From: Fibrobacteria bacterium
Lineage (GTDB): Bacteria; Fibrobacterota; Chitinivibrionia; Chitinivibrionales; FEN-1185
DNA length: 64,000 bases
Assembly: GCA_037447435.1 (NCBI GenBank)
Contig: JBBIGR010000021.1
Coordinates: 1-64,000 of the forward strand
Direction: 5' to 3'
The notes below the pieces were generated by a model. The model was not told where the DNA came from and ran no database searches. It worked only from the letters and a program-made list of their open reading frames with translations. Positions 1 to 64,000 of the stretch are shown piece by piece (the stretch's first letter is position 1; every line of letters begins with the position of its first letter). The translations under genes and the position numbers were made by a program.

Positions 1-859
1 TATGACTGACCACTCCGGCACCAACAATCCCGTCGGCGGTTTGAGAATACCCCTGAAATCCCATACCGAACACATTGTTCACCATATGGAATCCGCTAAC
101 TATATTGTAATTAAACGAACAATTATTCGCACCGCAGAGGCGCATTCCGCAACTCGAAAAATTCTCGAAAATATTTTTTTCAATACTGCATGAATCGGCA
201 ACCACGCGAATGCCTATATCGACGTTGGAAACACAGTTATTATTAAATGTAAAGTTTTTGCCGTGCAATCTGGCTCCGGTGCACGCGTAGTTTCCCCATT
301 GGTCCATAGTCCATTGAGAAGCGTCTTTAACGGTATACAACGAACAATTTTCAACGGTAATGTCACGACTCGGCCCTGCCCAACCATCGGAGTTGATAAA
401 CAGCAAGTCCCGGTTGTGACCGATGGTATCGAAAGCCGGACTCACCGAAATACCGCGAACGGCCCATTTGCTTGCGCCGGAAAACGAGATATGATTGACA
501 CGAGGCAACTGGCCCGGTGCGGCGGAAATGGTTATATACTCGGAATTCAAAGAAGCCTGTATGGAAATGTCGCCGTGATACCCGGTATTTAAAAGCAGCG
601 TATCACCCGCATTAACGGGTGCCCCCGGATTCACGGTCTTGAGCGTATCGCCGACAGTGTAAGGATTACTCGCAAACGCACGCGTCTGGATTTTGTTGTT
701 GTCGATCACTTCCTGCAGGGTTTTCCAGGGGTGAGCTTGATTACCTTCGTTTTGCATACTTCCCGAAACAGGATCAATGTAAAAGGTTTTTGCCACGGCG
801 CTAGATACTGCCGAGGTAGTTATCAATACGCAAGAAGCCATGATTTGAGAAAAAGTCAT
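1..859 (-). CDS. Secreted right-handed parallel beta-helix (pectin lyase-like) protein, 3' end outside the window
   Basis: Not in the ORF track. Hand translation from ATG at 859 (GAAAGG upstream) stays open to base 1: MTFSQIMASCVLITTSAVSSAVAKTFYIDPVSGSMQNEGNQAHPWKTLQEV...GDTLLLNTGYHG...ITVENC...FNNNCVSNVDIGIRVVADSCSIEKNIFENF. Signal-peptide-like start, FYIDP..G...PWKT cap and Asn-ladder repeats. Confidence 0.75.
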   Translation of the reverse strand, partial: MTFSQIMASCVLITTSAVSSAVAKTFYIDPVSGSMQNEGNQAHPWKTLQEVIDNNKIQTRAFASNPYTVGDTLKTVNPGAPVNAGDTLLLNTGYHGDISIQASLNSEYITISAAPGQLPRVNHISFSGASKWAVRGISVSPAFDTIGHNRDLLFINSDGWAGPSRDITVENCSLYTVKDASQWTMDQWGNYACTGARLHGKNFTFNNNCVSNVDIGIRVVADSCSIEKNIFENFSSCGMRLCGANNCSFNYNIVSGFHMVNNVFGMGFQGYSQTADGIVGAGVVSH

Positions 860-933
860 AACAGCCTTTCGATAAAACGGTTTAATATTAGAGCCGTTTA
901 TCGATACAGTAATAACGGCATGCGATTAAATAG

Positions 934-949
934 CGCAATCTTCATGCCC
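934..949 (-). promoter_or_regulatory. Putative sigma54 promoter for the beta-helix gene
   Basis: Minus strand GGGCATGAAGATTGCG has GG-N10-GC spacing and lies about 75 bp upstream of ATG 859. Confidence 0.5.
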
Positions 950-1132
950 GATTAAGTTCGCTTCAATAACCGCCGAAGCCTTGTTATAATGAGCTAATCT
1001 GCATTACCTCACGCCAGTTGCCTTCGGTTCGACCATGCAAAATTCCGAAATAATCTCCGAATTTGGGAATTTATTTCGCATAAACACGAAACCGTTATTG
1101 CATCCCTTGTTTAATCACGGGGTAAAAGACCA

Positions 1133-1148
1133 TGGCATAACCTTTGCA
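1133..1148 (+). promoter_or_regulatory. Putative sigma54 promoter for the acyltransferase/ligase operon
   Basis: TGGCATAACCTTTGCA is a near-perfect TGGCAC-N5-TTGCA. Confidence 0.65.
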
Positions 1149-1162
1149 TCTCTTTCTTTTGT

Positions 1163-1840
1163 GTGGTGCTCTTTTTCAAAGGATTTTATAACGTGCTTAG
1201 CAGGCTTCTTTTCAACCTCTATGCAATAGATCGTCAGCATGTGCGTCGATGCATTATTTGGTTCGTTCGAAAAATTGAAAAAGGTGAATGCTACTCGGCA
1301 ACGCTTCGTAAAATCTTCAGCCACTATCACGACGTCACTATCGGCATGTATACTCACGGCGGTTGCTTCAGGGAATGGGCCGTAGATCCTCAAACAACCA
1401 TCGGAAGATATTGCTCAATAGCCAACGGGGTCAGGATTCTGACCGAAAACCATCCTATGGACTTTCAATCGATGCATGGGTTTTTCTTTAATCCGCGTTT
1501 CAAATACGCTAAAACAAACCTTGTACGGCGCAAACCATTGACAATTGGTAACGACGTTTGGATGGGTTACAATTCGATAATCCTGCCTAATGTTTCGAAT
1601 ATCGGCAATGGGGCGGTAATCGCGGCAGGCGCAGTTGTCAACAAAGACGTACCGCCGTATGCGGTTGTCGCGGGAAACCCGGCCAGAACCGTCCGATTTC
1701 GTTTTTCACCTTCAACAATAGAGAACCTTCAAAACAGCCGTTGGTGGGAAAAAGAAATCGACGACATTATTCCCCACATTCAAGATTTCCAACATCCCTT
1801 GGAAACCGCTCAAACGGTCCAAACTTTCACAGGAGAATAA
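1163..1840 (+). CDS. CatB/Vat-like hexapeptide-repeat O-acetyltransferase
   Basis: TTIGRYCSIA, NHP, IGNDVWMG, IGNGAVIAAGAVVNKDVPPYAVVAGNPAR, WW motifs. Start codon uncertain. Confidence 0.85.
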   Translation: MVLFFKGFYNVLSRLLFNLYAIDRQHVRRCIIWFVRKIEKGECYSATLRKIFSHYHDVTIGMYTHGGCFREWAVDPQTTIGRYCSIANGVRILTENHPMDFQSMHGFFFNPRFKYAKTNLVRRKPLTIGNDVWMGYNSIILPNVSNIGNGAVIAAGAVVNKDVPPYAVVAGNPARTVRFRFSPSTIENLQNSRWWEKEIDDIIPHIQDFQHPLETAQTVQTFTGE

Positions 1841-1842
1841 TC

Positions 1843-3489
1843 ATGATCGCATCCGACACTACTTATAGAGCTATCGCATCCGTTTTTGACGTGCCCGTTC
1901 TTTTGCATGAGCTCCTTGAACAGAGCGCGCGAACGCATCCTACTAAAACAGCGGTTATTTGTGGCGAAGAACGAGCGTCGTACGCTTTACTCAATACTTT
2001 GGCAAATAAATTTTGTAATGAGCTCCGGACGAGAGGTATACAACCGGGCAACATCATCGCACTCATTCATGAAAACAGCCTTGAGTTCATTGCCGCGTAC
2101 TTCGGCATACTCAAGGCCGGCGCCATTGTCGCGCCGCTCAATACCGACAGTAAGCCAGAAAGTTTACAAGCAATATTAACAGAGCTGCAGCCTCGCGCTC
2201 TGATAGCATCGGCTAAACAACTCGCAAAAACGGAATCATTCAAAGAAACCGTCTTTTCCCCTATGCTTGTCATCATCGGCGACTTTGGGGATTTCCCGAA
2301 CAATAAAAATATTCCTCACACGACAATACGGCGCATCGTTACGGATTGGACACCGGTCAACGACCCTAAAATCGACATTTCACCGGAGGCTATCGCAAGC
2401 ATCATTTACACTTCGGGTTCGTCCGGGCGCCCGAAGGGAGTCATATTGACACACAATAATATTATCGCGAATACCCGTTCGATTTGCGATTGCTTAAAAT
2501 TATCCCAAAACGACGTTCAAATGGTTGTGCTGCCTTTTTATTACGTATTCGGCCTTTCTTTGCTGCATACCCATATTGCGATTGGCGGAACGCTTGTGCT
2601 CAACAATCAATTCACCTTCACCGGCACCGTGATGCAGCAAATGATAAACGAACATGTCACGGGGTTTTCGGGTGTCCCCTCAACGTACGCGTATCTTTTG
2701 CATCGTTCGCCGTTGCGTGAAATGCGCGAACATCTGCCCGATTTACGGTATTGCTCGCAGGCGGGCGGTCATATGGCAAACAGTTTAAAACTCGATTTAC
2801 GAAGTGCATTACCCGATCATACGGATATCGTCATTATGTATGGAGCTACAGAGGCTTCGGCCCGTTTGACGTGGTTGAATCCGCAAAACTTTCTCAAGAA
2901 AATCGATTCCATCGGCAAGGAAATTCCCGATGTAGTTATCAAGATACTTGACGATAAGGGAATTGAAGTCGGCCCGGGCGAAATCGGAGAACTGGTTGCC
3001 GATGGCCCGAATATCATGCAGGGTTATTTTAAGGATCCAAACGGGACCTCACACGTGCTTACGGATAATGGTTATCGTACCGGCGACCTCGGCTATCGCG
3101 ACACAGACGGTTTTTTATTTGTTACCGGTCGTCGGGATAATCAATTGAAAATCGGCGGGAACAGAGTAGACCCTCAGGAAATCGAGGATATCATTATGGA
3201 ATCCGGTCTCATGGTGGAAGTCGCGGTCATAGGCGTACCCGATGAAATTCTCGGGGTCGTGCCCATCGCATTAATTGTATCGAAAACCCGAGAAACAGCC
3301 GGTGAAGATCTTTTCGTTTTCTGTTCCGCAAGGCTGCCGCATTACAAAGTCCCTCGATATTTTTTACCCGTCGCAGCGCTTCCTAAAAACGGAAACGGCA
3401 AAATAGATAAAAGCGAATGCATGGAAATGGTGATGCAATTGCAAAAGGCGCATGATGCTGCTTCGCAAACTCGGTACTCACATGTTTGA
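1843..3489 (+). CDS. AMP-forming acyl-CoA/acyl-ACP ligase (ANL superfamily)
   Basis: YTSGSSGRPKG, YGATE, YRTGD, PKNGNGK motifs. AGGAG RBS before ATG 1843. Confidence 0.9.
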   Translation: MIASDTTYRAIASVFDVPVLLHELLEQSARTHPTKTAVICGEERASYALLNTLANKFCNELRTRGIQPGNIIALIHENSLEFIAAYFGILKAGAIVAPLNTDSKPESLQAILTELQPRALIASAKQLAKTESFKETVFSPMLVIIGDFGDFPNNKNIPHTTIRRIVTDWTPVNDPKIDISPEAIASIIYTSGSSGRPKGVILTHNNIIANTRSICDCLKLSQNDVQMVVLPFYYVFGLSLLHTHIAIGGTLVLNNQFTFTGTVMQQMINEHVTGFSGVPSTYAYLLHRSPLREMREHLPDLRYCSQAGGHMANSLKLDLRSALPDHTDIVIMYGATEASARLTWLNPQNFLKKIDSIGKEIPDVVIKILDDKGIEVGPGEIGELVADGPNIMQGYFKDPNGTSHVLTDNGYRTGDLGYRDTDGFLFVTGRRDNQLKIGGNRVDPQEIEDIIMESGLMVEVAVIGVPDEILGVVPIALIVSKTRETAGEDLFVFCSARLPHYKVPRYFLPVAALPKNGNGKIDKSECMEMVMQLQKAHDAASQTRYSHV

Positions 3490-3724
3490 TCAAATATGGC
3501 ATTTTATCGTATCGAATTTTTTATTCGGCGATGCCGGCGAGCTCAAAGCATGTACACCGTTACTCGAAAGCGGAATCATCGATTCCACCGGTTTTCTCGA
3601 AATCATCGAATTTTTGGAATCCACATTCGCAATAACGATACAAGATCATGAACTTTTACCTCAAAATCTGAACACCATCGAAAATATTGTGCGGTTCATA
3701 GAGCATAAAAAAGGAAGAGAATAA
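3482..3724 (+). CDS. Acyl carrier protein
   Basis: 80 aa, acidic, GIIDSTG phosphopantetheine Ser motif. Overlaps the ligase stop. Confidence 0.85.
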   Translation: MFDQIWHFIVSNFLFGDAGELKACTPLLESGIIDSTGFLEIIEFLESTFAITIQDHELLPQNLNTIENIVRFIEHKKGRE

Positions 3725-5703
3725 TGTGCGGTTTAGCCGGATTTGTATCGTTAAGCAATAATACTCGCGCGGCCGGTTTATCGACGCTGATGACGATGGT
3801 ACGGAGTATGCAGCACCGCGGCCCCGACGAATCGGGGGTGTACATCGACGATCGAGCCGGATTGGGGCATTGTCGACTCAGTATTGTAGGGTTATTAGGC
3901 GGCGGTCAACCGATTCACGATGAAACCAAAACTTTATGGATTGTTTTTAACGGGGAAATATACAATCACTTCGAAATTCGCAGCCAACTCATTTTGCGCG
4001 GCCATCGGTTTTATACCAATACCGACTCGGAAGTGATTATCCACCTGTTCCAGGAAAAAGGCGAAAAATGCGTTGAAGATTTCAACGGGCAATTCTCTTT
4101 TGCCATTTGGGACTCCATTAAAGAAAAGCTTTTTCTGGCACGCGACCGCCTCGGGGTAAGACCTATGCACTATTCCGTTTACAACGACACCTTTTTTTTT
4201 GCTTCGGAAATAAAAGCGATTTTTACCGTACCCGGTTTTCCCCGTGAAATGGAAGAAACGTCTCTTGATCAGGTTTTTACTTTTTGGACAACATTGCCGG
4301 GCGGCACAGTGTTTAAAAACGTTTTCGAACTTTTACCGGGACATACGCTTTATGTAAACCACGGTTTGAAAAAACAAACAAAATACTGGGATATTCCGTT
4401 ATATCCCCGCGAAGCGCGATACGATTTTCCATTGCCCCGCATGATAGACGACATCAGAGAATTACTGATCGACTCCATAAAAATCCGGCTTCGCGCCGAT
4501 GTCGACGTCGGCGCATATTTAAGCGGCGGATTGGATTCGTCGGGAATAGCCGCCATGGTCGTACGCCATTTCAACACCAATGTCAAAACCTACGGTATTA
4601 CTTTTTCAGACAGTCGTTTTGACGAACGCATGTATCAACGCCTTATGGCAACATCCCTTTCTATCAACCATTCCGAAACAGAAGCGACAAACAATAAAAT
4701 CAGGGTAAATTTCGGTCGTGTCGTGTGGCATGTCGAAAAGCCGCTTCTGCGCACCGCACCAATTCCTTTATATCTTTTATCACAACAAGTGCATGCCGAT
4801 AACATCAAGGTTGTATTGACCGGTGAAGGGGCCGACGAATTTTTTGGCGGCTACGACATTTTTCGCGAAACGCTCGCTCGACATTTTTTGGCAAAAAAGC
4901 CATGCTCGGGGCTCAGATATAGGGCCATTGAAGAGTTATACCCCGAAATATTCGATTCCCAGCGCGCACGCCATTCGATGCATGCTTTTTTTTCGCAAGG
5001 ACTAACGGATATCGGCCATCCTTTTTTCTCGCATTTACCGCGGTGGAAAGCCGTGTGCAGGACAAAGGCTTTTTTTAGTTCCGACCTGAAAAACGCAGTG
5101 CAGGGATACGACGGGTTCGACGATTGCAAATCGCGGTTACCCCCCGATTTCGGCAACCTTGACATTGTAGGAAAAGCGCAATATTTGGAAATAATGATTT
5201 TTTTGAGCAATTACCTGCTTTCATCACAGGGCGACCGTGTGGCAATGGGAAATTCGGTCGAGATCCGTTTTCCCTATCTCGACCATCGGCTCCTCGAATA
5301 TGTGGGCCATGTACCGACGCATTGGAAAATCCTTGGGCTCGACGAGAAACATATTTTAAAAAGCGTCTTGTCGCGATTGCTTCCGCCGCAAATCGTACAA
5401 CGCCGTAAACAGGCGTATCGAGCGCCGGTACAAAACTGCCTTATTGACAAATTCGACACTGCGTTTACAGAATCCTATCTGACGGAAAAGAAACTAAAAG
5501 AAACCGGGCTGTTCGATCCGGCCAAAGTGGCTTTTCTGCTCGATAAAATCAGGTCTGGAAATGCGGGCAGCGAAACCGACGGAATGGCGCTCTCGGGAAT
5601 CGCTTCGTCCCAAATGGTACACGAATTATTTATCGCCGATTTCAGACCCGATTTGCCCGATTGCGAATTCGCCATTCTCGAAGATCACAGGTCCAAAGGA
5701 TAA
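3724..5703 (+). CDS. asnB: Asparagine synthase-like glutamine amidotransferase (AsnB family)
   Basis: N-terminal MCG, HRGPD, FNGEIYN, LSGGLDSS, TGEGADE, RFPYLD. Probably a glycan-tailoring paralogue given its context. Confidence 0.9.
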   Translation: MCGLAGFVSLSNNTRAAGLSTLMTMVRSMQHRGPDESGVYIDDRAGLGHCRLSIVGLLGGGQPIHDETKTLWIVFNGEIYNHFEIRSQLILRGHRFYTNTDSEVIIHLFQEKGEKCVEDFNGQFSFAIWDSIKEKLFLARDRLGVRPMHYSVYNDTFFFASEIKAIFTVPGFPREMEETSLDQVFTFWTTLPGGTVFKNVFELLPGHTLYVNHGLKKQTKYWDIPLYPREARYDFPLPRMIDDIRELLIDSIKIRLRADVDVGAYLSGGLDSSGIAAMVVRHFNTNVKTYGITFSDSRFDERMYQRLMATSLSINHSETEATNNKIRVNFGRVVWHVEKPLLRTAPIPLYLLSQQVHADNIKVVLTGEGADEFFGGYDIFRETLARHFLAKKPCSGLRYRAIEELYPEIFDSQRARHSMHAFFSQGLTDIGHPFFSHLPRWKAVCRTKAFFSSDLKNAVQGYDGFDDCKSRLPPDFGNLDIVGKAQYLEIMIFLSNYLLSSQGDRVAMGNSVEIRFPYLDHRLLEYVGHVPTHWKILGLDEKHILKSVLSRLLPPQIVQRRKQAYRAPVQNCLIDKFDTAFTESYLTEKKLKETGLFDPAKVAFLLDKIRSGNAGSETDGMALSGIASSQMVHELFIADFRPDLPDCEFAILEDHRSKG

Positions 5704-5711
5704 TTACCATT

Positions 5712-6692
5712 ATGAAACACACGCCCTTTTCCGCCAAGCTCCTCTCTATCGATTGTCAAAAGGAAACCGCCAGAATACTGCATACCCTAGTCGAATCGCT
5801 TCGGGCTTTTAAGCGTAAGGGCTTTGTCGTGGGGGTTTCCGGAGGAATCGACAGCAGCGTGACCCTTGCATTATGCACCATAGCCCTCGGTACCGACCGG
5901 GTCTTGGCCTTGCAGATGCCCGAACGTCACTCGGCCAAAGATTCTTTACATCTCAGCGATTTGGCAATCAGCCATTGTCAAGTAAAAAACATCCGGCACG
6001 ATATTTCTTCGACACTGGAGTCTTTGGGGTTTTACACGCATTACGACACTATCGTGCAGTCTATTATCCCGACTTACGGCAAAGGTTGGAAATCAAAAAT
6101 CGTTTTTCGGGGCGCAGTTCATGCAGGACATATGCCCCATTTTTCAATAGTGGCACAATCGCCTTTGGGCGATATTGTGAAGCATCGGCTCAATTATAAG
6201 CCGTATCTTGAAATTATTGCGGCCACAAATTTCAAGCAGCGTATACGCACCATGCTTGAATATTATCACGCCGACCGGAATAATTTTATTGTTGCAGGAA
6301 CGCCGAACCTTTTGGAACACGACCTTGGTTTTTTTGTCAAGCAAGGCGACGGAGCGGCCGATGTCAAACCCATTGCCCATTTGTACAAATCCCAAGTATA
6401 TCAGCTTGCAAAATACCTCGAGTTGCCCAATGAAATACGCGAGCAGGCTCCGACTACCGACACGTATTCTCTTGCGCAAGGACAGGATGAGTTTTTCTTC
6501 ACGCTGCCGTACGATAAAATGGATCTTTGCCTTTTAGGAAAAACGAAGGGCTATTCTCCCGGCGAAGTCGCGCCGGTTGCGGGTCTGACAACCGACATGG
6601 TAAACAACGTTTACAAAGACATATTATCAAAGAAACTGGCGGCCCGTTACCTGCATGCCCCGGCGATCACGGTCGGGAGATCTTCAGTTTAG
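5712..6692 (+). CDS. nadE: NH3-dependent NAD(+) synthetase-like protein
   Basis: GVSGGIDS PP-loop, NFKQRIR, GFFVKQGDG, PIAHLYKSQV. Confidence 0.8.
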   Translation: MKHTPFSAKLLSIDCQKETARILHTLVESLRAFKRKGFVVGVSGGIDSSVTLALCTIALGTDRVLALQMPERHSAKDSLHLSDLAISHCQVKNIRHDISSTLESLGFYTHYDTIVQSIIPTYGKGWKSKIVFRGAVHAGHMPHFSIVAQSPLGDIVKHRLNYKPYLEIIAATNFKQRIRTMLEYYHADRNNFIVAGTPNLLEHDLGFFVKQGDGAADVKPIAHLYKSQVYQLAKYLELPNEIREQAPTTDTYSLAQGQDEFFFTLPYDKMDLCLLGKTKGYSPGEVAPVAGLTTDMVNNVYKDILSKKLAARYLHAPAITVGRSSV

Positions 6693-7630
6693 CCCTTTTT
6701 ATCAAGCCATTCCAAGATCGAGCGAATACTTCCCGTCGCAAGCGCGATGCTTGAATCGGCGGCTCCGTAATACAATCGAATTGTATCGTTGTCCGGAGCA
6801 ATCGTATAACCGCACGGAAATACGACATTATCGACATCGCCTTGACGTTCATAGGGTTCTTCGGGCCCAAATACCCATTCATTCCCCCGTTTCAAGACCT
6901 TTTCGGGCGTATGCAGGTCGAACAATGCCAATCCTAACCGGTAAATGCAACCTGCACCGGTCACCTTGACGCCGTGATAAATAACCAGCCATCCTAGTGC
7001 CGTTTCTATGGGCGGCGGCGACAGCCCTATTTTATTTGCATCCCACCAGGATCCCCGCCTCGACTCGAGCATGAGCTTATGGCTGCCCCAATGCCGTAAA
7101 TCGGAAGAATACGATATCCACATATGCGCTTTCGAGCCGCTTACCGTTCTATGGATAAGCGCCCAATATTCCCCGATCCTGTAAGGCAGCAACGCCGCAT
7201 CCTTGTCTTCGGGAGGCATGATTTCGCCGTATCGTTCGAACGTGTGAAAATCTTCGGTAAGCGCCAATGCCACACAAGGGCCTTCATGGCTGAAAGCTGT
7301 GTAGACAACTGCATATTTTTTTAATTCGGCAACATACGTGATTCGAGGATCTTCTATTCCCCAAAGTTCTTCGGGAAAGTGTTCGGTATCGGGATACATT
7401 GTCGGCGCCGGATCGATTTTCCAGTCATCGATGCCGTTCTGAGAGCGGACGGCACACAAATGAGAATGCCCCCGTCGGTCTTCGACGCGGCACAATAATA
7501 GAGTAGTCCCGTCGACCAAAAGCGTCGCTGCCGGATTAAAAACGCTGTTGACCGGATACGGCCAATCGGCAGCAGTCAATATAGGATTTGCCTTATGCCT
7601 GCGAAATAGTTCTGCATGTTGATTTTTCAT
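6689..7630 (-). CDS. GH130-family glycosidase/mannoside phosphorylase-like protein
   Basis: NPIL, VFNPAA, GIEDPRIT, DKDAAL, YHGV, NVVFPCG, YYGAAD. Confidence 0.85.
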   Translation of the reverse strand: MKNQHAELFRRHKANPILTAADWPYPVNSVFNPAATLLVDGTTLLLCRVEDRRGHSHLCAVRSQNGIDDWKIDPAPTMYPDTEHFPEELWGIEDPRITYVAELKKYAVVYTAFSHEGPCVALALTEDFHTFERYGEIMPPEDKDAALLPYRIGEYWALIHRTVSGSKAHMWISYSSDLRHWGSHKLMLESRRGSWWDANKIGLSPPPIETALGWLVIYHGVKVTGAGCIYRLGLALFDLHTPEKVLKRGNEWVFGPEEPYERQGDVDNVVFPCGYTIAPDNDTIRLYYGAADSSIALATGSIRSILEWLDKKG

Positions 7631-9942
7631 ATTAATGGTTCTTCCGTTAATTGAAGTGTATTTTCGGCAAGCCGCAGTTCCAGAAGTGCCTGGAGAAAGG
7701 CAAGCGTGGATTCCGCACCCTGGTTCTCATTGGGACGGTCGGAATGGAGACCGTCGCGACATCCGCCCGTAGTCGGGTCATAAATTGATATGTTCAAATC
7801 GTTCCGGCCAAGAAACCATTCAAAAGCCCGTCGCGCTTCTACAAGCCAATGATTGTCTTGTGAGCTGTTATATGCTTCCAGACAGGCCGAAACCATTGCT
7901 TGAGCTTCGATAGGTTGTTGATCGAAACGTGCCCGCTCGCCACCTTTCGTATAAAAGCCGTTGGACCCGATCGGAATAAAATGGCCGCCGTCGCGTTCCG
8001 AATGTTGCAAATTCGTCAACCATCGAAGCGATTCGAATCCCGCTTCTACCATAGCGTCGTTCGGTATCCACCGGCCCGACATGATCATGGCCTGCGGCAG
8101 CGCGGCATTGCAATAGGTCAATTTGTCTTCAAACCATTGCCATTCGTCGGTACGGTTGCTTTTATACATTGTCAAAAGCCTGTTGGCAAGTTCCTCGCGT
8201 ACCTGATTCGCTTTGCGATCGCCAGCAAATCGACGAAGGTATTCGTGGGTTCCGATTAAAGCAAAAGCCCATGCCCGCGGACTGGTTGTTTTTAAAATTG
8301 CAGGCATGGCTTGCTCGAACATCCAGCCGGCCATATTGTGTAAAGAAGGTGATTTTGTGCGGCCGAGCACTGTGCCCAACGACCACAACGTTCTTCCGTG
8401 ACTGTCATCGGATCCCGTGGCTTCAAGCCAGTTTCGTTGGTAATCCATGAAATTGCGGAACCGGCCGGTCTCGATGTTAAATGCATACCAGACAAAAGCA
8501 AGATACCGTGAAGCAAGATCAAACGCCACGCCGTTGCCGGCCTCTTCTAAAAGAGCGCTCACCATGAGCGCGCGGGCATTGTCGTCTACCGTATATCCCT
8601 CTCGGTAATTGGGTACGGTAAAAATTGCATGTTGCAACATGCCTGTTTCGTCGGTCATATTGCGAAGGTGGTCCAGTTTTAACGGAGGAAGTTCGCCTGA
8701 TCGTTTATCAAGCGCCTTGTCGGTAAAGCCGGGGCCTGAATAATTCCTCCGTTCGGTTCTTGCACGTTCGAAACTTTCCTTATAGCGTTGCGCCACCTGC
8801 GGCCAAATCATTGACCTTCCGAACAGGTATGCCCGCTTGCGCATGGCATCGCGTTTTGTGTCGTTGCCAAGTAACTCGTTGATTTGTGCGGCCAATGCGT
8901 CAGAATCGCGGAACGGCACCAAAACACCGCGTTCGTCGGCGAGCATTTCTTTTGCATACCAATAGGGTGTCGAAATGACGGCTTTTCCTGCCCCAAGGGT
9001 ATACGCCAAAGTACCCGATGTAATTTGTGCCGCATTAAGGTATGGCGTCACATAAATGTCTGCCGCGCTGATAAACTCGACGAGTTCTTCCAAGGTAACA
9101 AAACGATTGTAAAAGATAACCTGGCCGTCGACACCCTTTTCCTGGGCCAGCCGTTGCAGCGACAAACGGTACGATTCGCCCTCGTTTCGCAACACATGCG
9201 GATGAGTCGCACCAAGGATGATATAAACGACGTTCGAATGTCTTGACAATATTGCAGGAAGGGCATTAATGACATGTTCTATCCCCTTGTCCGACGATAA
9301 TAAGCCGAAGCTGAGTATGACTGTTTTGCCTTCAACCCCGAAGAGATCCTTGTGGAAACTTGAATCGACAAACGGAACATTGGGAATGCCGTGAGGAATA
9401 AAATCTATTTTGTCTTTCGACACTCCGTAAACATCCTGAAGAAAGCGTATGCCATGTTCGCTCATTACCACGACACGGTCCGATAGCGCGGCGATTTCCT
9501 TGAGCACTTTAAGCTGTTCCGCGTTCGGGTTTTTTAAAACAGTATGAAACGTGGTCACAATCGGCATTCGCAATTCCTGTAAAAGCGCGAGTATATGACT
9601 TCCAGCCCGGCCACCGAAAATGCCATATTCATGCTGCAGGCACACAAAATCCACATTGTTTATATTCAGAAAATCGGCCGCTCGTCTATACGATCGTATG
9701 TCTTTTTCAACCAGCTCAAATCTCACTCGCGGCGGATACGCATAACCCGATTCGGTATCATTGACCGGCAAGGCGATGCAGGTCATTTCCTGATACGCCG
9801 CAGCAAACGCCTCACACAGGTCTGTTGTAAAGGTTGCTATACCGCATTGACGAGGCAAATAATTTCCCACGAATGCGATTCGTTTGATTGCACTTCCCGG
9901 TGCGCCGTTGGTTCGGATATTTGCAGTAGCGTCATCAGTCAC
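7627..9942 (-). CDS. GT4 glycosyltransferase fused to a C-terminal helical, probably (alpha/alpha)6, glycosidase-like domain
   Basis: PRQCGIATFT, QHEYGIFGG, IPHG, FGLLS..KGIE, TSGTLAY. C-terminal part has YTVDDNARAL, DSHGR, FDQQP, NQGAESTL. Confidence 0.85.
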   Translation of the reverse strand: MTDDATANIRTNGAPGSAIKRIAFVGNYLPRQCGIATFTTDLCEAFAAAYQEMTCIALPVNDTESGYAYPPRVRFELVEKDIRSYRRAADFLNINNVDFVCLQHEYGIFGGRAGSHILALLQELRMPIVTTFHTVLKNPNAEQLKVLKEIAALSDRVVVMSEHGIRFLQDVYGVSKDKIDFIPHGIPNVPFVDSSFHKDLFGVEGKTVILSFGLLSSDKGIEHVINALPAILSRHSNVVYIILGATHPHVLRNEGESYRLSLQRLAQEKGVDGQVIFYNRFVTLEELVEFISAADIYVTPYLNAAQITSGTLAYTLGAGKAVISTPYWYAKEMLADERGVLVPFRDSDALAAQINELLGNDTKRDAMRKRAYLFGRSMIWPQVAQRYKESFERARTERRNYSGPGFTDKALDKRSGELPPLKLDHLRNMTDETGMLQHAIFTVPNYREGYTVDDNARALMVSALLEEAGNGVAFDLASRYLAFVWYAFNIETGRFRNFMDYQRNWLEATGSDDSHGRTLWSLGTVLGRTKSPSLHNMAGWMFEQAMPAILKTTSPRAWAFALIGTHEYLRRFAGDRKANQVREELANRLLTMYKSNRTDEWQWFEDKLTYCNAALPQAMIMSGRWIPNDAMVEAGFESLRWLTNLQHSERDGGHFIPIGSNGFYTKGGERARFDQQPIEAQAMVSACLEAYNSSQDNHWLVEARRAFEWFLGRNDLNISIYDPTTGGCRDGLHSDRPNENQGAESTLAFLQALLELRLAENTLQLTEEPLI

Positions 9943-9984
9943 AAGTCACCTCGGTTTATATTTTTCATTTTTCAGGTTCATTCT

Positions 9985-10611
9985 TTACTTTTTAGCATGA
10001 ATGACGTTTTTTTGTTTTAAATCGGGCAGAACAAGATCGGCAATCGTGTTTTGAACATTCGTCTCAAAACGGGGATTAGGCGTTTTACTTGTGGCGCTCC
10101 AAATCAAATGCCCACCATTTCCCGTTGTTAAGACTTCGATCGTATGAACCGCAACCTTTTGTGAATCTATATATCCCGGATGGTCTATTTCGGTATAATA
10201 GCTTCTATACCTTTGCCAGTAGGAACTATATCTGACGTTTTCGGCTACCGTGGTGTATCCTTGGACAAACTGCCGTTTTGTTTCGGTCGGCAATATGCGA
10301 ATAACCATTACCCCATCAAAGCCGTTCGCCCGTGAAGCCGAAATAAGTTGGTCTGTGTCGGGTAACGCATCGGGAAACAAATGGTAAGAGGACGTTGCCG
10401 TCACGGAATGCTTCACAAGATCATTGGTAAAGGCGTCTTCCCAGATACGCCGTTTCGCCGCGTCTTTTCGTACGGCAACAACAAGCACATTGCCCAACGG
10501 TTCGGTATTAAACGTAGGATCATGCCACATATCGACCAGCTTCGACGAGGCGCACCCGATAAACTGACTCATTAAAAAGCCGATCGCGATAATTTTTAAA
10601 AGGGTATTCAT
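9985..10611 (-). CDS. Lipoprotein of unknown function (DUF4136-like)
   Basis: Lipobox-like FIGC at residue 20; RRIWED and LIWSATSKT motifs. Confidence 0.7.
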   Translation of the reverse strand: MNTLLKIIAIGFLMSQFIGCASSKLVDMWHDPTFNTEPLGNVLVVAVRKDAAKRRIWEDAFTNDLVKHSVTATSSYHLFPDALPDTDQLISASRANGFDGVMVIRILPTETKRQFVQGYTTVAENVRYSSYWQRYRSYYTEIDHPGYIDSQKVAVHTIEVLTTGNGGHLIWSATSKTPNPRFETNVQNTIADLVLPDLKQKNVIHAKK

Positions 10612-10698
10612 ATGGCATTCCTTACTATTTAATGTCTATCCCATACCGTCATGTCCTCCAAAGCTATAGCAATGGGGAGTCCGCTGAACTTATTCTTG

Positions 10699-10714
10699 TG
10701 CAATAACCATACCA
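10699..10714 (-). promoter_or_regulatory. Putative sigma54 promoter
   Basis: Minus strand TGGTATGGTTATTGCA (GG-N10-GC), about 90 bp upstream of the lipoprotein start. Confidence 0.65.
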
Positions 10715-10942
10715 TGCGCGTAGGGGACTTCGAAAACGATATCCGGAAAAACCATTCTCATATTTGCGAATGGTTTTTTCGCAACTCCGCGAAAAAAACG
10801 TTTTAGTCTCGAAACCGGGATGAGAACGGATTGTAAAGCCATCTCCCTCCCGTTCCCCCACTATAAGGACTGCGCCCGCAGAAGGAACAGAAGAGAAATG
10901 GTAGTATATGTCAATTACAGAAGTCTTTGCCTCAGTTATTAA

Positions 10943-11812
10943 TTACTTTATAGCTTGGGCAATGCCCGCCAAATCGGCAACGACATTGACTAGCTGTTGA
11001 TTGGCAGGAACGATGATTTTTGCATTGTTCTGTAATGCGAACTGGGCGGTTTCCAACCGTTTTAACAATTGTGAATTACCAACGAAATATTTGTCTGCGG
11101 CTTCATTCACCAAGCGTATCGCTTCGGCCTCCCCTTCGGCGTGCAAAATCCGGGCCTGCCGCACTCCTTCCGCTTTTTTTATCTCGGCCCGTTTAATACC
11201 GTCGGCCGTTGTTTCGGCTGCGGTAGCAAAATCCACGGCTGCAATTTTTTCGTTTTCAGCCTTGACGATTTTATTCATGGTGTCCTGAACGTCTTTGGGA
11301 GGATCTATCTCTTTTAATTCCGCACGGACGATGTCTATGCCCCAATGAGTGGTTTCCCGTATAAGGATTTCATGAAGATCCTTATTGATCCTTCCCCGTT
11401 CGCTGTTGGCCGATTTAAGCGACATCGTACCGATAATGTTACGAAGTGTACTGCGGGACAAGTTCACTATTTGGTAGTTGACATTATTGACATTATATTG
11501 TGAATTCTTCACATCGCTTTCCTGATCTTTCACTTTGTAGTATATTTGCGCATCGACCATGGCATTCAAATTATCGTTTGTAATAATTTCCTGCGGGTCG
11601 GCATTCACCAATTGTTCGGTGATATTCACCTGATACATTTTGTCGACTATTGGAATGAGCCAGTGAAATCCCGGGTTGGCGAAATGGTGATATTTGCCCA
11701 GTCGTTCGACTAGTCCTCTGCGCGTAGGCCGCACGATTCTTATTCCGATCAAAAACAAGAAAAGAATAACGACGCTTACGGGAACAATGAGTGAAAAAGA
11801 ATTTCCCACCAT
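10943..11812 (-). CDS. SPFH/Band 7/prohibitin-domain membrane protein
   Basis: N-terminal TM, VERLGKY..PG.H.LIP, QEIITNDN, WGIDIVRAE, AEGEAEAI coiled coil. Confidence 0.9.
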   Translation of the reverse strand: MVGNSFSLIVPVSVVILFLFLIGIRIVRPTRRGLVERLGKYHHFANPGFHWLIPIVDKMYQVNITEQLVNADPQEIITNDNLNAMVDAQIYYKVKDQESDVKNSQYNVNNVNYQIVNLSRSTLRNIIGTMSLKSANSERGRINKDLHEILIRETTHWGIDIVRAELKEIDPPKDVQDTMNKIVKAENEKIAAVDFATAAETTADGIKRAEIKKAEGVRQARILHAEGEAEAIRLVNEAADKYFVGNSQLLKRLETAQFALQNNAKIIVPANQQLVNVVADLAGIAQAIK

Positions 11813-11832
11813 GAGTTTCTCCTATAAAAGGG

Positions 11833-12156
11833 TTACTTTTTATAATTAATGATTCCGCGCTGTTCCAGGTTTTCCATAACCTGGTCGACAATTCCTTTTT
11901 GTACATCGATGACGGTCTCTGGGTCCGGAGTTTTACTTGTGGCGCTCCAGATCAATTTGCCGCCGTTTCCGGTTGTTGAAACATCGATGGAGCGAACATC
12001 GACGGTTTGTGAATCAAGATATCCGGGATATTCAATTTCGCGATAGTAACTTCCGTATCTTTGCCAATACGAAGGATATGCAAATTCCGGATCCGTGCTT
12101 GCATATCCTTGGACGTAATGCTTGTTCGTTTCCGACGGAAGCCGGCGAATAACAAT
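11833..12156 (-). pseudogene. 5'-truncated paralogue of the lipoprotein at 9985-10611
   Basis: Frame without a start reads IVIRRLPSETNKHYVQGY...YPSYWQRYGSYYREIEYPGYLDSQ...TTGNGGKLIWSATSKTPDP...RGIINYKK*. It is colinear with the C-terminal half of 9985-10611. In-frame TAA lies just upstream at 12160-12162. Confidence 0.85.
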
Positions 12157-12281
12157 CGATTACAAGGTTGGCACCCACTAACTAATCCGTTGCTTCCCCC
12201 TTTGCTGTTGCTTCGGAGGTCATGTCGCAACTGGATAGTTTCAGCAGCATCTCGTATGGATATTTTCTGTATAGCTACTAA

Positions 12282-12297
12282 CGCAATAACCATACCA
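12282..12297 (-). promoter_or_regulatory. Putative sigma54 promoter (15 bp identical to the 10700-10714 site)
   Basis: Minus strand TGGTATGGTTATTGCG. Confidence 0.65.
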
Positions 12298-12517
12298 CCC
12301 TTCCGAAAACACGGAGATTTTCTTGATTTTCATAGTTGTATTCTCCCGTATAAAACCGGTTTCCGAATTTCGTGAGCATGCGCATAAAAAAAATCCGTTC
12401 TTATTTATGCGAAGGTCTTTTTCCCACTATCGAGAATTATTGAAAAAATTCAAAACTTTTACCTTTTTTTTGCTGTTCGAGAAAAACCGTACTCCTTATT
12501 TCATTGATTTTGCCTAC

Positions 12518-12533
12518 GGGTACGGTATTTGCA
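12518..12533 (+). promoter_or_regulatory. Putative sigma54 promoter for the GT4/hemA cluster
   Basis: GGGTACGGTATTTGCA, GG-N10-GC, about 80 bp before ATG 12614. Confidence 0.55.
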
Positions 12534-12613
12534 ATAGGAAAAGAATCGGAACCTATCGCAGAGTGGCATTACTAAAAACGACCGCAGAATGCGGCAAAAA
12601 CAGGATCAATACA

Positions 12614-13789
12614 ATGAGAGTCTGCTTGGCGGCTTATACGAATTACGAAGGCGACAATCGCGTCCGGCGATATGCCGAAGCTCTTGTCAAAAGAGGGGAC
12701 AAAGTCGACATTGTTGCAATACGGCACCCCGGACAGCCCAAACGCGCAACCATTGCAGGGGTGGAAGTATACCGTATCCAAACGAGAAGACTCAATGAGA
12801 AACGAAAAATAGATTACCTGTTTAAGCTTATATTCTTTCTTGTCAGGTCGGCATGGTTCATTACCTTTCGGCATGTCCGGCATCCTTACTCCATAATACA
12901 CATCCATTCGGTACCGGATTTCGAGGTTTTTGCCGCAATCGTTCCTAAATTGACAGGCGCTAAAATAATCCTCGATATCCATGACATTGTGCCCGAATTT
13001 TTTGCCGGGAAATTCAATTCCGGTAAAAAGAGCCTGCTGTATCATGCTCTCATTATAATGGAAAAACTATGCTGCGCGTTCAGCGATTACGTCATTATTG
13101 CCAATGACCTATGGCGCGAAAGGCTTATTGAGCGGTCGGTCTCCCCAAACAAATGCATCACCGTGCTCAACTATCCCGACCTCTCGATATTCAAGAGCAA
13201 TTTTCCGCGGAAAAACAACGACCATTTCATCATGATGTATCCGGGCACGCTTGGATACCATCAGGGGCTCGACATAGCGATACGGGCACTTTCCAGAATC
13301 AACACGGCTGTTCCGCTCGCTCAACTTCATATCTATGGAATAGGGGCCGAAGAAAAGGCTTTACGATCGCTTGCCCACGACTTGGGGCAGGATTCCAGGG
13401 TACTTTTTCAGGGTATATATCCGCTTGATGAAATTGCGAATAAAATGGCTTCCGCTGATCTGGGAATCGTTCCAAAGCGAGCCGACGGATTCGGTAACGA
13501 GGCTTTCAGCACGAAAATTTTCGAATTCATGGCCCTTGGCGTGCCGTTGCTCGTTTCGGGTACGAAAATCGACAAATTCTATTTTAGCAACTCGGTAGTT
13601 ACCTTTTTCGAATCGGGCAACGATGCCGACATGGCTGAAAAAATCATTTATTTGGCGGGCAACGCAAAAGAACGACAGCGATTAACTCAAAATGCCCACA
13701 ACCTCATACGCATGAATAATTGGGATTTAAAAAAACAGCACTATTTAGAGCTGGTAGACTCGTTGCTTAAACCCGCACAAAAAAAGTAA
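12614..13789 (+). CDS. GT4-family glycosyltransferase
   Basis: DNRVRRYAEAL, IHIHSVPD, LDIHDIVPE, YPGTL..HQG, STKIFEFMALGVP. Likely start MRVCLAAY. Confidence 0.88.
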   Translation: MRVCLAAYTNYEGDNRVRRYAEALVKRGDKVDIVAIRHPGQPKRATIAGVEVYRIQTRRLNEKRKIDYLFKLIFFLVRSAWFITFRHVRHPYSIIHIHSVPDFEVFAAIVPKLTGAKIILDIHDIVPEFFAGKFNSGKKSLLYHALIIMEKLCCAFSDYVIIANDLWRERLIERSVSPNKCITVLNYPDLSIFKSNFPRKNNDHFIMMYPGTLGYHQGLDIAIRALSRINTAVPLAQLHIYGIGAEEKALRSLAHDLGQDSRVLFQGIYPLDEIANKMASADLGIVPKRADGFGNEAFSTKIFEFMALGVPLLVSGTKIDKFYFSNSVVTFFESGNDADMAEKIIYLAGNAKERQRLTQNAHNLIRMNNWDLKKQHYLELVDSLLKPAQKK

Positions 13790-13927
13790 ACAAGGAACAT
13801 GTTTGGCTAATAATTATTGGCACATTTTTTGATCTAAATATCATTGAAATAACTTTTTGCAATTTACCGGGATGAATATGTTTTGAATTTTACTACGATG
13901 CTAGAGAATATAAAATGGGGCGATACA

Positions 13928-15046
13928 ATGCATTTCGTGATTATAGGACTCAGTCATAAAACCGCTCCTGTTGAAGTCCGTGAAAAAGTTTCCTTTTCCA
14001 CGGGGCAACAAAAAAACGCGGTACGAACACTCTTGGAAAGCGGTACTGCTTCTGAAGCAATGATACTTTCCACTTGCAACCGGGTCGAGATACACGCACT
14101 CATGCATGCGCCGGATGCTGTTGCATTGAAACAATTCCTTATCGACTTTCATCCGAACGCCGGGAATATAGACGGACATCTTTACGCGCATATCGATACC
14201 GATGCCGTGCGTCATGTGTGTATGGTTGCCGCAGGGCTCGATTCAATGGTCATCGGTGAACCACAAATCTTCGGTCAATTAAAAGACGCCTTGAATACCG
14301 CATTGGAATTCGACATGCCTCAGCCGACACTGAAACGGCTTTTCGACCGCATTTTCAGTATAGTAAAGAAGGTGCGATCGAAAACAAAAATCGGTGAATT
14401 GCCGGTTTCGGTAAGTTATGCAGCTGTCAATCTGGCCCAGTCCATGTTCGGCTCTATAAAGGGAAAGCGGGTTATGTTGCTCGGCGCAGGAAACACCGGC
14501 GCTCTCACGCTCCGAAACCTTATGAGTCACGGTGTCGGTGAAGTATTTATTGTCAACAGGACATTTCAAAAAGCCGTCGAAGTTTCTGAAAAATTCAATG
14601 CCACGCCCATCATGATCCATGAATTAGCCGAATATCTGCCAAAGGTGGACATTCTTATCAGCTCTTTAACGGTTCCCGATTTCTTCATTCGGCGCACGGA
14701 CATGGAAAAGGCCCTGCAAAAACGTATCGGTTCCCCGCTCTTTATAATAGACATTTCCGTACCGCGGAGTTTGGATCCCGACATTGGGACCCTTGCCGGC
14801 GCGACTCTTTACAATATAGACCATCTTCATGCGATCAGCGAAAACAACACGGAAAAACGTAAAATCGAGGTTCAAAAAAGCATGCTGATCATAGAGCAAA
14901 GTACGGCCGATTTTTTACAATTCGGTCTTTTTACCGACGGTAAAGTTCCCCCCGATTTTTTTCGGGCGATCGGTCCCAATACGATGAATATTTCCGAGCG
15001 GGAAATCGACCTTACGGAACAAGCACAGGATGGAGTTTCAATCTAA
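13928..15046 (+). CDS. hemA: Glutamyl-tRNA reductase with a short/divergent C-terminus
   Basis: GLSHKTAPVEVRE, STCNRVE (catalytic Cys), GLDSMVIGEPQIFGQ, SVSYAAV, GAGNTG, DISVPR. Confidence 0.92.
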   Translation: MHFVIIGLSHKTAPVEVREKVSFSTGQQKNAVRTLLESGTASEAMILSTCNRVEIHALMHAPDAVALKQFLIDFHPNAGNIDGHLYAHIDTDAVRHVCMVAAGLDSMVIGEPQIFGQLKDALNTALEFDMPQPTLKRLFDRIFSIVKKVRSKTKIGELPVSVSYAAVNLAQSMFGSIKGKRVMLLGAGNTGALTLRNLMSHGVGEVFIVNRTFQKAVEVSEKFNATPIMIHELAEYLPKVDILISSLTVPDFFIRRTDMEKALQKRIGSPLFIIDISVPRSLDPDIGTLAGATLYNIDHLHAISENNTEKRKIEVQKSMLIIEQSTADFLQFGLFTDGKVPPDFFRAIGPNTMNISEREIDLTEQAQDGVSI

Positions 15047-15148
15047 TTATGATTGCAAAAAGCAGCCTTTGCAATCCTTTAATTTAAATTGACAGTTGGA
15101 ATCGAAAGGCATCCACGACCACAACGTTTGGCGAAAAAAGGATTTGAA

Positions 15149-16768
15149 ATGCAAAAATATCTACGATTCGTCCGCGGTCTCATGAAATACTTCACCACCC
15201 GCATCAAGCCGGAGGAAGCCCTCGCTCAAGCCCAAAAACTTCTTTCGGAACGGTATGCGGCACGGGAAAAGAATTTTTTACATATCGTCGAAAAAGGGAT
15301 TTTCGGATATAAAAAGAGCCCGTACATTCCCCTGCTCGAATCGAAAAAAATTTCCTATGACAACATACAACAATGGGTAGAAAACGACGGTATCGAAAAA
15401 ACGCTTGCACTTTTGCAACATGAGGGGGTTTACTTTACCGTTGATGAATTCAAAGGCAAAATACCGGTAAAGAGGAGCGGGCTCAGCTTCACCTGTGCGG
15501 AAAAAATGTTCGACAATCCGTTTTTGGCCGTCGCATACGAGGTGCGGAGCGGAGCAACGCGAAGTGCAGGCACAAGAATCCGCATCGATTTCGACTATCT
15601 TGTCCAACGATCATTATACGATGCGTTTCTGCTCAATATCCACGATGTTCTTACGGCACCCATTGCAAATTGGTTTCCGCTTTTCCCCGGAGCCCCGGGC
15701 ATCAATTCATCGCTCCGATTTTCGCATATCGGCAATCCGCCTAAAAAATGGTTTTCACAGGTGGAAAAAGCCCAAGTAAAAGTCAATTGGGAAAAACGCT
15801 TTGGGACCGGACTGATATTTTTCATCGGCAGGCTTTACGGAGTTCCCTTGGCCAGACCCGAATACGTCAGTCTGAATTACGCGCATACCGTGGCACAATG
15901 GGCCGCCGCCATGGTTGCCGAACACGGCTCCTGTGTCGTGTATACCTTTGCGACTTCTGCGGTAAGGGTATGTATGGCGGCCCAGGAAAACGGCCTTGAC
16001 ATAAAAGGCGTTCGATTCTTTGTTACCGGCGAACCTCTTACCGCTCAAAAAAAGTTCGAGATAGAATCTGCAGGGGCAAAGGCAATTCCGGTGTATGGAA
16101 TTTCCGAGGCAGGGGTTATTGCCGCGGGATGCGGCTTTGATTCGGGAATAAGCGATGATTGCCATTTGTACAAGGATACGACGGCGGTAATCGCCCATTC
16201 GCATACGGTTGAGCATTTCGACGCAACGGTCAATTCATTTCTCTTTACGTCGCTTTTGTACGAAGCACCCAAGCTTCTGTTGAATGTCGGCATGGGAGAC
16301 TACGGAATCGTAGAGGAAAAACCCTGCGACTGCGCATTTGGAAAGCTTGGTTTTCATACCCGCATCTCATCCATACGCAGTTATGAAAAGCTGACCGGCG
16401 AAGGCGTTACCTTTGTCGATACCGATTTCATCAAAATCATCGAAAAAGACCTGCCCAAAAGGTTCGGAGGGTCCAGTACCGATTATCAGTTGATAGAGGA
16501 AGAGGATTCCAAGGGTATCAGTCATTTGCATCTGATTGTGAGTCCCCGCCTCAACGGGCTCGATGAAAAAAACCTTGTTGAAACGTTTATAGGTCTCTTA
16601 AGAACATCGGAGGCTTCGCCGGAATCGTGGGCCCAATCCGGCACGCTCATGTGGAACCAGGCTCGCACCTTACGCGTCAAGCGTGAGTTCCCCATCGCGA
16701 CGGCAAGCGGTAAAATTTTGCCGTTTCATCTGGTGCGGAAAAAAACAACCTCCTCAATAATCATATAA
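15149..16768 (+). CDS. PaaK / F390-synthetase-like adenylate-forming ligase
   Basis: Degenerate P-loop RSGATRSAG, TGE, YGISEAG, MGDYG, C-terminal TASGKI lysine motif. Confidence 0.65.
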   Translation: MQKYLRFVRGLMKYFTTRIKPEEALAQAQKLLSERYAAREKNFLHIVEKGIFGYKKSPYIPLLESKKISYDNIQQWVENDGIEKTLALLQHEGVYFTVDEFKGKIPVKRSGLSFTCAEKMFDNPFLAVAYEVRSGATRSAGTRIRIDFDYLVQRSLYDAFLLNIHDVLTAPIANWFPLFPGAPGINSSLRFSHIGNPPKKWFSQVEKAQVKVNWEKRFGTGLIFFIGRLYGVPLARPEYVSLNYAHTVAQWAAAMVAEHGSCVVYTFATSAVRVCMAAQENGLDIKGVRFFVTGEPLTAQKKFEIESAGAKAIPVYGISEAGVIAAGCGFDSGISDDCHLYKDTTAVIAHSHTVEHFDATVNSFLFTSLLYEAPKLLLNVGMGDYGIVEEKPCDCAFGKLGFHTRISSIRSYEKLTGEGVTFVDTDFIKIIEKDLPKRFGGSSTDYQLIEEEDSKGISHLHLIVSPRLNGLDEKNLVETFIGLLRTSEASPESWAQSGTLMWNQARTLRVKREFPIATASGKILPFHLVRKKTTSSIII

Positions 16769-16779
16769 AGGAGATTATC

Positions 16780-17766
16780 ATGCCTTTTCCCATTCATCGC
16801 ATGCGGCGGCTACGGCGTACCACCGAACTTCGAACTATAGTCCGGGAAAACATGCTTTCCGTCGACGATTTTGTAATGCCGCTCTTTATCGTACCGGGTA
16901 ATTCGGTCAAAAAAGAAATCGAAACATTGCCCGGAAATTATCACTTGTCCGTTGATATGCTCGTCGAAGAGGCCAAGGAGATACGGGATCTGGGAATTAC
17001 CACCGTTCTTTTATTCGGCATCCCCGGGGAGAAAAACGAATCGGCTTCGGAGGCGTACAATCCCGACGGCACGACGCAAAAGGCTATTGCGGCATTGAAG
17101 AAACAGGTTCCCCAGCTTGTGGTGATAAGCGATATCTGTCTGTGCGAATACACCACAAGCGGCCACTGCGGCATAATGGAAAACGGGTACTTGCTAAACG
17201 ACAAGTCTCTCGAGATCATCGGAAAAATAGCAAGGTCGCATGCTGCCGCCGGCGCCGATTTGGTCGCACCGTCGGCCATGCTCGACGGCCAGATCCAGAC
17301 CATACGTTCGTCTCTTGACAAGGACGGGTTCGTCAATACCGCTATCATGGCATATTCCGTCAAGTATTCATCGTGTCTCTTCAACCCCTTTTTCAAACAC
17401 GGCACCAAATCGGTCGTATCGTTCGGCGATAAAAAAACGCATCAGATGGACTATTTTAACTCCCGCGAAGCAATGCGGGAGATAGACCTCGACGTTGCGG
17501 AGGGCGCAGACATCATCATGGTCAAACCGGGACTTTTTTACCTCGATATCGTCGGTAAGGCAAAAGCCGGATTTCCCCTGCCTCTTGCCGTTTATAATGT
17601 CAGCGGCGAATACGCCATGCTTCACGCTGCCGTAAAAGCGGGAATTTTCGATTTGAAAACCATTCTTATGGAAACCCTTGCCTGCTTCAAACGCGCCGGC
17701 GCCGATCTCATCATCACCTACGGAGCTAAAGAAGCCGCCCGTTTTTTAAGCGAAGGCCCGCAGTGA
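16780..17766 (+). CDS. hemB: Porphobilinogen synthase (ALA dehydratase)-family protein with a divergent lid
   Basis: RMRRLR, DICLCEYTTSGHCG (three-Cys Zn site), YSVK and MVKP Schiff-base lysines, YNVSGEY, RAGADLIITY. Confidence 0.92.
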   Translation: MPFPIHRMRRLRRTTELRTIVRENMLSVDDFVMPLFIVPGNSVKKEIETLPGNYHLSVDMLVEEAKEIRDLGITTVLLFGIPGEKNESASEAYNPDGTTQKAIAALKKQVPQLVVISDICLCEYTTSGHCGIMENGYLLNDKSLEIIGKIARSHAAAGADLVAPSAMLDGQIQTIRSSLDKDGFVNTAIMAYSVKYSSCLFNPFFKHGTKSVVSFGDKKTHQMDYFNSREAMREIDLDVAEGADIIMVKPGLFYLDIVGKAKAGFPLPLAVYNVSGEYAMLHAAVKAGIFDLKTILMETLACFKRAGADLIITYGAKEAARFLSEGPQ

Positions 17767-18941
17767 ATAAGATCAAAATACTGCATGTTTACAAAAGCTT
17801 TAACGTATACAACGGGCTTATCGAAATACTTTCTATTCTCGCGCAGAACATGGACCTCGAAAAGTTCGAGCTCGGCATCTGCGTTTATAATTATGACGAA
17901 AACGAGGCCGGCCGCCAGTTTGAAAAATTGGGCGGAAAAATATATTCTCTCGAGATCGGACACGGCGTACCATCCAAGTTCCGGGAGTTTTCCAGCCTCG
18001 TTGCTTTTTTCAAGAAATATCGGCCCGACATCGTGCAAACGCACGTGCTCAAAGCAAACTTGTACGGCGTCATCGCGGCAAAACTTGCAAAAGTACCTAT
18101 TGTCATAGGAACGGAGATGACGCTTAAAGACACGGCGCCGACCCGTTTCGGCCGTTTCCGGGACAGGCTTCTGCAGCCTTTTGTCAGGCAAATCATCAAC
18201 AAATGCGATAGTTTTATCGTGACATCGGAGTTTATTAAACGGGAATGGTACGGCAATGCGGCGCCGGGAAAGGTCGCGGTTGTTTATCCGCCTTTCAACT
18301 TGGTAAAGTTGGAATTGTCACATCGGGCAACATCACCAGTTCCTTCGCAGGAAAACAAAACCAGACTCTGTTACGTTGGAAGGCTTTCCGAAGAAAAGGG
18401 AGTTCGGACATTACTCGACGCGATGAAAATCGTCGTCGACCGAAAAACAAAGGCAACGCTGACAATCGTCGGCACCGGTCCGCTCGAAGCCGAACTCAAG
18501 CGTCGCGCATCCGCAATGGACGCCAACGAAGCGATCATCTTTACCGGGTATAAGCCGAACGTGTTTGAAGTTTTAAAAGACATGGATGTTTTTGTATTGC
18601 CGTCGCGCTCCGAGGGGAGCCCGATCGTGGTTCTGGAAGCGATGGCAATGTCCTTGCCGGTCGTCGCCACTGCGGTGGGCGGTACTGTAGAACTCGTACG
18701 ACAGGGAAAAACCGGAATTCTCGTACCGCACAACGACCCCGGAAAACTTGCCGAAGCGCTCATCGACCTTTCGGACAACAGGGAAAAAGCGCAGACTTTA
18801 GGCGCGGCAGGCCACGACGTCGTATTTTCCGATTTTCACCCTGCGCAATTTACAAACCGTCTCCAGAACATTTACATACAGTTATACCGTTCGAAAACGA
18901 TCTCGCAACGCAATACCTCCGGGCAACCGGAATCACTTTAG
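17763..18941 (+). CDS. GT4-family glycosyltransferase
   Basis: RPDIVQTH, VGRLSEEKG, PSRSEGSPIVVLEAMA. GTG start overlaps the hemB stop. Confidence 0.9.
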   Translation: MNKIKILHVYKSFNVYNGLIEILSILAQNMDLEKFELGICVYNYDENEAGRQFEKLGGKIYSLEIGHGVPSKFREFSSLVAFFKKYRPDIVQTHVLKANLYGVIAAKLAKVPIVIGTEMTLKDTAPTRFGRFRDRLLQPFVRQIINKCDSFIVTSEFIKREWYGNAAPGKVAVVYPPFNLVKLELSHRATSPVPSQENKTRLCYVGRLSEEKGVRTLLDAMKIVVDRKTKATLTIVGTGPLEAELKRRASAMDANEAIIFTGYKPNVFEVLKDMDVFVLPSRSEGSPIVVLEAMAMSLPVVATAVGGTVELVRQGKTGILVPHNDPGKLAEALIDLSDNREKAQTLGAAGHDVVFSDFHPAQFTNRLQNIYIQLYRSKTISQRNTSGQPESL

Positions 18942-18962
18942 GGAAACGAAAGTAAGGCAAAC

Positions 18963-20273
18963 ATGAATGTTGCAATTATCGGTGCAGGCATGGCGGGCAT
19001 GGGGGCCGCGTATTATCTGCAAAGCAAGCAAGGCGAACTGCCGTTATCGGTCGAGCTGTTTGAAAAAGAAACGCGGCCGGGGGGTATTTGCAAAACTGAG
19101 AGAAGCGGCAAATTTCTTTTCGACTATACCGGACATCTCATCCATTTTAAAGACCCGGGATTTCGAGAGCTCGTGTCCGGTCTTCTTCACGATGATTTCA
19201 ATTCCCTTGTCCGAAGCTCTTGGATATATTCCCATAACGCATTCACCCGGTACCCTTTTCAGGCTAATCTGTACGGACTGCCCCCTGATGTCATCGTCGA
19301 CTGCCTGTACGAGTACAGCAAGGAATATTTCAACCCGATCAAAAATCCTGCGGTTACCTATGAAGATTGGATCCTTTCGCATTTCGGCAGCGGAATCGCG
19401 CGGCATTTCATGATGCCCTACAATGAAAAACTTTACAAAAGGCACCCGCGCGATCTGGCAGCCGACTGCGCCGGGCGTTTTGTCCCTGACTCCGACCTTA
19501 AACTTCTGATAAGAGGCGCGTTATCGGACTCCGAACCGCAGCTTGGGTACAATGCAACCTTTTTATATCCTAAAACCGGCGGAATCGAGACCCTGAGTTC
19601 CGCGCTGGCCTATGGACTCGGCAACATACATTTGAGTTCGGATATTGTTTCGATTCACCCGGAAACTAAAACAATGGTTACCGGCACAGGAGACAACATT
19701 CGCTACGATGCGCTTATATCGACTCAGCCTATTACGCACTTAATTTCTTCAATGAACGGAGTTCCAAAAGCCGTTATGGATGCTGCAAAGCAGCTTTCCC
19801 ATGTTTCAGTGTTCAATTTGAACTTAGGCGTCAAGGGATTGACCGGAACCAAGCATTGGCTCTATATTCCCGAGCCAAAGTATCCTTTTTATCGTATCGG
19901 ATTTTACCACAATTTCTCCAAGGATCTTGTTCCGCCCGGACACGGATCGCTCTATATCGAAGTTTCCTATGATCCGATCGAAGGAATCGATGCGGCAGCC
20001 ACGACTGATAAAATCATCTCCGATATTATTGCCATCGGTATACTCCCGAACAGGGAATCCATAGTGACACAGAAAGTCATCAACGTTCCGTTTGCTTATG
20101 CAATTCACGACCGGCAGCGTCAACGATCGCTCGATGTTATCAATGAATACCTTCATGCACAACTTATTTTCTCGGTTGGCCGATTCGGCTCCTGGGGATA
20201 TACATCGATGGAGGACTCTTTTTTACAAGGAAAGAATGCCGCCGAGCAAATAGTAAAGCGGATCGCCGTTTAG
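18963..20273 (+). CDS. FAD-dependent oxidoreductase (HemY-like / UDP-galactopyranose mutase-like clade)
   Basis: IIGAGMAG Rossmann motif, E...GG.C, FDYTGH, PYNEK, FLYPKTGG, GRFGSWGYTSMED. Confidence 0.75.
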   Translation: MNVAIIGAGMAGMGAAYYLQSKQGELPLSVELFEKETRPGGICKTERSGKFLFDYTGHLIHFKDPGFRELVSGLLHDDFNSLVRSSWIYSHNAFTRYPFQANLYGLPPDVIVDCLYEYSKEYFNPIKNPAVTYEDWILSHFGSGIARHFMMPYNEKLYKRHPRDLAADCAGRFVPDSDLKLLIRGALSDSEPQLGYNATFLYPKTGGIETLSSALAYGLGNIHLSSDIVSIHPETKTMVTGTGDNIRYDALISTQPITHLISSMNGVPKAVMDAAKQLSHVSVFNLNLGVKGLTGTKHWLYIPEPKYPFYRIGFYHNFSKDLVPPGHGSLYIEVSYDPIEGIDAAATTDKIISDIIAIGILPNRESIVTQKVINVPFAYAIHDRQRQRSLDVINEYLHAQLIFSVGRFGSWGYTSMEDSFLQGKNAAEQIVKRIAV

Positions 20274-20307
20274 ATACATCAACAAAGCAACAAACAGGAT
20301 AGCTGTT

Positions 20308-21384
20308 ATGGATCTACGAAGTTTCATTGCCGTGCTTGAACAATCGGGAAATCTGAAACGGATTTCGCATGCGATCGATTGGAAATATGAACTCGGGGCG
20401 TATTGCCGGAGCCATCCGGAGCCATTGCTCTTCGAGAATATTCTCGGCTATGAGGGGTTCAGTTTATTTGCAAACGGTCTTTGCAACCAGACGCATATCG
20501 CCCGGGCATTATCGCTTGACCCGCTGGTATCAAGAAAAAAGCTGATCTCCGCAATACGGGACCGCCTGAAAAAACCCGAAACGCCGGTGACCGTCGCGAA
20601 GAGCTCGGTTTTCGATAATTCGCTTGACGACCTGCCTGCACTACCGTCACCGTGGTGGCATCAATCCGACGGCGGACGATACCTGGGCACCTGGCATGTA
20701 AACGTGACGCGCGACCGGGATACGGGAATACATAATTGCGGAATTTACAGAATGCAATTGATTGACAGTCGCACAAGTACCGTTTCCGTCTCACCAAATA
20801 GCCACCTGGCCCTTCATTTCGCCAAAGCGGAAAAAGACCAGCGCCCGCTCGAAATGGCCGTATGCATCGGCGTCAGCGAAAGCCTAATTATGGCCTCGGC
20901 TGCCGCGTTTCCGATGTCCGCGTGCGAATATGATTTTGCCGGCGCTCTCGAACAAAAGCCCTTTGAGCTTATTTCATGCAAAACGATTGACCTCAAGGTG
21001 CCTTCTGATGCCGAATTTGTCATCGAAGGCGTTATCCGGCCAGGTGAACGTGTCACGGACGGGCCGTTTTTCGATTACGCCGGAGTACCGAATGTCAATC
21101 CAAACGCCCTGGTGTTCGAAGCAACGGCATTATGGCACCGGTCTAATCCGATTTTCCGCGGTTGCGCAGTCGGCATCGCCGGCGCCGAAGACCATCAGAT
21201 TTTTTCGTTTCTGGCGCCTTTGGGACTCGTCGATTTTCACGGCTCACCCGTCCGCCAGACCGCGCAAAACTTCCTTCTTCGCAACAAACTGTTTTCGGCT
21301 TTGCAGTTATTTACCAGGGCCGGGCATCTGCTTCATGGAAAGCATCCGAAAAACGATATTGCGTCGGGCAAGGTAGCATCATAA
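20308..21384 (+). CDS. UbiD-family prFMN-dependent decarboxylase, short form (358 aa)
   Basis: DLRSFIAVLE, PLLFENI, DGGRY, NCGIYRMQ, VPSDAEFVIEG, DGPFFDYAG. Confidence 0.85.
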   Translation: MDLRSFIAVLEQSGNLKRISHAIDWKYELGAYCRSHPEPLLFENILGYEGFSLFANGLCNQTHIARALSLDPLVSRKKLISAIRDRLKKPETPVTVAKSSVFDNSLDDLPALPSPWWHQSDGGRYLGTWHVNVTRDRDTGIHNCGIYRMQLIDSRTSTVSVSPNSHLALHFAKAEKDQRPLEMAVCIGVSESLIMASAAAFPMSACEYDFAGALEQKPFELISCKTIDLKVPSDAEFVIEGVIRPGERVTDGPFFDYAGVPNVNPNALVFEATALWHRSNPIFRGCAVGIAGAEDHQIFSFLAPLGLVDFHGSPVRQTAQNFLLRNKLFSALQLFTRAGHLLHGKHPKNDIASGKVAS

Positions 21385-22370
21385 TGAGCCTTGCAATACC
21401 AGCTGCTTCGATTTTAGCCGTGGCCATTGCGTACTTGGTTATCCGATCTTTACGGAGCAGAGTAAGCGTTACGCATCACACCGAGTGGTCGATCGGCATT
21501 TACACCGGCAATTCACCGCTTTCGCTCGGCCCCGATTTTAAAACCGCGGAAAAGGGATACGTCCTTTCGGCTGCCGACATATCCGATGTCAGGGCCCGCT
21601 TCGTCGCAGACCCTTTTTTATTCCGAAAAGGGCCTCAATGGCATCTGTTTTTTGAAGTGTACAATATCGGCGCAAATAGAGGAGAAATCGGTCTTGCAAC
21701 AAGCACCGACGGTTTCCATTATTCCTATGAACGTATTGTACTTTCCGAACCGTTTCATGTTTCTTATCCGTATATTTTTGCCCATGAAGAAGCAATGTAT
21801 ATGGTTCCCGAAAGTGCGGAAGCAAAATCGATACGCTTGTATAAAGCCGTTCAATATCCGTATTCCTGGACATTTGTCAAAGAACTCGTCAAAGGATCGT
21901 ACTGCGATTCATCGATATTCAATTTTCAAGGCAAATGGTGGATTTTTACCTGTTTTGAACCGTCTCACGATAAAAGTCCGGAACCGCGCCATAATGATCT
22001 CCACCTCTTTTTTGCCGATTCTCTGCAGGGTCCATTTATCGAACATCCCAAAAGCCCTATTGTCAAGGGCAACGCCCATGTGGCCAGGCCCGGCGGAAGG
22101 ATAATTCTGTTTGATGGTAAAATCATCCGTTTTGCGCAAGACAGCCAACCGACCTATGGAAAAAGTCTTAATGCCCTACAGGTCACCGTACTCACGGAAA
22201 CCGATTTTGAGGAACAGGCTTTGGGAGTCAATCCGATTCTCACTGCAAGCGGTAAAGGATGGAACAGACACGGCATGCATCATCTGGATGCACACGAGCT
22301 TGAAAACGGTACATGGATCGGATGCGTGGATGGGTATAGAAAATTTTATTCGATTCACCTGGAATATTAA
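21384..22370 (+). CDS. Membrane-anchored five-bladed beta-propeller protein (GINT1 N-terminal / GH43-32-like)
   Basis: N-terminal hydrophobic helix; FVADPF, LFFE, FHVSYPYIF, YMVPES, ARPGG, QDS, GMHH motifs. ATG overlaps the UbiD stop. Confidence 0.7.
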   Translation: MSLAIPAASILAVAIAYLVIRSLRSRVSVTHHTEWSIGIYTGNSPLSLGPDFKTAEKGYVLSAADISDVRARFVADPFLFRKGPQWHLFFEVYNIGANRGEIGLATSTDGFHYSYERIVLSEPFHVSYPYIFAHEEAMYMVPESAEAKSIRLYKAVQYPYSWTFVKELVKGSYCDSSIFNFQGKWWIFTCFEPSHDKSPEPRHNDLHLFFADSLQGPFIEHPKSPIVKGNAHVARPGGRIILFDGKIIRFAQDSQPTYGKSLNALQVTVLTETDFEEQALGVNPILTASGKGWNRHGMHHLDAHELENGTWIGCVDGYRKFYSIHLEY

Positions 22371-22421
22371 AACGGATATGAATGAACTGATATAAAAATC
22401 TGAGTAAGGCAGGGAGGAATT

Positions 22422-22988
22422 ATGAAACGATTGATTATTGGAATTACCGGAGCTTCGGGAGCCATTTATGCCACGTATCTTCTTGCCGCCATACGGGAGT
22501 CCGTGGAATCGCACGTGATCGTATCGCCAGCCGCCGAACAGGTGCTTCGGCTAGAATGCGGTAAAACCCTTGACGATATCAATAAATTGGCCTCGTTTAC
22601 TTACAATTATTGGGACATAGCGGCAAAACTGGCGAGCGGAAGTTTTAAAACCGACGGCATGATCATAGTTCCGTGTTCCATTAAAACCCTTTCGGCGGTA
22701 GCGAATTCTTTTTCCGAATCTCTGATTGTCCGCGCCGCCGATGTTACGCTAAAACAAAGACGAAGGCTTGTTCTTGCTATAAGAGAAACGCCGTTACATG
22801 CGGGGCACATCGATCTTATGCAACGGGTATGTTCGATGGGCGCGGTGGTCTTCCCGTTATCACCGGGATTTTACTATTCACCGGAATCGATCGAAGACCT
22901 TGCAAACCATATTGCAGGTAAAATCCTTGACCTCTTCGACATAGAGAACGCCACGTTCAAGCGATGGGAAGGCAAGCCTTCCGTTTGA
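22422..22988 (+). CDS. ubiX: Flavin prenyltransferase
   Basis: GITGASG, ASGSF, PCSIKTL, RAADVTLKQRR, RETPL, PGFY. Confidence 0.93.
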   Translation: MKRLIIGITGASGAIYATYLLAAIRESVESHVIVSPAAEQVLRLECGKTLDDINKLASFTYNYWDIAAKLASGSFKTDGMIIVPCSIKTLSAVANSFSESLIVRAADVTLKQRRRLVLAIRETPLHAGHIDLMQRVCSMGAVVFPLSPGFYYSPESIEDLANHIAGKILDLFDIENATFKRWEGKPSV

Positions 22989-23098
22989 AGGATTTTAATT
23001 CTATTTTTATCCGGCTGAAATTTCACTGCAAGGCGACGGTACCCATGCCTCATTGGCCCATGTAATAATTGTTTTTTAATACGGCTCACATAAGTGCA

Positions 23099-24721
23099 TT
23101 AAATCACCCTGTTTCTGAGATATCGGATTTTAGGAATGTCCATGCTGAATCTCTTGATACCAATTGCGATAAATCGCGGTAGGACATCCAAATTCGAGGC
23201 CATTTCCCCGCATACGGTCAAGTCCTTTCCGCATGCAAATGCTGCCGAAGCGACGTTGTCTATAGCGTCCCACAACAAGGGCGACTGCAAGATGTTTTCG
23301 TCATGATCAATTGCGGTTTCTCGGTCTACATGCAACAGCGATTGTATTAAATCATTGGTCCCCAAACAGGCAAAATCCGCAGTATCAAATATTTCCCTGG
23401 CATCATCGACCGCCGATGGTTGCTCTATCATGGTGCCGTGCTTAATCTTTGCCGACATTTCTTCGCCCACAGCATTTGTAAATGCCCTTTTCAGAAGCAA
23501 AAATTGTCGAGCGTCGGAAACCATAGGATACAATACCCGTACCGGCCCGAACAAAGACGCCTGGGCAATCGCAATCGCCTGAGTTTCCAATAATTCGGGC
23601 CTCGAAAGGAGAAATAAAGCACCGAAGCAGGATGGCCCCGCGTTCCCGCCGCCGGATCCGAACACATTGGCAGCTTTGTCTGCTGAAACGTCCAATAATC
23701 TTATGGTGACCGGAAACCCCATCATGGCGACAACGACGCTGCGGTATCGTAAGAATTGTTCCTGTTTCGACAATAGTTTATTGTCGAATATGAATTCGAA
23801 CTCGGTCCGGTACAAACCGATTCCCTCCGCACCCGCAGCAAGTGCGGTTATGGCGTTTTGCGAAAGACTGAGATTCGCCAACAACTTTACATTAGAGAGG
23901 TCAATGGTTTTGTCTCGCACGGGACAAACCCTGTTAACCGGTTCTCTAAACATTTTCCCATTGCCGCCGCGGACGATGGTTCCATTTTTACCATCAATAA
24001 CGGCAAATTCATTTTCCGGCAATTCCTGACGGATGTTTTCTATACCGGCAATTGCCGGTATTTGAAACGCACGGCACAAAATCGCCGCGTGAGACGTCGG
24101 TCCGGCAAATTCGCAAACAATACCGCACACTTCGGTATTTTTCAAATCAAGAACAAGTCGCGGTGTAAGCGTCTCGACGACCGCTATCGATTTTCCGTCT
24201 TGCACGATTCTCGGGCACAATACGTTCGCTGTTCCGCACGGTCCCTGCGCACTGTCCAACGCGTCCAACAGGCTCGATTGCAATTCAAGCAAATCGTCGG
24301 CACGCTCACGCAGGACAGCCATATTTCCTTCGATTAACTTTTTCCGAAACGATTCAAGTACCGTGGCAATCGCCCCTCCCGCATCAAAAAGTTTTTTTTC
24401 GATGTGTTCCTGAAAAGCGCTCAAAAGCATCGGGTCGTGGAGCATTTCTCTAAATGCAACAAACATCTGAGCGTACGATTGGCCCAACCGGTCCATTACT
24501 TGACAAATAGAATTTTCCATGACAAGACTGACGATTTGCACTGCCTGGCGCATTTTCGCCACTTCGCCGGCAATCATTGAAACGGGTATGCCGGTATGCT
24601 GCGGAAACGGCCTGGGTGAGCCGACGAGCACATGCCACAATGATCCCTCTGCGCAACCTTCGGAAAGCGGTACTCCGATGAATTGGTGGTAATATACCGA
24701 AGCTGCTTTTTCCTGTTCCAT
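23099..24721 (-). CDS. PEP-protein phosphotransferase (PTS enzyme I-like), divergent
   Basis: GPTSHAAILCR phospho-His, GIGLYRTEF, MIEQP, GTNDL, VCGEMAS. Confidence 0.8.
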   Translation of the reverse strand: MEQEKAASVYYHQFIGVPLSEGCAEGSLWHVLVGSPRPFPQHTGIPVSMIAGEVAKMRQAVQIVSLVMENSICQVMDRLGQSYAQMFVAFREMLHDPMLLSAFQEHIEKKLFDAGGAIATVLESFRKKLIEGNMAVLRERADDLLELQSSLLDALDSAQGPCGTANVLCPRIVQDGKSIAVVETLTPRLVLDLKNTEVCGIVCEFAGPTSHAAILCRAFQIPAIAGIENIRQELPENEFAVIDGKNGTIVRGGNGKMFREPVNRVCPVRDKTIDLSNVKLLANLSLSQNAITALAAGAEGIGLYRTEFEFIFDNKLLSKQEQFLRYRSVVVAMMGFPVTIRLLDVSADKAANVFGSGGGNAGPSCFGALFLLSRPELLETQAIAIAQASLFGPVRVLYPMVSDARQFLLLKRAFTNAVGEEMSAKIKHGTMIEQPSAVDDAREIFDTADFACLGTNDLIQSLLHVDRETAIDHDENILQSPLLWDAIDNVASAAFACGKDLTVCGEMASNLDVLPRFIAIGIKRFSMDIPKIRYLRNRVI

Positions 24722-25104
24722 TAACCGGAATTCCTTTCAAACACGTCGTTCTCGTTTATTATCGATAAAAGAGTTTGAAATGAAACCGGTTTTGCGAGAA
24801 ACCGGTTTACTCCTATTTTTTCTGCTTCAAGACGTTCGGGTTCTCCATCATAGGCAGTCCATATATAGGCCCGAATAGTATTATTATAACGCCGGGCGGT
24901 TTTTATGATTTCATACCCTTCATGACTGGTTAGGCCTTCCATGTTTAAATCTGAAATTAAAACATCATAATGCTCGCTTGAAACTTTACGCAAGGCAGAT
25001 TCCAGCGAATTCGCCGTTTCAACGCTAAAATCATATGTCATGGAAAGCTTTTTAAACGCAAAAAGTAATGCGTCGTTATCATCAACCAAAAGAACTTTTT
25101 TCAT
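24721..25104 (-). CDS. Stand-alone response-regulator receiver
   Basis: VLLVDD, ISDLNM (phospho-Asp), WTAY, FLAKP. Confidence 0.88.
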   Translation of the reverse strand: MKKVLLVDDNDALLFAFKKLSMTYDFSVETANSLESALRKVSSEHYDVLISDLNMEGLTSHEGYEIIKTARRYNNTIRAYIWTAYDGEPERLEAEKIGVNRFLAKPVSFQTLLSIINENDVFERNSG

Positions 25105-25261
25105 CGGATTTCCTTTTCAAGGATTAGAAAGTATATCGCCGGTTTTGTAACTCGGCTTTATACTGTTTACGCCGATACCATTTTTATCCATTTCATGCCC
25201 ACCTTCCATTTGTCCAAGAATAATGTCCTTTTTCACCTTGTTTCGCTTTATAGATAATTGG

Positions 25262-25277
25262 AGCAATTGCAAGGCCA
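25262..25277 (-). promoter_or_regulatory. Putative sigma54 promoter for the receiver / EI-like pair
   Basis: Minus strand TGGCCTTGCAATTGCT, GG-N10-GC. Confidence 0.55.
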
Positions 25278-25379
25278 GAGATTCTGCAAGTCACAGTCTC
25301 AAAACCCAATGAATTTATTCTTGATTTTGGGAAGGTTTTTCTTATATCCGGGAACCGTTGTGGCGTTTTTGCCACATCT

Positions 25380-25402
25380 CTATTCATATGGCGCCTCGCA
25401 GA
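25380..25402. repeat. 23-bp direct repeat of the tRNA-Phe 3' end (second copy 25552-25574)
   Basis: CTATTCATATGGCGCCTCGCAGA occurs at both positions, 172 bp apart. Confidence 0.9.
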
Positions 25403-25518
25403 CCGCGAAGCAGAGCTGAAGGCACCGCGATTACAACCGGATGTACGCCCCAATGAGCAGCCTGTAACCAACTGCGGCAGTCCGGAAGGACTGACGGCAG
25501 TTCGATTGTACCATTTTC

Positions 25519-25550
25519 AAAAAAAGCCTACACTGTGAAGTATAGGCTTT
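25519..25550 (-). terminator. Intrinsic terminator after tRNA-Phe
   Basis: Minus strand AAAGCCTA-TACTTCACAGTG-TAGGC followed by a T run. Confidence 0.7.
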
Positions 25551-25560
25551 ACTATTCATA

Positions 25561-25633
<73 letters not shown>

Positions 25634-25715
25634 ATTACAATCGTGAAAGAATGCTTAAAAATATATAAATATCGGCAAAAAGTAAAGAATGTTTCAACGG
25701 ATTCCGATGTTTTTT

Positions 25716-26132
25716 TTAAGCGCCTCTAATTCTTCGGATATACTCGGAATCAATAACAAAAAAATCGAGCTTCTCGAAAAATTCCCGCAAATTGAAAACG
25801 TTGAAAAAGTCATCCACTCTGTCGGATTCCTGTTTCGACATTATACCTACGTCAATCATGTTGTAAACAATGTATCCAAAATCGTTTGTCGAAGAAATGC
25901 CCCATTTTTCAAGGACCTGCATACTTAATAGGCCGAATTGCCTTGCGCAATACTGGGCCAATCCCATTGCGAGCTCGCTTCCGGAAACATGCCTGCGTTC
26001 ACCCGATAGAGCCAAATAATACTCAAGCCCCTGTAAAACAAAGGCATAGGCCTCACATTGGTACCGAGAATCCCTTCCCGATTCGATGATATCTTTTCTT
26101 ACTTTTTCAAGAACCCCTGCGTCTTGAACCAT
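25716..26132 (-). CDS. Minf_1886-family uncharacterised protein
   Basis: Y..EAYAFV..GL, HVSG.EL, QFG.L...VL..WGI..T.DFG.IVYNMI pattern. Confidence 0.7.
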   Translation of the reverse strand: MVQDAGVLEKVRKDIIESGRDSRYQCEAYAFVLQGLEYYLALSGERRHVSGSELAMGLAQYCARQFGLLSMQVLEKWGISSTNDFGYIVYNMIDVGIMSKQESDRVDDFFNVFNLREFFEKLDFFVIDSEYIRRIRGA

Positions 26133-27507
26133 TGTCCAGTGCCTTTACCTCTGTTAAAGGAGTTTGAGGAGCAACATGCATATCGAGTGGGAAACAGCCT
26201 AATTCCCCAACAAACCGAAACGATAAAATCGCATTACATTCCGTTTTCAACACACAAAAACAGACGCTGTCTTCACTGGCAACATTCCGTTTGCTCGGCA
26301 ATACAACCGTTTGGGGATTGACGAATCTGCCGCATTTAGTCATGCGATAATCCAAATGAGGACCTGTCGCAAGACCTGTTTGTCCGACATAACCGATGCA
26401 TTGTCCCTGCACTACATGCGCTCCGGCATGAATATCACGGGCAAATGCCGATAAATGCCCGTACGAGGTTTCAAAGGATCCGCCATGGGTAACGGTAATG
26501 AAATTGCCGAACCCGCCTTTATACCCTGCAAATGCGATTTTCCCGTCTGCCGCGCTATAAACCGGCGTTCCGACAGGGGCGGCGTAATCTATCCCCAAAT
26601 GCGGCCTGACAATCCCTAAAACAGGGTGAAGCCGATGCAGCGAGAATCGGGAAGAAATATGATTGAAATGAAGCGGCGCTTTTAAAAATTCCTTTTGCAA
26701 AGATTTCCCCGCGGCATCAAAATATTCCATTGCGCCGTTATTGCTTTTCATACCGAAGGCATTAAAACAATGCCCGTTATTGACATATGTCGCAGCCAAA
26801 ACGTCTCCGTAGCCGATAAACCTGCCTTCCGCAAATTTCTTTTCAAAAAGGATTTCAAAAGAATCCCCTTTTTGCGGATCGACGAAAAAATTGATGTCCC
26901 AGGCGAAAATATCGGCAAATTTCGAAACGCAGGCATCGCCAACCCCTAAATCGAACAAATCCTGAGAAAGGGAAGAAGACAAAAGTCCTCTGACCAGGCA
27001 ACGTTGAGTCGTGATGCTCGCATTTGTCTTGCTGGCATGGACTTTACTATCGTTTATCGATATATGATACCATTGCTGCAACCGGCTGAGGACAGAGAAA
27101 CCCGACATGGCGCCGGTACTTGACATTTTCAAAACGCATGAATCGCCGGGAAACAAGGACGACAGCCCCAACGGTTTAAGCGCCTTATGAAAGGTCATTG
27201 CCATTTCCGCAGGTGCGCCATGTTTCGACAAAATGCTTAAAAACGTGTCGCCGGGCTTGACAACATACGAAACCAGGCGCGTATATGTTTCTAAAGGAGA
27301 AACATTATCGGAAGCAGGTTTTGCCGATACCTCGCCATTTTCGGGTTTTTGAGTCCGTATGCCGCAAAAGTACCACCACAAACAACTTGCCGCAATCACA
27401 AAAAAAAGCCGCAGAACGATCATCTTCGCTCTGCGGCTTTTCGTCTTTGTTTCCCGGCTTTTTCCTTCAACATCAAAATCGTTTGTACGCTCGATTTTTT
27501 GTTTCAT
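26107..27507 (-). CDS. M23-family peptidoglycan DD-metalloendopeptidase
   Basis: TM anchor, VKPGDT, HLGIDYAAP, YGHL, ATGPHLDY. Confidence 0.92.
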   Translation of the reverse strand: MKQKIERTNDFDVEGKSRETKTKSRRAKMIVLRLFFVIAASCLWWYFCGIRTQKPENGEVSAKPASDNVSPLETYTRLVSYVVKPGDTFLSILSKHGAPAEMAMTFHKALKPLGLSSLFPGDSCVLKMSSTGAMSGFSVLSRLQQWYHISINDSKVHASKTNASITTQRCLVRGLLSSSLSQDLFDLGVGDACVSKFADIFAWDINFFVDPQKGDSFEILFEKKFAEGRFIGYGDVLAATYVNNGHCFNAFGMKSNNGAMEYFDAAGKSLQKEFLKAPLHFNHISSRFSLHRLHPVLGIVRPHLGIDYAAPVGTPVYSAADGKIAFAGYKGGFGNFITVTHGGSFETSYGHLSAFARDIHAGAHVVQGQCIGYVGQTGLATGPHLDYRMTKCGRFVNPQTVVLPSKRNVASEDSVCFCVLKTECNAILSFRFVGELGCFPLDMHVAPQTPLTEVKALDNGSRRRGS

Positions 27508-27527
27508 GAAAAAGTCGTTCGATCGGA

Positions 27528-29405
27528 TTATTTCAGGTTCACAAGTTGTGACGGGTTATCCCCGGCCTTGAAAGTCATGTCCTGCGACTTTTCCGAGGTT
27601 CCCTTGACAAAACGCATACTGTGGGAACCGGCAGTAACATTAAGTTTGGTTATATTGGTTTTTCCGATCAATTTTCCATCCATGTAAACATCCGCCACCG
27701 GAGGAATAGAGGCAATAAACACGGTCGCCGATTCTCCGGCAGATGCCCGCGGCGATTCTGCTGCCGGTGCAGCCTCCGGCTCGGGTGCCGGAGCAGGCGC
27801 TGCTTTCGGTCTTGGCGCTGGTGCTGCCGGTGCCGCTGCTTCGGGTTCGGCATCCGGAACAACCGGACGGGGAGCCGGACGAGACACCGCAGGAGCTTCC
27901 TCTTTTTCAAGGCGGAACGATTCCGAAACGCTTGTCCCGGTGAATTCAATTGTTTTCGCCGCGTCTTTGTACCCATTCTTCGAAACGGTGATAGTTACTT
28001 CTCCGTACACCGTGGGCTTTGCCCAAACGTATGGGGTTGTTCCTATAACTTTATCGTCGGCTTTAATCGTTGCTCCCGACGGCGAGGAGGTAATGGTGAT
28101 TTTGCCTGCAGGCACATTTGCTTCAGCAGGTTTTCGCGCTGTTTCAGGCGCTGCTTTTTCCTTTTTCGCATTCACCGCATGGCCTTTTTCTTTTTTGCCG
28201 GCAGGCGATTTATCAACCGTCTCTTCAACAATTTTAGAAGGCACGGGCTCAACAGCCTTGGCTGCCGGGACAGCCGGTGCCGTTTCCTGAACAACAGGCG
28301 CCGGTGGAGTGCTGACCTGAGGAACGGCCTGACGTTGCGGAATCGGCGCCGTGGCAACCGATTGCTTCTTGCCGCCCTTGATGAAATTGACAAATACAAA
28401 GTATCCGCCCGCACCCAATATCACCACAATAAGCAACGTGATCAGAGCAGGGACGAGTGAAGAACGCTTGGGCTCTACATCGCCGTTATCCCGGGCATAA
28501 TCTTCGTAGTCTCTTTTTTCTTCCCTCGGTTTTGCTTTTACTTTGGGTGTATCGACATGAAATTCTTCGTCTATTCCTGCACCGGGTTCCGGTGTGCGTG
28601 GAGCAACATATTCAGGCTCCTTGCGACGTTGCGGTTTGGGCTCGGTTACCGGTGCAAAATCCTGTTCAGGCCTTCTAAAAGGCTGCGGTTGCTGCCGCGG
28701 AGGAACTGCCGGCGGCGGCGTAAAAGGTTCAGGACGAGACATTTGCGGCGGAGGAGGCGGTTGCGGCGCAAATGAAGCCTGTTCCGTTTCAAAGGATTTA
28801 TATGCAGCCTCAAACTCTTCCTCTTTAAACGGTGCCTTGGCCCCGTACGCTTGTTGCGGCGGTGGCTGAGGAGGCCGATAGCCCTTGTTCATGTCCTGCT
28901 CGGGCGCTTGGACTCCGGGCATTGCGGTACTTATTTCCGAACGAAAATCTTCAAATTCCGATTTGGGTTTGGCCGGAGCTGCCGGAGGCGCCTGCTGATA
29001 ACTTTGCAAATCGGCAAGGTTATACCGAGTCGTTTGCAGGATGATATCCTCGGAGCTTTTAACGAGGTCGGTTTCCGATTCGTAAATTTTCAGGATATTT
29101 TGAATCCCGGTACGCTCAAGGATTTGCCGTACTTCGGGACTTGGTCCGAGCAGTGAAAGTCTGCCGCTGACGTCCAGAATACGCCTATTGAGCGCGAGAA
29201 TCACATTGATCGCATCCGAATAAATGTAATCAAGCGGGGTCAAATCGATCGCGAAATTCCGCTTCCCTTCGGCAATGAGGGCATTGATCATGTTTTTCAG
29301 AAGTGTCGAATCGAACACCTCTCCTTTTTCCATTGCCGGTTGAATGATCTCGAAGAGACCGCTGGTTCTAGTACGAAATTTGATAAGTACCCCCTTTGTA
29401 AACAA
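27528..29405 (-). CDS. STAS domain - Pro-rich linker - TM - two PEGA-like domains
   Basis: IDLTPLDYIYSDAINVI STAS-like motif, Pro/Glu-rich tract, one TM, ITSSPSGATI...IGTTP and IASIPPVADVYMDGKLIGKT repeats. Start uncertain. Confidence 0.75.
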   Translation of the reverse strand: MFTKGVLIKFRTRTSGLFEIIQPAMEKGEVFDSTLLKNMINALIAEGKRNFAIDLTPLDYIYSDAINVILALNRRILDVSGRLSLLGPSPEVRQILERTGIQNILKIYESETDLVKSSEDIILQTTRYNLADLQSYQQAPPAAPAKPKSEFEDFRSEISTAMPGVQAPEQDMNKGYRPPQPPPQQAYGAKAPFKEEEFEAAYKSFETEQASFAPQPPPPPQMSRPEPFTPPPAVPPRQQPQPFRRPEQDFAPVTEPKPQRRKEPEYVAPRTPEPGAGIDEEFHVDTPKVKAKPREEKRDYEDYARDNGDVEPKRSSLVPALITLLIVVILGAGGYFVFVNFIKGGKKQSVATAPIPQRQAVPQVSTPPAPVVQETAPAVPAAKAVEPVPSKIVEETVDKSPAGKKEKGHAVNAKKEKAAPETARKPAEANVPAGKITITSSPSGATIKADDKVIGTTPYVWAKPTVYGEVTITVSKNGYKDAAKTIEFTGTSVSESFRLEKEEAPAVSRPAPRPVVPDAEPEAAAPAAPAPRPKAAPAPAPEPEAAPAAESPRASAGESATVFIASIPPVADVYMDGKLIGKTNITKLNVTAGSHSMRFVKGTSEKSQDMTFKAGDNPSQLVNLK

Positions 29406-29420
29406 TGAGCGGTATTTATA

Positions 29421-29494
29421 TACGCCAGGAGGGAGTTGAACCCACGACCTTCGGCTTCGGAGGCCGACACTCTATCCAACTGAGCTACTGGCGC
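29421..29494 (-). tRNA. tRNA-Arg(CCG)
   Basis: GCGCCAGTAGCTCAGTTGGATAGAGTGTCGGCCTCCGAAGCCGAAGGTCGTGGGTTCAACTCCCTCCTGGCGTA; anticodon loop CT-CCG-AA. Confidence 0.95.
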
Positions 29495-29630
29495 ACAAGA
29501 GTACCATTAGTTTTTTGGGTTATATATCGAAACAATTTAATGAACTAAAATAATTAATACATACTATAGAAAATGTAAATAAATTCCTGCCGCTTATGCA
29601 AATCGAAAACCGATTTCCTTATTTCGGCAT

Positions 29631-30605
29631 TTATGCCACCGGATTGGTGGCAATTAACGACAAAATCGTGTCGGTGATCTTAAGCACGTTCAACGCTTCT
29701 TTTCCGCTAACGCCGGCAGGACCGTTTAGTCCCATTATCGCACTGGAAAAAGCGGTCAATTCGGTTTCCAAGGCATCGACATGCGTTACTTTTTCGCAAC
29801 CGAACGCGATGGGAATGCCACCGATTTTCATAGCCGAAGTATCGTTTGTTGCATTCCTGTCGAGCGCATACCGCTCCACCTCTTCCTTGTCAAGATCAAC
29901 CGAAAAATAGCAATCCCGTTCAAAAAGGCGGATTTTACGCATACGCTTTGCGCTGATCCGGCTTGCAGTCAAATTCGCTACGCACCCCGAGCGAAACGGA
30001 ATGCGCGCGTTGGCAATGTCTATGTCGTCCGAAACGACGGCAACCCCGGTTGCCGCTATCTTATCGTATAGCGGTTCGTCGTTACACAAACGCAGCAGAA
30101 GCTGCAAATCGTGGACCATAAGATCAAGTACCACCGGAACGTCTGTTCCACGCGGGGAAAATTGGGCCAAACGATGGATTTCGATGAATTTAGGATGCGG
30201 CTTGTGGGACAACAACTTGACAAAAGCCGCGTTGAACGCTTCCGAATGGCCAACCTGCACAATACAATTGGCTTGCACTGCCTTATCTAAAAGGAATTTC
30301 CCTTCCTCATAGGTCGGTGCCAGGGGTTTTTCAACGAATACATGCTTTTTGGCATCAAGGCATTTTGCCGCCATTTCCACATGTGTCGACGATGGCGTTG
30401 CCACGATGAGCCCGTCGCATTGCGTGATGAGTGCGTCAACGTCGTCATAAGCCTTCACACCCAATTTCTGGGAAACTTCGCTGCGACGGTCGGCCGACAG
30501 ATCGAAAAACCCGCATAATTGAACATTCTGATTTTTTACGCATTTCTGCAAATGGAAAGAACCCAGCACGCCGGCGCCAATTACCCCAATTTTACATTGC
30601 TTCAT
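29631..30605 (-). CDS. Gfo/Idh/MocA oxidoreductase (possibly GnnA-like)
   Basis: GVIGAGVLG, VEKP, VGH.E.FN, DVPVVLDLMVHD, ASRIS. Confidence 0.85.
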   Translation of the reverse strand: MKQCKIGVIGAGVLGSFHLQKCVKNQNVQLCGFFDLSADRRSEVSQKLGVKAYDDVDALITQCDGLIVATPSSTHVEMAAKCLDAKKHVFVEKPLAPTYEEGKFLLDKAVQANCIVQVGHSEAFNAAFVKLLSHKPHPKFIEIHRLAQFSPRGTDVPVVLDLMVHDLQLLLRLCNDEPLYDKIAATGVAVVSDDIDIANARIPFRSGCVANLTASRISAKRMRKIRLFERDCYFSVDLDKEEVERYALDRNATNDTSAMKIGGIPIAFGCEKVTHVDALETELTAFSSAIMGLNGPAGVSGKEALNVLKITDTILSLIATNPVA

Positions 30606-30671
30606 GAATCGCTCCTGTCGATTTCTTCGAAAGTATTACATTAAAAAACTGTTCTAGACGAGCAATCGCCG

Positions 30672-32831
30672 TTATGCGCGCGATGCGGAAACGATGCGTT
30701 CGCTCAAACGCGAATAACGATTTTTTGTCTCGTTATTCGAAACGGCAATGGAAAGCGCCCGCGGCGACCCGATGATGACCCCGAGGTTTTTTGCCCGTGT
30801 TATTGCCGTGTACAATAAATTTCTTTGTAACATAATATAATGCTGCGTCATGGCGACGATGACGACGGCCTTGAATTCGCACCCTTGACTTTTGTGAATA
30901 CTTATGCAATAGGCGTGAACTATTTCATCGATATCCTTTTGTTCGTAAACCACGTCTTGACCGTCGAAATCGATGATGAGGCCGCTTCCGTCCACAACGG
31001 ATTTCACATACCCGATGTCGCCGTTGAACACACCACGGTCGTAATCGTTTTGAATTTGCATGACTTTGTCGCCGGCGCTGAACACTGCATCGCCGCGCCG
31101 CACGCCGATTTCGGAAGGATTAAGGGCCTGCTTGAGTAAAAGATTGATGTTTTGAGTCCCGACAATACCTTTATGAACCGGCGACAAAACCTGAATGTCG
31201 GTTGCGGCATTCAGGTTGTACGCGGACGGCAGACGCTTCGAGACCAGGTCGACGATGGTTGCAGCGCAATGTGACGGATCTTCCTCATTTACAAAAAACA
31301 AATTGCTCTGCTTATCGTTTGTTATTACCGGCACGGCACCCGAAATGATGTCGTGTGCTGCGGTCACGATACGGCTTTTGGCTGCCTGGCGAAACACGGT
31401 GGAAAGGTTACGGTGCGGAATAACGGAACTGGCGATCATATCCGCCAACACGCTGCCCGGTCCGATCGACGGCAATTGGTTGCTGTCGCCGACAAAAAGA
31501 AGCGACGTTGACTTGCGAACGGCGCTCAAAAAGCTTTTCATTAGTTTAATGTCGATCATGGAAACTTCGTCGACGATGATCACCGATGCGTCGAGAGGGT
31601 TTTTCGAATCCCTGTTGAACTGCTGTCCCATCGCGCCGGGCCTAAATTCCAAGAGCCGATGCAACGTACTCGCTTTTATCCCCGCAATGCTGCCCATTCG
31701 TTGCGCAGCCCTTCCGGTGGGAGCGCACAGCACAACCGGGATCGAATGTTCCCGTAAAAACGAAACGATTACCTGCAACGTCGTTGTCTTCCCCGTTCCC
31801 GGGCCGCCGGTCAGCACGAAAATGCCCTGAGATAATGCGCCGTGCACCGCTTCTATTTGTAAAGCATCACCGCACCAGCCCGAACTTTGCGAATACGTTT
31901 CGATCCACCGGTCGACGTGCGCCTTATCGTATTTGACAATAACCCGGGCGCCTGCCGCGGCCCTGGCGGCAAGATCGGCCGCAACCCACGTTTCCGCATC
32001 GTGCAATTGCGGCAAATAGATGCGGTCCTCTTCCCGGACCAGGATTTTTTCCGCAACGATATTATCGAGTGTAAACAAAACCGATTCTTCGGGAACTTCA
32101 AGAATTCTCGATGCGTTATCAAGCAATTCGTTTTGGGGCAAATAGGTGTGCCCGCTGGCGGATGCTTCCGACAATACATGCGACAACCCGGCCCGAATCC
32201 GTTTATACGAATCATGGGAAAAACCGAGTTTTTGCGCTATCGCGTCTGCCTTTTTGAACCCGACCCCCCAAACATCATCAATCAAACAATACGGGTTTTG
32301 GGAAATTTTTTCCTGGGCATGCGCACCGTACGCTTTGTAAATTTTGGACGCCATGCCGATCGTTATGGCGCACTCCCGTAAGAACACCATGAGATCCAGA
32401 ATGTGTTTCCGCTTTGTCCAGGCCGCAACAATGCTGGCAAGCATTTTTCGGCCTATTCCCCGCACTTCAAGCAACCTCGCGGGTTCGGAATCTATTATGT
32501 CTAGTGTTTGCAGCCCGAACGTTTCAATGATGGCCTTGGCGCGGACGCCCCCGATGTTTGCAATGAGACCGGAGCCAAGCAAGGCGCTGATGCCTTCGAT
32601 GGTAAGCGGTTTGATTATTTCATACGATTCAACGGAAAATTGCGCTCCGTACTTTTGATGAAGCGCATAGTCACCGTTTGCGGAAATTGTTTCCCCGGGT
32701 TCCACGCTCGGCATAACGCCGACGCAGAGCATCACCTGTTTGGATTGCAGCAGACAAAGCCTCAGAACGGTAAATCCGCTTTCCTCGTTTCGAAAGGTAA
32801 TGTCTTTTATGATTCCCGAAATGGTTTGCAT
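30672..32831 (-). CDS. recD2: ATP-dependent RecD-like DNA helicase
   Basis: HhH region, GGPGTGKT, DEVSM, GD..QLPSIGPG, HKSQGCE, RNLLYTAITRA. Confidence 0.93.
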   Translation of the reverse strand: MQTISGIIKDITFRNEESGFTVLRLCLLQSKQVMLCVGVMPSVEPGETISANGDYALHQKYGAQFSVESYEIIKPLTIEGISALLGSGLIANIGGVRAKAIIETFGLQTLDIIDSEPARLLEVRGIGRKMLASIVAAWTKRKHILDLMVFLRECAITIGMASKIYKAYGAHAQEKISQNPYCLIDDVWGVGFKKADAIAQKLGFSHDSYKRIRAGLSHVLSEASASGHTYLPQNELLDNASRILEVPEESVLFTLDNIVAEKILVREEDRIYLPQLHDAETWVAADLAARAAAGARVIVKYDKAHVDRWIETYSQSSGWCGDALQIEAVHGALSQGIFVLTGGPGTGKTTTLQVIVSFLREHSIPVVLCAPTGRAAQRMGSIAGIKASTLHRLLEFRPGAMGQQFNRDSKNPLDASVIIVDEVSMIDIKLMKSFLSAVRKSTSLLFVGDSNQLPSIGPGSVLADMIASSVIPHRNLSTVFRQAAKSRIVTAAHDIISGAVPVITNDKQSNLFFVNEEDPSHCAATIVDLVSKRLPSAYNLNAATDIQVLSPVHKGIVGTQNINLLLKQALNPSEIGVRRGDAVFSAGDKVMQIQNDYDRGVFNGDIGYVKSVVDGSGLIIDFDGQDVVYEQKDIDEIVHAYCISIHKSQGCEFKAVVIVAMTQHYIMLQRNLLYTAITRAKNLGVIIGSPRALSIAVSNNETKNRYSRLSERIVSASRA

Positions 32832-32850
32832 ATCGCACCTAGGGTGAAAT

Positions 32851-32882
32851 AGAAAAGGGTGAGCAAAGCCTCACCCTTTTCT
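32851..32882 (-). terminator. Intrinsic terminator-like hairpin downstream of the small basic ORF
   Basis: AGAAAAGGGTGAG-CAAAGC-CTCACCCTTTTCT, a perfect 13-bp inverted repeat. Confidence 0.75.
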
Positions 32883-32929
32883 TTACATGAAGACCGCGCC
32901 GAATTGGCAACAGCCATATGCAGAGCGTT

Positions 32930-33031
32930 TTACGCCTGCCATGTTCTTTTCTTATGCCGACTCAACCTTCTTTTTTTCTTTCTCTTATGCTTATTGATCT
33001 TGGCCTTACGATGCTTCTTAACACTTGACAT
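32930..33031 (-). CDS. 33-aa basic protein, bS22 / AURKAIP1-COX24-like ribosomal protein
   Basis: Below the ORF-track cutoff: MSSVKKHRKAKINKHKRKKKRRLSRHKKRTWQA*, with GAAAGGA RBS and its own terminator-like hairpin. Confidence 0.8.
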   Translation of the reverse strand: MSSVKKHRKAKINKHKRKKKRRLSRHKKRTWQA

Positions 33032-33190
33032 AGCAACAACATCCTTTCGTGTGACTTATATATTTCAAAACTCAGGTATTACCTCATAATATAAAAAAAA
33101 TGGATTGTGCCAGAAATTGGGTCAAGGACATTGGGCACTTTGCATATCATATGCATTGCATATCCGGTGCCAAAGGATTATAATTTGACC

Positions 33191-34384
33191 ATGAAATTCG
33201 ATGTGATCATAACGAAAATCGGTTCGGCAAAGGCAAAAAACATTATTGCCCGGCATATCGCGCATGACCCGTCTATTTCATTGCAAAAGGCATTGTCCAT
33301 GATCGAGTCGTTGCCCATAATTTACCTCAGCGGCGTTTCCCAAGACGAAGCTTTGCAGCAAATCCGGCAACTCGAAAAGATACAGGTTTCCGCAAAATTG
33401 GTAGAATTGCAAAGTTCGCCGTTACATCAGGTTAAAGCAACTCCGTTCGTTCCGGCGCACGATGCCATTCCTCAAGAAATTCCTCCGACTCAACCCGCCG
33501 GGGTTATACAAAAATCAATTCCACCGGCCGCAATACCTTCGATTTCAACATCGCCCGCTGTTGCAAACGGCATGAAAAAGAAATTCATCATTCTGTCGAT
33601 ACTCTGTGCCGCCATTGCAGGTACCGCGGTCGTATTCTTTACACCGAGAGAAAAATTCGACTGGGTACGTGTTTTTTTCCTTGAAGATTCTAAAAACGGT
33701 TTTGCTCAAGGTCCAGGAGCATCATCACAACACGAAGTAAAAACAAAGGCAGGCGCGCAATCATTACATTCGACAAATGACGTTATACACAATGCATCAG
33801 GGTTATCGGCACCCGATACGGCGCTGCCCGACACCGACAATATCCTTACCGCTCATTTCAACGACAGCATGATTAAAGATACCCAAAAAATCCGCTTGTC
33901 GGAGTCGTTCGCAGATTCGGCGCAAAAGGCCATTGACCTTATAAAAGCAATGTCTTTTTATAAATTTGCAGTTGCATTCAACAAACAAAACAAAAACGCA
34001 TGGTTAGGACTTCGCAATATCTATACAATCGCACATTTTTCCGATGAAGCGAAGAAAACGGAAAACCAAATGAAAAGGATGTTCGGTGACGATGTGTTTT
34101 CCCTGCAAAAGATTGTCGAGCCCTATGGGACCATGCAGAGTGCATTACAAACCGAAGCCGGGGTTTTCAGACTTGAATATCAATCGAAAACCGTAGATGA
34201 CAATGTCGTAAATGAGGCATTTGCGCTTGCGCAAACGCTTCGACTCCAATGCAATTGCAAGGCGATTTCGCTATACATCCATACAGCATCGGAAAACGGC
34301 ACGCTCGTTTACATTCCAAGCGGCGACGTTCCCGCATCATTAGACGATTTTAAAAAAGCCGCAAAAATCACCCGCGTTCATTGA
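33191..34384 (+). CDS. Hypothetical single-TM protein with a TPR-like segment
   Basis: Long ORF, TM FIILSILCAAIAGTAVVFF, helical YKFAVAFNKQNKNAWLGL. Confidence 0.6.
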   Translation: MKFDVIITKIGSAKAKNIIARHIAHDPSISLQKALSMIESLPIIYLSGVSQDEALQQIRQLEKIQVSAKLVELQSSPLHQVKATPFVPAHDAIPQEIPPTQPAGVIQKSIPPAAIPSISTSPAVANGMKKKFIILSILCAAIAGTAVVFFTPREKFDWVRVFFLEDSKNGFAQGPGASSQHEVKTKAGAQSLHSTNDVIHNASGLSAPDTALPDTDNILTAHFNDSMIKDTQKIRLSESFADSAQKAIDLIKAMSFYKFAVAFNKQNKNAWLGLRNIYTIAHFSDEAKKTENQMKRMFGDDVFSLQKIVEPYGTMQSALQTEAGVFRLEYQSKTVDDNVVNEAFALAQTLRLQCNCKAISLYIHTASENGTLVYIPSGDVPASLDDFKKAAKITRVH

Positions 34385-34395
34385 AAGATGAATTT

Positions 34396-35220
34396 CTACT
34401 GGGTGAAAAATTCCAAAAGTTCCTCTGCAATAGTAGCCGCAACATCGCCGAACCCCTCGTCTTTGCAGTAAATCTGCAGTACTTCCAGCGCCGTAAGTAA
34501 ATCGTTTTTGGTCAAAGCGCTGCCTTCGGATTCGAGTTTTTCAATAAGGTCTTCGCAATTATCAAAGAAAAACACGATTCGCTGTTGCTGGGTTTCGACC
34601 GCATCAATTTCATTGAGCAATTTCCCCGCGTAGCGGATCAATACGTCTTTTTCCGTCTTCGACAGATCGATACCTTCGATCACCGCATCGTCTATATCGC
34701 CATGGACAATGTCCTGAAAGGAGAAAGCATTGAGGCGATCGACCACATCGGAATATTTGATTGAATACACGTTATCGATACGGTCGAAATGAGTGTCAAT
34801 AAGCTTTGACGCCGCTTCCAGGGAATCTTTATGAATAAATAATCGCATGTATTTCTTTGTGTCTGCGGGTTTATGCGGACCGAGGTCGGATGCTGCATCG
34901 AGATAATGGGGTATTTTTCCGTCGGCAAGCATAGCTGTCAGTAAATGGCTGTGCGTCGTAATAAAAAAGCCGTCGAGGCAAGAAAAATCTTCCTTACGCA
35001 AATGTTTGACCGAAACGGCATTTGAATCCGTATGCTCACCCGCTTGCGTTTGCTCGACAAATTCCTTGATTTGTTCCTTTGAAATGCCCCTTACGGAGAT
35101 TTCTTTTTCAAATATCGCAATTGCTTCCGGAGTATATTGATCCCGCAAATACACAAATTGCTCAAGCAAAAAGTCATTGGAATATTTTGAAACAGCACTC
35201 GATAATTCTTCGTACGACAC
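34396..35220 (-). CDS. Hypothetical acidic protein
   Basis: 274-aa ORF with GGAG RBS before GTG. Confidence 0.6.
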   Translation of the reverse strand: MSYEELSSAVSKYSNDFLLEQFVYLRDQYTPEAIAIFEKEISVRGISKEQIKEFVEQTQAGEHTDSNAVSVKHLRKEDFSCLDGFFITTHSHLLTAMLADGKIPHYLDAASDLGPHKPADTKKYMRLFIHKDSLEAASKLIDTHFDRIDNVYSIKYSDVVDRLNAFSFQDIVHGDIDDAVIEGIDLSKTEKDVLIRYAGKLLNEIDAVETQQQRIVFFFDNCEDLIEKLESEGSALTKNDLLTALEVLQIYCKDEGFGDVAATIAEELLEFFTQ

Positions 35221-35437
35221 GTCGACACTCCTTTAAAACGGGTATTGAATCCTGGCCTTACGCCCAAAATACAATAATCCGTATTTCTACCCTATCAGTT
35301 TTTATTCAAATTAATGAGCGATTATCGGCAGCTGCCGTGTCGATAAGGTATAGGCGTTTTGAATCGCATCGGAATATACCATTTCTTTGACCACTATGTA
35401 TATTTACTTAAGATATCCCAATCCGTTAGGAGGCTCT

Positions 35438-36895
35438 ATGCTTTCACCGTTTCGCAAAATCGTCTGTCTATGCGCATTTGTTGTTTGCTCTATGCAAATT
35501 CCCGCGGTTGCACAATCTGAAACCGATGCGGGGCGCGCCGATAAAGTCGTTTGCCTGTTGCCGATTCATTTCACCAATATCACGGCAGGAGATGCTTCCA
35601 TGATATCCGACGCGCTGAGACTTAAAATAGGCGCTGAACCAGGAATTTCGGTCGTGGACAAAGAAAAATCATCTGCAGCGCTGCTCACCGTACCGCACGG
35701 ACCAGACAGCAGTTGCGCATTGTCCCTCGACTGCATGCTGTCGGCAGGAGAAAAGTCACAGTCGCAATATGCGATTTCGGGCACTATTGGGAAAATCGGA
35801 ACATTATATACCGTTTCGATAATAATGGCAAATGTCAAATTGCAAAAACGCATTTTTGTCCGTGAATACGAATACACGGGAACCATAGAGGAATTCTACA
35901 GCGACGTACCCAAACGCATTGCAGCGGATATATTCCAACAATTATCCGGCGCGAAAACTCCCCGGGTGATTACCGAAGAAGCCCCCCTTTCAACTGCCAG
36001 AAACGGCATAGAGCGCAATCCCCCGGAAGATATTGTTTCCGATTCGATCAATGGAATCATTCGCGCTCCGGCACTCGGACTGTCGGGTCGCGTGGCTGTC
36101 GGGTCGATTTCCCGCACGCAAAGCAAATGGGGCCTGGCCGCATATTACGTCCATCCCACGGCTCTTAATTCGCAACTCAGAGTAAAATTCGGCATTCCTT
36201 TAAGCGGGAGCGATACGACGTTTTCCGACTACACAAGAGTGGTCGGCGATTATTATGCAAGCCTCGAACATGAATGGGGATTCCCTCGGTTCGGCGTCGG
36301 ACTTGGGCTTGCCACGACAAGAATGCAGCATGTCGTGAAAAACGCGCAGCTTTCCGGTACTTATTATGATGCAAACAATATGATCGTATACGACCCGATT
36401 ATTCCCTATGATTTCAAGGAAACGTATCTGTTTAACTGGGTTCTCACGCTTCGCGGCGGCAGACCATCGGCGGGATTCAAAGGCAGGATTTCCTGGCCCA
36501 TACCCTTGAATCAAAGCGGGAAACTTCCCGACAATTACTTCTTCGAGTACAGCGCCCTCGGCGTCTTCGGCAACGCCTCTGTCAAAGGCGGCATCGGGCT
36601 TCAGGGAATGATCAAATCACGGACCTCAAGCGATTCAAAAGTTTACAATTATTATGCCTACTCTTACTCTACAACATCAAGCAACTTAACGGTTGAGGAT
36701 TCATATATAATGGCCCCCTGCGGAAAGCTGGCGTTTGTTGCGGGAAAACACAGCGTCGTATGCGTCAGTCTGGACCTGGGCGGAATCTTTATACCACGGC
36801 CCGACAACAGTTCCTGGGCACCCAACATCCAACTCGACTATGTTTTTTCCCTCAAGCCCTTCACTTCACCGGATGTTCTCGACGGAACATTCTGA
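35438..36895 (+). CDS. Secreted/outer-membrane protein with a TolB_N/CsgG-like N-domain and beta-rich C-terminus
   Basis: AGGAGG RBS, signal peptide, C..LDC...AG...SGTIGKIG pattern, amphipathic strands, terminal Phe. Confidence 0.6.
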   Translation: MLSPFRKIVCLCAFVVCSMQIPAVAQSETDAGRADKVVCLLPIHFTNITAGDASMISDALRLKIGAEPGISVVDKEKSSAALLTVPHGPDSSCALSLDCMLSAGEKSQSQYAISGTIGKIGTLYTVSIIMANVKLQKRIFVREYEYTGTIEEFYSDVPKRIAADIFQQLSGAKTPRVITEEAPLSTARNGIERNPPEDIVSDSINGIIRAPALGLSGRVAVGSISRTQSKWGLAAYYVHPTALNSQLRVKFGIPLSGSDTTFSDYTRVVGDYYASLEHEWGFPRFGVGLGLATTRMQHVVKNAQLSGTYYDANNMIVYDPIIPYDFKETYLFNWVLTLRGGRPSAGFKGRISWPIPLNQSGKLPDNYFFEYSALGVFGNASVKGGIGLQGMIKSRTSSDSKVYNYYAYSYSTTSSNLTVEDSYIMAPCGKLAFVAGKHSVVCVSLDLGGIFIPRPDNSSWAPNIQLDYVFSLKPFTSPDVLDGTF

Positions 36896-36920
36896 CAAAC
36901 TGCGATAAAAGTTTTTCGGA

Positions 36921-38249
36921 TCATTCCTCACGATAAAAAACCGGGCAATTGGCCACAACGGTGAATTGCCCTCGTCCGGTTTTTTTTATGCGCACATCGT
37001 CACATTTTATATTCAGCAGGTTTTCTATTCTCTGTAATCTAAGCGAAACATTCTCGCGTACTTTTCCCCCGTCATGGGAAAATTCAATATTCGAAAATTC
37101 GTTTTTCCCATCATTTGCATATTGGGATATGATTTTTCTCAACATAAGCGCGGGCGCAAACCGGGCAAGCCGTTTATTATTGACAAACAATGTATCGTCT
37201 GATTTTCTGAAAACAAATATGGCCCGCTTACTTTCCGTTGCAATCAGCCGCAAATGGATGGCTTTTGCTTTTTCCCACGATTCATTCGCCGTATCCAGAC
37301 AATCGCTGATAAGCGGACTAATAAATTGTTCCGAGGGTTTTACGTTCGGCTTGTATTTAAGCCTTATAAAATAGAGCGGAGCACCGTATATACAGCCTTT
37401 ATGCAATACGGTCCTTTTCCGATAGGGACATACATAATCGTGCTCTATGTACACAACCGATACATCGGTATCGGGCAAGGTAATGCCCTCCGGTGAAAAT
37501 CCCTGTTCTTTACAAAACCCGGAAAACGACAGGCGTTTTCCAAATCGGATATCGCCAATAACTATGTCACTGTCTTTATAGGAATAGGATGAGTGAGTCA
37601 CGATATCCTCTACCCGGGCAACATCGGCCAACATTCTAACTTCATCGAATATCGGTAACCCGAAACGAAGCGGCCCAAGTTGCAGCGGCCGGGCAATAAA
37701 CAATCCCGCATCATACGGCGCATTTTTTATCGTAAACGTTTTTTCCAGGCTAAAAGCAAGTACCGTGCGGTTAAAACCGGCCTTATTTTCATGCAATACC
37801 GTACGGCAATATGAGGTGGGCACCGCTTTTTCAATGATAAAGGGTAAAAAGCTCCGCAAACTAAACGACCGGAAATCCTTTGCCGAAAACACCTTTTGTA
37901 GAATCGGCGCAATCGTTTTAAGGATTGACGAAACATTGACAATAGAGCCTTTGTTGAGACCGATCACGAATTTATCGACGAATTCGACAATCGATCCTTT
38001 AAGAGACAATATCAGCGGTTCGATGTCGTTGAACACTTTCGCAATATAGTCGAATTCAATGGTTTTGCTTTCATCCCAAATATGATGCAGCTGAGACTCG
38101 AACGTTAAAGGATTTCCGTTCACCACGATAGGGTGTTGCCTCCAGAATTCCGTTATTGTCTCGCACGGAAATTCCAATAGCGTTGTCGCATAAAACAATT
38201 TGAGGGTTTCATTGGGAACCATAATCCGTAGGCGGGCGTTTTTTTTCAC
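36921..38249 (-). CDS. Hypothetical protein, possible C-terminal winged-helix
   Basis: 442-aa ORF; C-terminal LMLRKII...EFSN.EF...LRLQRI...IKKTGRGQF. Confidence 0.55.
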   Translation of the reverse strand: MKKNARLRIMVPNETLKLFYATTLLEFPCETITEFWRQHPIVVNGNPLTFESQLHHIWDESKTIEFDYIAKVFNDIEPLILSLKGSIVEFVDKFVIGLNKGSIVNVSSILKTIAPILQKVFSAKDFRSFSLRSFLPFIIEKAVPTSYCRTVLHENKAGFNRTVLAFSLEKTFTIKNAPYDAGLFIARPLQLGPLRFGLPIFDEVRMLADVARVEDIVTHSSYSYKDSDIVIGDIRFGKRLSFSGFCKEQGFSPEGITLPDTDVSVVYIEHDYVCPYRKRTVLHKGCIYGAPLYFIRLKYKPNVKPSEQFISPLISDCLDTANESWEKAKAIHLRLIATESKRAIFVFRKSDDTLFVNNKRLARFAPALMLRKIISQYANDGKNEFSNIEFSHDGGKVRENVSLRLQRIENLLNIKCDDVRIKKTGRGQFTVVANCPVFYREE

Positions 38250-38381
38250 TGAACCCCTCGTTTATTCCGTTAAAGAAATCCGCAGGAACGTTATCAATTA
38301 AATATAAAATTCCCCTCATTGAAGTCAAGCAAATGGTATAATTTCCTCAAATCACGATCCCATACGATGTATTTTAATTGT

Positions 38382-40601
38382 ATGGATATGTTCGATGCAC
38401 GTCGTGAACACCTTATTGCGAAAAATGCGCCCCTTGCCGACCGGATGCGGCCGCGCACTCTGGACGAATTTGTCGGGCAGGATCATATCATCGGTCAAGG
38501 AAGATTGCTGCGCCGGGCAATTCAAATAGACCAGCTTTCCAGCGTGATTTTTTACGGACCTCCGGGCACGGGCAAAACAACGCTCGCCCGGATCATCGCG
38601 GCGACCACAAAAGCGCAATTTTTATCCATAAACGCCGTTCTGGCCGGTATAAAGGAAATTCGCGACTCTATAGACACTGCCAAAGAATGCCTTTCCCTAT
38701 ACGGGAAGCGCACGATCCTCTTTATCGACGAAGTACACCGATTCAACAAAGCGCAACAGGATGCGTTATTGCCCCATGTGGAAAACGGAATCCTTATTCT
38801 TATCGGTGCGACCACCGAAAACCCTTATTTCGAAGTCAACAAAGCTCTCGTCTCACGGTCGCGGATTTTCCAATTGAAAACCCTCAATCACGACGATCTC
38901 GTTACCATTGCAAAAATGACTCTTTCCGATAAAGAACGCGGATACGGCAATCTCAACGTTTCCATAGACGATGATGCGATCGACCATTTGGCTCAGGTTG
39001 CAAACGGCGATGCCCGCGGCATACTCAATGCAATCGAGCTTGCGGTAGAAACCACCGCTTCCGATGAAAGCGGACGCATTCATATCACCCGACGCATTGC
39101 CGAAGAGTCCATTCAGCAGAAAGCCGTTCTGTACGATAAAGACGGGGACGCCCATTACGATACGATATCCGCATTTATCAAATCAGTGCGCGGTTCCGAC
39201 CCGGATGCGGCATTATACTGGATGGCAAAAATGGTGTATGCGGGCGAAGACCCCCGCTTCATATTCCGGCGGATGCTTATTCTTGCTTGTGAAGATGTCG
39301 GCCTCGCCGATCCTCACGCATTGTCGGTTGTCATGGATGCGGCACGGGCGTTCGATTATGTGGGGATGCCCGAAGGACGCTATCATCTCGCCCACGCCTG
39401 CTTGTATTTGTCTACAGCGCCGAAAAGCAATTCCTCGATGGCCTTTTTCGACGCCCTGTCCCAGGTTTCTCAGGAAACCAAAGACGATGTTCCGAATCAT
39501 TTGGCCGATGCCTCGCGCGACAAAGAAGGATTCGGCCACGGCCAAGGGTATTTGTATCCGCATGCGTTCCGCGACCATTGGGTAGCCCAGCAATACTTGC
39601 CGACGTCGTTGCAGGGGAAGGTGTTTTATCAACCGTCGACGGTTGGATATGAAAATGAAATCAACCTTCGCGTCACCCGCTTTCGCGAGGCCATGGTCGA
39701 GGCCATGACCAATCGGCAGAATCAGGACGATATTTTCGGAGACGCGGAAAAAGGCACTTCGAAACAACAATGGATCGCCCGGACGCACAGCGACGAATCG
39801 CTTGGCCGGATCCGCGACGCCATATTTTCTCTTGCAAACATCCAGCGGGACGGCATGGTCCTCGACGTGCATTGCCGCACAGGCCTATTGACCTTTGAAG
39901 CAATGCGGCGAACGCCGCAAGGGAGCGTATGGGCCTGTGCCCATGACAATGCGGAATTCGAAACCGTGGAAAAAATGGCTGCCAATTACGACGCCCTTAT
40001 ACGGCCGCAAATCATTAAAACATCGAATGCCGGCTTCGATACCGATATCAAAAAGGCGGCCGGAAATAATGTCGCATTCGACATCATTCTCGGCCAAAGC
40101 GCAATGTCTTCGGAGCCTGACAAATTCGCATTTATATCGCGAGCATCCGAACTTTTAAGCAAAGACGGCTGTATGGTTTTTTCGGAACCCCTTCATTCTC
40201 AAGGTCAGAGGCTTTCCGAATTTTTGGACCTCGGTTCGCTCGGTTCCCCTATAGCCGAGGCGTTTCTTCGAGCCGAAAACACGCTTTTTTCGCAAACATC
40301 GGACCCGCTTGTCAATTGGTCGGCCGAGGATATAGAAAAACAATGTCGCGATACAGATCGGTTCAAATGCACGGTGCAGCGCATGGCATCGAACTGTAAA
40401 CGGCGCATTGGAAGCGAAACAGTGGATTTTTGGTTTAGACCGTCCGAAAGCGGCCACCGATTGTCGCTCGGGGCGCATTTACGGACCATTGTTTCCAAAA
40501 ACGAGGTCGAGCGTATAAGGCGCCACATCCACGCGAAAATTGACAATAAAGATCTGCAGTGGTCTACGGTCACGGTTTTTCTCAAAATCTCATTCGCTTG
40601 A
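38382..40601 (+). CDS. rarA: Replication-associated recombination protein RarA/MgsA with a C-terminal methyltransferase-like extension
   Basis: PLADRMRP, GPPGTGKTT, FIDEVHRFNKAQQD, GATTENP, SAFIKSVRGSDPDAA, YLYPH; extension contains VLDVHCRTGLL. Confidence 0.9.
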   Translation: MDMFDARREHLIAKNAPLADRMRPRTLDEFVGQDHIIGQGRLLRRAIQIDQLSSVIFYGPPGTGKTTLARIIAATTKAQFLSINAVLAGIKEIRDSIDTAKECLSLYGKRTILFIDEVHRFNKAQQDALLPHVENGILILIGATTENPYFEVNKALVSRSRIFQLKTLNHDDLVTIAKMTLSDKERGYGNLNVSIDDDAIDHLAQVANGDARGILNAIELAVETTASDESGRIHITRRIAEESIQQKAVLYDKDGDAHYDTISAFIKSVRGSDPDAALYWMAKMVYAGEDPRFIFRRMLILACEDVGLADPHALSVVMDAARAFDYVGMPEGRYHLAHACLYLSTAPKSNSSMAFFDALSQVSQETKDDVPNHLADASRDKEGFGHGQGYLYPHAFRDHWVAQQYLPTSLQGKVFYQPSTVGYENEINLRVTRFREAMVEAMTNRQNQDDIFGDAEKGTSKQQWIARTHSDESLGRIRDAIFSLANIQRDGMVLDVHCRTGLLTFEAMRRTPQGSVWACAHDNAEFETVEKMAANYDALIRPQIIKTSNAGFDTDIKKAAGNNVAFDIILGQSAMSSEPDKFAFISRASELLSKDGCMVFSEPLHSQGQRLSEFLDLGSLGSPIAEAFLRAENTLFSQTSDPLVNWSAEDIEKQCRDTDRFKCTVQRMASNCKRRIGSETVDFWFRPSESGHRLSLGAHLRTIVSKNEVERIRRHIHAKIDNKDLQWSTVTVFLKISFA

Positions 40602-40672
40602 TAATGCCCCTTTTCGGCCATTCGCCGCAAATGGTATATTATGTATAGTTCGTTCCGTACATTCGCCTTTTC

Positions 40673-41245
40673 GTGGAGATTCCCGTGACGCAAAGAGTCG
40701 TTCGCCAACCGTTCAAACATTTTTTCATTAAGAAATCAATCCAGTATAAAATCATCGCCGAAATAGTGTTCGTGGTTGCCTGTACCGCACTTTTAACAAC
40801 CGCGACACTCACCTTTATGTATAACTTGAAGGCAAAAAGCGGCACGTTTTATTACATGAGCAACGACACTAAGCAAGATCTCGAATTAAAAGGCGTTTTG
40901 GAATTGATTTTGCCCAGTGTCGTAGGCGCGCAGGTTTTTTCGATTCTCATCGGACTGGGCATTGGATTGTTTTCGTCGCGGAAAATAGCGGTCCCTATTT
41001 ACAAATTCGAAAAATGGGTGTTGCAACTTAAAAACGGCAATCTCAACACCAAAATTTCATTTAGGGAAAACGAAGAAATGAAAGACCTGACGCTGCACTG
41101 CAACGCGCTTGCGGAATATTATAAGAATGCATTTATGCAAATAGAAGAGAGCCTGAAAATTCTTGAAAAAGAACCCCATAACCTCGTTGCGACCGAACAA
41201 ATGCAAAAGCTCAGGGCAATGCTCGAAAAAATCAATTACCGCTGA
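40673..41245 (+). CDS. Two-TM HAMP-domain protein
   Basis: Two TMs, SRKIAVPIYKFE...GNL....RENEE HAMP pattern. Confidence 0.7.
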   Translation: MEIPVTQRVVRQPFKHFFIKKSIQYKIIAEIVFVVACTALLTTATLTFMYNLKAKSGTFYYMSNDTKQDLELKGVLELILPSVVGAQVFSILIGLGIGLFSSRKIAVPIYKFEKWVLQLKNGNLNTKISFRENEEMKDLTLHCNALAEYYKNAFMQIEESLKILEKEPHNLVATEQMQKLRAMLEKINYR

Positions 41246-42404
41246 ACAGGTCTTTGATCTTGTCGAATCCACCTTTTTCCTTTGATTCAAATGTCGCAAG
41301 TTTCTCGAATAATTCCTTTTCCTCTCGAGACAACCGCTCGGGAGTATGAACCACGACCCGCACCAGTTGATCGCCGTGTTCCGAGCTGTTAAGTACCGGC
41401 AGCCCTTTGCCGCGCAGGCGGAAGATTTTTTCCGATTGCGTCCCCGCGGGAATCTTCAGGCTTACCTTGCCGTCGAGGGTCGGGATGGTCTTAGATGCGC
41501 CGAGAGCGGCTTCCGAAAAGGAAATATCTATTGAGCAAACCACGTCGATGCCGTGGCGTTCGAAGAATTTGTCTTTTTCTTCCTGGATTATCACGATAAG
41601 ATCGCCGGCAGGACCGTTGTTCTGGCCGATATCGCCTTTTCCACCCACTGAAATGTAATTACCTTCGCTCACACCGGCAGGAATATCAACGGTCACGGTG
41701 GATTCGACGGTTTGCCTTCCGCTTCCGGAACATTTGGAACACGGATCCGCAACGACCTGTCCTTCCCCGCGACATACGGGGCATATGGATTCCTGGACAA
41801 GCTGGCCGAAAAAAGAATTCGAAACATGCTGAACCCGTCCGGACCCGCCGCAATGCTGGCACGATCCGCGCTTACCGCTTTTGGAACCGGTACCTTTACA
41901 TTCGGTACAAGAATCTTTCCGTTTTACTTTAAGCGTTTTCGTTACGCCGGTGGAAATTTCCTGGATGGACAAAGTGAGACGCACTTGCAAATCGTTACCG
42001 CGCGACGCGCCGCCTCTGCGCGAAGAACCGCGCCGTCTGCCGCCGCCGCCCATGCCGAAAAGATCGGAGAAAAAAGAATCTCCTCCGAAATCGTTCATGA
42101 ATGCCCGTAACGCATCCGAAATGTCGAACCCTGCGCCTCCGAATCCGCCGCCGCCGCCAAATCCGCCTGCGCCGGGACCTTCGAACGCTGCAGTTCCGAA
42201 TTGATCGAATTGCGCACGCTTCTTAGGGTCTTTAAGGATTTCATACGCTTCCGTGGCTTCTTTAAAACTTTCCTCTGCCGATTTATCACCCGGGTTTTTG
42301 TCGGGGTGATATTTCATAGCAAGCTTGCGATACGCGCGTTTTATTTCATCGTCTGAGGCGCTTTTCGTAACTCCCAGGACTTCGTAGAAATCTCTTTTTG
42401 CCAT
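41232..42404 (-). CDS. dnaJ: Chaperone DnaJ
   Basis: HPD J-domain, G/F region, four CxxCxGxG repeats. Confidence 0.97.
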   Translation of the reverse strand: MAKRDFYEVLGVTKSASDDEIKRAYRKLAMKYHPDKNPGDKSAEESFKEATEAYEILKDPKKRAQFDQFGTAAFEGPGAGGFGGGGGFGGAGFDISDALRAFMNDFGGDSFFSDLFGMGGGGRRRGSSRRGGASRGNDLQVRLTLSIQEISTGVTKTLKVKRKDSCTECKGTGSKSGKRGSCQHCGGSGRVQHVSNSFFGQLVQESICPVCRGEGQVVADPCSKCSGSGRQTVESTVTVDIPAGVSEGNYISVGGKGDIGQNNGPAGDLIVIIQEEKDKFFERHGIDVVCSIDISFSEAALGASKTIPTLDGKVSLKIPAGTQSEKIFRLRGKGLPVLNSSEHGDQLVRVVVHTPERLSREEKELFEKLATFESKEKGGFDKIKDLFSGN

Positions 42405-42441
42405 GATATGTTTTCTATTTTTATTTTTTAATGTAATACGT

Positions 42442-42469
42442 GGAGGGGCACGTTGCAACGTGCCCCTCC
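42442..42469. repeat. Perfect 28-bp palindrome (REP-like)
   Basis: GGAGGGGCACGTTGCAACGTGCCCCTCC in the dnaK-dnaJ spacer. Confidence 0.8.
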
Positions 42470-42492
42470 GTCATTAGGCCGCTTGAAAAATA

Positions 42493-44439
42493 TTATTTGT
42501 CATCAACAACCGTGAAATCCGCATCGACCGGGCCGTCGCCTTTTTTGTCGCCTTTGTCATCGGCACCGGGCTGTGGGCCGCCTTGCGGACCAGCCTGGGG
42601 ACCGGCCTGACCGGCTGCCGCGCCGCCTTGCGGACCTGCGTTCTTATACATTTCCTCGGCCATTTTATGCGACGCCTTCATAAGCGCGTCCATGCTCGCC
42701 TTTATTGCCTCGATGTCGTCGCCTTTTGCCACTTTACGCAATTGGTCGACAGCAGACTGTATTTTCGTCTTCTCGTCGAGCGGGATCTTGTCTCCCACTT
42801 CGCCGAGCGTCTTTTCCGTTTGGTAAATTATCTGGTCGGCTTGATTCTTGACATCGATGCGTTCGCGTTCTTTTTTGTCTTTATCGGCATTGGATTCGGC
42901 CTCTTTGACCATTTTCTGGATTTCGGATTCCGACAGTCCGCTCGACGATTCGATGCGGATCTGCTGTTCTTTGCCGGTCCCCAAATCCTTTGCACTTACC
43001 TTGAGAATGCCGTTTGCGTCGATATCGAACGTCACTTCGATTTGCGGAATACCGCGCGGTGCGGCCGGAAGGCCGAGCAAATCGAATTTGCCGAGCAACC
43101 GGTTATGTGCCGCGAGTTCCCGTTCTCCCTGGTAAACCATAATCGACACCGCGGTCTGATTGTCGGACGCGGTGGAGAAAATCTGGCTCTTTTTGGTCGG
43201 TATCGTGGTATTGCGCTCGATGAGTTTCGTCATGACGCCGCCGAGAGTTTCGATGCCGAGAGAAAGCGGCGTGACATCCAACAACAGAATGTCTTTTACC
43301 GTTTCGTCGCCGCCGAGGATGGCACCTTGAATTGCGGCGCCAACTGCCACGACTTCGTCCGGGTTCACGCTCTTATTGGGCGCTTTGCCGAAAATTTCCT
43401 CGACTTTTTTCTGCACGGCGGGCGTTCTTGTCTGTCCGCCGACGAGAATGACCTCGTCGATGTCTTCTGGCTTTACTTTTGCGTCGAGCATCGCCTTGCG
43501 GCACGGCTCTACGGTACGGTCCACCAGCGCTTGCGTCAACTGGTCGAATTTCGCACGGGACAAGGTCATATCAAGATGTTTGGGACCGCTGGCGTCGGCA
43601 GTGATGAACGGAAGGTTGATGTTTGCCTGCATGGCAGACGACACTTCGCGTTTTGCCTTTTCGGCAGCTTCCTTGAGCCGTTGCAGCGCCATGCGGTCTT
43701 TCCGCAAATCGATCCCCTGTTGCTTTTGGAATTCTTCGGCAATCCAGTCCATAAGCACCTGGTCGAAATCGTCGCCGCCCAAATGAGTATCTCCGTTTGT
43801 GGAGCGGACCTCGAATACGCCTTCCCCTATATCAAGAATCGAAACGTCGAATGTTCCGCCGCCCAAATCGTACACTGCGATTGTCTCGTTCTTTTTCTTA
43901 TCCAAGCCGTATGCCAGGGAAGCCGCTGTCGGCTCATTGATGATGCGTTTGACGTCCAAACCGGCGATACGCCCGGCATCTTTGGTTGCCTGACGCTGCG
44001 AATCGTTGAAATACGCGGGAACGGTCACCACCGCTTCCGTGACTTCCTGACCAAGGTAATCCTCTGCGGATTTTTTCAAATATTGTAAAATCATGGCCGA
44101 AACTTCGGGCGGCGTGTAGTCTTTGCCGCCGGCTTCCACTTTTACAAGCTCGCTTGCCCCGCCGATGACTTTGTACGGCACGCGTTTTTCTTCACTTTCG
44201 ACTTCACTATGACGGCGCCCCATAAAACGCTTGATGGAATACACCGTGTTTTCCGGGTTGGTTATCGCCTGACGGCGTGCAATCGAGCCCACGAGTTTTT
44301 CACCTGTTTTTGTAAACCCGACCATAGACGGCGTCGTACGTTCGCCTTCCGCGTTCGGGATCACGACCGGTTTTCCGCCTTCCATGATTGCCACGCACGA
44401 AAATGTAGTGCCAAGATCAATACCGATTATTTTACCCAT
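42493..44439 (-). CDS. dnaK: Chaperone DnaK
   Basis: [34 protein letters not shown]. Confidence 0.98.
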
Positions 44440-44518
44440 AACTGCTCCTTCTGTTCGCCCCTTATGTATAGTTTCGTTTCTGTTTTGCGATTATTGACAT
44501 GTGCAACCAAGGCTTTGG

Positions 44519-45349
44519 TTATTTCGTATCTTCTTTTTTCGGACCGTCCGTCGAAACTTCTATGACGGTTTCGCTTGCCGAGGCATCCTGCGGTTCCTGC
44601 CCGACTTCAATTACCGCTTCGTCATCGGATAGCGGCGCATCGGGCACAGCCTCAACAGGCTTGCACTCGGCCGGTGCTTTGCCGCACGACACGATGACGC
44701 GCGAATGTTTGATGACCTTACCCTTTAGTTTATATCCTTTTTCAAGTACCTGCGCTATGTGCTCGTCTTTTACAGTGTCGTGGTTTGTTTTCATCATCGC
44801 ATCATGCAATTCCGGATTGAACTGCTGGCCCACTTCGCAATACACTTCCAATCCGTGTTTGTGAAGAACCGAATCAAGCTTGCTGAAAACAAGCTTCATG
44901 CCCTCGAAAAACGGCGCCAAATCGGCCCCTTCCTTATGCGATGCAAATGCCCGGTCGAATATCTCCCGTACGTCGATAATGTCTTTCATCAACTTTTCGC
45001 TCGCCTGCTCGATGAGCTGTTGATATTCCTTTGACGTGCGGCGCTTAAAGTTGTCGAATTCGGCCATAAGTCTCAGATATTTGTCGCCCGCGGCCGCAAC
45101 CTGGTTTTTCAGGTCTTCTATTTCTTTCTTCATCGCATCGGACTCCGCTTTCGCTATTTTGTCGGCCGGCATCGCTTCGGTCGTTTCATCTTGAATATGC
45201 ACGTTTTGTTCCTCTGCACCGGAAGCTGCTTTCAGATTGTCAAGATCAACCGCTTCGTCCGAGTCCGGCGTCGAACCGTTTTGCGAATTTTTCCCGTTTT
45301 GCGCATCATGCTTGTTCGAATGCGAATGACCGTGTTTGTGATTTTCCAT
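44519..45349 (-). CDS. grpE: Nucleotide exchange factor GrpE
   Basis: YLRLMAEFDNFKRR, FNPELHDA, KGYKL...VIKHSRVIV. Confidence 0.95.
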   Translation of the reverse strand: MENHKHGHSHSNKHDAQNGKNSQNGSTPDSDEAVDLDNLKAASGAEEQNVHIQDETTEAMPADKIAKAESDAMKKEIEDLKNQVAAAGDKYLRLMAEFDNFKRRTSKEYQQLIEQASEKLMKDIIDVREIFDRAFASHKEGADLAPFFEGMKLVFSKLDSVLHKHGLEVYCEVGQQFNPELHDAMMKTNHDTVKDEHIAQVLEKGYKLKGKVIKHSRVIVSCGKAPAECKPVEAVPDAPLSDDEAVIEVGQEPQDASASETVIEVSTDGPKKEDTK

Positions 45350-45365
45350 ATTTTTTCCTTATATT

Positions 45366-46406
45366 TTACTGACGTTCGTACATTTCACCTAAAAGCTTTG
45401 CCGTATAATCCACCGCGGAAACCATGAGCGGATAGGGCATCCGTTTCGGTCCGATAACGCCCAATGTACCCTCAAGATGTCCGACTTTATACTGTGTCTT
45501 TATAACGGAGAACGATTGCAATTGTCCGTCGGTGTTTTCCCCGCCGATGGAAATAATGACGCCGGTTTTATTGACCCTGTCTTTCTCGAACAGGTGCAAT
45601 AACAAGCTTTTTTCCTCAAGAATTTCGATAATGGCGCTGACCTCGTCTTTTGACGCGAAATCGGGCTGTAAAACGACATTGGTTTCACCTTCCGTATATA
45701 CGGTGTCGGCTTGTTCCGCTTCGATCATTTTTTTTATCGATGGTACAAAAAGCCGGACAATTCCCAATTCATACGGCTCCACGCTTTCAAAAGCAGAGTC
45801 TTCCTTTTTAAGCATATCGGAAAGTGTCAGGCCGTAAAACCGCTCATTTATCAATTGGCACGCCTGTTCCAGTCGTTGCGGCGAAATTTCGGTTTTCAGC
45901 TCCAAAACCATTGTCTTGACAAATCCGGAATCTATCGTGAGATGCAATAATACCCGCTGCGAATCGATCGGGTAAATGTGCACATGGCGAAAAACGCCGT
46001 GACTGAGTTTGGGAGCCAGAATAATTCCCATTTGATGGGTCGCCCGCGACAAGGCCTTTGTGGTCGCTTCCATCAATAAATGCAAATCCGAAGGCTCTAC
46101 GCGAACAAGCGTTTCTTTGATCTGGGTTTTGACTTCGCCGGGAAGCTCGGTAAGGGTCATCATGCGCTCGACATAATACCGGTATCCTTTGTCTGTCGGA
46201 ATGCGGCCTGCAGAAGTATGCGGCTGGGCAACAAATCCCCTGTCTTCCAAATCGCCCATGATGTTGCGTATCGTTGCGGGAGAAAAATCGAAATCAGGCT
46301 GCTTGGAGAGAAAACGGGAGCCGGTCGGCGACGCGGAGAGAATGTAATTTCTCACCACCGCTTCGAGCACGTGATGTTCGCGTTCAGATAATTTTTCTTC
46401 AATCAT
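45366..46406 (-). CDS. hrcA: Heat-inducible repressor HrcA
   Basis: SPATIRN.M.DLE, QPHTSAGRIPTDKGYR, GVIGPKRM. Confidence 0.95.
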   Translation of the reverse strand: MIEEKLSEREHHVLEAVVRNYILSASPTGSRFLSKQPDFDFSPATIRNIMGDLEDRGFVAQPHTSAGRIPTDKGYRYYVERMMTLTELPGEVKTQIKETLVRVEPSDLHLLMEATTKALSRATHQMGIILAPKLSHGVFRHVHIYPIDSQRVLLHLTIDSGFVKTMVLELKTEISPQRLEQACQLINERFYGLTLSDMLKKEDSAFESVEPYELGIVRLFVPSIKKMIEAEQADTVYTEGETNVVLQPDFASKDEVSAIIEILEEKSLLLHLFEKDRVNKTGVIISIGGENTDGQLQSFSVIKTQYKVGHLEGTLGVIGPKRMPYPLMVSAVDYTAKLLGEMYERQ

Positions 46407-46559
46407 ATTTTTAAAGAGTATAAGCCATGAAGAAAATCCCCATGGCATATTGTAAATCTACCCACACAACTGTTCCGTCCGGCCTTTGGGCCGGACGGAC
46501 AGTAAAAACGTCTACGACATTCCCCCCGAAGCCATGGCGACGGGGGGAAAAGCGCGGAT

Positions 46560-48221
46560 TTAGTACATGTCTCCCATTCCGCCCATGCCGCCCATTCCAC
46601 CCATTCCGCCGCCGCCCATTCCTGCAGGCGCAGCTTCTTTTTCATCTTTGGGTTTCTCGGTAACGATACATTCGGTTGTCAAGACAAGCCCGACGATCGA
46701 CGCTGCGTTTTCAAGCGCGGTGCGAGCGACCTTTGTGGGGTCGATGACGCCGGCTGCAAGCAGATCTTCGTATTTGCAGCTGAATGCGTTGAAACCGTAC
46801 GCGCCCTTATGGAGCTTCACTTCGTTTGCAACGACCGAAGGTTCCATTCCGGCATTCTGCACGATCCAGCGAAGCGGTTCTTCAACTGCTCTGCGAATGA
46901 TGTCGACGCCGATTTTTTCATCTCCGTCAACTTTGATCGAATCAAGCGCTGCAGCGGCGCGAACAAGTGCAACGCCACCGCCTGCGACAATACCTTCTTC
47001 AACGGCGGCGCGAGTCGCATGAAGAGCGTCCTCAACGCGAGCCTTCTTTTCCTTCATTTCGGTTTCGGTTGCTGCGCCGATGTTGATAACTGCAACACCG
47101 CCGGCCAGCTTGGCCAAACGTTCCTGAAGTTTTTCACGATCATAGTCCGACGTCGTATCTTCGATCTGTTTGCGGATCTGGCCGACGCGGCCTTTGATGT
47201 CGTCTTTTTTGCCGGCGCCTTCGATGATCGTCGTGTTTTCTTTGTCGATCGTTACGCGTTTGGCTTTTCCAAGTGCGTCAACGGTCGTATTTTCGAGTTT
47301 GAAGCCCGCTTCTTCGGAAATAAGGATTCCGCCGGTAAGCGTTGCGATGTCTTCGAGCATTGCTTTTCTGCGGTCGCCGAAGCCGGGGGCCTTGACAGCT
47401 GCAATTTTAAGCGTGCCGCGGAGCTTGTTTACAACGAGAGTCGCAAGTGCTTCGCCTTCGACTTCTTCGGCAATGATGAGAAGGGTTTTTCCCATTTGCG
47501 CTGTTTTTTCCAGCAAGGGAAGAAGGTCTTTCATCGCACTGATTTTCTTGTCGTGGATCAGGATAAGCGGTTCTTCAAGGATACATTCCATTGTGTCGGA
47601 ATTGGTCACAAAGTAAGGGGAAATGTAACCGCGGTCGAACTGCATACCTTCGACAACTTCAAGGTTCGTGTCAATGCTTTTTGCTTCTTCAATGGTAATA
47701 ACGCCGTCTTTGCCGACTTTTTCCATTGCGTCTGCGATAAGGTCGCCGATTTCCTGATCATTGTTAGCCGAAATGGACGCAACCTGGGAAATTTCTTTTT
47801 TACCGGCAATGGGCTTGGACTGTTTCTTGAGGTCTTCGACAATGACTTTTACCGCTTTGTCGATACCGCGCTTCACTGCCATGGCATTTGCGCCGGCAGT
47901 AACGGTCTTGATTCCCTGACGGGCAAGCGCCTGGGCAAGAACCGTTGCCGTTGTTGTTCCGTCACCGGCAACATCGGATGTTTTGGATGCTACTTCTTTG
48001 ACAAGCTGCGCACCCATGTTTTCGAATTTATCTTCAAGTTCGATTTCTTTTGCAACAGTCACGCCGTCTTTGGTGATAAGGGGCGAACCGAAGCTCTTGT
48101 CAAGAACCACGTTGCGGCCGCGGGGGCCGAGCGTGACTTTTACCGCATTGGCAAGAACATCGATACCTCTGAGAAGGCGCTCGCGGGCCGCCACGTCAAA
48201 TGCTAATTGCTTTGCTGCCAT
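46560..48221 (-). CDS. groL: Chaperonin GroEL
   Basis: [29 protein letters not shown] tail. Confidence 0.98.
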
Positions 48222-48292
48222 AATGAAAAACTCCTGTTTTATAGATTGTTAAAAATGGTATTCATGTTCACGCGTTTACTCGATGTTTCTGT

Positions 48293-48577
48293 TTAGATAA
48301 CAGCGAGAATATCGCTTTCTTTAACAATGAGATATTCAATTCCGTCGACCGTTACTTCCGTACCGGAATACTTTCCGTACAGAACATTGTCGCCTTTTTT
48401 GATTTCCATGGCGATCTTCTGACCATTCTCAGCAACTTTGCCGGGACCAACTGCAATCACTTCGCCCTTCTGGGGTTTTTCTTTGGCATTGTCCGGAATA
48501 ATGATTCCGCCTTTTGTTTTTTGTTCTGCTTCGAGTGGCTTAACAAGAACGCGATCTGCTAAAGGCTTAACGTTCAT
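48293..48577 (-). CDS. groS: Co-chaperonin GroES
   Basis: [28 protein letters not shown]. Confidence 0.98.
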
Positions 48578-48638
48578 AACGACTCCTCCTTATAAAAATG
48601 TTTGTTGTGATACTATTACGTTTCTTGAAATCGTTTTA

Positions 48639-48665
48639 TTGGCACTCACTTTAAGCGAGTGCTAA
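48639..48665 (-). promoter_or_regulatory. CIRCE operator (HrcA site)
   Basis: Minus strand TTAGCACTC-GCTTAAAGT-GAGTGCCAA versus consensus TTAGCACTC-N9-GAGTGCTAA (one mismatch). Confidence 0.93.
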
Positions 48666-48666
48666 C

Positions 48667-48695
48667 AATATACCACAATATAAAAAGGAGGTCAA
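48667..48695 (-). promoter_or_regulatory. Sigma70-type promoter of groES
   Basis: Minus strand TTGACC-N17-TATATT with an extended TG, directly upstream of CIRCE. Confidence 0.75.
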
Positions 48696-48859
48696 GTTTT
48701 TTTTAATGTGGCCCCTATACTTTGGCAAAACTCAGCCCGGTTTAAATCACCGTACATATGAACCGGGTGGAAAAATAAATTTGATGGAGTTTATCTTAAG
48801 ACTTTTCAATTCCTTACCGATAGTATTATAATAGAATATCGTTCAAATTGTCCTAACCC

Positions 48860-50080
48860 ATGAAGGCATCAGCAATGTTCGGAAAGCTTTTAACCAAACT
48901 CGGCATAGGCGAAAAAGAGCAGAAAATCCTGTTCAACGTTTTTAAATATTCCCTGTTTTCGGCATTGCTTGTTTCCTTATGCATATGGCTAATACGGTAT
49001 GTCAACATTCAGAAAAATAAGCCGAAACAAACGGTAGAGATACTTGACCCGACCATTGTGTACGAAAAAAACAGCAAAGACCTGCTGCCGGTGGATGTCG
49101 AGGCGCATTTGTTCACGGCAAATTATTATATAAAAAACGATCAGGCCCAAAAGGCAATAGACCATATCCTCAGGGTCATTCCTTTACAAAGAACAAACCG
49201 GGAACTGAAACTCGAATTGGCAACTGCGTATTTATCGTCGGCCGACTATCAAAAAGCGTATGCCTGCTTTACGCAGCTCATCGAAGCGGGGTCCGATTCG
49301 ATCGACAATATTTCGAGAACGGTTTCGGCGCGCATGGGACTGACGCTTTTTTATCTCGGCAGAGTGCAGGCAAGCATGGACACTCTTGACAGTTGCATCA
49401 AAGGGGCACCGCGTTCGGCAGAGGCGTTATGCTATCGCGGAGAAGTCGAGGCCGCGGTCTCCTCCTCGTTTCAAAAAAGTCAAGACTACTTCGACCGCGC
49501 AATCAAGCTTGATTCGAATTATGTCGAGGCCTGGTATCAACTCGCACGGCTTTGCATGAATCAAGGAGATTACGGCCGTGCCCGGATATGCCTGCTTCGC
49601 GTGCTGGAAATAGAGCCCTTGCACGTAAAAACCCATTCGCGTCTCGGGATGGTCTATTATTATCTCGAACAGCCGGACATGGCGAAAAAATCGTATCTGA
49701 CCGCGCTTGCGCTCAATCCGGGCGATTATAACACCCATTATAATCTCGGGGAATTATACTATTCCAAATTCAACGACTCCAAACATGCTCTTGACGAATT
49801 CAAAAAGGCCTTACAGGGCAATCCCGCGCATATTGAGGCGAATTTTAAGATCGGGCTGATTTGCCTTTCGAATAATATGACCAAAGAAGCCATCACGTTT
49901 TTCGAAACCGCGAGGTCGCAGGATCCTAAAAATATCAGGATACTTTTGCAGCTCGCAGTGTCGTACGAGAAAATTTCCATGAAAGAGGAAGCAAAGGGTG
50001 TATACAAATACATCCTTGATATAGACCCGCTAAACAAGGTTGCGCAACAAAAAGAAAAATTAATCGATAGTAGCGAGTAA
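48860..50080 (+). CDS. Membrane-anchored TPR protein
   Basis: N-terminal TM followed by many TPR-like repeats (AWYQLA, THSRLG, THYNLG, ANFKIG). Confidence 0.88.
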   Translation: MKASAMFGKLLTKLGIGEKEQKILFNVFKYSLFSALLVSLCIWLIRYVNIQKNKPKQTVEILDPTIVYEKNSKDLLPVDVEAHLFTANYYIKNDQAQKAIDHILRVIPLQRTNRELKLELATAYLSSADYQKAYACFTQLIEAGSDSIDNISRTVSARMGLTLFYLGRVQASMDTLDSCIKGAPRSAEALCYRGEVEAAVSSSFQKSQDYFDRAIKLDSNYVEAWYQLARLCMNQGDYGRARICLLRVLEIEPLHVKTHSRLGMVYYYLEQPDMAKKSYLTALALNPGDYNTHYNLGELYYSKFNDSKHALDEFKKALQGNPAHIEANFKIGLICLSNNMTKEAITFFETARSQDPKNIRILLQLAVSYEKISMKEEAKGVYKYILDIDPLNKVAQQKEKLIDSSE

Positions 50081-50290
50081 TCACTTATAATACAATATGT
50101 TGTGTAGTTTTTTACTCGGTTTGTTTGTTTTGATTTTTCAATGTTTAAAGTAATAAAAAAAACTTGATTTTATGATGTAAACAAATATATTCTATTAATT
50201 GATAAAGAGATAGACCGACCACATAACCTAATCGTTTACTTTTTTGTGATAAGTATCATATAAAGATCAACTTCTCTTGGAGTCAGCCGT

Positions 50291-50629
50291 ATGGGTAACG
50301 TAACAAAAAAAGACCTTGTTGAAAAAATTTCGGACAAAACAGGACTCACGCAAGTTGATACGAAAATAGTCGTGGAAAGTCTTCTCGACGCGGTTTCGAA
50401 AGCTTTGCAACAAGGTAAGAATATTGAAATACGCGGATTTGGAAGATTTAAAATAAAGGAAAGAAAAGCCCGTAGCGCCCGAAACCCCCGCACAAACGAA
50501 CATATAGAAGTTTCAGCCGGCTACAAACCGGTTTTTGAAGCCTCAAAGGAACTGCGCAAACGCGTCAACGACGTGTATTGGACAAAAGCCGAAGGCATGT
50601 CTACCGAACCGTTGCAATCGCCGGAATAA
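50291..50629 (+). CDS. HU/IHF-family DNA-binding protein
   Basis: TKKDLVEKI, IEIRGFGRF, ARNPRT, VFEASKEL. Confidence 0.93.
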   Translation: MGNVTKKDLVEKISDKTGLTQVDTKIVVESLLDAVSKALQQGKNIEIRGFGRFKIKERKARSARNPRTNEHIEVSAGYKPVFEASKELRKRVNDVYWTKAEGMSTEPLQSPE

Positions 50630-50650
50630 CAAGCGCTGAAAAACAGATTT

Positions 50651-51451
50651 TTACGAGTGCATAAAATATTGGTAGCGCTTAATTTGCGTATCGAGATTCA
50701 TTTCTTTTAATACTTCCAAAAGCTTTTGTTTGGAAATATCGCTTTCCCCCAAATCACCTTCGGCAAGTCTGTTTTTTATCCAAGCATCGTCGGCAAGGGG
50801 ATTTTCGCATATCGCCAATTTGACTTTGTCCTGCAAGGTACCCGGTTTCGCATTGTACCCAGCTTTATGCGGTGACTCTCCACTACCCGATGGAATCAAG
50901 TTTGATAAGCGATTAGTGTCGAGTTCATGGCTTCCGATATCCGAAACATTATTATCCGATGCTATACCCGGAATCGTTGGAATCGTCGTAGTTTGCTGCG
51001 GCGGCGCAATGTTGACCATGGCATTGTCGAGACCGTTGGAACCGGGTTCAACAGGGTTTTCTATTGCACTTGCGCTTTCAAGGCGCACATCGGTATCGGA
51101 ACCGTCTGAATCGTCCGATGCAACATCGGAAATATGACCGTCTCCCTGCGACGCCAGCGGCAAGGGTTCCGGAGAAAACAGAATCGAATATGCACCCACT
51201 GTAATTTTATCGCCTTCAGAAAGCGAAGCGCTCGTTATACGAATATCGTTGACATACGTGCCGTTAAGGGAACCCAGGTCGGACAGCGACCATCCGTCGG
51301 TGCCTTGTTCGATACGGACATGGTTTCGCGATACGGCCTTGCTTGCGATGGAAATCGTATTTGTCCGGGAGCGGCCTATGGAAATGACCGCTTTTTTCAC
51401 CACATAGGTACCAAGCGGCTTCGTATTGACTGAAATAGTAAATGTAGGCAT
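50651..51451 (-). CDS. FHA-domain protein
   Basis: IGR, VSRNH, DLGSLNGTYVN, L.EGDKITVG. Confidence 0.88.
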   Translation of the reverse strand: MPTFTISVNTKPLGTYVVKKAVISIGRSRTNTISIASKAVSRNHVRIEQGTDGWSLSDLGSLNGTYVNDIRITSASLSEGDKITVGAYSILFSPEPLPLASQGDGHISDVASDDSDGSDTDVRLESASAIENPVEPGSNGLDNAMVNIAPPQQTTTIPTIPGIASDNNVSDIGSHELDTNRLSNLIPSGSGESPHKAGYNAKPGTLQDKVKLAICENPLADDAWIKNRLAEGDLGESDISKQKLLEVLKEMNLDTQIKRYQYFMHS

Positions 51452-51479
51452 AAAATACAAGTACACCGTTTCTTTTAAA

Positions 51480-52313
51480 TCAATGAGTTGTCGAAGAATC
51501 CGCACCCCATAAATTCAAAGCCGCTTTTTTAAGATCGGCATACCACGCATGAAGTTCCGCGGGTGTTGCACCGATACTGGCCGCGACTTTATCGATTTGC
51601 TCGCCGCATTCAACGCGGGCTATGGCATTCCATTTTTGTTTCGCGCCGATTTTCGCGCTTGACTTGTTTGATTCACCCCCCTGCTTGGGCGGTGTTTCCT
51701 TAACCGTATCTTCCTTAACGGGAACAAAGGCACCGTTTTCGTCGGAGACTTTGATTTTTGTTCCCTGGCGTATCGCATTGACAATAGATTGCAGCTTGGG
51801 CTCGAGCGGATTTTTTTCATCGTACCCCAGCGACGCATACCTGATCACGCCGAACGTATCGACGACGTACAACGCCGGCAGCGACTTGACACCGTAGCGT
51901 TCGGCCGTCTTGGTATACGGATCGAGCAGAACCGGCACCGTGTAGTTTTTTTCCTTGACAAAAGGTTCCACCACCGTCGAACCTTCCTTATCGATACTGA
52001 TGCATAAAACCGTCACATTGTCGTTTTTATGCTTGTCCGCGAATTTGACAAGTTCGGGTATTTCTTTTTGACAGGGCTTGCAATACGTCGCCCAAAAGCT
52101 GAGTACGACCGTTTGCCGGATTTTGTTGACAAAAGGTTTTGCGAGGGTTTCACCGCAATACGTGGAGAGGGAAACCCGGTCTCCGGTAATCGAGGGCAGG
52201 GAAAAACTGGGTGCCTGCGTACCCGGGACAAGCAGCTTGCTGTCTTGCGGTTTTTGCGCATACAAGAGGCCTGCGGCAACAAAGACGGCGATCATACATT
52301 TGTAGAGAGTCAT
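51480..52313 (-). CDS. TlpA/ResA-like thiol-disulfide oxidoreductase
   Basis: Signal peptide, FWATYCKPC, YGVKSLP. Confidence 0.88.
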   Translation of the reverse strand: MTLYKCMIAVFVAAGLLYAQKPQDSKLLVPGTQAPSFSLPSITGDRVSLSTYCGETLAKPFVNKIRQTVVLSFWATYCKPCQKEIPELVKFADKHKNDNVTVLCISIDKEGSTVVEPFVKEKNYTVPVLLDPYTKTAERYGVKSLPALYVVDTFGVIRYASLGYDEKNPLEPKLQSIVNAIRQGTKIKVSDENGAFVPVKEDTVKETPPKQGGESNKSSAKIGAKQKWNAIARVECGEQIDKVAASIGATPAELHAWYADLKKAALNLWGADSSTTH

Positions 52314-52453
52314 GGTTTTTCCTTTTTCGGCTCGGAAAAGGGGCGTCGGACCAGGCTAAAATCAAGTGATTATATATACAAAAGGAACAGACGCAAAAAC
52401 AAGAATATTATGGAAAAAAAATACGGATTTGCAAAGGGCTCGTTTTATAGCTG

Positions 52454-53260
52454 CTAATCTGGTTTTCCGAGTTCCTCTGCCCTTGCTGCAGCGTCGACAA
52501 CCGCCTTGATGACCGAATACTTGAATTTATTCTCCTCAAGCGCCATCAAGCCTTTTACCGTTGTCCCTGCAGGAGACATTACTCTCGCCTTGAGTGTGGC
52601 AACATCTTCGGGACTTTGCGCAACCATGCGCGCCGATCCCAGTACCGTCTGCACGGCACATTGCTTCGCCGTTGCATAGGGTAACCCTGCGGCAACACCG
52701 CCTTCGATAAGCGATTCGATGAACAAATAAACGTATGCGGGACCGCTTCCCGATAATCCGGTCACGGCATTAAGCAGCTTTTCCGGTACCATAATAGCCT
52801 GACCAATACAGCTGAGCACTTGCTGCGCAAGAGCTTTATCCGTCTCAACGGCCTTGACATTAAAACAATAAGCGGACATTGCCTCGCCGATAAGCGCAGG
52901 CGTATTGGGCATCACCCGGCAAATCCGGGCGCCTTTCGGCAGCAGTTTTTCCAATACGGCAATGGGCTTGCCTGCGGCAATCGAAATAAACAAGGGGTTG
53001 CAGATCTCGGTGTCCATATCCCTGAATGGCGCTAATGCGTCGCCCAGATCCGATGGTTTAGTCGCAATAATAATCGCGTCGGGCATGTTCTCGGTTTGCT
53101 CCCATTCATCGGGAGGCACGACAAGAACTTCATCCGGTAAACGGGTAAGACTTTCGTCGCTTTTATCGTAGGCTATTATCGAAATATCGTCAATTCGGCT
53201 CAACATGCCCGAAATCATGGCCAAACCCATATTACCGCAACCGAGTACCGCTATTCGCAT
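52454..53260 (-). CDS. proC: Pyrroline-5-carboxylate reductase
   Basis: GCGNMG, RVMPNTP, SGSGPAY, SPAGTT. Confidence 0.95.
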   Translation of the reverse strand: MRIAVLGCGNMGLAMISGMLSRIDDISIIAYDKSDESLTRLPDEVLVVPPDEWEQTENMPDAIIIATKPSDLGDALAPFRDMDTEICNPLFISIAAGKPIAVLEKLLPKGARICRVMPNTPALIGEAMSAYCFNVKAVETDKALAQQVLSCIGQAIMVPEKLLNAVTGLSGSGPAYVYLFIESLIEGGVAAGLPYATAKQCAVQTVLGSARMVAQSPEDVATLKARVMSPAGTTVKGLMALEENKFKYSVIKAVVDAAARAEELGKPD

Positions 53261-53347
53261 GAAAATCTCCTGCTGTAAAATGTTGCAAATTGCAAGTTGA
53301 TTTTTGCGTAATCTTCAATCTTTACTTTTTAATCTTTACCCGTTTAT

Positions 53348-54595
53348 TTAACTTTTCATGGATTCCAAAAAGTCTTTATTGGTTTTCGTGCTTGCGATCT
53401 TCTCATTGAGGAATTCCATCATTTCGACCGGCGTCATTGTTGCCAGGAATTTTCTTAGTACCCACATACGGTTCAATTCTTCCTGCGTCAATAACAGTTC
53501 CTCTTTACGCGTACCGCTTTTCATGAGGTCGATTGCCGGATAAATACGGCGATCGGCGATTTTCCTGTCGAGCACGAGTTCCATGTTTCCCGTTCCCTTG
53601 AATTCCTCGAAAATCACTTCGTCCATCCGGGAGCCGGTTTCAATGAGAGCGGTGGCGATAATCGTGAGACTTCCGCCGTTGTCGATGTTACGCGCCGCGC
53701 CGAAAAACCTTTTAGGTTTGTAAAGCGCCTGGGAATCCACACCGCCCGACAGGATCCTGCCCGAATGCGGGGCTACCGTGTTATGCGCACGGGCCAAACG
53801 GGTAATACTGTCAAGCAATATCACGACGTCTTTGTTATGTTCGACCAGTCGCTTCGCGCGTTCGATCGCCATTTCGGCAACAACCACGTGGCGTTCGGCC
53901 GGTTCGTCGAATGTCGAGCTGATGACCTCGGCCTTGACGGATCGCGCCATGTCCGTCACTTCTTCCGGACGTTCATCGATAAGCAACACAATGAGCATGA
54001 CTTCCGGATGATTGGTGGATATGGCGTTTGCAATGCTTTTAAGGAGCACGGTTTTTCCCGTACGGGGCGGCGCGACGATAAGACCGCGTTGTCCTTTACC
54101 AATAGGAGTAGCCAGATTCATGATACGAGTGGATATTTCCTTGGCATTATGTTCGAGATTAAAACGTTCGTTGGGAAACAAGGGCGTCAAATCGTCGAAA
54201 TTGATTTTCTTTTTGCACTCCTCAGGGTCTTCGTAATTCACCATTTCAACGCGAAGCAATGCAAAATACCGTTCGGAATCCTTTGGCGGACGGACCTGTC
54301 CCGAAACCGTGTCCCCGGTTTTGAGAAAGAACCTTTTGATTTGCGACGGAGAAACATAAATGTCGTCCGGCCCGGAAAGATAGCTGTTGAGGGGTGAACG
54401 TAAAAAGCCGAAACCGTCGGGCATTATTTCAAGAACGCCTTCGGCAAACATCTGACCGTTTTGCGCCGCCTGCGTCTGAAGAATCTTGAAAATGAGCTCT
54501 TGACGCCGTAGATTTCGGTGATCGCCGATATTCAGGGTCAATGCCAAATCGTACAGATCGACCATGGACTTAGTCTTTAAATCAGGAACATTCAT
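53348..54595 (-). CDS. rho: Transcription termination factor Rho
   Basis: [41 protein letters not shown]. Confidence 0.98.
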
Positions 54596-54894
54596 TACGC
54601 TACCTCAACAAGAAAAAATGTTTATATATGTTTTTGCAATTTTAATCGGTTTTATGGAAATAAGAGGCAATGGTTTTGGCCTGTCGGCATTTTATTATTT
54701 TGGATTTAATCGATGCGAGAAGGTATTTCTCATTAGCTATATCGTATTATAAATAATTATCACTGTTAGCTGCGTATTCCGTTTTGGAGAATTTATATCG
54801 AAAACTATTTAAGAAAGGATTTTTCGACAGAACAGGCAGTTTATGAGGCTATGAAACAGGAACCGTTTTTATAATAGCACTCGTTTCATCTACA

Positions 54895-54923
54895 AATATG
54901 CAGTACTCCCGGAAAATAGTCAA
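54895..54923 (-). promoter_or_regulatory. Putative sigma70 promoter of rho, giving a ~290-nt leader
   Basis: Minus strand TTGACT-N17-CATATT. Confidence 0.5.
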
Positions 54924-55065
54924 GATTTTTTTTAATTTTATTAGAAAATATTTCGAAATTATTCATACAAAAAATGTCAATGATTTAGCCTCAGTAAAAA
55001 TTAATGATTTTTTTCCATTGCAAAAATCACGGCAATCTCGTCTTTTTTTAAGAGAACCGGGGTCC

Positions 55066-56235
55066 TCATATTACCCGTAAAACAAGACCTTTCAAATATT
55101 CACCTTCCCGATGAGCAATATTGAACGGATGGTCGGGCGCAGCGCAAAGCACATGCAAAACCTGAACATGGCGCCGACTGTCGGCGGCGGCGGCAAAAAC
55201 TATTTGCCTGAACAAATTCGGATCAATCGCATTTGAGCAGGAGAAGGTGAAAAGTATGCCGTTTTTCCTGATATTTTTCATTGCAAGCAAATTGATGTCC
55301 TTATAACCGCGTGCGGCTGCGGAAACCTCTCCTTTATGTTTTGCAAACTTAGGAGGGTCCAAAACGATGCATTCGAATTGCTTATCGGTTTTTCGCAGAT
55401 AATCGAACACATCGGCACCGACGGTTTCAAAGCGGGACCGGTCGATGTTGTTCAACGCACAATTGCTTTTTGCAACGCCCGATGCTTCTTTCGAAATGTC
55501 CACAAGGGTCGAATATCGGGCGTCGTGCGAAAGCCCGTACACCGAAAATCCGCCGCTGTAGCAAAAACAGTCGCACAGGGTTTTTCCTTTTGCATATGCG
55601 GCGAACAAGGCGCGGTTATCTCGTTGATCAAGAAAAAAGCCCGTTTTCTGCCCGGTCGCGATATCGGCATTGAACCGAAGGCCGTTTTCCAAAACAGTGA
55701 CGCTGGGCGGCAATGTTCCCTTCATGCATCCGTCGCGGCCCGAAAGCCCTTCGCGTAAACGGGCATCGGTGTCCGACCGTTCGTAAATAAAATCCGGACT
55801 CATGCATTGTCCCAAACACGAAACGATCTCCGCGGTGAATTTCTCCATGCCCGCGGTCAGGATTTGGACGCAAAGCCCGGGTCCGTATTTGTCAACAATC
55901 AGACCGGGCAAATTGTCTCCTTCCGAATTGACCAAACGGCAACAATCCGTTTTATCGTCGAGCAATGGCGCGCGCAACGCGATCGCATCGGCAATTCTTT
56001 GGGACAAATCAGAGGGGTTGAACATTTCGCCGTTGGTCGAAAGCATACGCACCCGTATCGTGGATCCGGGATTGATAAACCCGCTTCCCAGCAATTCACC
56101 GCCGGCAGTAAACACGTCGCAGATGGTGCCGGCGTCGGCCTGTCCTTCAACGTGGTGAACCGCACCGGAAAAAACCCAGGGATGTCCCATGCGCAAGGCC
56201 TTGTCTTTCCCGTTTCGCAAATATACTTTCACCAT
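55066..56235 (-). CDS. rlmI: RlmI-type SAM-dependent 23S rRNA m5C methyltransferase
   Basis: GHPWVFS, EGDNLPGLIVD, GQKTGFFLDQR, LDPPKF, FSCS, EGEYLK. Confidence 0.88.
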   Translation of the reverse strand: MVKVYLRNGKDKALRMGHPWVFSGAVHHVEGQADAGTICDVFTAGGELLGSGFINPGSTIRVRMLSTNGEMFNPSDLSQRIADAIALRAPLLDDKTDCCRLVNSEGDNLPGLIVDKYGPGLCVQILTAGMEKFTAEIVSCLGQCMSPDFIYERSDTDARLREGLSGRDGCMKGTLPPSVTVLENGLRFNADIATGQKTGFFLDQRDNRALFAAYAKGKTLCDCFCYSGGFSVYGLSHDARYSTLVDISKEASGVAKSNCALNNIDRSRFETVGADVFDYLRKTDKQFECIVLDPPKFAKHKGEVSAAARGYKDINLLAMKNIRKNGILFTFSCSNAIDPNLFRQIVFAAAADSRRHVQVLHVLCAAPDHPFNIAHREGEYLKGLVLRVI

Positions 56236-56275
56236 TGTATGAATTCCCTTTACCTAAGATGTTTGCCCGGTATCT

Positions 56276-57622
56276 TTACTGCATGATCGTATCTTTAATG
56301 ATTTCCGAAACGGTCGGATGCGGAAAAACCATGTTCGAAACATCGGCCACGGTTTGTTTGTTCGCGACCATCGCCGCAGCGCCGAAAATCATTTCCGAAC
56401 AATAACCGCCCATAAGATGCACGCCCAGAATTCGACGGTCGACCGCGTGCACGACGACCTTGGCCATACCCCGCTCATTGTCGGTCTCGGCCAAATACCT
56501 GCCGCTGTAGCCCATAGGAAGTTTCAATTCCACGCACTCGATGCCCTGGGCAGCGGCATCATCTTTTGTCAAACCGACGCCGGCGACTTCTGGATGCGTA
56601 TAAATGACGGACGGAATAGAACCGTAATCGATTGAACCGTCCCGGCCGAGCATATCCTGTATGCAAACCTGCGCTTCCCGGTATGCGGTATGAGCAAGCA
56701 TTGAATTTCCGTTCACATCGCCGGCTGCCCAAACACCCTCAACATTGGTCCGACCCTTGACATCGGTAATAATGGCCGCCTTGTTGCACGCGATGCCGAG
56801 AGTTTCCAATCCAAGCCCTGCGGTGACCGGCCGTCTGCCTACGCTCACGAGTACGACGTCGGCATCTATCGATTTGACGTTTCCTTCGGTCTCGAAAGAA
56901 ACAGTTCCTTCGCCGATGGACGTTACTTTGGATTGCAGGTAAAAGGTAATGCCTTTTTTCTCAAGCTCACGCTTGAGCGAAAAGCCTAATTCCTTGTCAA
57001 GATTTCCTCCGATATGCGGCAGCATTTCCACAACCGAAACCGCGCTCCCTATTTCGGCAAAAAACGTGGCAAGTTCCAGCCCGATCACCCCGCCGCCGAT
57101 CACGACGAACTTCGACGGTACCGAAGAAACCTCCAATACCTTTTTATTCGTATATACGAAATCCCTGTCTATTCCCGGTATGGGCGGCACAACAGCTTCG
57201 GAACCGGTACACAACAGCAATCGTTTTGCGCAATATTCCGCATCGCGTGTTTTTACAATGAATCCGTTTTCATTTTTGCCCGCCAAAACCGCGGATTGCG
57301 CAATTATTTCCACTTTATGTTTTTTAAGCGTGAATGCTATGCCGTTTTTCAAGGTATCGACGACCTTTTGCTTGCGGGCCATGGCAACGCCGATATCGAA
57401 ACGGACATTGTCGCTTAAAACACCGAATTTTTCCGATGATTTTGCCGCATGGTATAGCGATGCGCATTTCAAAAGCGTTTTGGAAGGAATACAACCTTCA
57501 TTGAGGCAAACGCCCCCAATCGCATTCTTCTCAAACAGCAATGTAGACAATCCGGCTTTGCCCGCTTTTTCAGCAGCAAAGTATCCAGCCGGTCCGGCAC
57601 CGATAATTATCAAATCATGCAT
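56276..57622 (-). CDS. lpdA: Dihydrolipoyl dehydrogenase
   Basis: GAGPAG, GGVCLNEGCIPSK, GGGVIG, MLAH, HPTVSE. Confidence 0.93.
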   Translation of the reverse strand: MHDLIIIGAGPAGYFAAEKAGKAGLSTLLFEKNAIGGVCLNEGCIPSKTLLKCASLYHAAKSSEKFGVLSDNVRFDIGVAMARKQKVVDTLKNGIAFTLKKHKVEIIAQSAVLAGKNENGFIVKTRDAEYCAKRLLLCTGSEAVVPPIPGIDRDFVYTNKKVLEVSSVPSKFVVIGGGVIGLELATFFAEIGSAVSVVEMLPHIGGNLDKELGFSLKRELEKKGITFYLQSKVTSIGEGTVSFETEGNVKSIDADVVLVSVGRRPVTAGLGLETLGIACNKAAIITDVKGRTNVEGVWAAGDVNGNSMLAHTAYREAQVCIQDMLGRDGSIDYGSIPSVIYTHPEVAGVGLTKDDAAAQGIECVELKLPMGYSGRYLAETDNERGMAKVVVHAVDRRILGVHLMGGYCSEMIFGAAAMVANKQTVADVSNMVFPHPTVSEIIKDTIMQ

Positions 57623-58091
57623 TTTTCTTCCCTTTTTTTACAACGGTCGGTTCGGGTTTCTTGGAATACTGTCTCCAGGAAATAATAAAAACCATTACTG
57701 CGCAAAAAATAACAAGCCCTACATATATAGTATAGGGATTTCCCTTGCTGTGAAACCAGGCCCATTGCGGATATTGGGAAAAATAATAAACAGTGGCATA
57801 TTGTGAGCCGGCATGTGCGCCTGCAGACATCGACTTTGTATACTCTTTTCCATCAACGGCATATTTGACAACATCGTATTCCTGATCATAGGTTTGTTTT
57901 TTTGAGGCAAATTCCTTTTTCGTGTAGCTGCCCACGACTTTGCCCGAAACCACACATACGGTCTTTCCCAAATTCACGATATATCCCAAAGCTATGCAAC
58001 TTATAATCAAAATCACTGCGGATATGGTGGCCACGACCAGTGATGTGGAAAGTCCTTTTTTTTGATTTGCCGGCTGATTCATTCGAAGCAC
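57615..58091 (-). CDS. Two-TM hypothetical membrane protein
   Basis: Two hydrophobic helices flanking a soluble beta-rich segment. Confidence 0.6.
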   Translation of the reverse strand: MLRMNQPANQKKGLSTSLVVATISAVILIISCIALGYIVNLGKTVCVVSGKVVGSYTKKEFASKKQTYDQEYDVVKYAVDGKEYTKSMSAGAHAGSQYATVYYFSQYPQWAWFHSKGNPYTIYVGLVIFCAVMVFIISWRQYSKKPEPTVVKKGKKNA

Positions 58092-58416
58092 CCTTTCTTT
58101 ATTATTAGTATTGAATGTACGATATCACATTGCATAAAATAAACTGCGCTCACGCCGGAAGTCATGACCAACAACGATTTTGTGCGGCTCCCGGCAATTT
58201 CTCATGCCCTTTTAACAATTCGTTATACACCCATTCCGATATACGTATGCGAAGCCCTTACGTATGTTTACCATTGCAATTTTGCATATGCGTCCGATAA
58301 GACAATTAACAAAAAGGTAAAGCGTTCCTTAAACGCTTAATCAAGCTTCCCAAATCGTTATTTCAACGCAAAACCGCTTTATAGAGACGGATTATTTATA
58401 AACCGTATTTTTTTTC

Positions 58417-58445
58417 TTGACTTATTTCTTTTTAAAATCTATTAT
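58417..58445 (+). promoter_or_regulatory. Sigma70-type promoter for the surface-protein genes
   Basis: TTGACT-N17-TATTAT. Confidence 0.65.
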
Positions 58446-58599
58446 ATCAATTGCCCGTTTTTAATCCCAAATAATTGGTTTTTGATAAACACTCATTTTG
58501 ATTTTACGTTTTATCAAATTAAAACGACGATCCGGCATGGACAATTAAGAATTAAACCTTACCCTTTGAGACAAACCTATTTAGCGAAAGGATACCGCA

Positions 58600-59205
58600 A
58601 TGTCCAAAAGACTGTATGTTGTTTCGGTGGTCCTGTTGTTTTGCGGCATGGTGTTTGCCGCGGAAGAAACAGGCAATGCGTCAATTAAACCCCTGGCCTG
58701 GGCCGTCGGGTACGACGAAGGGCTTTCGGCAAAGCTTTTTTTGCCGAAAAACATAAGCGTCAACCTGAGCGTCGGCTACACGGTAACGGGTGCGGATTCG
58801 GTGTATAAGCAACCGTTAAACAACATGCTTATTAAAATCGGCGGTGCCTATTTACTTAAAGAATTCGGCAAATTGCGCATCAACGCATTTGTTGACATTG
58901 CAGAATCGATGGTCGAAGGCCAGCTCGCGCACAAAGCGCTGACCGGCGACGACATGACGTACTATCAATGGAATACGAGCGGCCGCCTCGGTCTTGCCCC
59001 CGAATTCTTCATTTCCGATCATTTCTCCTTTACCTACAAATTCGGCGCATTCGTGACTTTTTACGGCACGACCTATAAATTGAATGCCGACGAATCGGGC
59101 ATTGAGAAAAAAGACGACGGTTACACGCAAGGCGGCGTTTTGGGATTTCAGAATAATACGCCCCTGTTGTTTTTGCAGAATATTTCCTTGTATTACTATT
59201 TCTGA
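58600..59205 (+). CDS. Small outer-membrane beta-barrel protein
   Basis: Signal peptide, alternating amphipathic strands, C-terminal LYYYF. Confidence 0.7.
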   Translation: MSKRLYVVSVVLLFCGMVFAAEETGNASIKPLAWAVGYDEGLSAKLFLPKNISVNLSVGYTVTGADSVYKQPLNNMLIKIGGAYLLKEFGKLRINAFVDIAESMVEGQLAHKALTGDDMTYYQWNTSGRLGLAPEFFISDHFSFTYKFGAFVTFYGTTYKLNADESGIEKKDDGYTQGGVLGFQNNTPLLFLQNISLYYYF

Positions 59206-59270
59206 TTTTAACAATGAATAAAAAAGCAAACGATCCGCATTTCCATCATTTAACAAATCAAGGAGGCTCT

Positions 59271-62200
59271 ATGCTTCGTCGTTTCGGAATGCACCGGCTT
59301 ATCGGCGCTACTGCAGTGTGTGCCTTGGCAGGCATGCTCTTATTCGTTTTTTGTTCCAAGAACAATCCTGTCACTCCTCCGGGAGAACCAACATGGTCCA
59401 TCACCGTGGATGTTCTTGACGGTTACACCGGCAATACGATTTCCGGTGCAAAAGTACAATATATGACGGACAGTCTTAAAGACACCGTCGCCGCGGCAAA
59501 CGCACAAGGCCGTATCAAAATCGAAGGTCTTGCCATCGGTTCGCAGAGCTTTAAAATCACCAATTCCGACACAACGACAAAGTATACCACCTCGGTCATA
59601 AGCGCGCAAAGTTCGCCCGATTCGCTCGGCAAACTTAAAGACGTGAGCGTGACCGTGAAATTGTTCCCGCTTACGGGTTCGATTTCCGGCAAAGTGGCTA
59701 CCCAAATCAACGACCTTTCTCTTAAAAACGGCGCAGGCAACGTCGTCGTCAGCGTATCGTACGCAAACGCCGATCTTGCGACATCGTCGCCCAAAGCTTT
59801 CCAGGTAAGAACGGACAGCACCGGCGCATTTTCGATTTCCGGGATTCCAGTTGCCAACGGACTTAACCTGACCGTCGCTCCGGCAACCGTGAACGCCATC
59901 GACTTTACACCGGATAGTTTCGCGCTTCCCAAGCTTGTTTCCGGCTTCACCGTACCCTTGGGAACAATCGTCATGCGTCCGATCAATGCGAAAAATTTCA
60001 AGCAAATCAACCAGGCACCGCTCGTCATCGGACCGAACGAAGTCATGGTCATGACCTATTCCGACCCGCTCGACAGCGCGTTGTCGTATGCAACACTCGA
60101 AGGCGTCGGAACATCGCAATCTGTCAAGGTCAACAAATTCGTCAGCGGCAACAAACTGACCATCACTCCCTCGATTTCGCTTGTTGACGGTGCGCAATAC
60201 TACCTCACCGTATACGCATTCGGCAAAACCGGCGGCGACACGACATCCAAGACGACCATCGTCGTCAAAGGCGGCGGTCTCATCGACGTCACCTCCTCCA
60301 ATGTTTTGGACGGTAACAAAAAAGCCATCGACGGTCTCGGGCTTTCGGATTCACTGTCTTTCACTTTCAGAAAGAACATTGCCAAAGCGTCCGCGACGAT
60401 CATTAAAAACTACGGTACGGGCAATGCCGTTCCTATCGTCGATACGACTTACGTGAGCGGTGCGACCCTTGTGGTAAAACCGGCCGGCAACGGAACCTGG
60501 GAAGCCACGACATACCATGTCAAGATTTCCGCAAACCTTGCGGATTCATCGGCCTCGACATTCGAATTCGACATCACCACTATCGGCGGGCTCGACTTCG
60601 TATCGTCGAATGTTTACAATCCTAAATTAAGCAGCGCGATCAACGGTCTCGGCTTCACCGATACGATCAAGGTGACGGCCAATAAACCCATTGCATCCGC
60701 AACGGCGACATTGAGCCAGAACACGCCGCTTACTCCTATAAGCATGACGATTTCCACAAAGGGAAATTCGGCCATGTTCGTTCCGAACGATGTCCTCCAT
60801 CCTTCGACAACGTATACGTTCAATGTCACGATTAAAACCGCACAAGGTGAAGCAAAGTCCTTCACTTCAACCTTCACAACTGCAAGCAGCAACTTCTATC
60901 CGCTCGGCGACAATATCCGTTTCGGCAACGATCCTGCCAAACCGGTGTTGAACTTTACTCCTAACGGCACAATTTTCATCGTGATGTCGTCGGACATCGA
61001 TACCGCAACCGCACAAATTACCGGCGGCGGCAACGTTGTTCCTACAACGGTCACGACAAACAAAGACACCCTGAAAATCGTACCGCAAAAGAACCTTGCC
61101 GAAGGAACATCGTACAACCTCGTTGTTTCCATGAGCGACGGAAACGGTGAAGTTTACAATGCAAACAACGGTAATTACGTAACCGGATTCCAGGTCAAGA
61201 ACAGTTTCGTTCCCCTTCAATCCAATGTCCGTTATAATAACGATGCGTCCCAACCGGTGCTCGATTTCGCACCCTATGGAGCCATTGTCATCAAAATGTC
61301 CGCACCGGTACAAAGTGCAACGGCATCGCTTAAGACTGCCGCAGGCTCTCCTGTAAACTGCAATATTACCGTTGCTACGGACACGATCCGTATCGTTCCT
61401 CAAGTCGATTTGGCTGTCGGAACCACGTACAATCTTATTCTCAATGCGCAGAGCACAACCGGCCTCACGTACAATACGACATTTGTAACGGGCCTTGGCG
61501 TACAGAACAAAATCAGGGTAATCGCTTCCAACGTACTTACCACTGACGGTTTCGGCGTCACGAATTTCCCTGTTACCGGAACTCCGTATTATGTCATGTC
61601 CGATCATTTCGACTCAACAACCATTTCCATCATTGGACTTGGCGTTGATTTCAATCTCCGGACAAACGGCGATACGATTTTTGTCAAGCCCGTAAACAAC
61701 CTTGCTGCCGCCACAAGTTATGCCGACAGCATCAAAGGTAAGACAAAAACCGGAATCAGCTTCGCTATCGACAACACGGTCGGAATGCTCCCGTTTACAA
61801 CCGAGCGCGATGTGTATGTTGTTGCAAGCAATATGACAGATGTTGGTGGAAATGCAATTGCTAATTTCCCGATTTACGGAACAATGTGGGTAAAATTCAG
61901 TGAGCCGTTAAGCACTGATCTTACCAAGATTGTATGGAACACAGCCGCAATTGCCGGAGTGACCGATCAGCTTTATGGCGATCCTACTAAAAACACTTAT
62001 AATGTATCTGTACGTGTAAACGGCGATACTTTATTCGTTATGCCTCAAAAGAGTCTGGTTACGATCAACTATGGTGACGTAATCGGTTTTGGCGTAAAAG
62101 TTACTACGGCGTCTGGAAAAATTGCGGGTAGCAACATCAACTTTAAACCGGTCGTTCAATCAAGCGATTTGTTTGTTGCTTATACAAACACCAAAGATAA

Positions 62201-64000
62201 TTTGGGAAATTGGCGCGAAAATGTCGGTTTGATGGATACAATAATTGTTGCTTCAAGCGTGAAACTCAGTGCAATAAAGCAGGTCACAGTGGGTGCTGCC
62301 GGAGTAGTACCACCGGATGTGAACCTTGACAATGTCAAGCTCAACGCAACCGGCGATACGATACGGTATATCCCGTCCATACCGTTAACAGCTGCAACTG
62401 TTTACAGTATTGATTTTGACGTTATACGTCAGGATGGTGTAACATCCGGTACGACGAATGTGCTCGGCGTTCAGTGGACAACGGTCTCCGGCGTCCGTAT
62501 AACACAAATCAATAACCGCGATGTTGGCAATTACCATGCGTATAAAGTAATTGGCGACAGCGTTGTTGTAACTTTCTCCAAAAAGATAAATCCGTCACAA
62601 ACAATTGCAAAACGATTCAAAGTAAATGGATTTACTACGAATTACTCTGTTTCTTGGAGTGCGGATTCAATGACGGCAACAATCAAGAATCTTGATTCGT
62701 TGACACCAGCACCGTTTGGTGAGGCAAATCCTTACACATCCGGTACTGTTTTAGGTACTCCTTCGACACTGAAGTATTTGTTGACATTTGATTTGACAAC
62801 AAAAGACGGTGAAGTAAAATCCGCTCTTGTTCCGCCAAATGCAAATGTACAAATCCATACGGAATACGGCATCTATTTGGTTGATGCAAATTTTGTAAAA
62901 GTACATGATCTTACAACAGTACTTCCTGTTGCTGCATCGACAATTGATACGTTCCCAGTAAAAGGCAGCATTGCATTGACCTTTAATCGTGCTGTTGATT
63001 CCACTCTCATGAAAGCTGCTGCTCCTCAGACGTATTTCAAATTGGTCAATTCTGGAGCAACAACCATTTCGCTCGATTACTCTATGACTTTCTCAAATTC
63101 CGGTAAAACTATCACAATCACACCGGTTGATAGCCTCAGCTATAATTCAACATTCTATGTCAACATGGCAAATGTGCCGGGACTTGGAATATTATATGCG
63201 GGAACAAACGGGAAAGTTTCAGGTAGTTCCAATAAAGGCGGCTTGGCGCCCTTGGCCATTAACTCGAATGGTTTTACAACTGTTAAGGCTCCGGCGGTAT
63301 CTAATATAAACAACCTTACTGTAGCGATTGCTTTGGATACTTCTTCGTCGGCTGTTACAGGAAAACGAAAAGGTTCTTCACCTGTCAGTGGTGTGTATGG
63401 CTCTGTAGTGTCTCCATTAAATACAGAATCAGCTCTTCATATTATAATTACAGAATCGGCTTGGAATGCAAAACATGCAGATTCTGTTGGGCAATATATT
63501 TGGAGAGTACGCTCAGTTTCCAGGACAGGGGTTGCGAGTGGTTGGTACGTCGCTACGGCAAGAATTAATGACCCAAAAACTTGGAGTTTTAATTCTGCAA
63601 CCAATGCGTCAAATGCTCAATTTAAAACCTTCGTAAACATTAATGCTGAAGACTTTAAAACAAACTTACGTAAAGCTGATCGTGATGGAGCTGGTACAAA
63701 TTATACCAACGGAGCTGATATCTTTAATGATTCAACAAGAATCGAGCTTCAGGTTGCACCAGTCAAAGACCTTGATGCAAGCGGAACCGCCGGCGACGTT
63801 GCCAGTGAAATCGGTACATGGTCAAGTTCCTTAACTTTTGTTGATGACATTGCACCATGCGATCCCAACTTCGTTACAGGGGTAAATTGCAATGATGTTA
63901 CAAAGGGCGGAGTTCAAGTAGTTGCTGGAGCATACAGTGATGGTGGTTTAGACCGGACAGCTGGTGCGGCAACCACAGGCACATATACATATGTCTTAAA
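59271..64000 (+). CDS. Very large surface lipoprotein with tandem Ig-like (Big_5-like) domains, 3' end outside the window
   Basis: Not in the ORF track because it has no stop. AGGAGG RBS, MLRRFGMHRLIGATAVCALAGMLLFVFCSKNNP lipoprotein-like signal. Frame open at every spot check through 64000. Recurrent SN...V...I...FS and GDT[IL].I.P...L....Y units. Confidence 0.85.
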   Translation, partial: MLRRFGMHRLIGATAVCALAGMLLFVFCSKNNPVTPPGEPTWSITVDVLDGYTGNTISGAKVQYMTDSLKDTVAAANAQGRIKIEGLAIGSQSFKITNSDTTTKYTTSVISAQSSPDSLGKLKDVSVTVKLFPLTGSISGKVATQINDLSLKNGAGNVVVSVSYANADLATSSPKAFQVRTDSTGAFSISGIPVANGLNLTVAPATVNAIDFTPDSFALPKLVSGFTVPLGTIVMRPINAKNFKQINQAPLVIGPNEVMVMTYSDPLDSALSYATLEGVGTSQSVKVNKFVSGNKLTITPSISLVDGAQYYLTVYAFGKTGGDTTSKTTIVVKGGGLIDVTSSNVLDGNKKAIDGLGLSDSLSFTFRKNIAKASATIIKNYGTGNAVPIVDTTYVSGATLVVKPAGNGTWEATTYHVKISANLADSSASTFEFDITTIGGLDFVSSNVYNPKLSSAINGLGFTDTIKVTANKPIASATATLSQNTPLTPISMTISTKGNSAMFVPNDVLHPSTTYTFNVTIKTAQGEAKSFTSTFTTASSNFYPLGDNIRFGNDPAKPVLNFTPNGTIFIVMSSDIDTATAQITGGGNVVPTTVTTNKDTLKIVPQKNLAEGTSYNLVVSMSDGNGEVYNANNGNYVTGFQVKNSFVPLQSNVRYNNDASQPVLDFAPYGAIVIKMSAPVQSATASLKTAAGSPVNCNITVATDTIRIVPQVDLAVGTTYNLILNAQSTTGLTYNTTFVTGLGVQNKIRVIASNVLTTDGFGVTNFPVTGTPYYVMSDHFDSTTISIIGLGVDFNLRTNGDTIFVKPVNNLAAATSYADSIKGKTKTGISFAIDNTVGMLPFTTERDVYVVASNMTDVGGNAIANFPIYGTMWVKFSEPLSTDLTKIVWNTAAIAGVTDQLYGDPTKNTYNVSVRVNGDTLFVMPQKSLVTINYGDVIGFGVKVTTASGKIAGSNINFKPVVQSSDLFVAYTNTKDNLGNWRENVGLMDTIIVASSVKLSAIKQVTVGAAGVVPPDVNLDNVKLNATGDTIRYIPSIPLTAATVYSIDFDVIRQDGVTSGTTNVLGVQWTTVSGVRITQINNRDVGNYHAYKVIGDSVVVTFSKKINPSQTIAKRFKVNGFTTNYSVSWSADSMTATIKNLDSLTPAPFGEANPYTSGTVLGTPSTLKYLLTFDLTTKDGEVKSALVPPNANVQIHTEYGIYLVDANFVKVHDLTTVLPVAASTIDTFPVKGSIALTFNRAVDSTLMKAAAPQTYFKLVNSGATTISLDYSMTFSNSGKTITITPVDSLSYNSTFYVNMANVPGLGILYAGTNGKVSGSSNKGGLAPLAINSNGFTTVKAPAVSNINNLTVAIALDTSSSAVTGKRKGSSPVSGVYGSVVSPLNTESALHIIITESAWNAKHADSVGQYIWRVRSVSRTGVASGWYVATARINDPKTWSFNSATNASNAQFKTFVNINAEDFKTNLRKADRDGAGTNYTNGADIFNDSTRIELQVAPVKDLDASGTAGDVASEIGTWSSSLTFVDDIAPCDPNFVTGVNCNDVTKGGVQVVAGAYSDGGLDRTAGAATTGTYTYVL

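Follow-up and report, generated by a model that had tools for sequence, protein, structure and literature searches.

To our knowledge, porphobilinogen synthase (PBGS, HemB) has been treated as an enzyme of a single reaction that feeds the tetrapyrroles. This reaction is described as a condensation of the Knorr type, with the acetate side coming from the second substrate (PMC13564367). In human PBGS, Ser279, Tyr318, Lys199 and Lys252 are given as the ligands of the P-site, and Arg209, Arg221 and zinc as those of the A-site (accessible part of PMC13465085). In the human sequence, Arg209 lies ten residues past the first of the two lysines, Lys199. We take the arginines of the PFR and DRK motifs in the lid to be Arg205 and Arg216 of the E. 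coli enzyme.

Among the known systems, the one that the locus described here would resemble most in its way of working, while sharing none of its ring chemistry, is the triad forming the 2-amino-3-hydroxycyclopent-2-enone (C5N) unit of moenomycin, bafilomycin and related actinomycete products (PMC4525017). Both appear as a small mobile gene set with its own ALA, diverted from tetrapyrroles, and with adenylating enzymes that build or attach the ring, but the C5N set comprises a cyclising ALA synthase, an ALA-CoA ligase and an amide synthase, and the available text of the source includes neither PBGS nor UbiD in it (PMC4525017). The present gene set differs from this triad in that ALA would come from HemA and HemL and the ring would be formed by a PBGS paralog; no ALA synthase occurs among the recurrent neighbour families scanned, the ALA genes being those of glutamyl-tRNA reductase and HemL. 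Another likeness is to clorobiocin, which carries a proline-derived pyrrole on the sugar of the antibiotic. The pyrrole-2-carboxyl unit of this compound is methylated by the B12-dependent radical SAM enzyme CloN6 (PMC9204698), and 12 of our 80 loci combine a putative pyrrole acid unit with a B12 radical SAM gene, which is set beside CloN6 by type only. No earlier description of the module was found in the literature searched, which consisted of titles and the first parts of abstracts and left most subscription journals outside its coverage.

The window analysed here, a stretch of 64,000 nucleotides from a Fibrobacteria bacterium, carries the gene of a HemB paralog, hereafter the variant HemB, within a cassette embedded in a polysaccharide locus (Table 1). 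Compared with zinc-dependent PBGS (PF00490), with which it shares the fold, the Schiff-base lysine pair, the three-cysteine zinc site, the P-site serine and tyrosine, the lid glutamine and Glu234, the variant HemB differs by a one-residue insertion in the lid, by lysine instead of arginine at both A-site positions, by histidine instead of tyrosine and, in most members, by alanine instead of Ser165. It also stands in a separate clade, is linked to a ligase and a UbiD and not to hemC or hemD, and is kept in genomes where hemC was not found.

Table 1. Features of the variant HemB cassette and of the variant HemB gene, in positions of the window.
Feature	Position	Strand	Remarks
GT4 glycosyltransferase upstream of the cassette, part of the polysaccharide locus around it	12323..13789	+	
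Cassette HemA, glutamyl-tRNA reductase	13928..15046 (ORF opens at 13883)	+	TIGR01035, 332 bits, cut-off 210
PaaK-fold adenylate-forming ligase (predicted)	15149..16768 (ORF opens at 15089)	+	no Pfam/NCBIfam family
Variant HemB, PBGS-family paralog, 328 aa	16780..17766	+	Pfam ALAD, E 5e-131
Asp118 and Cys120/Cys122/Cys130 zinc site	17131..17169	+	intact
Ser165	17272..17274	+	kept in the HemB of the window
Variant lid, Lys195 to Asp224	17362..17451	+	inserted Phe, Lys206, Lys218, His221 for Tyr, Gln222 kept
Codon of the inserted lid Phe	17389 or 17392	+	
Lys206, first-Arg column	17395	+	
Lys218, second-Arg column	17431	+	
GT4 glycosyltransferase	17763..18941	+	4-base overlap with the stop of the variant HemB
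FAD-dependent oxidoreductase, amino-oxidase fold	18963..20273	+	accessory, 5/80 loci
Short UbiD, 358 aa	20308..21384	+	catalytic Arg present, both catalytic acids Asp, C-terminal oligomerisation domain missing
GINT1_N beta-propeller, glycoside-hydrolase-like protein	21384..22370 (ORF opens at 21162)	+	start inferred, one-base overlap with the UbiD stop
UbiX prenyl-FMN synthase	22422..22988	+	

According to a tblastn search of the host genome, its sole UbiX and sole UbiD both belong to this cassette. The cassette HemA of the window gave no match to the C-terminal dimerisation domain GlutR_dimer and its C-terminus has diverged, while the HemA of another cassette (L246) does have this domain. A row of genes at 1163-6692, located 7 kb upstream of the cassette and coding for LbH acetyltransferase-like, acyl-CoA ligase-like, AsnB-like amidotransferase and NadE-like proteins, might contribute amide-forming reactions to the same polysaccharide. 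Scans for promoters (21 vs 15.8) and terminators (14 vs 14.2) in the window stayed at the level of shuffled sequence.

By all general measures, the protein belongs to the PBGS/ALAD family. It scores 437 bits against PF00490 (cut-off 24.6) and 442 against the NCBIfam porphobilinogen synthase model (cut-off 297), its relatives are annotated in public sources as 'porphobilinogen synthase', and the subfamily is hidden beneath this ordinary annotation. The fold appears ordinary as well, because the AlphaFold2 model (pLDDT 92) superposes on the Chlorobium ALAD 1w1z with a TM of 0.95 and an rmsd of 1.2; within the lid, the model is helical at residues 199-208 and of low confidence at 214-216. The original prediction had listed the Schiff-base lysines, the three-cysteine zinc site and the P-side serine and tyrosine as intact, and every one of these residues was found: Lys195, Lys249, Cys120/122/130, Ser275 and Tyr314, which by offsets and motifs correspond to human Lys199, Lys252, Cys122/124/132, Ser279 and Tyr318. 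Throughout 171 distinct members of the subfamily, both lysines and Ser275 are present without exception and Tyr314 in 170, while Asp118, Gln222 and the Mg-site Glu234 are invariant. The cysteine triad typical of zinc-dependent PBGS occurs in 200/200 variant sequences, compared with 41/52 housekeeping copies. The other 11 of the 52 housekeeping HemBs do not show the regular triad pattern, and several Acidobacteria housekeeping HemBs match the Pfam model in two pieces, which suggests an insertion in the metal loop.

The lid is the part in which the subfamily departs from this picture. The stretch 17341-17460 corresponds to residues 188-227, and on re-reading it matched exactly the sequence from which the original prediction had concluded that the A-side lid was rewritten. 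Counting ten residues from the first Schiff-base lysine leads to arginine in 52/52 housekeeping copies and in 116 of the 123 parsable sequences among 150 diverse representatives, and to phenylalanine in the variant HemB, which does not have the canonical lid with this arginine and no insertion. The columns of the lid were then compared in an alignment of 171 distinct variants, collected as homology matches and as HemBs beside ligase matches with no selection by lid pattern, with 34 housekeeping HemBs of carrier genomes (those parsed by the alignment script; 52 entered the tree analysis) and 116 diverse HemBs (kept from the 150 representatives at 290-360 aa, minus one variant fragment). One column, occupied by phenylalanine in 171/171 variants, is a gap in all 34 housekeeping and all 116 diverse sequences. 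The first-Arg column holds lysine in 156 of the 171 variants, arginine in nine, histidine in three and other residues in three, compared with arginine in 34/34 housekeeping and 103/116 diverse HemBs. In the second-Arg column lysine is found in 171/171 variants and arginine in 34/34 housekeeping copies, the diverse set having 74 arginines and 33 lysines among its 116 sequences, so that a basic second A-site residue together with the lid glutamine, as in canonical PBGS, is present in every variant (Lys218 and Gln222). Tyr221 is replaced by histidine in 170/171. The column of Ser165, presumably a contact of the A-side amine, holds alanine in 163/171 variants and serine in 34/34 housekeeping and 109/116 diverse HemBs; the HemB of the window is one of seven subfamily members that keep the serine.

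At the level of the alignment, the lid change is a one-residue insertion plus an arginine-to-lysine replacement, by which the charge would be kept and repositioned. The claim of a rewritten lid therefore holds in so far as a distinct lid is present in 171/171 variants, but not in the sense that charge had been removed, since the first-Arg column holds lysine. What had been offered as a caveat, that the lid is one residue longer and that the following lysine might replace the arginine, turned out to be the rule across the subfamily (Lys/Arg in 165/171). As the two lysines and Gln222 are kept, the A-side probably still binds a carboxylate. Three other accounts of the lid were discarded: sequencing error or private drift, since the 120 best homologues (8000 scored) all have the same lid type; a lineage-wide housekeeping variant, since the lid occurs in 0/52 housekeeping copies, a search which the original prediction had named as the comparison that could overturn it; and loss of the A-side charge, since lysine stands in both Arg columns. 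The positions that distinguish the subfamily cluster in the same region, with 8 of 14 diagnostic positions against housekeeping HemBs, and 4 of 6 against diverse HemBs, lying within the 23 residues 200-222, Ser165Ala being another of the latter. A binomial test for 7/12 diagnostic positions in the lid gave P 5e-6, a value that is partly circular, as 80 of the sequences behind it had been picked by a lid pattern; we rest on the alignment of the 171 unselected variants instead. One protein (P0130) represents a different HemB with lysine at the first-Arg position, no insertion, a histidine near the second position and the cysteine triad kept, and the representatives P0212, P0233 and P0237 also have rewritten lids; judging from their sequences, these four may be further repurposed HemB subfamilies.

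The host genome, which is 99.6% complete, has a second, canonical hemB on another contig, in an operon with hemA, hemC, cobA/hemD-like and hemL genes, in agreement with the earlier view that the HemB of the cassette is not the housekeeping one. The two proteins are 50% identical. In a quick maximum likelihood tree (midpoint root), 85 variant and 52 housekeeping rows fell on opposite sides of one branch with an SH-aLRT of 100, and in terms of sequence the variant HemB is a distinct HemB clade and a dedicated paralog. The exact lid pattern, which is strict and undercounts, was used on GTDB representatives and gave 99 loci: 77 in Acidobacteriota, 7 in Fibrobacterota, 6 in Nitrospirota, 2 each in Planctomycetota and Spirochaetota, one in each of four other phyla, and one unassigned. 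Judging from kinship labels and coordinates in common, the host probably belongs to the same order as the Chitinispirillaceae loci of Fibrobacterota. A further hemB match is present in 68/80 of the carrier genomes whose loci have flanks.

These 80 exact-pattern loci with flanks were used for counting the neighbours. UbiD is present in 71/80, a PaaK-fold ligase in 63/80, any of three ligase families in 72/80, and ligase and UbiD together in 68/80; HemA follows with 34/80, a FemAB-like GNAT with 16/80, a B12 radical SAM protein with 12/80, and HemL and UbiX with 6/80 each. Eight loci fall outside the three ligase families. Two of them, in Brocadiaceae, carry PaaK-like genes, and four, in Nitrospirota (L030, L040, L063 and L078), pair the variant HemB with an A-PCP-TE protein and a PPTase and have no cassette UbiD (two of each pair type of these substitutes were checked or clustered); of the last two, one has a ligase elsewhere in the genome and one lies on a short contig. 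An adenylating enzyme of some kind is thus found in 78/80 loci, and in most loci the ligase gene lies directly 5' of the variant hemB. The reciprocal search, limited to the best 80 of 335 metagenome matches of the ligase, led to the same association: where 1.1 kb or more of downstream DNA is available, HemB is present in 63/65 loci, its lid being of the variant type in all and canonical in 0/63, and where 4.5 kb or more is available, UbiD is present in 33/37. The linkage of the variant HemB to an adenylating enzyme is near-obligate, and the coupling to the adjacent ligase anticipated from the single locus extends to the family.

In Fibrobacterota, twelve more loci present the order seen in the window, hemA-(hemL)-ligase-variant hemB-GT4-FAD enzyme-ubiD-GINT1-(ubiX) with small losses. 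Recurrent neighbours are glycosyltransferases, a flippase, an O-antigen ligase, an exosortase and nucleotide-sugar enzymes, while glycan genes are few near many of the Acidobacteria loci. The B12-binding radical SAM gene lies 3' of the module in its 12 loci (for example L045:6960-8579); its best NCBIfam match, TIGR04190, is below cut-off, and it is a candidate ring methylase. Other arrangements were also seen. In one member of the Chitinispirillia (L026, genome G024), the variant HemB, the ligase with hemL, and the short UbiD are placed on three contigs (C5, C15 and C8) and hemC is absent; in one Acidobacteriota locus (L062:11450-13639), an insertion splits the ligase gene and no cassette UbiD is found, so this module is possibly decaying. 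In L078, the variant HemB has a hemA-hemC-cobA operon close by, with the two on different strands. In a plasmid search, none carried the ligase, and only distant matches to the B12 radical SAM gene were obtained.

In regard to the partner enzymes, the ligase matched no Pfam or NCBIfam family, and a profile search led to PDB 9s3l with an E of 2e-5. Its model (pLDDT 82) matches the PaaK-type BT_0428, PaaK1, NatL2, AjiA1 and ClxA at 12-16% identity, Foldseek giving E values of 2e-15 for BT_0428 and 3e-15 for PaaK1, and the Atlas a similar lead. With this fold and with conserved columns at the adenylation motifs, it is predicted to be an ANL enzyme of the PaaK type, although it differs from the named enzymes by a TM of about 0.5 or less, a longer N-terminus and the lack of a family model. 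Some of the nearest folds are titled CoA ligases and others are not; NatL2, AjiA1 and ClxA presumably work without CoA.

Most of the module UbiDs (63/71) are short, about 350-390 aa, and have no oligomerisation domain, UbiD_C giving no match in the short form and being found in the long one. Among 61 parsed short UbiDs, 60 have aspartate at both acid positions and one has glutamate followed by aspartate; the other 8/71 UbiDs are full length, have the usual glutamate pair and always occur alongside a FadD-like ligase, and wherever such a ligase is present the full-length form takes the place of the short one. The catalytic features are otherwise those of UbiD enzymes: in 45 aligned short UbiDs, Arg148 and Asp256 are invariant and Asp251 is kept in at least 90%, and UbiX is adjacent in the window. 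The short UbiDs also share an invariant short C-terminal motif. Their nearest solved relatives are 7pda at the top, which we take to be a phenazine carboxylate decarboxylase, followed by 6h6v and PA0254. The last of these, HudA, is reported to decarboxylate pyrrole-2-carboxylate and 3-methylpyrrole-2-carboxylate, but not pyrrole-3-carboxylate, and also to carboxylate pyrrole (accessible part of PMC7976604). Together with other heteroaromatic UbiDs it shares with the short form the UbiD_N and prFMN-binding domains and the arginine with two acids, and the Fibrobacterota cassettes likewise carry a cognate UbiX, but the short form is distinguished by the missing UbiD_C, the double aspartate and the biosynthetic context (PMC7976604, PMC8379154, in the parts available). 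Single Glu-to-Asp variants of Fdc1 are stated to remain active (PMC5818171, in part), whereas the active site of UbiD is described as lying at the interface with the oligomerisation domain, which forms half of it (PMC8379154, in part). As the short UbiD does not have this active-site-completing domain, it is unusual and may not be a plain decarboxylase.

The relation to tetrapyrrole synthesis was followed in 226 Fibrobacterota genomes that were at least 85% complete, and those scoring more than 520 bits against the profile of the variant were taken as carriers. There are 19 such genomes, in which the identity of the variant rests on cassette order and coordinates shared with known loci. In eight of them, from four genera and 86-100% complete but not closed, the variant is the only hemB. 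The usual co-occurrence of PBGS with HemC is absent there, as hemC is missing from 8/8 and hemD from 7/8, while the 11 carriers with two hemB matches all have hemC. No statistic is offered for this, because the genomes are kin and unclosed. The supply of ALA is retained: hemL is present in 8/8 single-hemB carriers (three times in the cassette, once partial at a contig end, once just under cut-off) and in 0/5 relatives without any hemB, and in the five single-hemB carriers tested the cassette copy is the only hemA. One Spirochaetota carrier is also without hemC and hemD, and a hemD match is found in two hemC-negative carriers. As the variant HemB is kept where hemC is missing, its product probably does not feed tetrapyrroles, and taking all the data together we regard a non-tetrapyrrole role as very likely.

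The explanation that we consider best, at a probability of roughly 0.45, is that the variant HemB condenses two different substrates, ALA and an amine-free 2-oxo-acid, to form a pyrrole-2-carboxylate; the UbiD would then decarboxylate this compound, and the ligase would couple it to a glycan. HemA and HemL would supply ALA, and the intact P-site would bind it. The core contains no gene whose product would make a special partner, so the A-side substrate should be ALA, the product of the ligase or a central metabolite, and the partner could well be a common metabolite, with 2-oxoglutarate as the best guess and oxaloacetate as the next. 2-Oxoglutarate is ALA with the aminomethyl group replaced by a carboxyl, and its condensation with ALA would be expected to give 3-(carboxymethyl)-4-(2-carboxyethyl)pyrrole-2-carboxylic acid. 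An amine-free 2-oxo-acid of this kind would fit a Lys/Lys/Gln site in which Ser165 can be lost while the zinc ligands are strictly conserved. UbiD enzymes act on ring acids or alpha,beta-unsaturated acids, neither of which PBG contains, and the module core has no oxidase to make such an acid; the cross-condensation would place the carboxyl on the ring directly, as pyrrole-2-carboxylate, for decarboxylation by the UbiD. The interchangeable ligases could then adenylate the carboxyl that is left, which would be transferred to a surface glycan as an ester or amide, and decoration of a surface polysaccharide is predicted from the gene neighbourhood. The original prediction is in this way partly supported, in that its idea of a different partner would be the best reading of the variant HemB. 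Several observations speak against this explanation: lysine in both Arg columns together with invariant Gln222 and Asp118 is compatible with normal binding of ALA, ordinary PBGS often has a lysine at the second position too (33/116), and the HemB of the window keeps Ser165. Furthermore, 2-oxoglutarate would suit the original arginines too, so that the identity of the partner is weakly constrained, the four Nitrospirota loci have no cassette UbiD, and a housekeeping use is possible in five hemC-positive carriers with a single hemB.

The alternative that survives best, though we find it doubtful, is that the enzyme makes ordinary PBG from two ALA, with lysine standing in for arginine, and that the module diverts this PBG from tetrapyrroles. 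The ligase would then activate the side-chain acid, the atypical UbiD would carboxylate the free alpha position or perform other chemistry, and the lid would tune product release or channelling. Besides the conserved basic residues, Gln222, Asp118, the cysteine triad and Glu234, this is favoured by the reverse, pyrrole-carboxylating activity of HudA, by the absence from the core of a gene for a second substrate, and by the five hemC-positive genomes, out of 80 carriers, in which the variant is the only hemB found. Those five are fragmented assemblies, in which hemB is absent from the hemA-hemC-cobA region; in two relatives hemB stands alone, and a missed canonical hemB is plausible. Against PBG as the product stand an insertion never tolerated in the 34 housekeeping and 116 diverse HemBs, the loss of Ser165 in 163/171 and the histidine for Tyr221 in 170/171. 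A canonical enzyme would also serve in such a module, yet none with a canonical lid was found in the 63 ligase-selected loci (best 80 of 335 matches), and 68/80 carriers keep a further hemB.

The ligase could instead act first, as the original prediction had suggested, converting ALA to a thioester or amide so that HemB would take a carboxyl-blocked derivative as its A-side substrate. The position of the ligase gene directly before the variant hemB, the adenylating enzyme in 78/80 loci and the ALA-CoA ligases of the C5N pathway (accessible part of PMC4525017) would agree with it, and the insertion, combined with the shortened side chains, might widen the lid enough to admit a pantetheine arm. 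The idea is weakened by lysine at both Arg positions and by invariant Gln222, kept as for a free carboxylate; the same lid moreover accompanies at least four unrelated ligase types, and a blocked ALA supplies no ring carboxyl for UbiD. We therefore regard it as improbable. Less probable again is another heterocycle derived from ALA or glutamate semialdehyde, such as a dimer of the pyrazine type or a semialdehyde-derived pyrrole. It would account for HemA in 34/80 loci with HemL in only 6/80, for the missing dimerisation domain in the HemA of the window and for the top rank of 7pda among solved relatives of the short UbiD, but hemL is present in 8/8 hemC-less carriers, inside the cassette in several, and absent from 5/5 hemB-less relatives, another cassette HemA has the domain, and the pyrrole-forming residues are all intact. 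A back-up or inhibitor-resistant housekeeping PBG synthase, for instance as self-resistance to a cluster-made ALA analogue, could draw on the score above the NCBIfam cut-off, the L078 neighbourhood and the five hemC-positive assemblies with no other hemB, but is very improbable, as eight hemC-less Fibrobacterota with neither a tetrapyrrole use for PBG nor a pathway to protect keep the enzyme.

Returning to the cross-condensation of ALA with an oxo-acid, we hold it to be a possibility somewhat short of even odds that the variant HemB is the first natural PBGS paralog whose substrate has changed, namely a cross-Knorr pyrrole synthase. It would then found a heme-independent monopyrrole pathway which, with a domain-truncated UbiD and a new PaaK-fold ligase, adds pyrrole groups to the surface polysaccharide in Acidobacteriota of soil, in Fibrobacterota and in other phyla. 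More generally, the HemB subfamily is real and stands at the centre of a conserved pathway that is probably independent of heme. As it is kept with its own ALA supply where the next enzyme of heme synthesis is missing, the chemistry of PBGS seems to serve metabolism in a second way, no matter which product is formed. If the partner is an oxo-acid, this would be a natural mixed-pyrrole enzyme, useful for biocatalysis and for probing the specificity of the A-site directly. Further points of interest in the module are a UbiD without the domain considered to complete its active site, a ligase family that is so far unclassified, and what may be a new polysaccharide modification in the abundant Acidobacteriota of soil and peat. 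In such genomes, a hemB match should not be taken as a sign that heme is made.
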